Of a stretch of 64,000 nucleotides of DNA, positions 1-64,000 are shown one piece after another. The DNA comes from Macrostomum lignano. Its lineage: Eukaryota. Below the pieces are notes generated by a model. That model saw only the letters and a program-made list of their open reading frames with translations. It was not told the DNA's origin and did not search any database. A program made the translations under genes and the position numbers. Position 1 is the stretch's first letter. Each line of letters opens with the position of its first letter. Location: the NCBI GenBank assembly GCA_002269645.1, contig NIVC01000628.1, forward strand, positions 248,001 to 312,000. The letters run 5' to 3'.

Positions 1-2
1 GC

Positions 3-377
3 CCCGACCAGTGCAGCCGAGTGCGCTACCGGGCGACCATCAGCGCCTCGGGCTGGCCCACGGCTGTGACATCCACCAGGCTTCTGCACCGTCTTGCTAG
101 TCGCCACCTGGTGCCAAGCAAACTGATGCGCCGATTATCCCGCGGTCAGCAGAGACAGTTTATCCAGCAGAATGCTTTGGCCGCCTCTGTCTACGTGGAG
201 GAGCTTCGAATTCGCTTTAGCCGACAGGAGAGCTCCTACGGCCTTGCCGACCTGCTGTCTGACATCGGTGGCCAAGGTGGCCTTTGGCTTGGCGTCAGCT
301 TTTTAACTGTTTGCGAACTACTCGAAATGCTGGCCAAACTTTTCCAACTCTGCTGCTGTGGTTTCTGGGCTCGGTGA
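3..377 (+). CDS. DEG/ENaC (ASIC/FaNaC-like) sodium channel subunit, terminal coding exon (5' part lies outside the window)
   Basis: Frame is open from nt 3: PDQCSRVRYRATISASGWP...ASVYVEELRIRFSRQESSYGLADLLSDIGGQGGLWLGVSFLTVCELLE, stop TGA at 375-377. Matches the DEG/ENaC pre-TM2/TM2 signature (LLxDIGGQxGLxxGxS, with GxS selectivity filter). AATAAA at 655-660. Confidence 0.93.
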   Translation, partial: PDQCSRVRYRATISASGWPTAVTSTRLLHRLASRHLVPSKLMRRLSRGQQRQFIQQNALAASVYVEELRIRFSRQESSYGLADLLSDIGGQGGLWLGVSFLTVCELLEMLAKLFQLCCCGFWAR

Positions 378-1497
378 AGCTATTTTTGACCCAACAAGTA
401 AAAATTTAGAGGGAAGGTGTTCACGCACGAGCTTAATTGTTTTGCATAGAGAAGTGATTAAAACTATTTTACAAAAACCACAGGGAGGAATTGCACAAAC
501 TATACTATAACTATAATGTTGAGAGTAATAGGCGTTGCTAAGCGGGCTGTCGGATTAAACAAGGCTTCCTGATTATATAGGTTAAAGAGGAGTGTGCTAG
601 CAATTAGGAATAGAGCAGATCCTTTTGTCTGGAATTTATAAGCTATTCTCAATTAATAAAAACCCGTTTTAGACAGCATGAAATCAAAAAATATAGGACT
701 GGTGCCAATTGATTCACAATCGTTTATTTAATTCATCAGCCAGCCACTGATTGCTGACTTGAGGACAAATCGGACAGATTCCCAAAGTTGCACAATATTG
801 AAAGTTACAAACGCGAATTCAGTCATTTTAGAAATGACGTAATTAGAAAAGTTCATTTCGTTTTTTAGTTGCAACCTAAATTATAAATCATCTCAAGTGA
901 CAGGTTTAAAACTTTTAAGTAGGTAAAGCATTTTTTTATTTGGAGAAATAAATGACATAATCATATAAAAAATATCCTAAATTTGTTCTTATTTAATAAC
1001 GGAATAATTACGGACAATTTTGTATTATCGAGCCCCGAAAACTTCCAATATTTTACTTCAAGTTATTGTATTTCTAGATCGTCTTGAGTCTAGTAGTGAT
1101 TATTTTAAGTAACATATAGGATTTTAAAAAAAATTGGCTTTATGTTTATTAAATGGAAATTTGAATCTACTTCCTAATTATCTTGTATCATAATTGTAAC
1201 ACTGCTTTGTCTTTACATAAAAATTTTTAGTTAATATATGTAACTTTCTTCTGTTTGATTCTTTCATTATGATTAATATTGTCTATTAAAATTGATAAAG
1301 TATCAGCCTGCTCAATTTAAAAATGTGTTTACTGGCCTGAGCAAAAGGCTACTTCTACTACTACATGGCTAGTACTATTGTTGTGCTGTATATTTATTAT
1401 TAACATTAAATATCTTTATTTATATGAAATATACAAGTTACATTAATAATATATAATATAGAAATTATTGAAGCTTGGTAATATAACTGTCTTATTC

Positions 1498-1596
1498 GGT
1501 TTAGCAGGCCGCCAAGAACCACCAATATTAGGGCCCTTCAAAGTAAAGAATTCTAAAACAGCAAGTGTGCAGCTGCATGCTAAAGAAAATTGGGCA
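1498..1596. repeat. Dispersed repeat, copy 1 (copy 2 at 10039-10110)
   Basis: GGTTTAGCAGGCCGCCAAGAACCACCAATATTAGGGC (37 bp) is identical at 1498-1534 and 10039-10075. It is followed in both copies by shared blocks TAAAACAGCAAG and GCTAAAGAAAATTGG. Confidence 0.8.
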
Positions 1597-1608
1597 AAGT
1601 CCTACTTT

Positions 1609-1983
1609 GCTGCGTTAAATTATTTTGACGATAAAAAGTTAAAATCACGCTAATTAGAGTTACAGTTACACTGGAGTAGAGTTAGGAGAGTAGTTAGAAG
1701 GACGTAGGCCCATGTTAGCAATTAATAGTAGTGAGCAACCCAGTACATGAAGTTGCCGAATGTCTTCTCCGGGAAGAGGCGGCGCCAGAGGAACTCATTC
1801 AGGTGAGTCTCGAACAGTGCATCACTCGTGCCATGCATCCTTCGGAATTTGTCCTTGACATGTGCCCACGATCCCTCAATGGTGTTGGTGTGCACGGTGG
1901 GGTCGTTAGGGTCGACAAAGTGCAGATGGTGGTTCACCAATGGCATAAATGAAAAAAAAGAGGTCAAAATAATTTAACGCAGC
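1609..1983 (-). mobile_element. Merlin/IS1595-family DNA transposon, non-autonomous internal-deletion derivative (375 bp)
   Basis: Perfect 21-bp inverted repeat GCTGCGTTAAATTATTTTGAC at 1609-1629 and 1963-1983 encloses a transposase C-terminal fragment. No 8-9 bp TSD is visible. Confidence 0.75.
1722..1940 (-). pseudogene. Merlin/ISXO2-like DDE transposase C-terminal fragment
   Basis: LVNHHLHFVDPNDPTVHTNTIEGSWAHVKDKFRRMHGTSDALFETHLNEFLWRR matches the IS1595/Merlin motifs VNH..FVDP...HTNxIExxW and LxEFxWR. The N-terminal part with the two catalytic Asp residues is absent. Confidence 0.85.
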
Positions 1984-2882
1984 TTTGGGATCTAACGACT
2001 CTTTGGGACTTTGGGTCAGTGGCAGATCTAGAATTTCATTTGGATTGGAAGGGGGTAATCCAAGTTTGGGATGCCAACATGAGTATAAGAGGCACCAATT
2101 TGTATGCTAAAGGCATAAAAAATGTGTATAGAGGGCAAAAATCAAGTTTAAAGGTGTAAAAATTTGTGTAAAAGGCAAAAAATCAAAGTTTAAAAGGCAC
2201 AAACTTTGGCATAAGTTTAAAGGTTTTTAGGGGGTGTAATATGTTCTATCAAGTTGTTTTAGGTGGGACAGCTGCCCCCCCCCCCTAAATCTATCTCTGC
2301 CTCTATCTCTGTCTATAATGTATAAGTATATTTTAAGGGCCAAATAATGAATTTAGCTCATGCTTACTTATGGCTAAATAAGAAAAAAGAAATAAAGGCA
2401 AAAATAGAAAAAGATGTTAAATTTAATAAACTGGTCATAGGCAAAAAAGAAAGAAAATGATAAAGAATGATCTAAAAGACAAACTAAAACTAAAAGATAA
2501 AAAGATAAAAGAAAAATAAGAGAAAAACAAGATCAAATTCAGGTAAAATAGCTCATTGGATAAAAAGTAAAAGAAGAATAAAAGAATCAACATATATCAA
2601 CTAACAAATTTAATATTCCTTTATTCTATTGCTAATGGATTTTTTCCACTATGGACATTTTTAGGAATAGTAAAATTTATTAACAGATAAACAAAATTGT
2701 TTATATATATATATATTGATTTGAGACAATGTTAACATTTAAAATAAATACTAAAATATATAGTATAGCAAGGTACAAAGAATTTAGGTGGAAAGGTATA
2801 CTTTAGAAAAAATAGATCCAATTTGCTATCTGGAGTCCAAGCATAAGATTCCAAATTCAAGTTAATATATCTTAGCATATAT

Positions 2883-3236
2883 CAGAGGTCCCCAACCTGT
2901 GGTCCACAGCAACTTCCAATAGTTTGCATTATATGCTGTCACTATATTTCACTGTGCCCTCCCCAAAAATGTTATACGGCTCCCAAAAATATATGCAACC
3001 CCCAAAAATTTGGATTACTATTTTAGCCATTCCTAGCATACAAATGGACATGCAGTCAAGAGCAAAAGTGAAAAGTAGGAAGGAATGCTGGCTAATATCA
3101 ATAAAAATCATGGCAAATGAGGTGGGGATTAGAAGGTTAAAAGGGTTGGGGAGTAGGAAGGGAGGGGGAGGCATGCAGCCCACAGACCCCAAGCCAGTTG
3201 TCAATGCAGCCTGTCACCTATAGAAGGGGGACCCCT
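2883..3236. mobile_element. Possible decayed hAT-like MITE
   Basis: Ends CAGAGGTCCCCAACCT...AGAAGGGGACCCCTA form an imperfect inverted repeat like hAT-MITE termini. The 8-bp flanks match only 5/8 (GCATATAT vs GCATACGA). Confidence 0.3.
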
Positions 3237-4900
3237 AGCATACGAGTGAAACAAACTGTAGTGTCCATGTGTGGTTTATAAAATTAAATAAATCATAGCA
3301 ACTTTATTATAAGATTTGTACAATAGTGGATTTAGAGGGAGGCACACAGGGCATGTGCAGTGCATCCCCATTAAGTTTGAATTTATATATTTTTTCTATG
3401 GGTAATATGCATTATCATGTACATATATATGTACCTTAGTAATCTGCACCCTCCTCTCATTCAAAGTTTTCTGGTTCTGCACCTGAATTTGTATTCTATT
3501 CATAATGATTTGCATGTTTGTATGCTCCAAAGAGGGTAGAAAATCTTGAGAAAATATGTGCTTAATAGGGAACACTTTCCGTTTTATCTTGTTTTTCTAG
3601 ATAGACAAGACAAAGATAAACAGTTTCTCGTCACTACTTATAGTAGTGTGATAACGAGCCAATGTTATATTTATACTTTTTATTAACTTGAGATGCTATA
3701 AATTAGGAATAATAGTGATTGCGGTTAGTTCGTTTTAAAAAAAGCCAAAAAAACTACTCAGATATTGATGTCTTATCCACAATTAGCAAAGCAAGAAAAT
3801 GGTTCACTCTAGTTTAAAAACTCTGATGCAATCACAATGACTTTCCTTCTCTTCCCTCTCTTTGTTCCCCTCATTATTCTTTTCGAGTTCCCCATTCAAC
3901 TGTCAATCATTGGCTGCCGCTCCCGCATATCTGCAGTAGCGCTTGATTCCCATTGGCTGCCAAACCCTGCAGTTTGAGCATTGAGCTGATTTGCAGAGTT
4001 TGCTATTAATAGGGCTGGATATAAGTGAATATAATAGATACGTAGGTTTGCTTTTGTAATAATTCAGTCTAAGTCTATTCTGGTTCGGTGTTGCCATGCT
4101 GTTTAATCAAGCCAGTCGCTTCCTGCTTGGCATTGACAACGAATCGTCTCCTTATTCTTTATCAACAACGACTCTACCGTTGTCTCGTGTGTCGGCTCTC
4201 GATTTTAAATTGCAACAATATGTGTATTATCAGTTATACGCTTCTATGGTGAGTAGTGCGATGTCTGTGCTTTCAGATGTCTATGGCCTAACCCATCCTA
4301 TAGACTAAGAGTCTGTGTTTGCTTTTACCAGTACCGATAAACAACCTGAAACTCGAACACAACAATATGAGTAGCATCTGGTACTATAATAACTGCGAGA
4401 GCTGAATTACAAAGTTATTCATTATTAAGCTTAAGAGTTTTGAGCTTCTATACAACTAAATGCTATCGATACAGTGCATACAATGGAATTTTATATCTTA
4501 ACATGAGTTAGTCTGAGAAAGTGACGCTTTTGGGGGAGGTGGGTTCGTATCGTTTTTTTTGTTAACCTGTGTGCAACTGCATCTAAACTTGGTTCTGAAC
4601 TAGGCATGGCGTGTCTTGTATGTATGCTGCATGTTGTGATAGGGCGCACACGCAGAATACATTTCATTGGGGGGGGGGCGCACTTTCTCTCAATCCGCCG
4701 CCGCCCGCCACCGCGCCTCTCTCTCTCCCTTCTATTTCCTTCGTTATGCATTACCATCATCGTGTGTATATAAATGTTGCCGCAAAGAAATAGAAGAGAG
4801 AGAGACTTAAGTTCGTTCCTAGGGTTTTTTGGCATCGTTTCGTGTTTTTGCTTTTGTGTACGCTATGATTTGTACTGCGACAGAGTTTCCTTTTATTGAG

Positions 4901-4972
4901 GTAAACAATTCAGTTGTGGGACATTTAATGTGAATGTCATTATCATGATTAATTAGCATCGCGTATTTCCAG
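4901..4972 (+). other. Putative short 5'UTR intron of the His-Me-finger gene
   Basis: GAG|GTAAAC donor at 4901 and TATTTCCAG|ATG acceptor directly before the start codon at 4973. Confidence 0.45.
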
Positions 4973-5323
4973 ATGGGCGCATCCTATACGCAGCAGCAGC
5001 CACCGCCTGACCTGCTGGCGTCATCTGCGCCATTGCCTTCGGCGGCTTCCGCCTCTGCTGGCCCGGCGGCGTCCACTGCTGCTGCGGCGGCAGCATCGGG
5101 GACATCGCACCATCACATTCAGCAGCAGCGGCGCAAGGCCTCCTGCCCGAAGCTAGGCGAGAACATCGTGATGCTGATCTGCCTAAGCCGGGTGCGCCGG
5201 ATGGGCGGCCGCTGGTACAGGGCCGTGTCTCACATGCGAACTGGGAAGAGGAAAAAGGAGAAAAAGCGACCGTATAGGCCGGCTGATTTTGATCGGATGA
5301 CCGAGGCGTCTAATGCGGCTATG
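4973..5323 (+). CDS. His-Me-finger/His-Cys-box domain protein (about 851 aa), coding exon 1
   Basis: ATG after acceptor; MGASYTQQQ...KLGENIVMLICLSRVRRMGGRWYRAVSHMRTGKRKKEKKRPY...SNAAM; donor ATG|GTGAGC at 5324, phase 0. Confidence 0.75.
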
Positions 5324-5465
5324 GTGAGCTGCGGTCTGGCTTATGCATACTGCATTTGTATAGCACTAGTTACTATAACGCTGAAATTCTGCTACATTCT
5401 GGTACTTGCTGGTTAATCATGGAGAATCGGCCTCTTAGTTACATAGAAAGCGCTCCCGTAGTAAC

Positions 5466-5879
5466 TTGGAAAATCGCCGTCCTAATCACTGGAAAACCGC
5501 TCTCCTAATCACTGGAAAATCGCTCTTCTAATCACTGGAAAATCGCCTTCTTAATCACTGGAAAATCGCCTTCCTAATCACTGGAAAATCGCTCTCCTAA
5601 TGACAGGAAAATCGCCCTCCTAATCACTGGAAAATCGCCCTCCTAATCACTGGAAAATCGTCTTCCTAATCACTGGAAAATCGCTCTTCTAATCACTGGA
5701 AAATCGCTCTTCTATTCACTGGAAAATCGCTCTCCTATCACTGGAAAATCGCCTTCCTAATCACAGGAAAAACGCCTTCCTAATCACAGGAAAACCTCCT
5801 TCCTAATCACAGGAAAACCGCCTTCCTAATCACAGGAAAAACGCCTTCCTAATCACTGGAAAATCGCCTTCCTAATCAC
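5466..5879. repeat. 23-bp minisatellite (CTAATCACTGGAAAATCGCCTTC)n, intronic
   Basis: About 18 tandem units read directly. Confidence 0.95.
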
Positions 5880-5920
5880 CCTCCAAAACACCTTTAAATT
5901 CATCATCGCGCAGCCTTCAG

Positions 5921-6440
5921 TTGATCCCGATTCCCGACCCGAACTCGCCGCAGGACATGTCCGAGACGGACCTGGCCGAGATCGTTGCCAACCTATTAAA
6001 AAAGGTATTCAAAGAGATTCAAGACGATTGCCGCGAGGCGTTCGTTCGAGCCTGGCTACGCGAAGACGACACCCGCTGCGTGCTGACCGTGCCGGACGGC
6101 AAGGGCAAGATGAAGCGAATTGACGGATTGCGCGGCTCAGACAAGGTCTGGCGGCTCGACACCTTAGTTGCTATGCTGTACCACGGCGTACCTATGGACA
6201 GCACCGATACGGGACTTCTAGTGCACAGGTGCGAAGATGAATTGTGCGTTAATCCGCGTCATCTCAGCTTCCAATGCAGCCCGGCTATGATGGCCGTTGC
6301 CATGGAGATGCTGCACGTTGCCGGCTACGACGTGACGCCCAGGCTGGCGGCTGCCGCGGCTGCCGACCCGTCCGGTAACGGGCGCTACTTTCAATTCACC
6401 TCGCCCTTCACAGTGGACGTCATCCGGCGGGAGATGAGCG
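5921..6440 (+). CDS. His-Me-finger/His-Cys-box domain protein, coding exon 2 (contains HRCEDELCVNPRHL zinc-binding loop)
   Basis: Acceptor GCCTTCAG|TTG, phase 0 matching exon 1; donor AGCG|GTGAGT at 6441, phase 1. HxCxxxxCxNPxHL motif at 6224-6265 plus an upstream Cys in DTRCVL. Confidence 0.88.
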
Positions 6441-6472
6441 GTGAGTTGAAGCCATTGCTTAATCCTCAAGTC

Positions 6473-7552
6473 CCTCAGTGAGGCCACCGGCTTCCCTCAG
6501 GCCCCTCAGTGAGGCCTCCGGTTTCCCTCAGACCCCTCAGTGAGGCCTCCGGCTTCCCTCAGACCCCTCAGTGAGGCCTCCGGCTTCCCTCAGACCCCTC
6601 AGTGAGGCCTCCGGCTTCCCTCAGACCCCTCAGTGACGCCACCGGCTTCCCTCAGACCCCTCAGTGAGGCCTCCGGCTTCCCTCAGACCCCTCAGTGAGG
6701 CCTCCGGCTTCCCTCAGACCCCTCAGTGAGGCTACCGGCTTCCCTCAGACCCCTCAGTGAGGCCTCCGGCTTCCCTCAGACCCTCAGTGAGGCTACCGGC
6801 TTCCCTCAGACCCCTCAGTGAGGCTACCGGCTTCCCTCAGACCCCTCAGTGAGGCCTCCGGCTTCTTTCAGACCCCTCAGTGAGGCCACCGGCTTCCCTC
6901 AGACCCCTCAGTGAGGCCTCCGGCTTCCCTCAGACCCTCAGTGAGGCCTCCGGCTTCCCTCAGACCCCTCAGTGAGGCCACCGGCTTCCCTCAGACCCCT
7001 CAGTGAGGCCTCCGGCTTCCCTCAGACCCTCAGTGAGGCCTCCGGCTTCCGTCAGACCCCTCAGTGAGGCCACCGGCTTCCCTCAGACCCCTCAGTGAGG
7101 CCACCGGCTTCCCTCAGACCCCTCAGTGAGGCCTCCGGCTTCCCTCAGACCCTCAGTGAGGCCTCCGGCTTCCCTCAGACCCCTCAGTGAGGCTACCGGC
7201 TTCCCTCAGACCCTCAGTGAGGCCTCCGGCTTCCCTCAGACCCTCAGTGAGGCCTCCGGCTTCCCCCAGACCCCTCAGTGAGGCCTCCGGCTTCCCTCAG
7301 ACCCCTCAGTGAGGCCACCGGCTTCCCTCAGACCCCTCAGTGAGGCCTCCGGCTTCCGTCAGACCCCTCAGTGAGGCCTCCGGCTTCCCTCAGACCCCTC
7401 AGTGAGGCCACCGGCTTCCCTCAGACCCCTCAGTGAGGCCACCGGCTTCCCTCAGACCCCTCAGTGAGGCCTCCGGCTTCCGTCAGACCCCTCAGTGAGG
7501 CCTCCGGCTTCCGTCAGACCCATCAGTGAGGCCTCCGGCTTCCCTCAGACCC
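6473..7552. repeat. 30-31-bp minisatellite (CAGTGAGGCCTCCGGCTTCCCTCAGACCCCT)n, intronic
   Basis: About 35 near-identical units starting about 30 nt after the donor. Confidence 0.97.
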
Positions 7553-8310
7553 TAAACCCGAATTCTGCATTGTCACAGTATTAACACTACATGTATACGC
7601 GTCCTTAGCCAAATTTATAGCAAAGGAGTGTAGGACTCTCGCTTTTATTCTTTGTTATAAATCATTGGCTATAGCGTGTGAACTAGCGGCACACCAAGGG
7701 GTGACAGGCATTGTGCTTAGGAAAAGCGCATACTCAAAAGGGTAGGCTAGGTAACTTTTTTTAGAAAAAATACCTGACGCTAGCATTTCAGCAGGTGTAA
7801 TATAACCGCCGCTAACGTTTCTATAGGCGGTATAAACACACAATTCCTGTTATTGCGGAACGGTTTGACTGTGTGGGTGAGGTGCGAGTTTAGCAGCTTT
7901 TTTAAGACTGTCGCATACCTGGCTCACTCGCGCCTTTCTCACTTGATTGACCTCTGCCCCCCTTCTTCCATTCCCCGCTCCCGACTTCATTGACCTCCCT
8001 ATAGCTGGCCTGCAGGTCAAGACTCGAGTCAAATATTTTTATTGCTTTATCTTTTTTGTTCGTTTGCCACAGCTTTAACCGAAGGTATTAGCGCGGTTAA
8101 CAATGCTTGGGTAGTTTTTTTGCATAGCGGCCTCTTTATTCGAATCTTACTCTATCGATTTTTTTCTTCTCTCTCTTTGTCCCCATTGTGCTCCCATGCC
8201 CAGGTTTAATTGAACTTTCTCTGAGGGGATTTCAGCCGGCCGTTTCTGAGTAACTAACTCATCTTTGTTCCCATTTCTAAGCGGACTAATCTGTTGAAGC
8301 TTTCAGTCTC

Positions 8311-10045
8311 TTTAAACACCGAGTTTAGCACCATTTAAAACACTGAGTTTAGTGCCCCCCAAACACAGTTTATCACCCTTTAAACACGGAGTTTAGCGCC
8401 CTTTTAACAGAGTTTAGCGCCATTTAAACACCGAGTTTAGCGCATTTTAAACACTGCGTTAAACACCCTTTAAACACCGAGTTTAGCGCATTTTAAACAC
8501 TGCGTTAAACACCCTTTAAACACCGAGTTTAGCACCATTTTAGACACTGAGTTTAGTGCCCTCCAAACACAGTTTATCACCCTTTAAACACCGAGTTTAG
8601 CACCATTTTAAACACTGAGTTTAGTGCCCTCCAAACACAGTTTATCACCCTTTAAACACCGAGTTTAGCACCATTTTAAACACTGAGTTTAGTGCCCTCC
8701 AAACACAGTTTATCACCCTTTAAACACCGAGTTTAGCGCCCTTTAAACAGAGTTTAGCGCCATTTAAACACCGAGTTTAGCGCATTTTAAACACTGCGTT
8801 AAACACCCTTACAACACCGAGTTTAGCACCATTTTAGACACTGAGTTTAGTGCCCTCCAAACACAGTTTATCACCCTTTAAACACGGAGTTTAGCGCCCT
8901 TTAAACGGAGTTTAGCGCCATTTAAACACCGAGTTTAGCGCATTTTAAACACTGCGTTAAACACCCTTTAAACACCGAGTTTAGCGCATTTTAAACACTG
9001 CGTTAAACACCCTTTAAACACCGAGTTTAGCACCATTTTAGACACTGAGTTTAGTGCCCTCCAAACACAGTTTATCACCCTTTAAACACGGAGTTTAGCG
9101 CCCTTTTAACAGAGTTTAGCGCCCTTTAAACAGAGTTTAGCGCCCTTTAAACAGAGTTTAGCGCCCTTTAAACAGAGTTTAGCGCCATTTAAACACCGAG
9201 TTTAGCGCATTTTAAACACTGCGTTAAACACCCTTTAAACACCGAGTTTAGCACCATTTTAAACACTGAGTTTAGTGCCCTCCAAACACAGTTTATCACC
9301 CTTTAAACATGGAGTTTAGCGCCCTTTAAACAGAGTTTAGCGCCATTTAAACACCGAGTTTAGCGCATTTTAAACACTTCGTTAAACACCCTTTAAACAC
9401 CGAGTTTAGCGCATTTTAAACAGTGCGTTAAACACCCTTTAAACACCGAGTTTAGCACCATTTTAGACACTGAGTTTAGTGCCCTCCAAACACAGTTTAT
9501 CACCCTTTTAACACGGAGTTTAGCGCCCTTTAAACACGGAGTTTAGCGCCCTTTAAACAGAGTTTAGCGCCCTTTAAACAGAGTTTAGCGCCCTTTAAAC
9601 AGAGTTTAGCGCCCTTTAAACAGAGTTTAGCGCCCTTTAAACAGAGTTTAGCGCCCTTTAAACAGAGTTTAGCGCCCTTTAAACAGAGTTTAGCGCCCTT
9701 TAAACAGAGTTTAGCGCCCTTTAAACAGAGTTTAGCGCCCTTTAAACAGAGTTTAGCGCCCTTTAAACGGAGTTTAGCGCCCTTTAAACAGAGTTTAGCG
9801 CCATTTAAACACTGAGTTTAGTGCCCTCCAAACACAGTTTATCACCCTTTAAACATGGAGTTTAGCGCCCTTTAAACAGAGTTTAGCGCCCTTTAAACAG
9901 AGTTTAGCGCCCTTTAAACGGAGTTTAGCGCCCTTTAAACAGAGTTTAGCGCCATTTAAACACCGAGTTTAGCGCTCTTTAAACACAGAATTTAGTGCCT
10001 ATTTAAACCAATAGTGTAGCACCCTTTTTCAACACCCGGGTTTAG
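8311..10045. repeat. 21-24-bp minisatellite (core GAGTTTAGCGCCCTTTAAACA) with higher-order structure
   Basis: Ordered recurring monomer variants, then a homogeneous monomer run at about 9540-9780. Confidence 0.95.
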
Positions 10046-10110
10046 CAGGCCGCCAAGAACCACCAATATTAGGGCTTATAAAACAGCAAGCGTGCTAAAG
10101 AAAATTGGCC
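10039..10110. repeat. Dispersed repeat, copy 2
   Basis: 37-bp identity to 1498-1534 plus shared downstream blocks. Confidence 0.8.
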
Positions 10111-10602
10111 AATATTATAGTGCTGACTGGCCATTTTCCTAGCTCTGTATTTCTGCGCCACCCCTCCCCCCCCCGCGGCTGACCCCCATGACTTGGCTGG
10201 CCACGCTGGCTGCATGACAAACCAAATATGGAAGGCAGTTATAGAAAAGCAGCTTGGATGTAGAAAATGGGTTAGTGCAGACTCCCAGTGTCAGTTATCA
10301 CTTGCCCCCTTAACTGGACTGTTTCCTGGCAACTGCGTTTTGCAAAGCCTGATATTGCGCGTGCATATTGCACTACTGTATCTGCATGCTGAATTCTTAT
10401 CTATGCTGGTTTGAAACCTGATGGCTTAAAATATATTATATACAATTTCTACCTGACATTAGTCTGACACAAGGATATCGTTTAAGGGTATTTTGGGATA
10501 CGCAGGTTTCTATTGCATAGCAGATATTGTAGCTTGATTGAATTGCATCTTAAGTATAAAAATATCGTATGAAAATTTTTACTATCAAACTTCCTTCCTT
10601 AA

Positions 10603-11200
10603 AAATCTTACCAATCTCACGCTGTGAATCTCCCTTGTCTCACTAAGAATCTCACCAATCTCATGCTAAGAATCTCACCAATCTCATGCTAAGAATCTCC
10701 CCAATCTCACGCTAAGAATCTCCCCGATCTCACGCTAAGAATCTCCCCGATCTCACGCTATGAATCTCCCAATCTCACGCTGTGAATCTCCCAATCTCAC
10801 GCTATGAATCTCCCTAATCTCGCGCTGTGAATCTCCCTAATCTCACGCTGATAATCTCCCCAATGTCACGCTATGAATCCCCAATGTCACGCTGTGAATC
10901 TCCCCAATCTCACGCTATGAATCTCCCCAATATCACGCTGTGAATCTCCCTTGCCTCATTGAGAATCTCCCTTGCCTCACTGAGAATCTCCCCAATCTCA
11001 CGCTGAGAATCTCACCAATCTCACCAATCTCACGGTGAGAATCTCACCAATCTCACGGTGAGAATCTCACCAATCTCACGGTGAGAATCTCACCAATATC
11101 ACGGTGAGAATCTCACCAATCTCACGCTGAGAATCTCCCCAATCTCACGCTGAGAATCTCCTTTACCTCACTGAGAATCGCCTTCATCTCACCAAAATCT
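10603..11200. repeat. About 22-bp degenerate minisatellite (AATCTCACCAATCTCACGCTGAG)n, intronic
   Basis: Tandem units read directly. Confidence 0.9.
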
Positions 11201-11260
11201 TACCAGTACCTCACTGACATCGCCCAGACGCCTTCACCCTACACCCCACCCCAATTCCAG

Positions 11261-11482
11261 AGTCCATGGCGCTGCCGAGGTCGGTGCTGGACCGCTATCA
11301 ACTATCAACCGACGACGCGGCCTACGTGCAGGACAATTTTCCGGAGACCATGTCCACCTACAGGCGGCTGCTTGCAGGCGACGGCGGCGGCGGCAGCTCC
11401 GGCTCCGTCAGCAGAGCTTCAACTGTCGGCGCTGCCGGATCAGATGTCAGCAGTACTGCAGGCATCGGTGGATCTGTACAGC

Positions 11483-11525
<43 letters not shown>

Positions 11526-11815
11526 AGACCGATCCTTTCTAGCCTCATTGTCCTCATCTGCGGCCGGCCTGTTGCTCAAATCCGAGGCCGTGTCTCCGGC
11601 TTCGTGCAGTTCCGCCTCGGCCACGCCAAGCTCTGCCGCTTCAGCCGGCGGCGGCGGCGGCGTCAAACGGCCGCCGTCAGAGTCGCCAACTAACGCGCAG
11701 ATGCCGTTTAAAAAGCGCAGACCAATGAGCAGTACGGATTTTACTCCCGCGGCTGCAGTCTCCGGATCTGTTTACGGAGCTGCGGTCTGCGCTGCTGGAT
11801 TCACTCCAATTACTA
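11261..11815 (+). CDS. His-Me-finger domain protein, coding exon 3 (low complexity, (CAG)12 polyQ, NLS-like PFKKRRP)
   Basis: Acceptor CCAATTCCAG|AG; phase 1 gives G+AG=Glu then SMALPRSVLDRYQL; donor ACTA|GTGAGT at 11816, phase 1. Confidence 0.8.
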
Positions 11816-11864
11816 GTGAGTGCTAACTGCTCTGCTCAGTTTCTCTTCCCCTCGGTATTTGGAC

Positions 11865-12800
11865 CTGTGTCTTCCCCTCTGTGTCTTCCCCTTCTGTCTC
11901 CCCCTTCTGTCTTCCCCTCTGTGTCTTCCCCTTCTGTCTTCCCCTTCTGTGTCTTCCCCTCTGTGTCCTCCCCTTCTGTCTTCCCCTTCTGTCTTCCCCT
12001 CTGCGTCTTCCCCTTCTGTCTTCCCCTTCTGTCTTCCCCTTCTGTCTTCCCCTTCTGTCTTCCCCTTCTGTCTTCCCCTCTGTGTCTTCCCCTTCTGTCT
12101 TCCCCTTCTGTCTTCCCCTTCTGTCTTCCCCTTCTGTCTTCCCCTTCTGTCTTCCCCTTCTGTCTTCCCCTCTGTGTCTTCCCCTTCTGTCTTCCCCTTC
12201 TGTCTTCCCCTTCTGTCTTCCCCTTCTGTCTTCCCCTTCTGTCTTCCCCTTCTGTCTTCCCCTCTGTGTCTTCCCCTTCTGTCTTCCCCTTCTGTCTTCC
12301 CCTCTGTGTCTTCCCCTTCTGTCTTCCCCTCTGTGTCTTCCCCTTCTGTCTTCCCCTTCTGTCTTCCCCTCTGTGTCTTCCCCTTCTGTCTTCCCCTTCT
12401 GTCTTCCCTCTGTGTCTTCCTTTCTGTGTCTTCTCCTCTGTGTCTTCCTTTCTGTGTCTTCCCCTCTGTGTCTTCCCCTTTGTGTCTTCCCCTTCTGTCT
12501 TCCCCTCTGTGTCTTCCCCTCTGTGTCTTCCCCTTTGTGTCTTCCCCTTCTGTCTTCCCCTCTGTGTCTTCCCCTTTGTGTCTTCTCCTCTGTATCTTCC
12601 CCTTTGTGTCTTCTCCTCTGTGTCTTCCTTTCTGTGTCTTTCCCTCTGTTTCTTCCTTTCTGTGTCTTCCCCTCTGTGTCTTCCTTTCTGTGCCTTCCCC
12701 TCTGTCTTCCCCTCCGTGTCTTCCCCTCTGTGTCTCGCCCTCTGTGTCTTCCCCTTCTACGTCATCACCTTCTGTGCCTCCCCCTTCTCTGTCTTCCCCT
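11865..12800. repeat. 13-15-bp pyrimidine-rich minisatellite (CTGTCTTCCCCTT)n, intronic
   Basis: Tandem units; explains the three overlapping L/P/S/C/V/F ORFs. Confidence 0.97.
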
Positions 12801-12930
12801 TGCAGTCTTCACTCCTGTGTTCCACCTCTGTGCCTGCATGTATCCCAATTCCAGCTCTTTGAACTTTTTAAGACAATTTTTACGAACTGAAATACCTTCA
12901 CAAATGCATATAATTTGATTAAAATTTAAG

Positions 12931-13214
12931 GCGCCCTCTTCGATCGGCGGCCTTCAAGCGACGAGGGCGACGCCGCCAAACTGGGCGCCAGTTCCGCCGG
13001 TCAGCCGCCACCTTTGCCGCCTCCTCCGGCGCCGCCGCCGCTGCCGTCGCACCAGCTGCAGCAACAGCAGTCTCAGTCGCATTTCGATTCGCACCACCAG
13101 AGCCACACTGAGGACGAAATAGCCGAGATTAACCGGCCCGCTGTGGCCGCGGACGCCGCTGACGAGCGCGAAGCTGCCGCTACGCTGTGCGCCTTGCGGA
13201 ATTCGCCTATTTGT
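12931..13214 (+). CDS. His-Me-finger domain protein, coding exon 4 (Pro/Gln-rich, EREAAATLCAL motif)
   Basis: Acceptor AAATTTAAG|GC; phase 1 (A+GC=Ser) runs into the frame of ORF 13014; donor TGT|GTGAGT at 13215, phase 0. Confidence 0.72.
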
Positions 13215-13276
13215 GTGAGTTGCTTACTTTCTATTTTGCAGAAAGATTTGAGTATGGTAGCTTTGGTTCCCCGATT

Positions 13277-13424
13277 CTGATTCCCCATCCCAGCCTCATC
13301 CCGATTCTGCATCCCAGCCTCATCCCGATTCTCCATCCCAGCCTCATCCCGATTCTCCATCCCAGCCTCATCCCGATTCCCCATCCCAGCCTCATCCCGA
13401 TTCTCCATCCCAGCCTCATTTCGA
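13277..13424. repeat. 24-bp minisatellite (CCCAGCCTCATCCCGATTCTCCAT)n, about 6 units, intronic
   Basis: Tandem units read directly. Confidence 0.92.
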
Positions 13425-13466
13425 TTCCGCATCATGCTCGTCCGCTGTCATCTCTGTGACCCGCAG

Positions 13467-14312
13467 CCCGGTGAGTACTATTCAGTATTCTCTGAGGGCC
13501 GCCTCGCCTCCGTAGCCTCAGGCGCCTCAAATGTCGCTTCTTCGGCGGGCGCAATGCCGGCGCCGCCGTTGCCGCGCCCTCGGCCGCTGTTGCAACGCGT
13601 CGACGGCACCCTGGCCGAGCGGGACCACGCCGCAACCGCAGCGGCCGCCGGCTCGTCGTCAAACCCGTCGGAAAGCATGACGACATCATCGATGTCGCTG
13701 CAGTCAATGTCGTCGTATTCCTCTTCGTCATCGTCAATATTTATGCCGTCGGTTCAGGCCGCGGTGTCGCACACCGGCGTGTTCCGGCCGATTCTGCCGC
13801 CGTCGGCATCAGCCGCTCTCTACTGGCAGGGCAGCGGCGGAAGCGGCGGCGGAGGCGGCGCCGCAGCGATGCGGGGCTCCACGACGCCAGTGGGCCAGAG
13901 TCCCCTAATCGCCGGCCGCAACGATACGCCAACTGCGATCCGGCTGATATTGGAGATGCAGAGCTCGCAGAGCGGCGGCGGAGGAAGCGGCGGTGGCGCC
14001 GGTGGCGCAGGCGACGCGGCTGTTTCCGCTGCCGGCGCTGCGCGTCGTCTTCAATCGTCGGCTGCTGGCGTGGCGCCAAGCATCGATCAGTTCGAGCACA
14101 TGCTGCGAGCGACCACTGGCGCCACGCCCACCTGGCCCTACGCGACAGGAGTTGGTGGCAGCGGCGGCGGCAGTGGCACCGAAAGCAGCCCGGTGAAGCA
14201 GCTCTACACCGCTGCGTCGGCAACTGCCGCTGCAGCGTCGGCGGCTTCGACATCCGCAGCCAAGTTGAAGTCTTCGCAGGCGTCGGCAGAGGAACAGCGC
14301 CGAGTGCATTGA
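13467..14312 (+). CDS. His-Me-finger domain protein, terminal coding exon 5 (Ser/Ala/Gly-rich, disordered)
   Basis: Acceptor TCTCTGTGACCCGCAG|CCC, phase 0; open to TGA at 14310-14312. Joined exons total 2556 nt = 852 codons including the stop. Confidence 0.78.
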   Translation, partial: PGEYYSVFSEGRLASVASGASNVASSAGAMPAPPLPRPRPLLQRVDGTLAERDHAATAAAAGSSSNPSESMTTSSMSLQSMSSYSSSSSSIFMPSVQAAVSHTGVFRPILPPSASAALYWQGSGGSGGGGGAAAMRGSTTPVGQSPLIAGRNDTPTAIRLILEMQSSQSGGGGSGGGAGGAGDAAVSAAGAARRLQSSAAGVAPSIDQFEHMLRATTGATPTWPYATGVGGSGGGSGTESSPVKQLYTAASATAAAASAASTSAAKLKSSQASAEEQRRVH

Positions 14313-15419
14313 CAACCGGGGGGGGGGGGGGTCCTCGGGCGCACGAAAATGAATCAAAACAATGATCTAATAAGCAAACTAGGAGATTTTTAGTGGGCAT
14401 TGGAACCTGCAGAATCAAGGACTGCGATAGATACTGCATCCTATCCATGGTTCGATTCCACTATTAATTTGGCCGGGGGGGGGTGGTCGTTCGATTCACA
14501 GCTCTGAGGTCCAACAGACAGTGTACATGCCTGCCGTTAGAAAGTCAGGGTCGCTGTACATCCTGTGTGAGCTGTGTGTGTGCCAGCGTGCAATTGGCGA
14601 AATAGGGCTTGTACAGAGAAATGTGACGCACCTGTGCACTTGTTAATCAATGCCCAGTCTTCTAGTCAGCTGTGAGGCGTCTCTCATTCTCCCTGTAATT
14701 GTAATGCAGAAATGAGTTTGCTTTTGAATGTTTAAACGCTATTGAAATATAATTATTAATTATTGCTATTAGTGTTACTGGCCAAGCCAGGTATTGCTAT
14801 AATATTAATTTTACCTATTAATTAGTACTTTATATTACTAGTCCGATAATTTCTTCTTGGCTCTCTTCTCATTATTTACATTCGTATTATGAGCAAAATT
14901 TATAATCTGTGCATTAATTTGTTTTATTATAATCATGTCAAGCTCATTTATTGTTAATTTAATCATTCATTGCTGCAATAGTTTGAATTTTAATTTTACC
15001 ATTATTTTTTTACAAATACGACCCAACGCTCAAATTAAACTGTACAGTAGTATGCAGTAGTATGCGTCAAGTTTTGCCTTAAAATTAATATTATTATATT
15101 GCAAATAATAACATTACGCCTGTTCAATGATGAGGATGTTCCAGCTTTTTTAACTTGTTGCCTTTCTATTAGCTTTAGCTGCTGCTGGTTAAAGAATTTC
15201 AGTTTTTGCTCGTAAAACCGCTCGTACAAGATTTCCGCCAAAAATATTGTCTTGAAATAATTTTTTGTCTTCAAAAATCCAATTGAAAATAGAAGTTTAA
15301 TGACATTTTTTCTTGTAGTCTACGAGTCAAAAAAGCATCCCAATCAAATTCTGCTCGATTTAGGACATGTCCTTTAGATACTACTTAAAGTAAATAAACC
15401 TAGTGCCAATCATCTCAGA

Positions 15420-15665
15420 ATTAGAATCCCCATCACTAATATAATATTGGAATCCTGACCCCATCCCTAGTTTAAATTAGGATCCTCATTCCCCATCCCT
15501 AATACAATATTAGCATCCCCATCGCTAATAATAAAATCCCCAACGCTAATATTAAAATCCCCATCACTAATATTAGAATCCCCATCACTAATATTAGAAT
15601 CCCCATCACTAATATTAGAATCCCCATCACTAATATTAGAATCCCATCGCTAATATTAGAACCCC
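15420..15665. repeat. About 21-bp minisatellite (AATATTAGAATCCCCATCACT)n
   Basis: Tandem units, degenerate at the 5' end. Confidence 0.88.
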
Positions 15666-17518
15666 CAAATCGACACTGAGATCGTTGATGTTATAATTTG
15701 ATCAGAATAATGATGAATACTGATATTTCCATTTGATTATTTTCATAAGTGCTTCAACTCGTAAACAGCTGGTTCAGTAAGCTTGTTTTCGAAGTAATGT
15801 GTGCTCACTGGATATTAATTTACTCTTAGAGTTGCCAATTACCGATAGAGTTTTGTCCCATTAGTCTTTATGGAACTCTGTTTCATTTTTTGTTTATAAA
15901 AAAATTAGCAAAATATCCCTTTAAATTAATGAACCAGCCAAGCTGCTCAGATATATGTTTTTTTAATTCTTTACAGCTAAAATATTCTGTGTTTGTGTGT
16001 TTTTATAAATTTATGTTCGTTTAATTTGTTCTGCTACTCTATAAAAAACACCCCTATTAAACACCTTTAACAGCAATTATAAACTTCCTTGATAAACAGC
16101 CGGACCGAACAGCCTCTAAGCAGGCACTTTATACTCGTAGAATATATAAACAGTTTTAATAAACACTAATAGGTTTTATAAACACCTTGTATAGAATCTG
16201 TAAACAGGCTCAATAAACACCCAAACAGCCTCTATAAACTTACAGTTTAGAGTCCGTAAACAGGCTCAATAAACACCCCCAAGAGCCTCTATAAAGATAC
16301 AATTTAGAGTCCGTAAACAGACTTAATGAAGACCCTAAATAGCCTCAATGCCTTCATTAAACAACATAGTCAAAATAAACACCCTTAACGAGCACCTATA
16401 TAAACAGCCTTATTGCCCAGCCAATCCATGCCTTCTCAAACTGTGTCTTGATTCTCGAGCACTCTTCTGTTCTAAACCAACTTTATTAGGCATTTATTAA
16501 CAATCCATTTGTCGCTAGCAGTAGTCAGCGGCGCGCATCTCGTCTGTATTTGTTCTCCCGTTTTTTCTCGAAAAACTGCAATTATTTTGTTTAAAAAAAT
16601 TTAATTATTGAATGAAGCGCCTTGAGTTGCTTGAAATCGGATAAACTGTAAATAAAAGTATTTGACAAATTCGCAGATTTCTAATCAGCTGTGTTCCATC
16701 GATTCGCGCCCTTATCTTTATTATCCAATAAACTGTGCTCACACACGTTTTACCGCCAGTCGCCGCTTTTTGTGTTATCTGTCCGTCTGCGTGCCTATTT
16801 AAAAGTTTATTGCGTTAATTATTACCTGTCTATAGTTTTTATTCTTTTTTTCTCAATTTTACTGCCGAACCTAAAATCGCATGCCATTAGGTGGCTTTTT
16901 ATTCTTTTAAATATACTTTTTATACTACTGCTAAAGTGAAAGTAAGTTAGTAGTATGGGATGATTATATAAAGCGTCAATTTCTAGAAATTGTTTTGAAT
17001 AATCTTTGCTAGAACTGAAATTAGTAATTGATTCGTGTTATTTTGCTTGTCTGTTCAGCTTTAAGCGTTCCCAGCTTTGGTATATTAATTCAAGTTTTCA
17101 ACTTTGGCTGATGTATATTAATTATGCACACGCGATTAACTACTTTTTATTCCTCTCAGTGCCTATAAAATATTATATTCAAGCGATGCTACTAACAGTA
17201 TCAACTGCTCAGCAATTGCAGCTTTTGATGTACACAAACATTTTAAATTTAATTGTGCACAATGCAGTTTTTATTTCGTGTTTTTATTAGTTCATAGGTT
17301 TCCGATCAATTTAATCGTTCAAAGAAGCAGCTTCATCAACTTATACCGGCGTGCGTGATGCTGAGTTTGGTGCCAATTAACCTGTTAATTGCTGTTGCTT
17401 GCATCGAATTTCACTTGGCCATTGTAACTGAACAATTAACTCTGCTCATTTGTTTTGCAAACTGCTATCTTTGGCGCTGTAAAATCCGACTATATAAATG
17501 TGCTCAACTTGGGTTCGA

Positions 17519-17638
17519 TTAGCTGCAATGATGCGGTCCAGTTCTCATTTAGCTGCAATGATGCGGTCCAGTTCTCATTCAGCTGCAATGATGCGGTCCA
17601 GTTCTCATTCAGCTGCAATGATGCGGTCCAGTTCTCCC
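17519..17638. repeat. 30-bp tandem repeat x4 (AGCTGCAATGATGCGGTCCAGTTCTCATTC)
   Basis: Four near-perfect copies. Confidence 0.92.
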
Positions 17639-18172
17639 CTGTACAAATCTACTCTATTCTCTGCTGAGTGTTCAATTCTAGTCTGCGCGCTTGTCTAATA
17701 TTAGCGAGTATTTTAGCGTATCAAGAGTTTTCCTTTGTTTATAGCTGCATGTCAGATACCACAGGGATCCTGTGTTTTCGTATTTATATACACATATGTT
17801 CATCTAATGCATATTATAGCGAATACTTTTCTATTATTATTCTAACGTAACTATTAATAAGTGTTTGTTTTACCTACTGTTGGTTCATTGCCTATGAATA
17901 TATAAATATAAAACGTGTAAGCCATGTCTAATTGTGTGCTTAGTAATTCGATACAGACTGTCTTGTGTGAATAAAAAAGGAAACAATATATACTTCTGCA
18001 CAGTTTGTACTTCTGGATGAAAGCGATTATGATGGACGAGATAAAAACTGCATAGGAAGATTAACGAATAGAGGAGGGAGATTATGAGATAAAGAGAGTG
18101 GCTGAGATGATAATAGAAAAAAAGTCTGTATGAATGGACAGGTACGAGCAAATATCAAAGCAGCGAATGAGA

Positions 18173-21100
18173 GATAAACAGAGGGGGTGAGAGATGAGCA
18201 GAGGGGGTGAGAGTGAACAGAGGGAGTGAGAGTGAACAGAGAGGCTGAGAGATGAACAGAGGGGGTGAGAGTGAACAGAGGGGGTGAGAGTGAACAGAGG
18301 GGGTGAGAGATGAACAGAGAGGCTGAGAGTAAACAGAGAGGCTGAGAGTAAACAGAGAGGCTGAGAGATTAACAGAGGGGGTGAGAGTAAACAGAGAGGC
18401 TGAGAGTAAACAGAGAGGCTGAGAGATTAACAGAGAGGCTGAGAGTAAACAGAGAGGCTGAGAGATTAACAGAGAGGCTGAGAGTGAACAGAGAGGCTGA
18501 GAGTGAACAGAGAGGCTGAGAGATTAACAGAGAGGCTGAGAGTGAACAGAGAGGCTGAGAGATTAACAGAGAGGCTGAGAGTGAACAGAGAGGCTGAGAG
18601 TGAACAGAGAGGCTGAGAGATTAACAGAGAGGCTGAGAGTGAACAGAGAGGCTGAGAGTGAACAGAGAGGCTGAGAGTAAACAGAGAGGCTGAGAGTGAA
18701 CAGAGAGGCTGAGAGATTAACAGAGAGGCTGAGAGTGAACAGAGAGGCTGAGAGATTAACAGAGAGGCTGAGAGTGAACAGAGAGGCTGAGAGTAAACAG
18801 AGAGGCTGAGAGTAAACAGAGAGGCTGAGAGATTAACAGAGGGGGTGAGAGTAAACAGAGAGGCTGAGAGATTAACAGAGAGGCTGAGATTGAACAGAGA
18901 GGCTGAGAGTAACAGAGAGGCTGAGAGTGAACAGAGAGGCTGAGAGTGAACAGAGAGGCTGAGAGATTAACAGAGAGGCTGAGAGTGAACAGAGAGGCTG
19001 AGAGATTAACAGAGAGGCTGAGAGTGAACAGAGAGGCTGAGAGATTAACAGAGAGGCTGAGAGTGAACAGAGAGGCTGAGAGATTAACAGAAAGGCTGAG
19101 AGTGAACAGAGAGGCTGAGAGTAAACAGAGAGGCTGAGAGTAAACAGAGAGGCTGAGAGATTAACAGAGGGGGTGAGAGTAAACAGAGAGGCTGAGAGAT
19201 TAACAGAGAGGCTGAGAGTGAACAGAGAGGCTGAGAGTAAACAGAGAGGCTGAGAGTAAACAGAGAGGCTGAGAGATTAACAGAGGGGGTGAGAGTAAAC
19301 AGAGAGGCTGAGAGTAAACAGAGAGGCTGAGAGATTAACAGAGAGGCTGAGAGTAAACAGAGAGGCTGAGAGATTAACAGAGAGGCTGAGAGTGAACAGA
19401 GAGGCTGAGAGATTAACAGAGGGGGTGAGAGTAAACAGAGAGGCTGAGAGTAAACAGAGAGGCTGAGAGATTAACAGAGAGGCTGAGAGTAAACAGAGAG
19501 GCTGAGAGATTAACAGAGAGGCTGAGAGTGAACAGAGAGGCTGAGAGATTAACAGAGAGGCTGAGAGTGAACAGAGAGGCTGAGAGTAAACAGAGAGGCT
19601 GAGAGTGAACAGAGAGGCTGAGAGTGAACAGAGAGGCTGAGAGATTAACAGAGAGGCTGAGAGTGAACAGAGAGGCTGAGAGATTAACAGAGAGGCTGAG
19701 AGTGAACAGAGAGGCTGAGAGTGAACAGAGAGGCTGAGAGATTAACAGAGGGGGTGAGAGTAAACAGAGAGGCTGAGAGATTAACAGAGAGGCTGAGAGT
19801 AAACAGAGAGGCTGAGAGATTAACAGAGAGGCTGAGAGTGAACAGAGAGGCTGAGAGATTAACAGAGAGGCTGAGAGATGAACAGAGAGGCTGAGAGTAA
19901 ACAGAGAGGCTGAGAGTGAACAGAGAGGCTGAGAGTGAACAGAGAGGCTGAGAGATTAACAGAGAGGCTGAGAGTGAACAGAGAGGCTGAGAGATTAACA
20001 GAGAGGCTGAGAGTGAACAGAGAGGCTGAGAGATTAACAGAGGGGGTGAGAGTAAACAGAGAGGCTGAGAGTGAACAGAGAGGCTGAGAGTGAACAGAGA
20101 GGCTGAGAGATTAACAGAGAGGCTGAGAGTGAACAGAGAGGCTGAGAGTGAACAGAGAGGCTGAGAGATTAACAGAGAGGCTGAGAGTGAACAGAGAGGC
20201 TGAGAGATTAACAGAGAGGCTGAGAGTGAACAGAGAGGCTGAGAGTGAACAGAGAGGCTGAGAGTAAACAGAGAGGCTGAGAGTAAACAGAGAGGCTGAG
20301 AGATTAACAGAGGGGGTGAGAGTAAACAGAGAGGCTGAGAGTAAACAGAGAGGCTGAGAGTGAACAGAGAGGCTGAGAGTAAACAGAGAGGCTGAGAGTA
20401 AACAGAGAGGCTGAGAGATTAACAGAGGGGGTGAGAGTAAACAGAGAGGCTGAGAGATTAACAGAGAGGCTGAGAGTGAACAGAGAGGCTGAGAGATTAA
20501 CAGAGAGGCTGAGAGTGAACAGAGAGGCTGAGAGTGAACAGAGAGGCTGAGAGATTAACAGAGAGGCTGAGAGTGAACAGAGAGGCTGAGAGATTAACAG
20601 AGAGGCTGAGAGTGAACAGAGAGGCTGAGAGTGAACAGAGAGGCTGAGAGATTAACAGAGAGGCTGAGAGTGAACAGAGAGGCTGAGAGATTAACAGAGA
20701 GGCTGAGAGTGAACAGAGAGGCTGAGAGTAAACAGAGAGGCTGAGAGTAAACAGAGAGGCTGAGAGATTAACAGAGGGGGTGAGAGTAAACAGAGAGGCT
20801 GAGAGATTAACAGAGAGGCTGAGAGATGAACAGAGAGGCTGAGAGTAAACAGAGAGGCTGAGAGTAAACAGAGGCTGAGAGTAAACAGAGAGGCTGAGAG
20901 TAAACAGAGAGGCTGAGAGATTAACAGAGGGGGTGAGAGTAAACAGAGAGGCTGAGAGTAAACAGAGAGGCTGAGAGATTAACAGAGAGGCTGAGAGTGA
21001 ACAGAGAGGCTGAGAGATTAACAGAGAGGCTGAGAGTGAACAGAGAGGCTGAGAGATTAACAGAGAGGCTGAGAGTGAACAGAGAGGCTGAGAGTGAACA

Positions 21101-21378
21101 GAGAGGCTGAGAGATTAACAGAGAGGCTGAGAGTGAACAGAGAGGCTGAGAGATTAACAGAGAGGCTGAGAGTGAACAGAGAGGCTGAGAGTAAACAGAG
21201 AGGCTGAGAGTAAACAGAGAGGCTGAGAGATTAACAGAGGGGGTGAGAGTAAACAGAGAGGCTGAGAGATTAACAGAGAGGCTGAGATTGAACAGAGAGG
21301 CTGAGAGTAACAGAGAGGCTGAGAGTGAACAGAGAGGCTGAGAGTGAACAGAGAGGCTGAGAGTGAACAGAGAGGGAT
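18173..21378. repeat. 3.2-kb minisatellite of 19/20-bp units (AACAGAGAGGCTGAGAGTG / ...GAGAGATT)
   Basis: About 165 units with interspersed variants. Confidence 0.98.
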
Positions 21379-21962
21379 GAACACAGTAGACTAAGCACAG
21401 TATAGCGGCACCGAATCGGCAAAAGTGTGATGCAGCCATTTTCAATCCCACCTGGGTTCGGGAGGATAGGTATACCTGGGTGCAGCGGCAAGATGAAAGC
21501 TAATGCACTGGTGCACCCACCACACCGAACTTTTGACACCGAGTGCAACTTTAAACTGTGCTATCGTTCGCGCCCAAATCCGCTTGTAGCTTTTTGTCTT
21601 CCGGGAGTATTCAGGCTGCGAGGGCAATTGCAGAAAATATTTAACGAACTGAAAACAGCTGAGGTTTTGGGGAGGATGACGCGACCTTTTCACCGTTGCT
21701 GGCCCAGCTAAAATGCTTAAAGCTTTATTGTCTGGGCCGGTGGCCCATCGTTTCAAACAAAGTAGCAGCTTACAGCGAGGTGCGGCGAATGAAATTTTAT
21801 TGTTTCACCGCTCCAGATGTGAGCCGCGGTTTATTGGCCAGCCACCCTGCGGCTCGCTTTCAAATCCTCTTTTATCGTAGAAACAGTTCGACGGGAAGCT
21901 GGCAGCTTTGGGGGACTGCCGGGTCTGTCTGCGGTTTCTATGCATCTTTTTACTGTTGCATG

Positions 21963-22705
21963 CCCCACACTGCTGGCCTGTCCCATCTGTCCCACACTGC
22001 TGGCCTGTCCCATCTGTCCCACACTGCTGGCCTGTCCCACACTGCTGGCCTGTCCCACACTGCTGGCCTGTCCCATCTGCCCCACACTGCTGGCCTGTCC
22101 CACACTGCTGGCCTGTCCCACACTGCTGGCCTGTCCCACACTGCTGGCCTGTCCCATCTGCTCCACACTGCTGGCCTGTCCCACACTGCTGGCCTGTCCC
22201 ATCTGTCCCACACTGCTGGCCTGTCCCATCTGCCCCACACTGCTGGCCTGTCCCACACTGCTGGCCTGTCCCATCTGTCCCACACTGCTGGCCTGTCCCA
22301 CACTGCTGGCCTGTCCCACACTGCTGGCCTGTCCCATCTGCTCCACACTGCTGGCCTGTCCCACACTGCTGGCCTGTCCCATCTGTCCCACACTGCTGGC
22401 CTGTCCCATCTGCCCCACACTGCTGGCCTGTCCCACACTGCTGGCCTGTCCCATCTGTCCCACACTGCTGGCCTGTCCCACACTGCTGGCCTGTCCCACA
22501 CTGCTGGCCTGTCCCATCTGCCCCACACTGCTGGCCTGTCCCATCTGCTCCACACTGCTGGCCTGTCCCACACTGCTGGCCTGTCCCATCTGCCCCACAC
22601 TGCTGGCCTGTCCCACACTGCTGGCCTGTCCCATCTGCCCCACACTGCTGGCCTGTCCCACACTGCTGGCCTGTCTCATCTGTCCCACACTGCTGGCCTG
22701 TCCCA
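21963..22705. repeat. 18/27-bp minisatellite (CCCACACTGCTGGCCTGT with optional CCCATCTGY)
   Basis: Two-module tandem array; explains the ORFs in all frames here. Confidence 0.97.
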
Positions 22706-23191
22706 TAAAATCCCCAATCCCCTCTGGAATACGAGAGAATTATTGTTAAAAATGCTTGGAAATAAAAAATAATGCATGGAGAAAATATTGGAGGATAAAA
22801 GGGAGAATGCGAGTGGGGATACTCGTGCAGTTATGCTCAGCTGGTGCTCAGCGCAGTGAAACAGGCGGCTGCAGCAGAGGGGATGGGGGCGGCCCAGCAT
22901 TATACGGGCACCAGCTAAATCCCGCAGCCAGCCGTATCCGCCACTCAAATCCCTTCAGTTTTCTCCTCAGCTGGAGTCGATAAGGGCCAGGCCGCGGAGG
23001 AGATGGAGACGCCATGCTGGGGGGGGGGGTACAGAGTTGCTATGCGGGCTTTGGGAGGCGAATATTACGGCTAGAATTTGCTTCCAAGACTCGCCCATAA
23101 TCTCGCCACAGGATTGGCGGTCTGACAGGGCGGTGAGGGCTGCTCCCCGGTGCCCTGGGCCTGAGATCTGGTCTCAAGGCTATCTCTGAGG

Positions 23192-23765
23192 TGGCTAAGG
23201 ATCCCTCAGTAGCTCTGTGGGGTGGCTAAGGATCTGTCTGTAGCTCTGTGGGGTGGCTAAGGATCTGTCTGTAGCTCTGTGAGGGGGCTAAGGATCTGTC
23301 TGTAGCTCTGTGGGGTGGCTAAGGATCTGTCTGTAGCTCTGTGGAGTGGGCTAAGGATCTGTCTGTAGCTCTGTGAGGGGGCTAAGGATCTGTCTGTAGC
23401 TCTGTGGGGTGGCTAAGGATCTGTCTGTAGCTCTGTGAGGGGGCTAAGGATCTGTCTGTAGCTCTGTGGGGTGGCTAAGGATCTGTCTGTAGCTCTGTGG
23501 GGTGGCTAAGGATCTGTCTGTAGCTCTGTGGGGTGGCTAAGGATCTGTCTGTAGCTCTGTGGGGTGGCTAAGGATCTGTCTGTAGCTCTGTGGGGGGGCG
23601 AAGGATCTGTCTGTAGCTCTGTGGGGGGCTAAGGATCTGTCTGTAGCTCTGTGGGGTGTGGGGGCTAAGGATCTGTCTGTAGCTGTGTGGGGTGGCTAAG
23701 GGTCTGTCCGCAGCTCTGTGGGGTGGCTAAGGATCTGTCAACAGTTCTGTGGGGTGGCTAAGGAT
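23192..23765. repeat. About 31-bp minisatellite (GCTAAGGATCTGTCTGTAGCTCTGTGGGGTG)n
   Basis: About 18 units. Confidence 0.96.
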
Positions 23766-23896
23766 CCAAAACTCGAGATTCAAAACCCCCATAGCTACCA
23801 TTGCGAATCCACAGAAAAGTGAGCCAAGAAACTCGGCTTCTCAGATCGCATTGGCGAGGCTGTCAGGCACCGGAATCAACTTTCGGACAGTCCCCC

Positions 23897-24297
23897 GAGT
23901 TCATGAGTGAGTTCATGAGTGAGTTCATGAGTGAGTTCATGAGCGAGTTCATGAGTGAGTTCATGAGTGAGTTCATGAGTGAGTTCATGAGTGAGTTCAT
24001 GAGTGAGTTCATGAGCGAGTTCATGAGTGAGTTCGTGAGTGAGTTCATGAGCGAGTTCATGAGTGAGTTCATGAGTGAGTTCATGAGTGAGTTCATGAGT
24101 GAGTTTCATTAGTCCATGCGTGATTTCATAAGTAAGTTCATGAGTGAGTTTATGAGTGAGTTTATGAGTGAGTTCATGAGTGAGTTCATGGGTGAGTTCA
24201 TGAGTGAGTTTATGAGTGAGTTCATGAGTGAGTTCATGAGTGAGTTCATGAGTGAGTTCATGAGTGAGTTGAATGAGTTCATTAGTGAGTTCATGAC
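23897..24297. repeat. 12-bp minisatellite (GAGTTCATGAGT)n
   Basis: About 33 units; source of the MSEF/NSLM/HELT ORFs. Confidence 0.97.
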
Positions 24298-24922
24298 CTT
24301 GATTCCGTCCGAGAAGATAACAAGCCGTTGTTGCCATTCCGTAAGCAACTGTCTATTTTAAAAGCTTTCAACCGACCTTAAAAAAGCTTTTTTTGTCTGC
24401 CACTTGAAACAAATCGATTTTAACTGGCTCTGCTTGGAGCAAAGCGCAGGGCCTCTCAAGCCTGAGCTGGTCTGTTTGGTCCTGAACTGTGGCATTACAG
24501 CAGCCCTTCTCCTTATCGTATGCCGACAATATGCCAGACAGTATACTGGTAAATATTGATTGTTGTTGGTAAGCTGACTTGGTTATAGATATCTATGCTC
24601 GTATATATTTGTGTGCATAAAGCAAGCCAAAAGCAAAGATTGATCCCTATGGGAAGAAAACTCCCCAAGACCTTAGTAGAGAGGCTGACTCTGACTCTGC
24701 CAGCCAATGGGGTCGCAGCTCGCATATGATTGGCTGGTCTGACCCAGCACAAAAATACCAAATCCTAAGCCCTTCGTGTCCGCTCCCCAGGTTCTCTTTA
24801 TCAGCGTTTAGACTCAGTCTGCTTCTCTCTGTTATTTAGGCAATTTTATTTTATTATCGTGCAATTACGAATAATTTAAAGTCACCCTACTCGGCTGGGA
24901 TGCCCTCAAAGCTGTTAAAACT

Positions 24923-25106
24923 ATGCCACTGAAGCCGCTGCCGCCACTGCTGCTTCTTCTTCTGGTTTCCTGTCTTCTGCTTTTGCTGCCTTCGTCAACG
25001 TCGCCTTTGTTGAGCCCGAAGCCACGGCTGCCGCCGGCCCCGCTGATTGGGTACGAGAGACCGACAAGGATTGACATCGATCCGGAGAGCTGGCAGTACT
25101 TCCAGG
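24923..25106 (+). CDS. eva-1: EVA-1/EVA1C-like SUEL-lectin type I membrane protein (about 577 aa), coding exon 1 (signal peptide)
   Basis: MPLKPLPPLLLLLLVSCLLLLLPSSTS is a classic signal peptide; donor CAGG|GTGAGC at 25107, phase 1, compatible with the exon at 37217. Confidence 0.72.
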
Positions 25107-25190
25107 GTGAGCCTTCCGGTTGTGGCCATAGACTGTTGTACGTTTAGATAGATAAATACGATACGATACGATTAGATAGATAGATACTTT

Positions 25191-25772
25191 GGGTGTTTAT
25201 TGCCATAGACTGTTGTACATTCATATAGACAAATACGGGGTGTTTATTGCCATAGACTGCTGTACATTCATATAGACAAAGAAGGGGTGTTTATTGCCAT
25301 AGACTGCTGTACATTCATATAGACAAAGAAGGGGTGTTTATTGCCATAGACTGCTGTACATTCATATAGACAAAAGAGGGGTGTTTATTGCCATAGACTG
25401 TTGTACATTCATATAGACAAATACGGGGTGTTTATTGCCATAGACTGCTGTACATTCATATAGACAAATACGGGGTGTTTATTGCCATAGACTGTTGTAC
25501 ATTCAAATAGATAAATACGGGGCGTTTATTTCCATAGACTGCTGTACATTCATATAGACAAAGAAGGGGTGTTTATTGCCATAGACTGCTGTAAATTCAT
25601 ATAGATAAATACGAGGTGTTTATTGCCATAGACTGCTGTACATTCATATAGATAAATACGGGGTGTTTATAGCCATAGACTGTTGTACATTCATATAGAT
25701 AAATACGGGGTGTTTATTGCCATAGACTGCTGTACATTCATATAGATAAATACGGGGCGTTTATTTCCCTAG
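25191..25772. repeat. 47-bp minisatellite (GGTGTTTATTGCCATAGACTGCTGTACATTCATATAGACAAATACGG)n, intronic
   Basis: About 12-13 units; a partial unit begins just after the donor. Confidence 0.95.
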
Positions 25773-26464
25773 ACTGGTTAACAATAGGTTGACAAGCAAT
25801 TTTTCATGTTATTCTTAGCTGGTTAATCTTTCTAATCGACTCGTTCAGCTACTCAGTGAAACTTCTTGTTAATTTTCTCGATTCGCTGTCACCCGATGAG
25901 TCATATGGGAGGTGTTATTAGAATTTTTCGCACATCCGGCCTCTGGGCTAAGAATTGAGCTCCTGGAAGGTGACAGAAGCTACAGAGGCTCTTAATCAGC
26001 CTGTTTGATGCTAGGAGAAGAAGAAATTCCTTGTCACGTTGCAAGTGAACAGCAAATCAGACTGTTTGTTCCTGTCGACTCCGGGCCCAGTGCTTGCCTC
26101 CGGGATGGACAGACAGGACAGGCACAAGCAGATTTAGGCTAACAAGATGACACACAAGGGACCACAGAATTTTAGAATCCGGTTTGAACAACCAAATATT
26201 TGGTAGTTTATTGGATAGAACATTGCTGTTGCGTAACTGGGCGTTGGACCAGCTCTGCTGTAGCTTCCCAGGCCCAGCGTTTGCCACTGCCAATCAGTTA
26301 TGATTGGCTATTTAGAAATTGCTCAGGGATTGCGTCCCAGTGAGATAGCGTAGCTGCTAATGACCCGCATGTCAGGTTTGAAATAATTCACTGTGATGTG
26401 AATTGTGCAGTTTTTGAATAGCAGTAATTTGATTCTTTCTCTAGAAACTACTACATTCGTGAGC

Positions 26465-26960
26465 ATTAAATCTTGTGAATATTAGATCCCGTGAATGTTA
26501 GATCCCGTGAATTTTAGATCCCGTGAATTTTAGATCCCGTGAATAATACATCCCGTGAACATTAGACCCCGTGAACATTAGACCCCGTGAACATTAGATC
26601 CCGTGAATATTAAATCTCGTGAACATTAGATTCTAGGAATATTAGATCCCGTGAACATTAGATCCCGTGAATATTAAATCTCGTGAATATTAGATTCTAA
26701 GAATATTAGATCTCGTGAACATTAGACCCCGTGAACATTAGACCCCGTGAACATTAGATCCCGTGAACATTAGATTCTGGGAACATTAGACCCTGTGAAC
26801 ATTAGACCCCGTAAACATTAGACCCCGTAAACATTAGATCCCGTGAATATTAGATCACGTGAGCATTAGATCCCATTTAATATTAAATCTCGCGAATATT
26901 AGATCCTATATAAACATTAGATTTTGTGAACATTCAATCCCATGAACCCTCGATCCCGTG
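26465..26960. repeat. 16-bp minisatellite (GAACATTAGATCCCGT)n
   Basis: About 30 degenerate units. Confidence 0.93.
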
Positions 26961-28023
26961 AACTCCAGATGCAGATGCAAAGGAAACAAAATGCATCCCG
27001 TGAGCATCAAAGCCCATATGAAGCGATTTCACTGTAGACAAAGAATCGAAGCCAATAGCATTATTCATAGCTAAAAATATTGGAGAATAAAAGGGAGAAG
27101 TGAATTGAGGAGACCTGGGACAATAAATTTAAATTGAAAGTCGCCAGTGCAGGCCAATAAATAAAAATTGCAGACCCGCCCACCCCACCCTCCCCAGGCG
27201 CTGGCTGACTGCCTCGCATGCTTCGTTCTATTATATTTTTCTGCTTTTTCACGACCCAAAGCAGCAAAGCAACTGCAGTGACCAGAGAGCGCATAGAAGA
27301 GAAATCAATAATTGTTCCACTCTTCTCTCTAGCGATCTTATCCTTACCTTGTTTCATTGCTGCTTTTTTGGCAACAAGTCTTCTGCTTCTGCGTATTGTC
27401 TTCTAGTCTCGCCCAGCGCTGGCCAGAATGAGAGGAGACAGAAGGAGGAGGAGCAGCAAGCGGAAGAGATAATGAAATTATAATGAAAAACATGCATACG
27501 AGCGTAGTACTAAAAGAAATAAGCAAAAACAGCCGTCTTCTAGAAGAGAAAACGCAGGCAATAATTAAAGGGACCAGAGAGTAGTGAAATTCCGGCGTTG
27601 AATTTCGCACTGCCGCCTCATTCATTTCCCAGCCCGGTTAATAACATCTTTGAGCTGTCAGGCACCTGCACTGCCTTCTGGGAACTGACCGCGACTTGCT
27701 TATCAAGAAAACAAGGACATTGCAGGAGGGAACGGTTGCAAGAAGATTTCAACTGCAATTGAAAAAGGAAAAAAAACAGGATGAGAAATTCTTTTAACTC
27801 TCTGAATCTGGCTGCCAAAGCCATCCAGTTGGTGAATTTCCCGTTGTGATCCGCCAGATTTGGCTGGCACGTGGGTCAACATGAGAGTCCAAATTGTAGG
27901 GGAAACCGGGGGGGGGCGAAAAGAACCTCACAGATGGCCTAGGCCTAATGGATCACGATTCTATTAGTCATTCACGTGTTCCCATTTCACGTGGGTGCAG
28001 TGCACCCTGTGTGAGCGTGTGTG

Positions 28024-28930
28024 AGAGAGACAGGGAGAGACAGGGAGAGACAGGGAGAGACAGGGAGAGACAGGGAGAGACAGGGAGAGAGACAGGGAGA
28101 GAGACAGGGAGAGAGACAGGGAGAGAGACAGAGAGAGAGACAGGGGGAGACAGGGAGAGACAGGGAGAGACAGGGAGAGAGACAGGGAGAGAGACAGACA
28201 GGGAGAGACAGGGGGAGACAGGGAGAGAGACAGACAGGGAGAGACAGGGGGAGACAGGGAGAGAGACAGGGAGAGACAGGGAGAGACAGGGAGAGAGACA
28301 GGGAGAGAGACAGACAGGGAGAGACAGGGGGAGACAGGGAGAGAGACAGACAGGGAGAGACAGGGGGAGACAGGGAGAGAGACAGGGAGAGAGACAGGGA
28401 GAGAGACAGGGAGAGAGACAGGGAGAGAGACAGGGTGAGAGACAAGGAGAGAGACAGAGACAGGGAGAGAGACAGGGAGAGAGACAGAGACAGGGAGAGA
28501 GACAGAGACAGGGAGAGAGACAGGGAGAGAGACAGGGAGAGAGACAGGGAGAGACAGGGAGAGAGACAGACAGGGGAGACAGGAGAGACAGACAGGGAGA
28601 GACAGGGAGAGACAGGGAGAGACAGGGAGAGAGACAGACAGGGGAGACAGGAGAGACAGACAGGGAGAGACAGGGAGAGAGACAGACAGGGGAGACAGGA
28701 GAGACAGACAGGGAGAGACAGGGAGAGAGACAGGGAGAGACAGGGAGAGAGACAGACAGGGGAGACAGGAGAGACAGACAGGGAGAGACAGGGAGAGAGA
28801 CAGGGAGAGACAGGGAGAGAGACAGACAGGGGAGACAGGAGAGACAGACAGGGAGAGACAGGGAGAGACAGGGAGAGAGACAGACAGGGGAGACAGGAGA
28901 GACAGACAGGGAGAGACAGGGACAGACAGG
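28024..28930. repeat. Purine-rich 10/12-bp repeat (GACAGGGAGA[GA])n
   Basis: Read directly. Confidence 0.97.
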
Positions 28931-29630
28931 GAGGACAGGAGGGCGATACAGGATCCGGGCGACAAAGCCAGAACGAGCTGAGTTCCGGGTCTCCCTCCCC
29001 GAGTTCGCAGCCAGCTGTGATGGATGATGAGCAGTGGAGGAGGGGGTGAATCGGCAGCAGCAGCCGCAGCCGGTACAGCGGGCCACTGCTGCGGAAGAGT
29101 TCTGGCACGGTGCACGGCAAAGGCCAATTAGAACTTACTCGAGCTTCTGGCCTCCATCCTCTCTCTCCCTCCAGTATCTCCCAGCCGTATTGAGAAGCAA
29201 GGATCGGGCAGAGAGCAGAGCAGATGAGAGTCTGGAGCAGTGGAAGACGGAGCAGTTGCTCCCAAGTCGGTGATTGATTTTTGCTTCGCTAAGGCAATTA
29301 TAAGATTTGTTTGAGGGGTGCTTCTGGGCTCCGCCTCTCTCCTCCTCTCGGAACTGCCCAAGCTAATTAGTTATGATAATGACTGCACTGTTGAGCAGCT
29401 GCTGCCTGGCTGGTGCATCATTGTTTTTGTTGCTGCTCAAGTCCGGCTGCCCGAATCCTCATCTTGCACTGTGCTGAAGAGGCTCTCTGCAGAGAAGCTG
29501 CTCCCATGCAGTGTTTTCCTATGGTCGGGAACGAGTGAACTACACAAATATCTGCACTGCCTGTGTCGCTTGTGAATTTCTGAGTCCATTCGCATTTGGG
29601 AAAATCCGGCCGATTTGTGTTCAGCTCCAC

Positions 29631-30385
<755 letters not shown>

Positions 30386-30905
30386 TCAGTCTGTCACATC
30401 TCTATCTCAACCTTCTGTACTCTCTCGCATCTACCCCACCCCTTCTCTATAGCGGCAGCAGAATTATTAGTTAAACCGAGTAATTTCTTTTTGAAAAACT
30501 GAGGGCAAGTGAAAAAATGCAATTAGCCGCTCAAAAAACTGACGAATGAATTATTAAAGGGCCGCTTAGCACGCAAAAGTTCAGACGTGGCCTCTTAGAA
30601 TTTTCCGAGTCCATGTCAAACACGCGGCCTTGAATTAAGCAAAAATTCGGTATGCATAACCGAGCAGGCTGCAACAGAAAATGCATACTCGCTTAGCAGA
30701 CAGCCTTGCCCGGCTAAATTGAAGGATCTGGGGGGGGGGGACCGGGCTGCGCCGATGGGAGAATTTACATAGCTAGAGGGGGGTCTCGGACCCGTTGGGA
30801 TGCGAATCCCAATCAGCAGCACAGTTGAGTTGGTTTAAAGAATTTTGGCGTCCCTGGTAAAAAAACAGACTGGTATTAAATTTGACTTGTTGAAACGACA
30901 GGGAT

Positions 30906-31748
30906 GAATATGAACAGGGAAATGGGAACAGGGGAATATGAACAGGAGAATATGAACAGGGGAATATGAACAGGGAATATGAACAGGGGAATATGAACAG
31001 GGGAATATGAACAGGAGAATATGAACAGGGGAATATGAACAGGAGAATATGAACAGGAGAATATGAACAGGGGAATATGAACAGGGGAATATGAACAGGA
31101 GAATATGAACAGGAGAATATGAACAGGAGAATATGAACAGGGGAATATGAACAGGGGAATATGAACAGGAGAATATGAACAGGAGAATATGAACAGGGGT
31201 AATATGAACAGGAGAATATGAACAGGAGAATATGAACAGGAGAATATGAACAGGAGAATATGAACAGGAGAATATGAACAGGAGAATATGAACAGGGGAA
31301 TATGAACAGGGGAATTTGAACAGGAGAATATGAACAGGAGAATATGAACAGGGGAATATGAACAGGAGAATATGAACAGGGGAATATGAACAGGAGAATA
31401 TGAACAGGAGAATATGAACAGGGGAATATGAACAGGGGAATATGAACAGGAGAATATGAACAGGAGAATATGAACAGGAGAATATGAACAGGGGAATATG
31501 AACAGGGGAATATGAACAGGAGAATATGAACAGGAGAATATGAACAGGGGTAATATGAACAGGGGAATATGAACAGGGGAATATGAACAGGGGAATATGA
31601 ACAGGGGAATATGAACAGGGGAATATGAACAGGGGAATATGAACAGGGGAATATGAACAGGGGAATATGAACAGGGGAATATGAACAGGGGAATATGAAC
31701 AGGGGAATATGAACAGGGGAATATGAACAGGGGAATATGAACAGGGGT
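30906..31748. repeat. 14-bp minisatellite (AATATGAACAGG[G/A]G)n
   Basis: About 60 units. Confidence 0.98.
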
Positions 31749-32454
31749 GAATGAGCTGCCAAGATTTGGATTCCAGACAAAGTCGGATTCCAACGCAATC
31801 ACTTGAGCAGTTGATTTACAAAGGCCGGCTCAATCTAATTAGCGCATTGGCGAGTCGATGGCTGTCTACTGCTTATAAATGATGCCTGCCAACGATGGCA
31901 GGCTTGTAAATCAGGGCACTTCACCGCCAGCGTGCGTCTGAATCACACGAGAGGCAAAGTATTCTTGGATAAACAGACTGGCTTTTCAGAGCCCCACACA
32001 CATCCCAGGAGAGAGCTGCCGGCTCCTTCCCAGCTGCTTGGGGAAGTGAGCGACCAGTCATCAGTTAGGGGCTAACCCTCCGCCTAGAGTCTCCCATGAG
32101 ACCCCTGGCGACTAGAAGTGCAAAAAAGCGAAACCAAACGACCAGTCATAGTTTTTTTTAAGTTTCAAAATGCACGATTTCTCGTTTCTTTCTCTAATTT
32201 CTCTCTCCAACCATGCAGACCAAGTTTCCAGCAGCTGTCCCGTTCGCGAATATTGGCTAAGCTAAGCGTGCATTGAGCTATAGGGGGATTAACAGCTCCA
32301 GGACTCGGCAGCATTATTCCCATCTGGTTTGAGTCCCCTGAAAGCTCGAAAGTTCTCGGCTGCTCCTGCTGCTCGTTCTGGTGGACTTTTATGCGAGCAG
32401 AATTTGGCATTGAGCTGCTTAGCTGGCTGCGTCCCGTGACTCCTGTTGGCTCAA

Positions 32455-34220
32455 CTGTGTCTCCGCGCCTGCCTGTTCCTGTCTGTGTCTCCGTGTCCGT
32501 CTGTGTCTGTGTCTCTGTGTCCGTCTGTGTCTGTGTGTCCATCTGTGCCTGTGTCTCTGTGTCTCTGTGTCTGTGTCTCTGTGTCTCTGTGTCTGTGTCT
32601 CCGTGTCCATCTGTGCCTGTGTCTCTGTGTCCGTCTGTGTCTCTGTGTCCGTCTGTGCCTGTGGCTTTGTATCCATCTGTGTCTGTGTCTCTGTGTCTCT
32701 GTGTCTGTGTCTGTGTCCGTCTGTGTCTGTGGCTTTGTATCCATCTGTGTCTGTGTCTCTGTGTCTCTGTGTCTGTGTCTGTGTCCGTCTGTGTCTGTGG
32801 CTTTGTATCCATCTGTGTCTGTGTCTCTGTGTCTCTGTGTCTGTGTCCGTCTGTGTCTGTGTGTCCATCTGTGCCTGTGTCTCTGTGTCTCTGTGTCTGT
32901 GTCTCTGTGTCTCTGTGTCTCTGTGTCTGTGTCTCTGTGTCTCTGTGCCTGTGTCTCCGTGTCCATCTGTGCCTGTGTCTCTGTGTCCGTCTGTGTCTGT
33001 GGCTGTGTCCGTCTGTGTCTGTGGCTTTGTATCCATCTGTGTCTGTGTCTCTGTGTCTCTGTGTCTGTGTCCGTCTGTGTCTGTGTGTCCATCTGTGTCT
33101 GTGTCTCTGTGTCTCTGTGTCTGTGTCTCTGTGTCTCTGTGCCTGTGTCTCCGTGTCCATCTGTGCCTGTGTCTCTGTGTCCGTCTGTGTCTGTGTCTGT
33201 GTCCGTCTGTGTCTGTGGCTTTGTATCCATCTGTGTCTGTGTCTCTGTGTCTCTGTGTCTGTGTCTGTGTCCGTCTGTGTCTGTGGCTTTGTATCCATCT
33301 GTGTCTGTGTCTCTGTGTCTCTGTGTCTGTGTCCGTCTGTGTCTGTGTGTCCATCTGTGCCTGTGTCTCTGTGTCTCTGTGTCTCTGTGTCTGTGTCTCT
33401 GTGTCTCTGTGTCTGTGTCTCTGTGTCTCTGTGCCTGTGTCTCCGTGTCCATCTGTGCCTGTGTCTCTGTGTCCGTCTGTGTCTGTGGCTTTGTATCCAT
33501 CTGTGTCTGTCTCTCTGTGTCCGTCTGTGTCTGTGTCTCTGTGCCTGTGTCTCCGTGTCCATCTGTGCCTGTGTCTCTGTGTCCGTCTGTGTCTCTGTGT
33601 CCGTCTGTGTCTCTGTGTCCGTCTGTGTCTGTGGCTTTGTATCCATCTGTGTCTGTCTCTCTGTGTCCGTCTGTGTCTGTGTCTCTGTGTCCATCTGTGC
33701 CTGTGTCTTTGTGTCCGTCTGTGTCTGTCTCTGTGTCCATCTGTGCCTGTGTCTCTGTGTCCGTCTGTGTCTGTCTCTGTGTCCATCTGTGCCTGTGTCT
33801 CTGTGTCCGTCTGTGCCTATGTCTCTGTGTTCATCTGTGCCTGTGTCTCTGTGTCCATCTGTGTCTGTCTCTGTGCCCATCTGTGTCCGTGTCTCTGTGT
33901 CCGTCTGTGTCCGTGTCTCTGTGTCCGTCTGTGCCTGTGTCTCTGTGTCCATCTGTGCCTGTGTCACTGTGTCCGTCTGTGTCTGTCTCTGTGTCCATCT
34001 GCGCCTGTGTCTCCGTGTCCATCTGTGCCTGTGTCTCTGTGTCCGTCTGTGTCTGTGTCTCTGTGTTCATCTGTGCCTGTGTCTCTGTGTCCGTCTGTGT
34101 CTCTGTGTCCGTCTGTGTCTGTGTCTGTGTCTCTGTGTTCATCTGTGCCTGTGTCTCTGTGTCCGTCTGTGCCTGTGTCTCTGTGTCCGTCTGTGTCTGT
34201 GTCTCTGTGTCTGTCTGTGT
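32455..34220. repeat. Complex TG/TC-rich satellite (TGTCTC/TGTGTC modules with recurring GGCTTTGTATCCATC marker)
   Basis: Read directly; explains the 400-765 aa C/L/V/S and HRDT ORFs. Confidence 0.96.
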
Positions 34221-34288
34221 CTTTATCTATCTATGTCTCTTTCTCTGTGTCGGTTTATGCCTTCGTATTTGTTTGTGTCTCTAAAGGC

Positions 34289-34427
<139 letters not shown>

Positions 34428-35319
34428 TCGCCACATCTTCACCCTCCCTGCCTCTTCCCATCATTATATTTGTCAATGAGTGCCCATCCTCATCATACTC
34501 TTTCTCGAAGCCGCGCCCCGGATCAGGAATTGTTTCGCCTCGACAAACTGGCGGCTCAACCGAAGCAGTTGTGTCCTGTAATTCTTTTCATTCCCCGGTT
34601 TGTTTCTCACCCCCCTCCCAGAGCCGGGCCTGTTGATCCGCGCGCCCGAGCGGCGGCAATCGATGAGGCAGGGGAGTTTGGGGGATAATTCTCCCACAGC
34701 CGCGTCTGTTGGGCGCTTCTGATTGCCGGGTTGGGGGGGGGGAGGACTAGAAAGAATAACAGCGTGAGGATCTTCTAGGAGCCTGTTTGGCAATTTCGAG
34801 CGCAGCAAGCAGACTGGCAGTCGGCGAAGAGAGCGACAGGAATGGCTAGAAGAGAGAAATCCTCGCAGACTCAATTGCCAATCACCCGGACAGCAGGCCA
34901 ATGAGGATGTAAGCACGCTTCCCCACCAGGAGGGAAGTTTCTGGATCAAGTTTAATCACAGCCCGCCCGCCTCCAGTAAAAAGGCATCTCAGCCGCAGAA
35001 TGCTGAGACAGGCCGAGACAAAACACTAGCGAGTGATTTACTGGAATCTCTCAGGCGTGCGAAACGAGTTCGTCATTTTTGTTATAATTCCGTCCGTCGG
35101 AGCACTTTCCCTGGTTTGGACTGACACGGTTTGATCAGCTTAGCGTGTCGCGATATTGATGCATGCAACAAGTCAGTTCTGAGACAGTCCAGTGAACTTT
35201 TCCATCGGGGTTTTGTTGCTAGAATGCCAGGAGGAAAATAAATGCTATTAACTGATTGCATTGAGTGTGCACTTTTATTATTGTCTCTTACCAAAAAGCT
35301 TCTAATCACCCCACTTCTT

Positions 35320-36050
35320 ATCAGTGTACGCGCAAGGTCTGTACTCTGACCCCCGATCCTTCACCCACCTCACTCCTTGCGCTGTCAGTGTGGCTGCAAG
35401 GTCTGTACTCTGTGATCCCCGATCCTTCACCCACCTCACTCCTTGCGCTGTCAGTGTGGCTGCAAGGTCTGTACTCTGTGATCCCCGATCCTTCACCCAC
35501 CTCACTCCTTGCGCTGTCAGTGTGGCTGCAAGGTCTGTACTCTGTGATCCCCGATCCTTCACCCACCTCATTTCTTGCGCTTATCAGTGCGGGTGCAAGG
35601 TCTGTACTCTGTGATCCCCGATCCTTCACCCACCTCACTTCTTGCGCTTATCAGTGCGGGTGCAAGGTCTGTACTCTGTGACCCCCGATCCTTTACCCAC
35701 CTCACTCCTTGCGCTTATCAGTGCGGGTGCAAGGTCTGTACTCTGTGATCCCCGATCCTTCACCCACCTCACTTCTTGCGCTTATCAGTGCGGGTGCAAG
35801 GTCTGTACTCTGTGATCCCCGATCCTTCACCCACCTCACTCCTTGCGCTGTCAGTGCGGGTGCAAGGTCTGTACTCTGTGATCCCCGATCCTTCACCCAC
35901 CTCACTCCTTGCGCTGTCAGTGCGGGTGCAAGGTCTGTACTCTGTGACCCCCGATCCTTCACCCACCCCACTCCTTGCGCTATCAGTGCGGATGCAAGGT
36001 CTGTACTCTGTGACATCCCGATCCTTCACCCACCTCACTCCATGCGCTAT
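35320..36050. repeat. 66-bp minisatellite, about 11 units
   Basis: Unit CAGTGCGGGTGCAAGGTCTGTACTCTGTGATCCCCGATCCTTCACCCACCTCACTCCTTGCGCTGT. Confidence 0.96.
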
Positions 36051-36591
36051 CAGCATGCGCGCAGATGCTTTTTAGTTTACAAATTCAACTTCACTCGCTT
36101 CATAGTTAGTCTTAGTCGGTGCATTCTGTCCGCCACTGAAAAGTATTAAGTCGCTGAAGCAGAGCAGATGGATGTATTGAAAGGCAGAAAATTGCGCGAG
36201 GCCCACTGAGCAAACAGGCCTGGTTGCTGAAGTGCCAATCCATTCCGGTTCGTCAAAAGCAATTCCTTAATTATGCCACGGATGCAGTTCCACTTTTTTC
36301 ATGGGTATATGGGAAACCGTTTCTCTAGCAGAGAAGGATCAAGTGCTTTTTCTGGGAAATTTTCTGCTTGGGAAAATAGAATTCCTTCACGAATGATAAG
36401 CAAACCTACCTATTTGCACAGATATTAGCAATGTTGTTCATCATTAAGCATCGATATTTTTATGGGACTTTTGCACCGACAATTTAGCTCGTACCCGTAT
36501 AATCAAGATCTGGGCAGACTTGCAAACATTGGTCCCGAAAATTTCTAACAAAATCGTATCTTTCTGACCAACCATCCCTATCTTGCTCCCT

Positions 36592-37135
36592 CTGCACACC
36601 CTACCTATCCTCCCTGCTCACCCTACCTATCCTCCCTGATCACCCTACCTTCCTCCCTGATCACCCTACCTTCCTCCCTGATCACCCTACCTTCCTCCCT
36701 GATCACTCTACCTTCCTCCCTACCCACCCTACTTTCCTCATTACTCACCCTACCTTCCTCCCTACTCACCCTACCTATCCTCTCTGCTCACCCTACCTAT
36801 CCTCCCTGCTCACTCTACCTATCCACCCTGCTCACCCTACCTATCCTCCTGCTCACCCTACCTTCCTCCCTACTCACCCTACCTTCCTCCCTGGTCACCC
36901 TACTTTCCTCATTACTCACCCTACCTTCCTCCCTACTCACCCTACCTATCCTCTCTGCTCACCCTACCTATCCTCCCTGCTCACTCTACCTATCCTCCCT
37001 GCTCACCCTACGTATCCTCCCTGCTCACCCTACCTTCCTCCCTGGTCACCCTACCTTCCTCCCTACTCACCCTACCTTCCTCCCTACTCACCTTACCTAT
37101 CCTCCCTACTCACCATGTACCCTACCTTCCTTCAT
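36592..37135. repeat. 21-22-bp pyrimidine-rich minisatellite (TGCTCACCCTACCTTCCTCCC)n
   Basis: Tandem units ending about 80 nt before an acceptor. Confidence 0.94.
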
Positions 37136-37216
37136 ACTCCCCTATCTTCCTTCCTCTACCCATCCCACCACCCAGATCCGCTCTCAACCCACTCGCCCCA
37201 CCTACCGCTCGGACAG

Positions 37217-37434
37217 GCCTGGTGTCAGCCGACCTGCCCAACAGGAAGCTGCTACTCTGCTCAGGCGCTGGTCACAGCGTGAGCTGCCCGGCCAGCACCA
37301 GCATCGCCGTCTCCTCTGCGCATTTCGGACGGCGCGGCGAAACCAACGCCTGCTATCAGGCACAGACTGGCGAGCTGGAAGGCAGCGGCTGGTCGCCAGT
37401 GAACAAAACCTGCGAAGTCTCTGATCTAGCCAAG
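37217..37434 (+). CDS. eva-1: EVA-1-like protein, exon 2 (SUEL lectin domain 1, N-half)
   Basis: GGACAG|GC, phase 1; LLLCSGAGHSVSCPASTSIAVSSAHFGRRGETNAC (FGR at the YGR motif position); donor AAG|GTAAAT at 37435, phase 0. Confidence 0.85.
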
Positions 37435-37499
37435 GTAAATTAATTAGGGAGTCAGAATTATCATTTGCACCTTATGTACAGCCCCATATCTCTTACCCT

Positions 37500-37873
37500 C
37501 AATGTACATTCGTGAATCTCTCTCCCTCAATCTACTGCCTCAAACCCCTTGCCCTCAATGTAAATTCGCGAATCTCTCTCCCTCAATCTACTGCCTAAAA
37601 CCCCTTGTCCTCAATGTACATTCGCGAATCTCTCTCCCCTCAATCTACTGCCTCAAACCCCTTGTCCTCAATGTACATTCGCGAATCTCTCTCCCCTCAA
37701 TCTACTGCCTAAAACCCCTTGCCCTCAATGTAAATTCGCGAATCTCTCTCCCCTCAATCTACTGCCTAAAACCCCTTGTCCTCAATGTACATTCGCGAAT
37801 CTCTCTCCCCTCAATCTACTGCCTCAAACCCCTTGTCCTCAATGTACATTCGCGAATCTCTTGCCCTCAATGT
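37500..37873. repeat. 57-bp minisatellite, about 6.5 units, intronic
   Basis: The 19-aa repeat PSIYCLKPLVLNVHSRISL in the ORF track reflects the 57-bp period. Confidence 0.94.
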
Positions 37874-38140
37874 ACAGTATCAAACCTTTCTATCCCAAAT
37901 CTACAACCTCAAGCCCCTTACATCATCTGCAGCCCCCTAACCCGAAGTATTTCTACACTATTTACCCCACTATTTCCATCCAAATTCACCCCAGCACACA
38001 GGAGAGACAGCAAACCTTCCTCCCTGCGCCCCAAATTACCGCAAACAAAAATCGCACTTTTCCCGCCAACCTTAACAATCGGCATTCGCAAATCCTTATT
38101 TAGTTTCTCCCCCAACCCCGCCTCCGCATTCGCCGCCCAG

Positions 38141-38255
38141 ATACTGTCAGGCAGGTGCGCGGGCCGCTCCGAATGCCGGCTGTCCTCAGACCCTCAGGGC
38201 CTCCCCTGCCACGGCCTGCAGCCCTTCCTGTCACTCACGTACGTCTGTCAACCTG
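38141..38255 (+). CDS. eva-1: EVA-1-like protein, exon 3 (SUEL lectin domain 1, C-half)
   Basis: CGCCCAG|ATA, phase 0; ILSGRCAGRSECRLSSDPQGLPCHGLQPFLSLTYVCQP; donor CCTG|GTAAGT at 38256, phase 1. Confidence 0.88.
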
Positions 38256-38961
38256 GTAAGTCCGGGAGAGCTGCACAAGCCAGGCGGATACGAGGGGAAG
38301 AGAATAAGGGAATTGTTTGTTTTTTATCGCGTCCGGGAAGAATTACTTCCCCAGCCTCCCCATCTTCGTCATCATCTTATAGTTTTTCCCCTCTTCAGCG
38401 AACCCTTCGAAGAGCAAAAATGAGGGGAGTGAAAAAATATTGACGCCGCATTTCTCTACTCCCACTGAAGCTGGCTGCCGCGCTGGCTTCTGAGACGCAG
38501 GAAGACTAACCCGTCAACCCCTCCATTCTCTCGATTCCTCCCCTTAGCCTTGAACTGCTTCTTTGGCCCTCCATCTAGAAGGCGTGTGCTATTCAGAGAA
38601 TTGCAGGCTCTCCCAGTCACAGTAGCCAACTCAAACCACAATGCAGACCCTCCAGCGCATGATTCTCTTGAGCAGACAATTCCAGGCAAGAAGATCTCAG
38701 ACGATGAGAGAAAGAGAGAGAAATGTGTCGCGTGAATTCAATTGGCGCCTACTCTGGGTTGCGCCCCGCCCCATTTGGAGTTTCTGCTTTCAGCGAGCGA
38801 AACGCGCGCGTGTCTGTCTGTCTGTAAAAAAGCGCAGAGTTTGCTAGGCTGGGCGCATTTCCAACCCACCCAGCCTCCTTATTCACCATACGACGTAGAG
38901 CCGCTTAAGGGAGGGATTGTCGGAGCTTTGAAAGATTAAATGCACCCAGCCTGAATAGTCT

Positions 38962-39680
38962 GTGGGTGTCAGGGTGTCAGGAATTCAGCGTGTCAGAGTG
39001 TCTGGTTGTCAGGGTGTCAGGTTGTCAGGGTGTCAGGGTGTCAGGGTGTCTAGGTATCTGGGTGTCAGTGTGTCAGGGTGTCAGAGTGTCTGGTTGTCAG
39101 GGTGTCTGTTTGTCAGGGTGTCTGGTTTTCAGGGTGTCAGGGTGTCAGTGTGTCAGGGTGTCAGGGTGTCAGTGTGTCAGGGTGTCAGGGTGTCAGGGTG
39201 TCAGGGTGTCAGGGTGTCAGGGTGTCAGTGTGTCAGGGTGTCAGGGTGTCAGTGTGTCAGTGTGTCAGGGTGTCAGGGTGTCAGGGTGTCAGGGTGTCAG
39301 GGTGTCAGGGTGTCAGGGTGTCAGGGTGTCAGGGTGTCAGGGTGTCAGGGTGTCAATTTTTCAGGGTGTTTGGTTGTCAATTTGTCAATTTGTCAGGGTG
39401 TCTGGTTGTCAGGGTGTCTGGTTGTCAATTTGTCAATTTGTCAGGGTGTCTGGTTGTCAGGGTGTCTGGTTGTCAGGGTGTCTGGTTGTCAGGGTGTCAG
39501 GGTATCAGGGTGTCAGGGTGTCAGGGTGTCAATTTTTCAGGGTGTTTGGTTGTCAATTTGTCAATTTGTCAGGGTGTCTGGTTGTCAGGGTGTCTGGTTG
39601 TCAGGGTGTCTGGTTGTCAGGGTGTCTGGTTGTCAGGGTGTCAGGGTATCAGGGTGTCAGGGTGTCAGGGTGTCAGGGTG
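38962..39680. repeat. 8-bp G-rich repeat (TGTCAGGG)n
   Basis: Read directly, with TGTCTGGT and TGTCAATT variants. Confidence 0.97.
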
Positions 39681-40257
39681 GCACAGCACTGAATTCTGAG
39701 GAGGGGGCGCTCCGTGGGGTCAGGAAGGAGCATTCAGCGCCTCATCGCCAGCAACCTTGCTGCAAAAGACAGGATTAGAGCTGCACAGCAGAGCTGACAC
39801 AAAGAAGCAGAGCCGGGTAAATACTTCACTGTAGCAAAAGACTGAAAGAAAGAAATCAGGAAATTGTTATCGTTAAAAGAGACGACCGGAAGTGGAGACG
39901 GAACGCTAGCAAAAGAGGGAGATTTCGGGGAGCAGTCAGATTCGCTACAGTAATTGAAAGAGGCGATCCGCCCGAGGGCTCTGACGAAGAAGTGCAGGCG
40001 TAAACGCGGCTTGTTTCCCCACTCTCAAGGTAAATAGACTCGGATGTCTGCTTTAAGCATCTTTTTTCAGATACGAACTTTTAAAATCGCATAAATAACA
40101 AATTTTCCTAATTGGAATTTCTAAGTGCCTAGTATGGTTAATTAAATTGTGTGAATTCAATCTTGTAATCCATCTGTTGAGCTCTGTTCTAACTTACTGT
40201 CTGGCTGTCGGGCCTTAATGCACATTCTATCTCATGGGAGCTCATATTGAGATAGAA

Positions 40258-41318
40258 TGGCTCAATAGCTACTCAATAGCTACTCAATAGCTACTCAATG
40301 GCTACTCAATAGCTACTCAATAGCTACTCGATAGCTACTCAATAGCTACTCAATAGCTACTCAATGGCTACTCAATAGCTACTCAATGGATACTCAATAG
40401 CTACTCAATAGCTACTCAATGGCTACTCAATGGCTACTCAATGGCTACTCAATGGCTACTCAATAGCTACTCAATAGCTACTCAATAGCTACTAAATAGC
40501 TACTCAATAGCTACTCAATAGCTACTCAATGGATACTCAATAGCTACTCAATAGGTACTCAATTGCTACTCAATAGCTACTCAATAGCTACTCAATAGCT
40601 ACTCAATAGCTACTCAATAGCTACTCAATGGCTACTCAATAGCTACTCAATAGCTACTCAATAGCTACTCAATAGCTACTCAATAGCTACTCAATAGCTA
40701 CTCAATAGCTACTCAATAGCTACTCAATAGCTACTCAATAGCTACTCAATAGCTACTCAATAGCTCCTCAATAGCTACTCAATAGCTACTCAATAGCTAC
40801 TCAATAGCTACTCAATGGCTACTCAATAGCTACTCAATAGCTACTCAATAGCTACTCAATAGCTACTCAATAGCTACTCAATAGCTACTCAATAGCTACT
40901 CAATGGCTACTCAATAGCTACTCAATAGCTACTCAATAGCTACTCAATAGCTACTCAATAGCTACTCAATAGCTACTCAATGGCTACTCAATAGCTACTC
41001 AATAGCTACTCAATAGCTACTCAATAGCTACTCAATAGCTACTCAATGGCTACTCAGTAGCTACTCAATAGCTACTCAATAGCTACTCAATAGCTACTCA
41101 ATAGCTACTCAATGGCTACTTAATAGCTACTCAATAGCTACTCAATAGCTACTCAATAGCTACTCAATAGCTACTCAATAGCTACTCAATAGCTACTCAA
41201 TAGCTACTCAATAGCTACTCAATAGGTACTCAATTGCTACTCAATGGCTACTCAATAGCTACTCAATAGGTACTCAATAGCTACTCAATGGCTACTCAAT
41301 AGCTACTCAATAGCTACC
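40258..41318. repeat. 11-bp minisatellite (CAATAGCTACT)n
   Basis: About 96 units ending about 40 nt before an acceptor. Confidence 0.98.
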
Positions 41319-41357
41319 CAATGGCCATTGCTCAAACTCAATCCCCGCCGACTCCAG

Positions 41358-41651
41358 CTCTGCAGTCTCTGCTGCTGTGCTCAGGCAACCAGCGCACCAT
41401 CCGGTGCCCGGCAGGCCACAGAGTCGTCGTAGCGCACGCCAGACTCACTCGGAAATATCAGCTGAACGGCGGCGAGGCGACCTGCCCGGACCTGGTGAGC
41501 AGCACTCAGCTCACCAACTGCCGAGACGAAGAGTTCACCAACCCGATGCGGGCGATCTGCGCCAAGGAGGAGGACAGATGCGGCCTCAGCGCCACCTTCC
41601 CGGCTAAGCCCGGCTGCGCCCCCGGTCACATGTTCCTTGTGTACGCCTGCG
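41358..41651 (+). CDS. eva-1: EVA-1-like protein, exon 4 (SUEL lectin domain 2)
   Basis: ACTCCAG|CT, phase 1; LLLCSGNQRTIRCPAGHRVVVAHA...C...C...ICAKEEDRC...PGCAPGHMFLVYAC; donor TGCG|GTGAGT at 41652. Confidence 0.88.
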
Positions 41652-41652
41652 G

Positions 41653-42003
41653 TGAGTACAGTACGAGTACAGTATGAGTACGGTATGAGTACAGTACGAG
41701 TACAGTATGAGTACAGTATGAGTACAGTATGATTACATTATGAGTACAGTATGAGTACAGTATGAGTACAGTATGAGTACATTATGAGTACAGTATGAGT
41801 ACAGTATGAGTACAGTACGAGTACAGTATGAGTACGGTATGAGTACAGTACGAGTACAGTATGAGTACAGTATGAGTACAGTATGATTACATTATGAGTA
41901 CAGTATGAGTACAGTATGAGTACAGTATGAGTACATTATGAGTACAGTATGAGTACATTATGAGTACAGTATGAGTACAGTATGAGTACAGTATGAGTAC
42001 AGT
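41653..42003. repeat. 11-bp minisatellite (GAGTACAGTAT)n starting inside the splice donor
   Basis: About 32 units; the first unit overlaps GTGAGT. Confidence 0.97.
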
Positions 42004-42287
42004 CAAACTTTATACCTTGTTTAACTTTTGAGCTAGCAGAAGTGACTGTCAAGACTTTCGACAATGTGAAGTTTCAAGCTTGTAAATGCCCCCAACTGAT
42101 CGCCTATTCGATGGCTCAATGCTCCATCCGTGAGAAATAGCTCAGAACAAGATATGCATGTGCAGACAATAATCGATAGATGCAAAAAGTCAGGAATTAC
42201 GGTTGTGACTAAGCAAAAAAATTATTGAACCTTTGACCGAGGCCCGTCAAGCGCCACTGCAAAACTGATTTTCACCCTCAACTCCAG

Positions 42288-42452
42288 TTTCCAAATCCCT
42301 GTACGAGCCCCGGCCGGCCAGAATAGTGCGCCCGGACGACTCGAACCGGCCGGACCGGGGCGGCCCGGCTCGACCCTGGCAGGACTCGACTGGGGGCAAC
42401 AGGGACTTGCAGATCGTCAACGACCAGTGGCGACCGGCCAAGCAGTCCAACG
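42288..42452 (+). CDS. eva-1: EVA-1-like protein, exon 5 (end of lectin domain and stalk)
   Basis: TTTTCACCCTCAACTCCAG|TT, phase 1, gives YAC-V-SKSLYEP (compare YACVP in EVA1C-type proteins); donor AACG|GTAACG at 42453. Confidence 0.72.
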
Positions 42453-42627
42453 GTAACGGCCTGGCTGGTCTCAATTTTCTACTTGTAAAATTAACACCTG
42501 AAAATCAAGGAGAATCCACGAAACCAATCAGTTTCGAGGGAACTAATTGATATTCCAAGAAATCATGAAGATTCTACGCCAGTGAAAGTTTGCAGGAAAT
42601 CGAAAAGATTTAAAGCAAATCATAGAT

Positions 42628-42947
42628 TCAAAAAATATAATAACAATAATTGATTACACCTGCCCTAATGGCCAGATGTGCAACCGACAGCTCAGCCGCA
42701 GCTATTGCGCGGCGCATCTGAAGGCTGCGTGCGGCTGTTCAGTCCAAGTACTGGGGGTCACCACACACACCCTCAATTACCCCAGCTAATGCTGGCACCC
42801 ATTTTACAGCTGGGTGAACTGAAGCAATGCAGAGTTAAGTGTCTTCTCAAGGACAAAAATTGTTCTAGTGGGATCGGGAATCGACCCCTGACCTTCAAGT
42901 CGTCGTCGTGAGTGCGACGCTCTGACCACTAGGCTACAACCCCTCCA
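42628..42947 (-). mobile_element. tRNA-headed SINE with CORE-like domain and 25-bp flanking direct repeat
   Basis: Minus-strand head 42943-42869 has an A box (TAGCCTAGTGG), a B-box-like GGTCGATTCCC and a 7-bp acceptor stem. Segment 42855-42798 (TGTCCTTGAGAAGACACTTAAC...CAGCTGTAAAATGGG) resembles the MIR/CORE consensus. AT-rich tail. Flanks 42603-42627 and 42948-42972 are 24/25 identical. Confidence 0.78.
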
Positions 42948-43007
42948 AAAAGATTTTAAGCAAATCATAGATCAGGACTAGTAGTATTTATTAGTAGTCC
43001 CTGTCAT

Positions 43008-43345
43008 AGATTCCAGGAAATCACTGTGATCCAAATAAATTAGAAAGTTTTTTTATAGAAAATCGAGGATATTCCAGGAAAGTCGATGAAGTTCTAGGAA
43101 ATCAAGTGAATTCCAGGAAAGCCGACGAGATTCCAGGAAATCAGTGCGATTAATTAAATGCCCTATAGGTTCTGGAAAAATTTGAAAAATCTAAGAAATC
43201 CAGAAGGACTTTAATAGTTTTAATACGATTCCAACAAAAATGAAGAATATTACGAGCGTATTTTCGAAATCGTCAAATAAGACGCCCGTAAAAACGTGTA
43301 AAATTCCAGGAAATCGATTATGATCCAGTGAAATTCCAGGAAAAA
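43008..43345. repeat. Degenerate about 21-bp repeat with ATTCCAGGAAA core
   Basis: Recurrent (G/A)ATTCCAGGAAA motifs; similar units also at 42545-42600. Confidence 0.7.
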
Positions 43346-43369
43346 TCAATGAGACAGCAAAAATTGCAG

Positions 43370-43474
43370 GACAATCGGAAGCGGACGGGTCCCATGGCAA
43401 CCAAGCGGAGAGCAGCGGCAGCGGCGGCACGAGAAGTCGGGGCCGAGCTAACTCAGACCAGGAAGCTGATGAGA
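43370..43474 (+). CDS. eva-1: EVA-1-like protein, exon 6 (Gly/Ser-rich stalk, symmetric phase 1-1)
   Basis: AATTGCAG|GA ... GAGA|GTGAGT; 105 nt, open: GQSEADGSHGNQAESSGSGGTRSRGRANSDQEADE. Confidence 0.62.
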
Positions 43475-44794
43475 GTGAGTCCAGCAGTTGTTATTAAACT
43501 TCTAATCCTCGACATCGACACACAGCATAAGAAACAATTTAGCTTTTATTTCTCAGGTATTAGACGGAATTCTCGTGCGAAAATATTGGTACGGGGAAAT
43601 CGTTTGTAAGAATCAAAAACAATTAATTTTTATTGTCGGCTGGATCTTTAATTGGTGGTTTCGCTGATAAACAATTAATTGGATAATTGGATAATTGGAT
43701 AGACAGCTGGTTCAAGCGGCTAAAATACGAGTACTTCGTTAAATAATAATAATATTAAAATCAGCAGGTCCCCTAAATATTTTTCGAGCGTAAGATAGAG
43801 AACAAAGATAAAAAATCAGTATTGCGAGTCATTGCATTAGATAATTTCACCCCGAAGCACAATGGCAATTAGTTTTGGCCATGATTCTCTCCCGCGTTTA
43901 TTACCTATCTAACAACAATGGCCACAAGCGTGGAATAATGAATAGGATTGATAAGTTTGCTGACCAATTCTCACCTTGCTGGTGATAAATAATCTCGCGG
44001 CAGAGGTGCCAGAAGAGGTTAAGGGAATGGGTCCTCCTACTTTTGCGTATATACAACGTTCAAACAGTTTTCTTTATATTCCTAGAAACCGTTCCGGCAC
44101 CTTTCTCTCTCTGAAAGTCTATTTAAGCCTAATTTTTTGCACTTGTTATGTTCAGAACTATTAGCATACACAAATGAGGCTGATTTTACTGTAGACCGCG
44201 AATGTCTGGGTGTTTGTGTGTGGCATTTAAGGCGGTCAGGAGGAGGGGCAGCGGAGCCGCAGCTTCCAATTCAAAACAGGTGCACCTTGGCAGATTGGGG
44301 GCGGCAAACTGCCGCGGTTGTGTTTGGACCTTTCGGCTCTCGACCCCTCCCGGCCAGACTGACAAGGCGGTTTTTTATATAACTGGCCTGCTGTTGAACT
44401 GGCGAGAGGCTGCGGGTTGGGAGAGGCAGGGGGGAAATGCAAAGCAAATGAATGGCTGACTGACGGGCTGCGCGGCCATCCATCGGGCGAAGCACTTCGC
44501 TAGTAGCGGGGGGGGAGGCTCCATGCACTTTGTCGGATAGACGCGCGAACAGACGTGTTATAGATTCATTCTCGCTTCATTAATCTTGGTCACATCTGCA
44601 ACTGGGACCGGGATTGTCCTTCGACTATGGGATTGGGAGTGTAGTACGTGCTACTAAGGCGAGGAATTCGGATTTATTCCTTGGTTCGAATCTGTAACTG
44701 GAACTGGCACCGGGAGTCCTGGGACTAGATTTAGAGCTGCGACCGGGACTTGGAATGGGACTTGGCTGTTACCGAAACTTGTCCTGGGACGTGA

Positions 44795-45255
44795 GACTAT
44801 GACCGGGACTTGGACTTGGACTGGAGCTTGGGCTGTTACCAGGACTTGGACTGAGACTATAACCGGGACTTGGACTGGGACTATGACCGGGACTTGGACT
44901 GAGACTATAACCGGGACTTGGACTGAGACTATGACCGGGACTTGGACTGAGACTACGACCAGGACTTGGACCGAGACGATGACCGGGACTTGAATTGGGA
45001 CTATAACCGGGACTTGGACTGAGACTACGACCGGGACTTGGACCGAGACGATGACTGGGACTTGGACTGAGACTATGACCGGGACTTGGACTGGGACTAT
45101 GACCGGGACTTGGACTGGGATTATGACCGGGGAATTAAACTTGGACTATGACCGGGACTTGGACAGAGACAATGACCGGGACTTGGACAGAGACAATGAC
45201 CGGGACTTGGACTGAGACCGAAGCTTGGGCTGTTACCGGGACTTGGACTTGGACT
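44795..45255. repeat. 24-bp minisatellite (GACTATGACCGGGACTTGGACTGA)n
   Basis: Tandem units, decaying upstream to about 44690. Confidence 0.92.
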
Positions 45256-46636
45256 AAAAACTTTAGCTTTAAAAACGGATTGGACAGGGACCTCTTCAGT
45301 TTCTCTCTCACTTTTATACCTCAAATTGCGGGCGGACACGCGGAAACGTGGCATTTTCATTAGGACATTCCGCACCCCCAGATCTATCAATAATAGCAAT
45401 AGCTGAGCCTATGCGCACCGCTGGAATGCGAACGGCGTGGCGTGGCTGGCCAGTCGGAGGGCTGGGGGACCAATAAATAAATTTGGGGAGGAAAATTTGG
45501 GATGCCATGTTGTTTTGACTGGGGAAGGGGGTAATTTTTAGCAAGGACAACAGGAAGCCAGTCAGTCATTATATGCACAGTTCCAGTCGGGTTGAATCAA
45601 ACGAACCGGCGAAGACCTAAAGATGCACTCTTAGCTTCGCTGTTGATAGCTAGATAGACAGATTTTCAAATCTGCCTTTGTTCTACTTTTGCAACCAGTC
45701 ATTCTTATTTACATGTATTTGCAGAATTGTTTAGCTGGATATTTTCTGCACGATAATTCCCGGGTCATTTTGTGCTTGCCTTCTTAGGGCTCTGGTTTCT
45801 CTGGTAATCAGTGGTGACTTTCAGTGCATTGTGTCGAAACAACTCTCATTTCAAGGGTCTTTCTAATCCAGATCTCCCAAAAATGTAAATGTCCAGTCGT
45901 AGTTGTCCTTGGCTTCCTTTTGCCTTCAAGATGATCTTTCGCAGGCTTAAGATACAGTCAAACTGTACGGATCTCGCAGTAAAGAGCTGGAATAGTGAGC
46001 CAGGAAAGTGGGGCGATTTGGTGCGCGGGGCCTGGCCGGACTCATTAGGGGACAATTTAGAGTCAGTTTAGACCGCGCCAAACTCTCAGGACTTCTTGCC
46101 GTCGCCCAACTCGTAGCTTCTCTGCTCTGCTCTCTAATTCTAGCCTCTAGTCTCTATCCAGCTTCAGACAGACCACTATGGGAGAAGGCTGAGAGGCGTT
46201 TGATCCGATTCGGCAGCGCGTCGAAATTCATTGGCGGCCTAATTCGCTGATGAGGCGGCTTGAAGAGGCTTGGCTAAGCTCAATTTCTTTCTACTTTCTG
46301 CTTTCTAAGGTGGCCGCAGGTTTTGTTTTCAAGATCTCGCGAATTGTACAAACTTCGTTGGATCCCATGCACTTTCTGGACTTCTGAATTGAAAATGAAG
46401 CGCGTATGCGTTTTGTCCGATGAGCGCTCGGTCACAATCTTATCAAGATACTCGTACGAGCGTATTTCCATGAAATGCAAGTAATAAAAGTTTTAGCCAA
46501 GTTTCAGTTGCTCCTGTTTCCTCAATGTAGTATTTTTCTATAAGTGCGGAGTACTCTCGAATGAATTCGTCTATGGCCAAAAGCCATGGAGCAAACAATT
46601 CAGCCAAAACGAGGCCATTCTATAGTCTATGGCCAA

Positions 46637-46847
46637 GGGGGCCGTAGCCCAGCGGTAGTGCAGCTGCTCTGGTGTGCCAGCGACCCAGGCTCGATTCCAA
46701 GTGCAGTCACATTAATTTGGGGCTGAATTGGAATCTCGGCTTGGCTCTGCTCGTGCAATTAACGGCCTTGAGAGCCAACCCCCCAAGGTGCAGTGAAGTG
46801 TACATGCCTAACGATAATATAAAGTTAGGGCCGCTGTACACTCCTGT
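46637..46847 (+). mobile_element. tRNA-derived SINE, family 2, copy 1
   Basis: A box TAGCCCAGCGG and B box GGCTCGATTCC; the body is shared with 58201-58382 (GTGCCAGCG.CCCAGGCTCGATTCCAAGTGCAGTC, CAGTGAAGTGTACATGCCTAAC, CCGCTGTACA.TCCTGT). Confidence 0.75.
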
Positions 46848-48127
46848 GTGAGTGTGTGCCTGCGTACGTATCCGCGCGCTTGTATGCCTGCTCAGGGGAG
46901 TCGGCGGAATGGGCAGTAATGCCTCTCGCCGGTTGTTTGCCAATGTCGCTTAAAGTGCGCCAGGGTGCACACAACCCCCCTGCCTCTAATAAAAAAATAG
47001 TCCAGGGCCAAAGCACCTTAGGGCCAAAGATTGCCAGCCACTGCTACTTTTCTATGGCGTATCCTTAAAACAATCTAATTCTTAGCGATTAGTACTTTTA
47101 TTATTTATGTTCCTGACTTCGCTTGCTCTGGGATTGAAGTGAAATACCGACCGAAAAACCCATAGAAAATCTTATTTAAACTACTTTTATTTTGCGGGAT
47201 GTATTCAGATAAATCCCGGAGCCATACTTGTATGTCTATGGTTGAAGTTGGGGATGGGGGTGTGGGGGCGAAGCCCCCACATTCTTACCATAGACAAAAT
47301 TTCATTAAGAAATTTCTCGAGTCACGAAGGAAGAGAAGAGAGAAGCTCGCTTATTTAGACACATACAATAATCCTTGCAATTTGTCCGGGAAAGTGATCG
47401 ATTAAATTCGGCAAAATAAAATCTATGTCAATAACCTCCCTGAAGGTGAGCTTTAAAGTGGTTTAACGCACAATAAACAATTGGAGTCACAGTGATTGAC
47501 TTGTACTGCAACTGGACTATTCGTATAATTTATTGGGTTCTTTTTTTAGAAACATCATATGCATCTTTTATGCGTGAATAGAAAATTACGAATACCAACA
47601 TACAGTACCAACTCGATCCCCTCCTTCTCTCTCTCTCTATCTGTCTTATTCCATCAACTTAATACCCCTGGATATTGTGCAATCCATCCAGCCAGCTCCC
47701 CCGGCAACCGGAGCCAGATAGCCACCTGGCAGCCAGGAGTCTGACAGAAGATCTGGGGAGCGAGCCGGGTATTGGGAACTGGCCAGACTGGCTTTTGCCT
47801 CGGCTCTTTTCCTGCGCACCTGGGAAATCTGAGGAAATACAAATTACTGCATTGAGGATTCTTAATTCTGGCAGAAAAAACAGAGGGATAAATTGGATCC
47901 TTAAGCCAACAGCTCGGGGGATGGAGCAGCAGTTGGGAGCAATTAATAACCAAGCTGGCGGTGCAATAAATTCTGGGATATACTGTGGACATCTTGAAGA
48001 ACGTTGTTTTTTCAAACTTCTGAAACCTTCCTGACAGATTAGATAGCGAGCTGCTGCTGGTATGACTAAACCGGGAACTTAATTGCGTATTGGTACTGAT
48101 AAATCAGATAGCAGTAGCCTCACCATG

Positions 48128-48455
48128 CCGACCAATCAGAGATCAGTAAGTAGCTTTAAGCATACCGACCGATCAGAGATCAGTAAGTAGCCTTAAGCAT
48201 ACCGACCGATCAGAGATCAGTAAGTAGCCTTAAGCATACCGACCAATCAGAGATCAGTAAGTAGCCTTAAGCATACCGACCAATCAGAGATCAGTAAGTA
48301 GCTTTAAGCATACCGACCAATCAGAGATCAGTAAGTAGCCTTAAGCATACCGACCAATCAGAGATCAGTAAGTAGCCTTAAGCATACCGACCAATCAGAG
48401 ATCAGTAAGTAGCTTTAAGCATACCGACCAATCAGAGTTCAGTAAGTAGCCTTAA
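48128..48455. repeat. 37-bp minisatellite (GCATACCGACCAATCAGAGATCAGTAAGTAGCCTTAA)n, left half
   Basis: About 9 units, interrupted by the piggyBac insertion at the TTAA of a unit. Confidence 0.97.
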
Positions 48456-50843
48456 CCACTTCGCGCCCAAGCTTGGTTCTGTAAGATCGCTTAAAAGCCC
48501 AAAGGCCTGCAGAGCAGTCCATAGACAAATTTGTCTTTTTTTCTGAATCGAGTGCACACCCTAAAAGCCCAGAAGTAAAGTATACCACAGAGTTTTTCTG
48601 CTAGCTCCTGTTCAAACCTTCCTACTCACAAATGGCTTCTACGCGCCCGAAAAGGACAGCTAAAAGTGATGCCTTGCGCAGACTGGGACTCGATTCCGAT
48701 TCGGATGACGCTTTATCAAGCGATGAGTCGACGGTTTTTGAGTCAGAAACGGAGTCGGAAAGCATGGATCCAGAAACTGATCAGAGCCAAGATGAGGCGG
48801 CCGCGGAATGGGTTGAAGTAGCCCCTGGAAGTGACAACTCGTTTGACCACGACCGGGTGCCGGAATTCCGAGGGTTTTCGACCATCAATCCAAGCATCGA
48901 TCTGCCAGAAAATCCAGACGAAAGTATGGCGGAATTTTTATCAATCTTCCTGACTGAAGCGTTTCTCACCAGTCTTGTCACATGGACCAATGAGAGAATG
49001 TGGTTGTCAGTCAGGGAGTTTCAGCAGGAGAGTGCAGAAACTGGCGAGGAAGAGTTGCCTTCTGGACTGTCTGCTCTTAAACCATGCTGTGTGGCCGAGA
49101 TGAAAAAGTTTCTGGGCATGGTGCTCTTCATGGGCATCAACAGCAAGCCGACCATACGCCACTACTGGTCCACAGACGTCATGTATCGGAATCCATATTT
49201 TCAGCAAGCCGAGAGCCTTCCCCGTTGGCGATTTCTTCAGCTACTGGCCTACTTCCGGTGCTACGACTGCCGAGAGTTCGATATCAACGACCCACTGTGC
49301 AAAGTAAGGCCTTTTCTGGACTTGATTAGCCGAATTTGTCGCGAAACCTATCGACCAGAGCAGGATGTCGCCATCAATGAGACGCTGATTCTATACAAGG
49401 GGAGACTTCTGCTGAAGCAGTATATTCCAAGCAAGAAGGCAAAGTACGGCATCAAACTGTATTGTCTGACTGAGTCCACGACGGGATACCTGTGGAATTT
49501 CCTGCTGCATTCTGTTGAGGCCGAACACGCAACCTTCGGTGCCGGTCTCCAATGCGATGAGCTCTCCATGAGCGAACGAGTCGTTGTTGAGCTTAGCCGC
49601 GAACTACTGGGTGAAGGATACCACATATACACGGATAGTTGGTTTACATCACACAGATTGGCTATCTACTTGTTTGAAAAAAAGGCCTTGCTCACCGGGA
49701 CTGTTCGAAAGGATCGTGGAATCCCGAGAGAATTGCAAGAAAAATTAGTGGTTGCTCCGGGTCAGGGCTTCATGAGGTGCAATCAGACACTCGCTATCAA
49801 GCTAGCAGACAGAAAGGCCTCGGGAACAAAGGTTGTCTACCTTCTGGACACAAGCATCCCTGCCGCTTGCACTGATGTTCGCAGAGTTCGTCGCGGTGGT
49901 CAAGTTGATCAAATTCCGAAGCCAACGGCTGTCATCCAGTACAATCGCAACATGGGCGGTGTTGATCGACTTGATGCGTCCGTGCATCTCTACCATCCAA
50001 ATCGTAAGTCCTACAAATGGTTCCAGAAAGTCGCGTTTCACCTGATTCTCACGCTTGTACGAAACGCTTGGACGCTGTACAAGAAATGTGGTGGGACAGC
50101 CAAATTTTTGACTTTCCTAGAGAATAGTATCAAGACGCTGATCCGCGACTCAGGACCGGGACGCGCTCGGCCACCGACTCAGGTTCCAGCCCCGATGCAG
50201 GCTAACCGTCCAATTCATTCACCGATGAGACTCCCAGCAACGGAAGCCCAGGCTCGCCCAAGCAAACGATGCCGAATGTGCTCTTTGAAACCTGACGTTC
50301 CAGCTAAGAAGACAGTATTTTGCTGCAGTCACTGTCCCGGACATCCTGGTCTCTGTCCAGATCCATGCTTCAGGATCTGGCACGAGACACATTGAAGTCC
50401 CACGAGCGATCCTGCATTGGCGTCTCCTAACTTGAACCCTGTTACACTTTTCTTTTCATGTCCTTGTTTTGTTTGGAACCATGCAGTTAAATTTTGTATT
50501 TGTTTAATACTAGTTATACTAATACTAATACTATACTAATACTAATACTAATACTCGTAGGTCAGTAGTGAGGAGATTAAAATTTAATACGACCATAAAT
50601 TTGTGCATCACCTCATGTTTTCACTGTGCACGCTTATTTCACATTTAACATTTGAGTGAAAACATAACGGAAATGCATAATGCAGGGCTTCTTTAAATTA
50701 ATCATGACCTGCACAGCAGGCCATACTGGGCACTTGCTTTAGTGACTGGGAGATGGTTTTTCATGCCATAGACATTTTTCAATCTCTGGGTTTTTGAGCC
50801 GTTTCGGTATGGCCTGCAGTGCAGGCCTTTGGCTTCCAAATGG
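48456..50843 (+). mobile_element. Full-length piggyBac-superfamily DNA transposon (2388 bp)
   Basis: TTAA TSD at 48452-48455 and 50844-50847. Ends CCACTT... and ...AAATGG. A 25-bp inverted repeat (22/25) lies at 48499-48523 and 50808-50832. Single transposase ORF. Confidence 0.95.
48632..50395 (+). CDS. piggyBac transposase (PGBD4-like, DDE_Tnp_1_7 type), 587 aa, first catalytic Asp replaced by Asn
   Basis: Acidic N-terminus; AINETLILYKGR...KQYIPSK..KYGIK (usually DE); YTDSWFTS; YNRNMGGVDRLD; C-terminal Cys-rich domain CRMC...CSHC...LC..CFRIWH. Confidence 0.95.
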   Translation: MASTRPKRTAKSDALRRLGLDSDSDDALSSDESTVFESETESESMDPETDQSQDEAAAEWVEVAPGSDNSFDHDRVPEFRGFSTINPSIDLPENPDESMAEFLSIFLTEAFLTSLVTWTNERMWLSVREFQQESAETGEEELPSGLSALKPCCVAEMKKFLGMVLFMGINSKPTIRHYWSTDVMYRNPYFQQAESLPRWRFLQLLAYFRCYDCREFDINDPLCKVRPFLDLISRICRETYRPEQDVAINETLILYKGRLLLKQYIPSKKAKYGIKLYCLTESTTGYLWNFLLHSVEAEHATFGAGLQCDELSMSERVVVELSRELLGEGYHIYTDSWFTSHRLAIYLFEKKALLTGTVRKDRGIPRELQEKLVVAPGQGFMRCNQTLAIKLADRKASGTKVVYLLDTSIPAACTDVRRVRRGGQVDQIPKPTAVIQYNRNMGGVDRLDASVHLYHPNRKSYKWFQKVAFHLILTLVRNAWTLYKKCGGTAKFLTFLENSIKTLIRDSGPGRARPPTQVPAPMQANRPIHSPMRLPATEAQARPSKRCRMCSLKPDVPAKKTVFCCSHCPGHPGLCPDPCFRIWHETH

Positions 50844-51313
50844 TTAAGCATACCGACCAATCAGAGATCAGTAAGTAGCCTTAAGCATACCGACCAATCA
50901 GAGATCAGTAAGTAGCCTTAAACATACCGTTCAATCAGAGATCAGTAAGTAGCCTTAAGCATACCGACCAATCAGAGATCAGTAAGTAGCCTTAAGCATA
51001 CCGACCAATCAGAGATCAGTAAGTAGCCTTAAGCATACCGACCAATCAGAGATCAGTAAGTAGCCTTAAACATACCGTTCAATCAGAGATCAGTAAGTAG
51101 CCTTAAGCATACCGACCAATCAGAGATCAGTAAGTAGCCTTAAGCATACCGACCAATCAGAGATCAGTAAGTAGCTTTAAGCATACCGACCAATCAGAGT
51201 TCAGTAAGTAGCCTTAAGCATACCGACCAATCAGAGATCAGTAAGTAGCCTTAAGCATACCGACCAATCAGAGATCAGTAAGTAGCCTTAAGCATACCGT
51301 TCAATCAGAGATC
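50844..51313. repeat. 37-bp minisatellite, right half
   Basis: About 12 units resuming in register after the element. Confidence 0.97.
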
Positions 51314-52035
51314 AAACAGCCAAATCCTGCCAGATACACTGCTTAATATTATCTTCCTGACCGATCAGAGGTCCGTAGACCTGTCGCGCTGATTATCGGA
51401 ACAAAGTAAGTAAAAAATTAGGAATTGTGCTAATAAGTGCTTTTGTAGACTGACTGCCAGCTACATAATCCTGTAATAATCTCTCCAAGTTAAGGATAAA
51501 AAACAAGAGACAGCAGATCCAACTAGAATAATTTCAAAATGCTTCAATAACCATTGATTTTAGATTTTATAAAGTTATAAAGCATACTAAATTGAAGTCG
51601 ACGACCCCCCATCCGTATATATTGAAGACACCGGGACGGGTTTATGACCAGCAGCAGATAGAATTAATTCCATCTTTACTGTGTCTCTGCTACACTGAGA
51701 AATTTAGATTTAAAGGCCACACGTGTGTTTTTATAATCCGAGAGTTCAATCGCTTGGCAGCTCAGTCGGGGATGGGGCGCTTGGGATTTTTCTGCTTAAC
51801 ACCGGGGCGCCAGCGAGGCGCCTGCTAAGCAGTACCCAGAGCAAGGCTCCGCACGCGGCCTCTGCATCAATAATGCAGCTTCAGCCAGTGGCTGTTCCCA
51901 TAATCTTACAGTGCTGAGATATTGCGATTCCACTGAGGGGGGTCCTCTGTAGGTAGGTTAGTTTAAGGATGCCAGGCTTGATTGGCAAGCAGTCTTGGGC
52001 CTCCATAAACCATTGCTTCAATCATTTAGGGTATA

Positions 52036-53805
52036 TTAGCAATCTATTCTATTTTGTCAACCATGCAGGGTAGATTATCAATCCATTCTATTCTGTCAAC
52101 CATGCAGAGTAGATTAGCAATCCATTCTATTCTGTCAACCATGCAGAGTAGATTAGCAATCCATTCTATTCTATTAACCATGCAGGATAGATTATCAATC
52201 CATTCTATTCTGTCAACCATGCAGAGTAGATTAGCAATCCATTCTATTCTATTAACCATGCAGGATAGATTATCAATCCATTCTATTCTGTCAACCATGC
52301 AGAGTAGATTAGCAATCCATTCTATTCTGTCAACCATGCAGGGTAGATTAGCAATCCATTCAATTCTGTCAACCATGCACGGTAGATTAGCAATCCATTC
52401 TATTCTGTCAACCATGCAGAGTAGATTAGCAATCCATTCTATTCTGTCAACCATGCAGGGTAGATTATCAATCCATTCTATTCTGTCAACCATGCAGGGT
52501 AGATTATCAATCCATTCTATTCTGTCAACCATGCAGAGTAGATTAGCAATCCATTCTATTCTGTCAACCATGCAGAGTAGATTAGCAATCCATTCTATTC
52601 TATTAACCATGCAGGATAGATTATCAATCCATTCTATTCTGTCAACCATGCAGAGTAGATTAGCAATCCATTCTATTCTGTCAACCATGCAGGGTAGATT
52701 AGCAATCCATTCTATTCTATTAACCATGCAGAGTAGATTAGCAATCCATTCTATTCTGTCAACCATGCAGAGTAGATTAGCAATCCATTCTATTCTATTA
52801 ACCATGCAGGATAGATAATCAATCCATTCTATTCTGTCAACCATGCAGAGTAGATTAGCAATCCATTCTATTCTGTCAACCATGCAGGGTAGATTAGCAA
52901 TCCATTCAATTCTGTCAACCATGCACGGTAGATTAGCAATCCATTCTATTCTGTCAACCATGCAGAGTAGATTAGCAATCCATTCTATTCTGTCAACCAT
53001 GCAGGGTAGATTATCAATCCATTCTATTCTGTCAACCATGCAGGGTAGATTAGCAATCCATTCAATTCTGTCAACCATGCACGGTAGATTAGCAATCCAT
53101 TCTATTCTGTCAACCATGCAGAGTAGATTAGCAATCCATTCTATTCTGTCAACCATGCACGGTAGATTAGCAATCCATTCTATTCTGTCAACCATGCAGA
53201 GTAGATTAGCAATCCATTCTATTCTGTCAACCATGCAGGGTAGATTATCAATCCATTCTATTCTGTCAACCATGCAGGGTAGATTAGCAATCCATTCAAT
53301 TCTGTCAACCATGCACGGTAGATTAGCAATCCATTCTATTCTGTCAACCATGCAGAGTAGATTAGCAATCCATACTATTCTGTCAACCATGCAGGATAGA
53401 TTATCAATCCATTCTATTCTGTCAACCATGCAGAGTAGATTAGCAATCCATTCAATTCTGTCAACCATGCAGGGTAGATTATCAATCCATTCTATTCTGT
53501 CAACCATGCAGAGTAGATTAGCAATCCATTCTATTCTGTCAACCATGCAGGGTAGATTATCAATCCATTCTATTCTGTCAACCATGCAGGGTAGATTAGC
53601 AATCCATTCAATTCTGTCAACCATGCACGGTAGATTAGCAATCCATTCTATTCTGTCAACCATGCAGAGTAGATTAGCAATCCATTCTATTCTGTCAACC
53701 ATGCAGGGTAGATTAGCAATCCATTCTATTCTGTCAACCATGCAGAGTAGATTAGCAATCCATTCTATTCTGTCAACCATGCACGGTAGATTAGCAATCC
53801 ATTTC
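52036..53805. repeat. 39-bp minisatellite (AATCCATTCTATTCTGTCAACCATGCAGAGTAGATTAGC)n
   Basis: About 45 units; gives the 13-aa-repeat ORFs in the track. Confidence 0.98.
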
Positions 53806-53834
53806 AACGACAATCCCACTGGTCACCATTGCAG

Positions 53835-54487
53835 AGGATGACATCATCGTCATAGCAGTGTCAGCAGGTGTGGTCTCCCTGCTAATCGTATCCACCTGCG
53901 TCATGTTCGCCGCCGTGGTGCGGGTCCGCCGTCGTCGCAGCCGCCGCCATCGGGAGGAACGGCGCGGCGGCCAGCAACAAGTTGACAAGCTGCAGAATTT
54001 TTTAGCAGCCGATGAGCCGTCAGCTCTGACAGCGGAAGAGCTGGCCAGTCTGCAGCAGCAGCAGCAGCAGCAGCAACCAGGGATCTGCTTTTTGAGTCCA
54101 GCGGTTTCGCTTGTTGCGCATCACCGCCAGCAGCAGCCGTCGCCTCAGTCGCCTCTGCCTCAGCAGCAGCAGCAGCAGCCGTCGCCTCAGTCGCCTCTGC
54201 CTCAGCAGCAGATTCTTCTCCGTCCAATCCTGGCTCGTTCGGCCTTGACCACCCTTGGCGCAGTATCGCCGCAGGGTTCGCTGCAGTCGTCCTCGGACGC
54301 GCCGAGCGGCTACGCCACTGTCAGCAACAGCAGCGGCGGCACAGTTCGGTTCAGCCAGTTCAGCGATTTGTACTTTTATTCGCCAAACTCCTGCCCAATC
54401 AGAGCCAGCGGAGGGCTGGAGGGAGTCAGCGAAGAGGCCGGATATCCGCCCAGGGAGTGTCGTATGTGTGACCCTCATCAGTGTTAG
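53835..54487 (+). CDS. eva-1: EVA-1-like protein, terminal exon 7 (transmembrane helix and cytoplasmic tail)
   Basis: GTCACCATTGCAG|AG, phase 1; DDIIVIAVSAGVVSLLIVSTCVMFAAVV followed by the RVRRRRSRR stop-transfer; stop TAG. The seven exons total 1734 nt = 578 codons including the stop. Confidence 0.8.
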
Positions 54488-54536
54488 CTCCGCTGTGTGT
54501 TAAAATAAGAAGTTATTCGATTAACGCTTTCTAATG

Positions 54537-54925
54537 AGGGATTCCCCCATCAGTTGTAGCTCTGATGTTTCTAAAAATAGAAACTGGCAGCAAATCAATA
54601 CAGGATTCCCCCATCTTGTGTATCTAAAAATAGAAACTGGCAACAATCCAATGTAGGATTCACAGCGTTGTAGCTCTGCTGTGTCTACATTGGAACTGGC
54701 AGTTTACATTCGATGAGGGATTCCCCCTATCGGTGTAGCTGCGGCTGTATTTAAAAGTAGGAGCAACTATTATATGAGGAAGGAATTTCCCCCATTGAAG
54801 AAAGGTTTTGTTGTTCTAAAAATAGAAACCATCAAATGGCAGCTATGTACATGCAATATGGGATTCCCCATTGGTGCAGCTTTTGTTCTAAAAATAGAAG
54901 CTAGTAGGTATGGAACTCCCCCTGA
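54537..54925. repeat. Old degenerate about 60-65-bp tandem repeat in the presumed 3'UTR
   Basis: Recurrent GGATTCCCC...GTAGCT...CTAAAAATAGAAAC blocks, about 6 copies. Confidence 0.6.
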
Positions 54926-55439
54926 GATACTGCATAGCCATTGTAGGCCATTATACATGCGACTGGATTATTGAATTCAGCGTTTATTACCTCAACGTAC
55001 CACCACAAAGGAACTCGCTTTTAACTTTAGTGTGTTTTACCAAATTCCCAACAGCAAAAACACTTTCTTACGCGATTGAATGCTACTTCAATGTGACGCC
55101 ATCGTGTACACAACGCAGTTAAGCAGTTAAATTGTTACCGTTTTGATTTATTTTGATACTCGTTAATTCTGTCAGTTGTCAAATGCGATATTCCATATCA
55201 ACCTCTGTTGGCCGGTTCGCAACCCGTTAATTGGCTCATTGATTTTGTAGTATAATATCATTACATGTAAGTTAATAACAATAATGCAGTTTTTAAATTA
55301 AATTGTGTTAATCTTGGAAATTGGCTTATCGAGTTGAATTGTTTAGTTTAATTAAATTATTAACTAATGCAATCTAGCATCTGACGGTTCTGGGCTTGAG
55401 CGACAAATTAAATTGTCCAAGCGATACCAAACATTGCAA

Positions 55440-55850
55440 CTGGCACCGAAATAACACCAAAACCGCACAAATGGCGCCAAAATCGCACGAAAGGCGCCGA
55501 AATCACACTAATGGGGCCAAAATCACACGAAAGGCGCCGAAATCACACTAATGGCGCCAAAATCACACGAAAGGCACCGAAATCACACTAATGGCGCCAA
55601 AATCGCACGAAAGGCGCCGAAATCACACTAATGGCGCCAAAATCGCACGAAAGGCGCCGAAATCACACTAATGGCGCCGAAATCGCACGAAAGGCGCCGA
55701 AATCACACTAATGGCGCCAAAATCGCACGAAAGGCGCCGAAATCACACTAATGGCACCAAAATCGCACGAAAGGCGCCGAAATCACACTAATGGAGCCAA
55801 AATCGCACGAAAGGCGCCGAAATCACACTAATGGCGCCAAAATCGAACAA
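55440..55850. repeat. 40-bp dimeric minisatellite (AAATCACACTAATGGCGCCA + AAATCGCACGAAAGGCGCCG)
   Basis: Alternating 20-bp A/B monomers. Confidence 0.95.
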
Positions 55851-56619
55851 AGGCACAAAATCAAACACAGCGGCAAAATCAAGCAAGTGACACAAAAAAT
55901 CAGACAAAATGACGCCAAAACCAAGCATAAATGGCGCCAAATCTAGACCTTGATGATAAATTTGGGCAGAATCCAACGACCCAGCTCGCAAATCAAAGCA
56001 CGCAATGTTGCCAGACCAGAAGACCATCGGTCTGGCCTATACGAGGAAGCGGAATTCCCCCCTCAGCAATCCGAGTGCGGCCACCGAGAAATCAAGGAGT
56101 GCGAGTGAGATAGGGGGAGTAGATTAGGAAAATCTTTTCCCCAGCCTCCCGATCAGACAGAATCAATAAGTAGGTCGCTCTGCTGCACTTGAGAGAGCGA
56201 GGCAGATAGGGAAAGTTTGAGAACTGAAAACTCCGCACGCTGTAAAAGTTCCAATGGCGGCTGAGAAGGCTGCGTGTGTGAAACACGAGCCAAAGTTTAA
56301 TTAATTGGCCAGCGGCCTCTGGGCTTTCATGTCGTCCTGAGGCTGACTTTTGGACACAATTTCACTCGGCCAGCCCTGTCTACTGGTCTCTGTGATTGAT
56401 CGACAAAGCTGGGAATTGGGTGAGAAAGCAGTGCACCGAGCTCTCTGTCTCGAGTTATTTAAAAAACCACTTCGCACTTCAAACATACGAGCAAAGATCG
56501 AATAGAACCACAGATACCAGAATAGCTAGATATGTCATTTGCAAAAATGCGCTCATCTACTCTTTAATTCAGTAGCAAATTAGTGTTTTTGTCCTCAGAA
56601 TAGTAGAACAAAAATGTCG

Positions 56620-56745
56620 CCAATACCGCACAAATGGCGCCTATATCACACAAATGGCACCAATATCACACAAATGGCACCAATATCACAAAAATGGCAC
56701 CAATATCACACAAATGGCGCCAAAATCGTATAAATGGCGCCAAAA
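56620..56745. repeat. 20-bp repeat (AATATCACACAAATGGCACC)n, related to the array at 55440
   Basis: About 6 monomeric units sharing ATCACAC.AATGGC.CC. Confidence 0.85.
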
Positions 56746-56904
56746 TTTATTGAATTTTAGTCTGAAGATTGCAGTAGAAAAAAAAACGAATCCAAGTGCG
56801 TCTGCATAGCGAGCAACAAAAGTGGTAATGTCAGCCCAGCCAGGCAGATTAACAGTTAAGCTGTCTTCCTCTTGTCCACTCTATGACCGTTTTCCTTACT
56901 ACTT

Positions 56905-57290
56905 AATCTTCTCTCATTGGCTGAGCTAGCTTGGGCCTGCCCCTAGGCAGAGTTTCGCCCGTCTAGCTTCGACCTCTCTCCTTACTGCTCTCTCATTGGC
57001 TGAGCTAGCTTTGGGCCTGCCCTCTAGGCTGAGTTTCGTCCGTCTAGCTTTGACCTCTCTCCTTACTGCTCTCTCATTGGCTGAGCTAGCTTTGGGCCTG
57101 CCCTCTAGGCTGAGTTTCATCCGTCTAGCTTTGACCTCTCTCCTTACTGCTCTCTCATTGGCTGAGCTAGCTTTGTGCCTGCCCCTAGTCTGAGTTTCGT
57201 CCGTCTAGCTTTGACCTCTCTCCTTACTGCTCTCTCATTGGCTGAGCTAGCTTTGGGCCTCGGCCTTGGCTGAGTTTCGTCCGTCTTGCG
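56905..57290. repeat. About 81-bp tandem repeat, about 4.7 units
   Basis: CTCTCATTGGCTGAGCTAGC recurs at 56911, 56990, 57071, 57152 and 57232. Confidence 0.93.
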
Positions 57291-58200
57291 TTCAGTTGTG
57301 CACATAGAGTTAAACGCTTGTTGTTCATTCTTAACCCCAGAAAGAAGCGTAAACTTCTTTCTGGGGTAAACTTGGGGTTAAAACTTCTTAACCCTATGCT
57401 CCTGAGGCTAGAAACCCCGAAGGAAAGGATATTTTATCTGCCAGATTAAATTTAAGTGACATGGCGCAGATAAACTACTGAAAAACAGACGCCCTACTGT
57501 TTAATTTAATTCAAAGTGGCACAACTAGTTAATCTAGTTCCTGTGGATAAAACTATAAAAGTAAATAAAAGCTAAGTAGCATATACAGTAGCAGAGTTAG
57601 TTTTTCGTCTACATTTTAATTTCTTTATGAAATTATTTTGGACACAGAACTTGATTTACACGCGGAAATGCCCGCTACAACCTCTGATGCAGTCAGGATC
57701 AATGAGTTGTAGCTCTTTGAATCCAAATATATAGTCTTTGGCTGGCCTGAAACCTGACCATTCTAGAAATAAAACATAAACCATTAAAACACTGTCAAAT
57801 TTTAAGTTCTTAATAAAACTGCAGAATTAAATCAGTGTGTATATTTTATAGTTCGGCACATTTAAGCTACTAACAAGTAGCAAAATATGCTTTTTAAGTT
57901 AGAATCCGGAGAACAGCCATAGATAAAACCGAACAACACGAACACGCAGACACAAGACAGACAACAATTCCCAATGAACACCGCAGAAGTAGCATCCACG
58001 TCTTTCTCCATGCTTGTCCCAGTTCCCTAACAAAATCATAACAGATAAAGACTATATAAAAAAATCTAGCCTATCAAGAAGTCTACGCTCTACTTTAAAA
58101 AAGTTCATCATACAGTTAGATAAATCTTACACAGTTTTGAAAAGCTCGCAAGGTAAAAAACAAAAAAATAAAATAAAAACTATTACGTGCATTGCTAGAG

Positions 58201-58382
58201 AGGATCGGTAGACCAGTGGTCTAGCTCGGCGCTCTGATGTGCCAGCGGCCCAGGCTCGATTCCAAGTGCAGTCAACATTAATTTGGAGCTAAATTGGAGC
58301 TTAATGGAGGGCCAACCACTAAGTCACAGTGAAGTGTACATGCCTAACAATCAATAAAGCTAGGACCGCTGTACATTCCTGT
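58201..58382 (+). mobile_element. tRNA-derived SINE, family 2, copy 2
   Basis: Diverged homolog of 46637-46847, with A box TAGACCAGTGG and B box GGCTCGATTCC. Confidence 0.72.
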
Positions 58383-58844
58383 CCTGCTCATATTTCTACA
58401 ACATGATAAACTACTCGTACAACTAAGATCGTGCAGCCAGCTACTCTGTGAATTCGGTGATAAAAAACTATGGAAAATATCTGCAAAAAAGGATTAATAA
58501 GGATACACGATACTGAAAAACACACCGACTACTTATTCAGTAGACAGTTCAGCGTACTGATAGAATAAAAAACATTCTATATACTACTGCACAGTGCTAC
58601 AAAGTCAAAATTAGAGAAACTGTAAAAAACACAAATTGCACAGAAAGCTCTCTGCTTGTACACTGAGCAATTGGAACAATTTAGAACAAAGCAGGCTATT
58701 TCTAAACAAAATAACTGGAACCAGTAATGGTTGAAACGGTAAAATATGAGAATTACAAATAAGTTACAATCGAAACTAAGATTTAGGAGTGAGCACACAA
58801 CCAGTGCACCCAAATGCAAATAGGAAAAGCTATAAAATGTGCCC

Positions 58845-60770
58845 TAATCCATATTACACAGAGGATGCCCATATTACACAGAAATATACGCATATTACAC
58901 AGAAATATACCCATATTACACACAGAGGATACCCCTATTACACACAGAGGATACCCCTATTACACACAGAGGATGCCCCTATTACACACAGAGGATACCT
59001 CTATTACACACAGAGGATACCCCTATTACACACAGAGGATGCCCCTATTACACACAGAGGATACCTCTATTACACACAGAGGATACCTCTATTACACACA
59101 GAGGATACCCCTATTACACACAGAGGATGCCCCTATTACACACAGAGGATACCTCTATTACACACAGAGGATACCCCTATTACACACAGAGGATATCCCT
59201 ATTACACACAGAGGATATCCCTATTACACACAGAGGATACCTCTATTACACACAGAGGATACCCCTATTACACACAGAGGATATCCCTATTACACACAGA
59301 GGATATCCCTATTACACACAGAGGATACCCCTATTACACACAGAGGATACCTCTATTACACACAGAGGATACCCCTATTACACACAGAGGATACCCCTAT
59401 TACACACAGAGGATGCCCCTATTACACACAGAGGATACCCCTATTACACACAGAGGATACCCCTATTACACACAGAGGATACCTCTATTACACACAGAGG
59501 ATATCCCTATAACACACAGAGGATATCCCTATTAAACACAGAGGATACCCCTATTACACACAGGGGATACCTCTATTACACACAGAGGATACCCCTATTA
59601 CACACAGAGGATACCCCTATTACACACAGAGGATACCCCTATTACACACAGAGGATACCCCTATTACACACAGGGGATACCTCTATTACACACAGAGGAT
59701 ATCCCTATTACACACAGAGGATATCCCTATTAAACACAGAGGATACCCCTATTACACACAGGGGATACCTCTATTACACACAGAGGATACCCCTATTACA
59801 CACAGAGGATACCCCTATTACACACAGAGGATACCCCTATTACACACAGGGGATACCTCTATTACACACAGAGGATATCCCTATTACACACAGAGGATAT
59901 CCCTATTAAACACAGAGGATACCCCTATTACACACAGGGGATACCTCTATTACACACAGAGGATACCCCTATTACACACAGAGGATACCCCTATTACACA
60001 CAGAGGATACCCCTATTACACACAGAGGATACCCCTATTACACACAGGGGATACCTCTATTACACACAGAGGATATCCCTATTACACACAGAGGATATCC
60101 CTATTAAACACAGAGGATACCCCTATTACACACAGGGGATACCTCTATTACACACAGAGGATACCCCTATTACACACAGAGGATACCCCTATTACACACA
60201 GAGGATACCCCTATTACACACAGAGGATACCCCTATTACACACAGGGGATACCTCTATTACACACAGAGGATATCCCTATTACACACAGAGGATATCCCT
60301 ATTAAACACAGAGGATACCCCTATTACACACAGGGGATACCTCTATTACACACAGAGGATACCCCTATTACACACAGAGGATACCCCTATTACACACAGA
60401 GGATGCCCCTATTACACACAGAGGATACCCCTATTACACACAGGGGATACCTCTATTACACACAGAGGATACCTCTATTACACACAGAGGATGCCCCTAT
60501 TACACACAGAGGATGCCCCTATTACACACAGAGGATGCCCCTATTACACACAGAGGATGCCCCTATTACACACAGAGGATGCCCCTATTACACACAGAGG
60601 ATGCCCCTATTACACACAGAGGATGCCCCTATTACACACAGAGGATATCCCTATTACACACAGAGGATACCCATATTACACACAGAGGATACCCCTATTA
60701 CACACAGGGGATACCCCTATTACACACAGAGGATACCCCTATTACACACAGAGGATACCCATATCACACA
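58845..60770. repeat. 22-bp minisatellite (CCCTATTACACACAGAGGATAC)n
   Basis: About 87 units; ends about 30 nt from the Skp1 stop codon. Confidence 0.98.
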
Positions 60771-60798
60771 GAGCACAAGCAGGTTATTGGACAAAGTG

Positions 60799-61057
60799 TT
60801 ATTTCTCTTCGCACCACTCGGTCTCCCGGCGCACCTGCTCTTCCTCCTGCGGCGTGAAGTCGCATCGAATGTTGAACGCCTTACGGATTTCTTCCGGACT
60901 TCGCCCTCTAATAGCGTCAGCAACTGCTTTGCACGCCGTGTCGAGCAGGCCTCGAATATCCAGATAGTTGGCAGCTTGGATCAACTCGAACAGGGCCGAT
61001 TGATCCATGCGAAGGAATTCGGCGTCCCGGCTGGATAGCTGCTGCGGCTGCAGGTCT
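60799..61057 (-). CDS. skp1: Skp1-family protein (165 aa), exon 2
   Basis: Acceptor CCACCACGCAG|A, phase 2; [75 protein letters not shown]-stop. Confidence 0.92.
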
Positions 61058-61114
61058 CTGCGTGGTGGATTACAGGCTTCCTAGATATAGGTAAGCAGAC
61101 AGACTCCTAGGTCT

Positions 61115-61695
61115 TCTCGCAGACACCCAAGTCCTCCCATAGACACCCAAGTCCTCCCATAAAGACACCCAAGTCCTCCAATAAAGAACCCAAGTCCTCC
61201 CATAAAGACACTCAAGTCCTCCCATAAAGACACCCAAGTCCTCCCATAAAGACACCCAAGTCCTCCCAGAGACACCCAAGTCCTCCTATAGACACCCACA
61301 TCCTCGCAGACACCCAAGTCCTCCCAGACACACCCAAGTCCTCCCATAGACACCCAAGTCCTCCCATAGACACCCAAGTCCTCCCATAGACACACCAAGT
61401 CCTCCCATATAGACACCCAAGTTCTCCCATAGACACCCACATCCTCGCAGACACCCAAGTCCTCCCAGACACACCCAAGTCCTCCCAGACACACCCAAGT
61501 CCTCCCATAGACACCCAAGTCCTCCCATAGACACCCAAGTCCTCCCATAGACACCCAAGTCCTCCCATAGACACACCAAGTCCTCCCATATAGACACCCA
61601 AGTTCTCCCATAGACACCCACATCCTCGCAGACACCCAAGTCCTCCCATAGACACCCAAGTCCTCCCACATAGACACCTAAGTCCTTCCATAGTC
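61115..61695. repeat. 20-21-bp minisatellite (GACACCCAAGTCCTCCCATA)n filling the Skp1 intron
   Basis: Read directly. Confidence 0.96.
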
Positions 61696-61715
61696 TTCCC
61701 TGCAAGTCAGCTCAC

Positions 61716-61954
61716 CTGGCATTCTCGTCGTCCTCAGGTGGTGGCGGGTCGTCTTTGTGATGCGCACACCAGGCCATGGCTTTCCGAAGCGCGGCAGCGG
61801 TCACGTGAGGCAGGGGTATGGCCTCTTCGTCGTCGTCAATCTCCGTTACGCCGAGATCGTGCAGCATCGACCGCAGCAGCAGCGACTGCTTGGCGGTGTC
61901 GGCGTCAACTTCGACTATTTCGTTATCGACTGTTAGAAGCTTGATGCCGGGCAT
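61716..61954 (-). CDS. skp1: Skp1-family protein, exon 1 (POZ domain)
   Basis: MPGIKLLTVDNEIVEVDADTAKQSLLLRSMLHDLG...EAIPLPHVTAAALRKAMAWCAHHKDDPPPPEDDENA; donor GCCAG|GTGAG; 239+259 = 498 nt. Confidence 0.93.
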
Positions 61955-62074
61955 GGCCGTTCAAATAGCTGGAATCCAGTTTAAACATTTCGCTACTCAT
62001 AGTAGAGCACGCATAGATACCCACAAAACAGCGGACACAGCACTCCCTCCTCCCCTGACAGAAGCCACTAACAC

Positions 62075-62940
62075 ACTCTTACAGACACTAATGACCCTCC
62101 TACAGACACTAATGACCCTCCTACAGACACTAACGACCCTCCTACAGACACTAATGACCCTCCTACAGACACTAACGACCCTCCTACAGACACTAACGAC
62201 CCTCTTACAGACATCAATGACCCTCCTTCAGACACTAATGACCCTCCTACAGACACTAATGACCCTCCTATAGACACTAACGACCCTCCTACAGACACGA
62301 ATAACTCTCCTACAGACATCAATGACCCTCCTACAGACACTAATGACCTTCCTACAGACACGAATGACCCTCCTATAGACACGAATAACTCTCCTACAGA
62401 CATCAATGACCCTCCTACAGACACTAACGACCCTCCTACAGACACTAATGACCTTCCTACAGACACGAATGACCCTCGTACAGACACTAATGACCCTCCT
62501 ACAGACATCAATGACCCTCCTTCAGACACTATCCTACAGACACTAATGACCCTCCTACAGACATCAATGACCCTCCTACAGACACTAATGACCCTCCTAC
62601 AGACATCAATGACCCTCCTTCAGACACTAATGACCTTCCTACAGACACGAATGACCCTCCTATAGACACGAATAACTCTCCTACAGACATCAATGACCCT
62701 CCTACAGACACTAATGACCCTCCTACAGACATCAATGACCCTCCTTCAGACACTAATGACCTTCCTACAGACACGAATGACCCTCCTACAGACATCAATG
62801 ACCCTCCTACAGACACTAATGACCTTCCTACAGACACGAATGACCCTCCTACAGACACTAATGACCCTCCTACAGACATCAATGACCCTCCTTCAGACAC
62901 TAATGACCTTCCTACAGACACGAATGACCCTCCTACAGAC
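62075..62940. repeat. 21-bp minisatellite (GACACTAATGACCCTCCTACA)n upstream of Skp1
   Basis: About 41 units. Confidence 0.97.
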
Positions 62941-63465
62941 CCTCCTCAAAGGCGAAATAAAATAACGCAAGCAATCAACCATGGCATGGGATTAAAACAG
63001 ACGAACAAATTTAAAAACAAATTGCTGAACAAACGGGCAACAACAATAAATGAATTAGTTTTACAATAGTAATTATTTTGTATTTAATATTACACTTATA
63101 ATTAGCAGCGATGAAGAACAAAGTCGAATTTGACTATGGCGAATTAGCGAAGCAATAAAAATAGCCTTTTTTCACAGGAAGGGCTGATGCTGACGGTTGC
63201 AGAACGGGGAGTCTAACAATTAAACACATTATTAATGGACAATCAAAGCATAAAATCATAGAATTTTTAATTTACACCAATAAATCAATTCATTAGTTGT
63301 AGACTGTCAATTAACGCGAACAAGTTTGTAGGTTAAGAATACATTTAAGCACAAAAATTCAAAATATACTGGACTATGGGTATGGGTGCGACAACTGCTT
63401 GATTGTAACTGGCATGTGACGGTTTGTTGAAAGGGAGAAGATAAGAAGGGCAGGCTTGGCTGTCT

Positions 63466-64000
63466 CAAAATCTCATAGCTAAGCTGGCTGATAACCTCAA
63501 AATCTCATAGCTAAGCTGGCTGATAACCTCAAAATCTCATAGCTAAGCTGGCTGATAACCTCAAAATCTCATAGCTAAGCTGGCTGATAACCTCAAAATC
63601 TCATAGCTAAGCTGGCTGATAACCGCATAATCTCATAGCTAAGCTGGCTGATAACCTCGAAATCTCATAGCTAAGCTGGCTGATAACCGCAAAATCTCAT
63701 AGCTAAGCTGGCTGATAAGCGCAAAATCTCATAGCTAAGCTGGCTGATAACCGCAAAATCTCATAGCTAAGCTGGCTGATAACCGCAAAATCTCATAGCT
63801 AAGCTGGCTGATAACCTCAAAATCTCATAGCTAAGCTGGCTGATAACCTCAAAATCTCATAGCTAAGCTGGCTGATAACCTCAAAATCTCATAGCTAAGC
63901 TGGCTGATAACCTCAAAATCTCATAGCTAAGCTGGCTGATAACCTCAAAATCTCATAGCTAAGCTGGCTGATAACCTCAAAATCTCATAGCTAAGCTGGC
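63466..64000. repeat. 32-bp minisatellite (CAAAATCTCATAGCTAAGCTGGCTGATAACCT)n, runs off the window
   Basis: About 17 units. Confidence 0.97.

What the first reader, a model, noticed from the sequence alone, without database searches (positions are those of the whole stretch)
4973..14312. Spliced host gene built on a homing-endonuclease-type His-Me finger: candidate domesticated nuclease-fold regulator
Seen: five exons join in consistent phase (0,1,1,0) to an intact ORF of about 851 aa. The N-terminal globular block (about aa 55-330) contains C170...LVAMLYHGVP...H219-R-C221-EDEL-C226-VNPR-H231-L. Established: this is the His-Cys-box/His-Me-finger zinc loop (I-PpoI SHLCHNTRCHNPLHL; phage HNH HxCxxxxCVNPxHL), normally found in group I intron homing endonucleases and phage nucleases. 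The Smad MH1 domain is an accepted precedent for such a fold turned into a DNA-binding domain. Inference: an intron-rich cellular gene with no transposon ends, plus about 500 aa of disordered Q/S/A/G/P sequence, looks like a lineage-specific transcription or chromatin regulator domesticated from a selfish nuclease. I cannot assign it to a named animal family.
Basis: partly seen in the sequence, partly recalled or inferred. Interest (0 to 1): 0.85.

Follow-up and report, generated by a model that had tools for sequence, protein, structure and literature searches.

The report
Flatworm Nuclear Factor I gene
This is an ordinary, already catalogued gene of the flatworm Macrostomum lignano for a divergent Nuclear Factor I (NFI/CTF) transcription factor; its nuclease-like zinc loop is the known ancient heritage of the MH1-type DNA-binding fold, not a recent capture of a selfish nuclease.

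Summary
The sequence observation holds. Five GT..AG exons on the + strand join into one intact ORF, and the Cys/His loop is at the stated residues. A transcript-derived GenBank model (BOX15_Mlig013766g2) confirms three junctions. It moves the intron-1 acceptor 33 nt downstream (5954, not 5921), giving 840 aa, not 851.

The protein is not an orphan. Its N-terminal block matches solved human NFI-A/B/C/X DNA-binding domains (phmmer E 7e-21). An AlphaFold model (pLDDT 83) hits only NFI structures significantly (TM 0.82-0.87). The zinc ligands (C170, C221, C226, H231) and both base-reading residues (R183, K192) are conserved.

It belongs to a divergent flatworm NFI clade (trematodes, monogeneans, cestodes) that Pfam models miss. 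UniProt already labels this clade "CTF/NF-I domain-containing".

The likely function is a zinc-stabilised, dimeric TTGGC-type site-specific transcription factor with a disordered effector tail. Interest is low.

The parts
4973..5323 (+). Exon 1. It holds the ATG at 4973 (in-frame TGA at 4946-4948), a low-complexity N-terminus (aa 1-54), and then the helices that correspond to the NFI 'pre-N'/antenna region (aa ~60-117). This region includes R89 and R93, the equivalents of NFI-X R38 and K42.
   Evidence: sequence, GT donor at 5324. (the region is conserved in paralogues and in trematode/monogenean homologues). (residue mapping). (in-register profile match to the canonical pre-N region, E 0.007). 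P0003 also starts MGA....
5324..5953 (+). 66% of it is a 23-bp minisatellite (5467-5879, 18 copies).
   Evidence: The acceptor ccgcag|GACATG at 5953/5954 is the one used by the transcript-derived model P0170.
5954..6440 (+). Exon 2. It encodes the MH1-like core of the NFI DNA-binding domain, the helix at the position of the NFI dimerisation helix alpha5, and a flatworm-conserved tail that ends ...YFQFTSPFTVDVIRREMS.
   Evidence: phmmer to NFI-C/A/B/X structures, E 7e-21 to 2e-18. (Foldseek). (36%/32% identity to the Schistosoma and Cichlidogyrus homologues).
6107..6154 (+). DNA-reading beta-hairpin (K180-R195, reader numbering). R183 (6116-6118) and K192 (6143-6145) are the equivalents of the base-contacting NFI-X R116 and K125. 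G186 replaces the redox-sensitive Cys-3.
   Evidence: alignment A2 mapped onto NFI-X numbering. Residue roles are taken from PMC12630593.
6224..6265 (+). Zinc loop H219-R-C221-EDEL-C226-VNPR-H231-L. C221, C226 and H231, together with C170 (6077-6079), are the CCCH zinc ligands of NFI/MH1. H219 sits at the position of the I-PpoI general base His98.
   Evidence: CCCH is invariant in all 44 aligned sequences that cover the site. (register with I-PpoI). (I-PpoI sequence verified against 1a73).
6441..11260 (+). Intron 2 (4820 bp). 70% is tandem repeat: a 31-bp array at 6472-7552, a 21-bp array at 8310-10027 and a 23/46-bp array at 10600-11192.
   Evidence: The junction is confirmed by P0170 and by homology that runs across it to the trematode proteins.
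11261..11815 (+). Exon 3. It holds the end of the flatworm-conserved block (to about aa 330, nt ~11379), then disordered sequence with a poly-Gln run (CAG repeat 11479-11522) and a KKRR basic cluster (possible NLS).
11816..12930 (+). Intron 3. 85% of it is a CT-rich 13-bp minisatellite (11865-12810).
12931..13214 (+). Exon 4: Pro/Gln-rich disordered region.
   Evidence: identical to P0170.
13215..13466 (+). Intron 4. 59% of it is a 24-bp minisatellite (13279-13427).
13467..14312 (+). Exon 5: Ser/Ala/Gly-rich disordered C-terminus, with the stop codon TGA at 14310-14312.

Best explanation
The locus is the Macrostomum lignano gene BOX15_Mlig013766g2. [quoted passage not shown]

Shown here:
- The first ~260 structured residues have the NFI DNA-binding-domain sequence and predicted fold: helical antenna, MH1-like core, and a helix at the alpha5 position.
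- The four zinc ligands are intact (C170, C221, C226, H231).
- Both residues that read the bases of the TGGC half-site in human NFI-X are intact (R183 and K192 = R116 and K125).
- Most phosphate-contacting hairpin residues are also kept.

Inferred:
- Two protomers bind neighbouring TTGGC/GCCAA half-sites.
- The ~520-residue Ser/Ala/Gly/Pro/Gln-rich tail (66% S/A/G/P/Q/T) recruits co-regulators, like the disordered proline-rich C-terminal regions of vertebrate NFI.
- The nuclease-like His-Cys loop is inherited from the ancient His-Me-finger ancestor of all MH1-type domains. It serves as a structural zinc site, not a catalytic one.

The dimer interface (alpha5 and the E143-K173 salt bridge) and the redox-sensitive Cys-3 are changed across the whole flatworm clade. 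Half-site spacing preference and redox control may therefore differ from vertebrate NFI.
For: -: phmmer against PDB sequences finds NFI-C/A/B/X DNA-binding domains at E 7e-21 to 2e-18 and nothing else significant.
- 427 relatives are found among 1.84 billion representative proteins. The closest tier is flatworm proteins aligned over the whole 274-aa block (E 1e-41 to 2e-28). The next tier is canonical NFI (E ~1e-20).
- sources name these proteins 'CTF/NF-I domain-containing protein', 'Nuclear factor 1 A-type' and CBR-NFI-1.
- the AF2 model (pLDDT 83, pTM 0.81) gives 20 significant PDB matches, all of them NFI DBDs. Target-normalised TM is 0.82-0.87 and rmsd 2.4-2.8 A over 163-176 columns.
- CCCH, R116, K125, R38, K78, K113, R121, D124, R128, D130 and T145 are all conserved. 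K42 and R115 are kept as basic residues (R93, K182).
- a transcript-derived GenBank model matches the exons.
- (PMC12630593): these supply the residue roles in NFI-X.
- (PMC13637464): C. elegans NFI-1 binds the same consensus as the mammalian NFIs. This supports transferring the specificity to invertebrates. C. briggsae NFI-1 shares the window's A123->S change.
Against: - No Pfam NFI model is passed. MH1 (PF03165) scores 19.2 bits, below its cut-off of 25. There is no hit to NfI_DNAbd_pre-N (PF10524) or CTF_NFI (PF00859). The same holds for the trematode and monogenean homologues.
- Outside the MH1 core, similarity to canonical NFI is weak. Profile-profile E is 0.007 for the antenna and 0.08 for the tail.
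- Several NFI-X positions are changed: Cys-3 -> Gly, R74 -> Asn, Q110 -> Gly, and the dimer-helix residues L175/Y178/L179 -> A/A/V. The E143-K173 salt bridge becomes D...S.
- The AF2 alignment contained canonical NFI sequences, so the model leans towards their fold.
- No DNA-binding, expression or phenotype data exist for any flatworm member. A literature search for Smp_152430 found nothing.
Confidence: 0.93

Rival explanations
1. One reading: a lineage-specific regulator recently domesticated from a selfish His-Me/HNH homing endonuclease, belonging to no named animal family.
For: - The loop H-x-C-x4-C-x-N-P-x-H-L matches the I-PpoI His-Cys box in register.
- The viral fold search returns mainly phage HNH nucleases at E 4e-4 to 0.1.
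- I-PpoI is the first non-NFI family in the PDB fold search, but at a non-significant E of 2.5.
Against: - The match to NFI is about 20 orders of magnitude stronger.
- Homologues occur across flatworms, nematodes, arthropods and vertebrates.
- There is no Pfam zf-His_Me_endon or HNH_3 hit.
- The nuclease-to-MH1 transition is an ancient, already described event (PMC5714182).
Confidence: 0.02
2. The flatworm NFI-like protein keeps, or has regained, a residual metal-dependent DNA-nicking activity. It would use H219, which sits at the position of the I-PpoI general base His98 and is conserved in the flatworm clade but absent from canonical NFI.
For: -: H219 is conserved as VH(R/T)C in Macrostomum, trematodes and a monogenean, whereas canonical NFI has K/S/P/Q there.
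- The C-x4-C spacing equals that of I-PpoI. Most canonical NFIs have C-x5-C; some nematode sequences also have C-x4-C.
Against: - By ungapped extension of the register, the position of the I-PpoI metal ligand Asn119 is Met240 (inference).
- MH1-type domains are classified as catalytically dead.
- The hhalign probability is only 3.4%.
- The rest of the domain is a complete NFI DNA reader.
Confidence: 0.02
3. A Smad-family protein (MH1 domain of the TGF-beta pathway) rather than an NFI.
For: The only Pfam hit is MH1 (E 0.0015).
Against: - There is no MH2 domain hit.
- All significant sequence and fold matches are NFI. No Smad structure appears even at E<=10.
- The NFI-specific antenna region is present.
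Confidence: 0.01
4. A decaying or non-functional paralogue among the several Macrostomum NFI-like copies.
For: - At least three NFI-like loci exist in M. lignano at 67-78% identity.
- The genome is neopolyploid and repeat-rich (PMC5730564).
Against: - The 840-codon ORF is intact across five exons.
- All zinc and base-reading residues are kept.
- A transcript-derived model exists.
- The second assembly differs by only one Gln and one I/V.
Confidence: 0.02

Closest known systems
Human Nuclear Factor I proteins NFI-A/B/C/X (solved DBDs 7QQD, 9QKY, 9XVD, 9JH2, 9W7S and others)
   Same: - The DBD architecture is the same: antenna helices plus an MH1-like core.
- The CCCH zinc site is kept.
- The beta-hairpin keeps the base-reading Arg and Lys and the invariant DKVWRLD and STD motifs.
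- The C-terminal effector region is disordered.
- Predicted-fold TM is 0.82-0.87.
   Different: - Identity over the fold alignment is only ~31%.
- It fails the Pfam pre-N, MH1 and CTF_NFI thresholds.
- The basic RKRKYFKKHEKR stretch is only 4/12 identical.
- Cys-3 is replaced by Gly.
- The zinc loop is 3 residues shorter (C-x4-C).
- The alpha5 dimer-swap residues and the E143-K173 salt bridge are replaced.
- The DBD is split by an intron.
- The tail is Ser/Ala/Gly/Gln-rich rather than classically proline-rich.
Flatworm 'CTF/NF-I domain-containing' proteins: Schistosoma mansoni Smp_152430, and proteins from Clonorchis/Opisthorchis, Paragonimus, Trichobilharzia, Echinostoma, Cichlidogyrus, Hymenolepis, Mesocestoides and Protopolystoma
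   Same: - They align over the whole ~270-aa block, including the N-terminal helices and the tail after the zinc loop (32-43% identity, E 1e-41 to 2e-28).
- They share the V-H-x-C-x4-C loop, R74->N, A123->S, and the changed alpha5. Gly also replaces Cys-3 in all of them except the monogenean, which keeps Cys.
- None has a Pfam hit.
   Different: - The parasite proteins are mostly longer (655-1484 aa) and have unrelated low-complexity tails.
- None has been studied experimentally, as far as the searched literature shows.
Caenorhabditis NFI-1
   Same: - It is an invertebrate NFI.
- It also lacks Cys-3 (Ile) and also has Ser at the A123 position.
- It is reported to bind the mammalian consensus (PMC13637464).
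   Different: - It keeps clear Pfam pre-N and MH1 matches.
- It is a single-copy gene in the worm, whereas M. lignano has several paralogues.
Smad MH1 domain
   Same: It shares the superfamily, the CCCH zinc site and a beta-hairpin that reads the major groove (PMC12630593). The only Pfam hit of the window protein is the MH1 model.
   Different: Smads have no antenna domain. The window protein has no MH2 domain, and no Smad structure was retrieved in the fold search.
I-PpoI His-Cys box homing endonuclease and phage HNH (HNH_3 / I-HmuI type) nucleases
   Same: - The zinc-loop register is H-x-C-x4-C-x-N-P-x-H-L.
- There are weak fold echoes: I-PpoI at E 2.5 in PDB and phage HNH at E 4e-4 to 0.1 in BFVD.
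- The deep common ancestry is already accepted in the literature.
   Different: - No significant sequence or Pfam match exists.
- The metal-ligand Asn is not evident.
- The gene is not encoded in a mobile intron or a phage.
- The rest of the domain is an NFI-type DNA reader.

Membership tests
Nuclear Factor I / CTF | Significant sequence similarity of the DNA-binding domain to characterised NFI proteins | tested here: met
   E 7e-21 to 2e-18 to NFI-C/A/B/X PDB chains; canonical NFI tier at E ~1e-20; sources name the proteins CTF/NF-I.
Nuclear Factor I / CTF | Fold: MH1-like core plus helical antenna | tested here: met
   the model has pLDDT 83. The top 20 PDB hits are all NFI DBDs, with TM(target) 0.82-0.87 covering 163-176 of ~160-173 residues. 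Caveat: the input alignment included canonical NFIs.
Nuclear Factor I / CTF | CCCH zinc ligands (NFI-X C103, C156, C162, H167) | tested here: met
   the equivalents are C170, C221, C226 and H231. The columns are invariant in alignment A2.
Nuclear Factor I / CTF | Base-reading residues R116 and K125 and the surrounding beta-hairpin | tested here: met
   R183 and K192 are conserved. K113, R121, D124, R128 and D130 are also kept. R115->K, A123->S and Q110->G are changed.
Nuclear Factor I / CTF | N-terminal 'pre-N' region (Pfam PF10524, basic RKRKYFKKHEKR stretch) | tested here: inconclusive
   no Pfam hit; the aligned stretch is only 4/12 identical; the profile-profile match is in register but weak (E 0.007). 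W and R38 are conserved.
Nuclear Factor I / CTF | Pfam MH1 (PF03165) above the gathering score | tested here: not met
   19.2 bits against a cut-off of 25 (E 0.0015). Canonical NFIs score 38-47 bits.
Nuclear Factor I / CTF | CTF_NFI C-terminal region (PF00859) | tested here: not met
   no hit. Only a 20-residue in-register echo, YFQFTSPFTVDVIRREM against FQDSFVTSGVFSVTELVRV (E 0.08).
Nuclear Factor I / CTF | Oxidation-sensitive Cys-3 (NFI-X C119) | tested here: not met
   it is Gly186 here and Gly in the trematode homologues. The monogenean keeps Cys. It is Ile in C. briggsae NFI-1, so it is not universal outside vertebrates.
Nuclear Factor I / CTF | C-terminal alpha5 helix that mediates the DNA-dependent dimer swap | tested here: inconclusive
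   a helix is predicted at model residues 173-185; the interface residues differ (L175/Y178/L179 -> A/A/V; K173 -> S; E143 -> D).
Nuclear Factor I / CTF | Binds TTGGC(N5)GCCAA or half-sites as a dimer | not testable with these tools
   This needs EMSA, SELEX or DAP-seq.
His-Me finger / HNH homing endonucleases (PF05551 zf-His_Me_endon, HNH_3, I-PpoI) | Profile match to the family models | tested here: not met
   no hit at E<=1.
His-Me finger / HNH homing endonucleases (PF05551 zf-His_Me_endon, HNH_3, I-PpoI) | His-Cys box zinc loop in register, with a His at the general-base position | tested here: met
   window H219..Q235 aligns without gaps to I-PpoI H98..E114. The aligned pairs are H/H, C/C, C/C, NP/NP and H/H. 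The statistics are weak (E 0.013, probability 3.4%).
His-Me finger / HNH homing endonucleases (PF05551 zf-His_Me_endon, HNH_3, I-PpoI) | Metal-binding Asn/His on the helix of the beta-beta-alpha-Me motif (I-PpoI N119) | tested here: inconclusive
   The alignment stops at I-PpoI E114. Ungapped extension puts Met240 at N119 (inference).
His-Me finger / HNH homing endonucleases (PF05551 zf-His_Me_endon, HNH_3, I-PpoI) | Significant fold similarity to a nuclease | tested here: inconclusive
   I-PpoI at E 2.5 and TM 0.17-0.25; phage HNH at best E 4e-4, with TM 0.2-0.5 and high rmsd. This is a remote echo only.
His-Me finger / HNH homing endonucleases (PF05551 zf-His_Me_endon, HNH_3, I-PpoI) | Encoded within a mobile intron, intein or phage genome | tested here: not met
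   It is a five-exon nuclear gene with spliceosomal GT..AG introns.
Smad | MH2 domain C-terminal to MH1 | tested here: not met
   no MH2 hit; the C-terminal 521 aa are low-complexity.

The most novel reading that the evidence does not exclude
The platyhelminth NFI clade is a separately evolving NFI subfamily. It preserved or re-created the full I-PpoI-type His-Cys box, including the general-base histidine (H219), and remodelled the dimer helix. It might therefore combine site-specific binding with residual DNA nicking, or at least read a different half-site arrangement from canonical NFI.
Probability: 0.03. Interest if true: 0.7.

Novelty: already known. Interest (0 to 1): 0.15.

Why it matters
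It matters little beyond annotation. The finding shows that a reader working from raw sequence can rediscover the accepted link between His-Me finger nucleases and MH1-type DNA-binding domains. The gene itself, however, is a catalogued NFI family member.

Two modest points remain:
- Flatworm NFIs are divergent enough that Pfam models miss them, and some are deposited as 'hypothetical protein', 'unnamed protein product' or 'uncharacterized protein'. This includes the window gene's own GenBank record and S. mansoni Smp_152430. A clade-specific profile would fix the annotation in parasitic flatworms.
- The clade's altered dimer helix, lost redox cysteine and I-PpoI-like loop spacing offer a natural variant set for testing the recently solved NFI-DNA recognition mechanism. 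M. lignano is a tractable, transgenic, regenerating model for such tests.

Tried and rejected
- First AF2 run on a 4-sequence alignment (A1): pLDDT 39.8, unusable. It was replaced by a 44-sequence alignment.
- Pfam scan for zf-His_Me_endon, HNH_3, CTF_NFI and pre-N: no hits.
- Exact-sequence look-up of paralogue P0002 to obtain its genomic locus and intron positions: not on record.
- Literature search for Smp_152430, for Macrostomum NFI and for planarian NFI: nothing relevant. The 'nfi' hits were NFIL3 or unrelated.
- BLASTP of the C-terminal 520 aa against trematode and monogenean homologues: only low-complexity noise, so no conserved effector motif could be defined.
- Smad and active-nuclease readings: considered and rejected (see rivals).
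- Whether flatworms also keep a canonical NFI next to this clade: not tested. I ran no further search on it.
- True 5' end: not resolved. Three possibilities remain:
  1. The genomic ATG at 4973.
  2. A spliced-leader acceptor at 4972/4973. TTCCAG|ATG fits the published [T/C]TNCAG trans-splice motif.
  3. A site at 4999/5000, where the GenBank 'partial' CDS starts. There the ATG that ends the M. lignano spliced leader would be in frame.

Full report
**Observation.**
- The five proposed segments on the + strand are all bounded by AG...GT(GAG) and join into 2556 nt with a single terminal stop. The intron phases are 0,1,1,0.
- The Cys/His residues sit exactly where stated: C170 at 6077-6079, H219 at 6224-6226, C221 at 6230-6232, C226 at 6245-6247 and H231 at 6260-6262.
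- The frame is not a by-product of composition. Shuffles of exon 3 or exon 5 stay open in about 0.2% of trials. GC3 is uniformly 0.65-0.73. Exons are essentially free of the tandem repeats that fill 59-85% of every intron.

**Origin and gene model.**
- The window is Macrostomum lignano. It is 99.4% identical over 5.5 kb to contig NIVC01001797.1 of assembly GCA_002269645.1.
- That contig carries the gene BOX15_Mlig013766g2 (P0170, 830 aa, 'hypothetical protein, partial'). The annotation of this assembly was built from RNA-seq-guided transcript assembly (PMC5730564).
- P0170 equals the window CDS built from 4973-5323, 5954-6440, 11261-11815, 12931-13214 and 13467-14312. The only differences are 9 missing N-terminal residues, one Gln and one I/V.
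- A spliced transcript model therefore exists. The intron-1 acceptor is 33 nt further downstream (ccgcag|GACATG), giving 840 aa.
- Two paralogous M. lignano proteins also read AAM|DM.. and AAM|VM.. across this junction.

**What the protein is.**
- Pfam gives only a sub-threshold MH1 hit (19.2 bits against a cut-off of 25) and no zf-His_Me_endon, HNH, CTF_NFI or pre-N hit.
- A direct phmmer search of PDB sequences is unambiguous. Nine distinct NFI-A/B/C/X DNA-binding-domain chains score E 7e-21 to 2e-18, and the next hits are noise.
- An exhaustive phmmer search of 1.84 billion representative proteins finds 427 relatives in three tiers:
  1. Macrostomum paralogues.
  2. Flatworm proteins aligned over the entire 274-aa block at 36-43% identity (E 1e-41 to 2e-28).
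  3. Canonical NFIs aligned over the MH1 core only (E ~1e-20).
- The second tier comes from Clonorchis/Opisthorchis, Schistosoma mansoni (Smp_152430), Trichobilharzia, Paragonimus, Echinostoma, the monogeneans Cichlidogyrus and Protopolystoma, and the cestodes Hymenolepis and Mesocestoides. UniProt labels several of them, and the Macrostomum proteins, 'CTF/NF-I domain-containing protein' or 'Nuclear factor 1 A-type'.
- None of the flatworm proteins has a Pfam hit, whereas nematode and other NFIs hit pre-N and MH1 clearly.

**Structure.**
- A 4-sequence alignment gave a useless model. A 44-sequence alignment gave pLDDT 83 and pTM 0.81.
- Foldseek against the PDB returns 20 significant matches, all NFI DNA-binding domains. 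E is 3e-10 to 4e-8, target-normalised TM is 0.82-0.87 and rmsd is 2.4-2.8 A over 163-176 columns. That covers the whole NFI DBD, including antenna and alpha5.
- The next family is I-PpoI, at a non-significant E of 2.5.
- Against predicted viral structures the hits are almost exclusively phage HNH nucleases, but weak (best E 4e-4, TM 0.2-0.5, large rmsd).
- Caveat: the alignment used for folding contained canonical NFIs.

**Mechanistic residues.** The residue roles come from the NFI-X crystal and cryo-EM structures (PMC12630593) mapped through alignment A2.
- Zinc ligands C103/C156/C162/H167 correspond to C170/C221/C226/H231.
- The two base-reading residues R116 and K125 correspond to R183 and K192.
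- R38, K78, K113, R121, D124, R128, D130 and T145 are all conserved.
- Changed across the flatworm clade: Cys-3 (C119) to Gly (the monogenean keeps Cys; the nematode has Ile), R74 to Asn, Q110 to Gly/Ala, A123 to Ser (as in C. briggsae NFI-1), the zinc loop shortened to C-x4-C, and the dimer-swap helix residues L175/Y178/L179 to A/A/V (Macrostomum) or V/V/V (parasites). The E143-K173 salt-bridge pair is also lost.
- The most likely mechanism is therefore NFI-like. A structural zinc site positions a beta-hairpin that reads TGGC half-sites in the major groove, two protomers bind per site, and a ~520-aa disordered S/A/G/P/Q-rich tail (66% of residues) acts as effector region.
- The fold and the conserved residues are shown. 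DNA specificity, dimerisation and regulatory activity are inferred. The remodelled alpha5 leaves the preferred half-site spacing open.

**The nuclease idea.**
- The I-PpoI sequence I recalled was verified as identical to 1a73.
- hhalign of the NFI-core profile against it aligns window H219-RCEDELCVNPRHLSFQ without gaps to I-PpoI H98-LCHNTRCHNPLHLCWE (17 columns, 41% identity, E 0.013, probability 3.4%).
- The flatworm clade even carries a His at the general-base position, which canonical NFI lacks.
- This relationship is already in the literature. MH1 is group 16 of the His-Me finger superfamily, described as a modified endonuclease that lost catalysis but kept DNA binding (PMC5714182, citing Grishin 2001). 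NFI's DBD is an MH1-like fold (PMC12630593; PMC13637464).
- NFI genes occur throughout animals. The 'domestication' is therefore ancient and shared, not lineage-specific.
- By ungapped extension, the position of the I-PpoI metal ligand N119 is a Met here (inference), so catalysis is unlikely.

**Comparison and novelty.**
- The gene works like, and is a member of, NFI/CTF. It meets the tests for sequence, fold, zinc site and base-reading residues. It fails or is inconclusive on the Pfam pre-N/MH1/CTF_NFI thresholds, Cys-3 and the alpha5 interface, which marks it as a divergent flatworm branch.
- It is not a Smad (no MH2) and not a His-Me nuclease family member (no profile match, not in a mobile element).
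- The locus is already deposited, and its close relatives are auto-annotated as CTF/NF-I. I therefore rate it already known, with low interest (0.15).
- The only mildly novel angle is the clade-wide remodelling of the loop and the dimer helix.

**Not resolved.**
- The exact 5' end. TTCCAG|ATG at 4972/4973 fits the published M. lignano trans-splice acceptor motif [T/C]TNCAG. The GenBank partial CDS starts at 5000, right after CAG, where the ATG that ends the spliced leader would be in frame (PMC8629364).
- Whether flatworms also keep a canonical NFI.
- Any expression or phenotype data.

Noticed in passing
window 48632-50395 (+), with 48113-48455 and 50844-51314: An intact 587-aa piggyBac-type transposase ORF (Pfam DDE_Tnp_1_7 at E 1e-63, plus the zf-Tnp_2 C-terminal zinc finger). 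It is flanked on both sides by tandem arrays of the same 37-bp unit (TTAAGCATACCGACCAATCAGAGATCAGTAAGTAGCC). It may be an active or recently active element with repetitive sub-terminal regions.
   Followed up: partly
window 1-64000; introns at 5324-5953, 6441-11260, 11816-12930 and 13215-13466: 43.6% of the window is tandem repeat by TRF. Each of the four NFI introns is 59-85% minisatellite, and each has its own unit (23 bp; 31, 21 and 23/46 bp; 13 bp; 24 bp). The exons are 0-8% repeat.
   Followed up: partly
window ~1597-2000 against L001 5112-7000 (NIVC01001797.1): The GenBank assembly carries about 1.5 kb of extra sequence upstream of the gene, including a 91-aa gene call with an HTH_48 (mariner-type) domain. 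This sequence is absent from the window. It is an insertion/deletion polymorphism of a transposon fragment between assemblies or haplotypes.
   Followed up: no
window 4967-5000: [quoted passage not shown] One is TTCCAG|ATG at 4972/4973, which matches the published [T/C]TNCAG motif. The other is CAGCAGCAG|CCA at 4999/5000, exactly where the GenBank 'partial' CDS begins. The M. lignano spliced leader ends in ATG and would be in frame at the second site.
   Followed up: partly
window 6224-6265; alignment A2: The whole flatworm NFI clade has V-H-x-C-x4-C-V-x-P-x-H. This spacing is identical to the I-PpoI His-Cys box and includes a His at the catalytic-base position. Most canonical NFIs have C-x5-C (some nematode NFIs also have C-x4-C), and none has the His.
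   Followed up: partly
proteins P0001, P0002, P0003 and P0170 (M. lignano): M. lignano has at least three NFI-like loci at 67-78% identity, whereas C. elegans and Drosophila have one. That is too divergent to be the recent whole-genome duplication alone. UniProt entry A0A1I8FBQ4 (P0001) is a faulty model of the window gene: it translates the intron-1 minisatellite and contains frame-shifted stretches.
   Followed up: partly
window 53795-54484 (+): A 230-codon open frame with a hydrophobic transmembrane-like segment followed by a run of Arg. It has a weak, sub-threshold Pfam hit to the neurotransmitter-gated ion-channel transmembrane region (E 0.008). It may be a terminal exon of a membrane-protein gene and lies next to a 39-bp repeat array at 52028-53803.
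   Followed up: no
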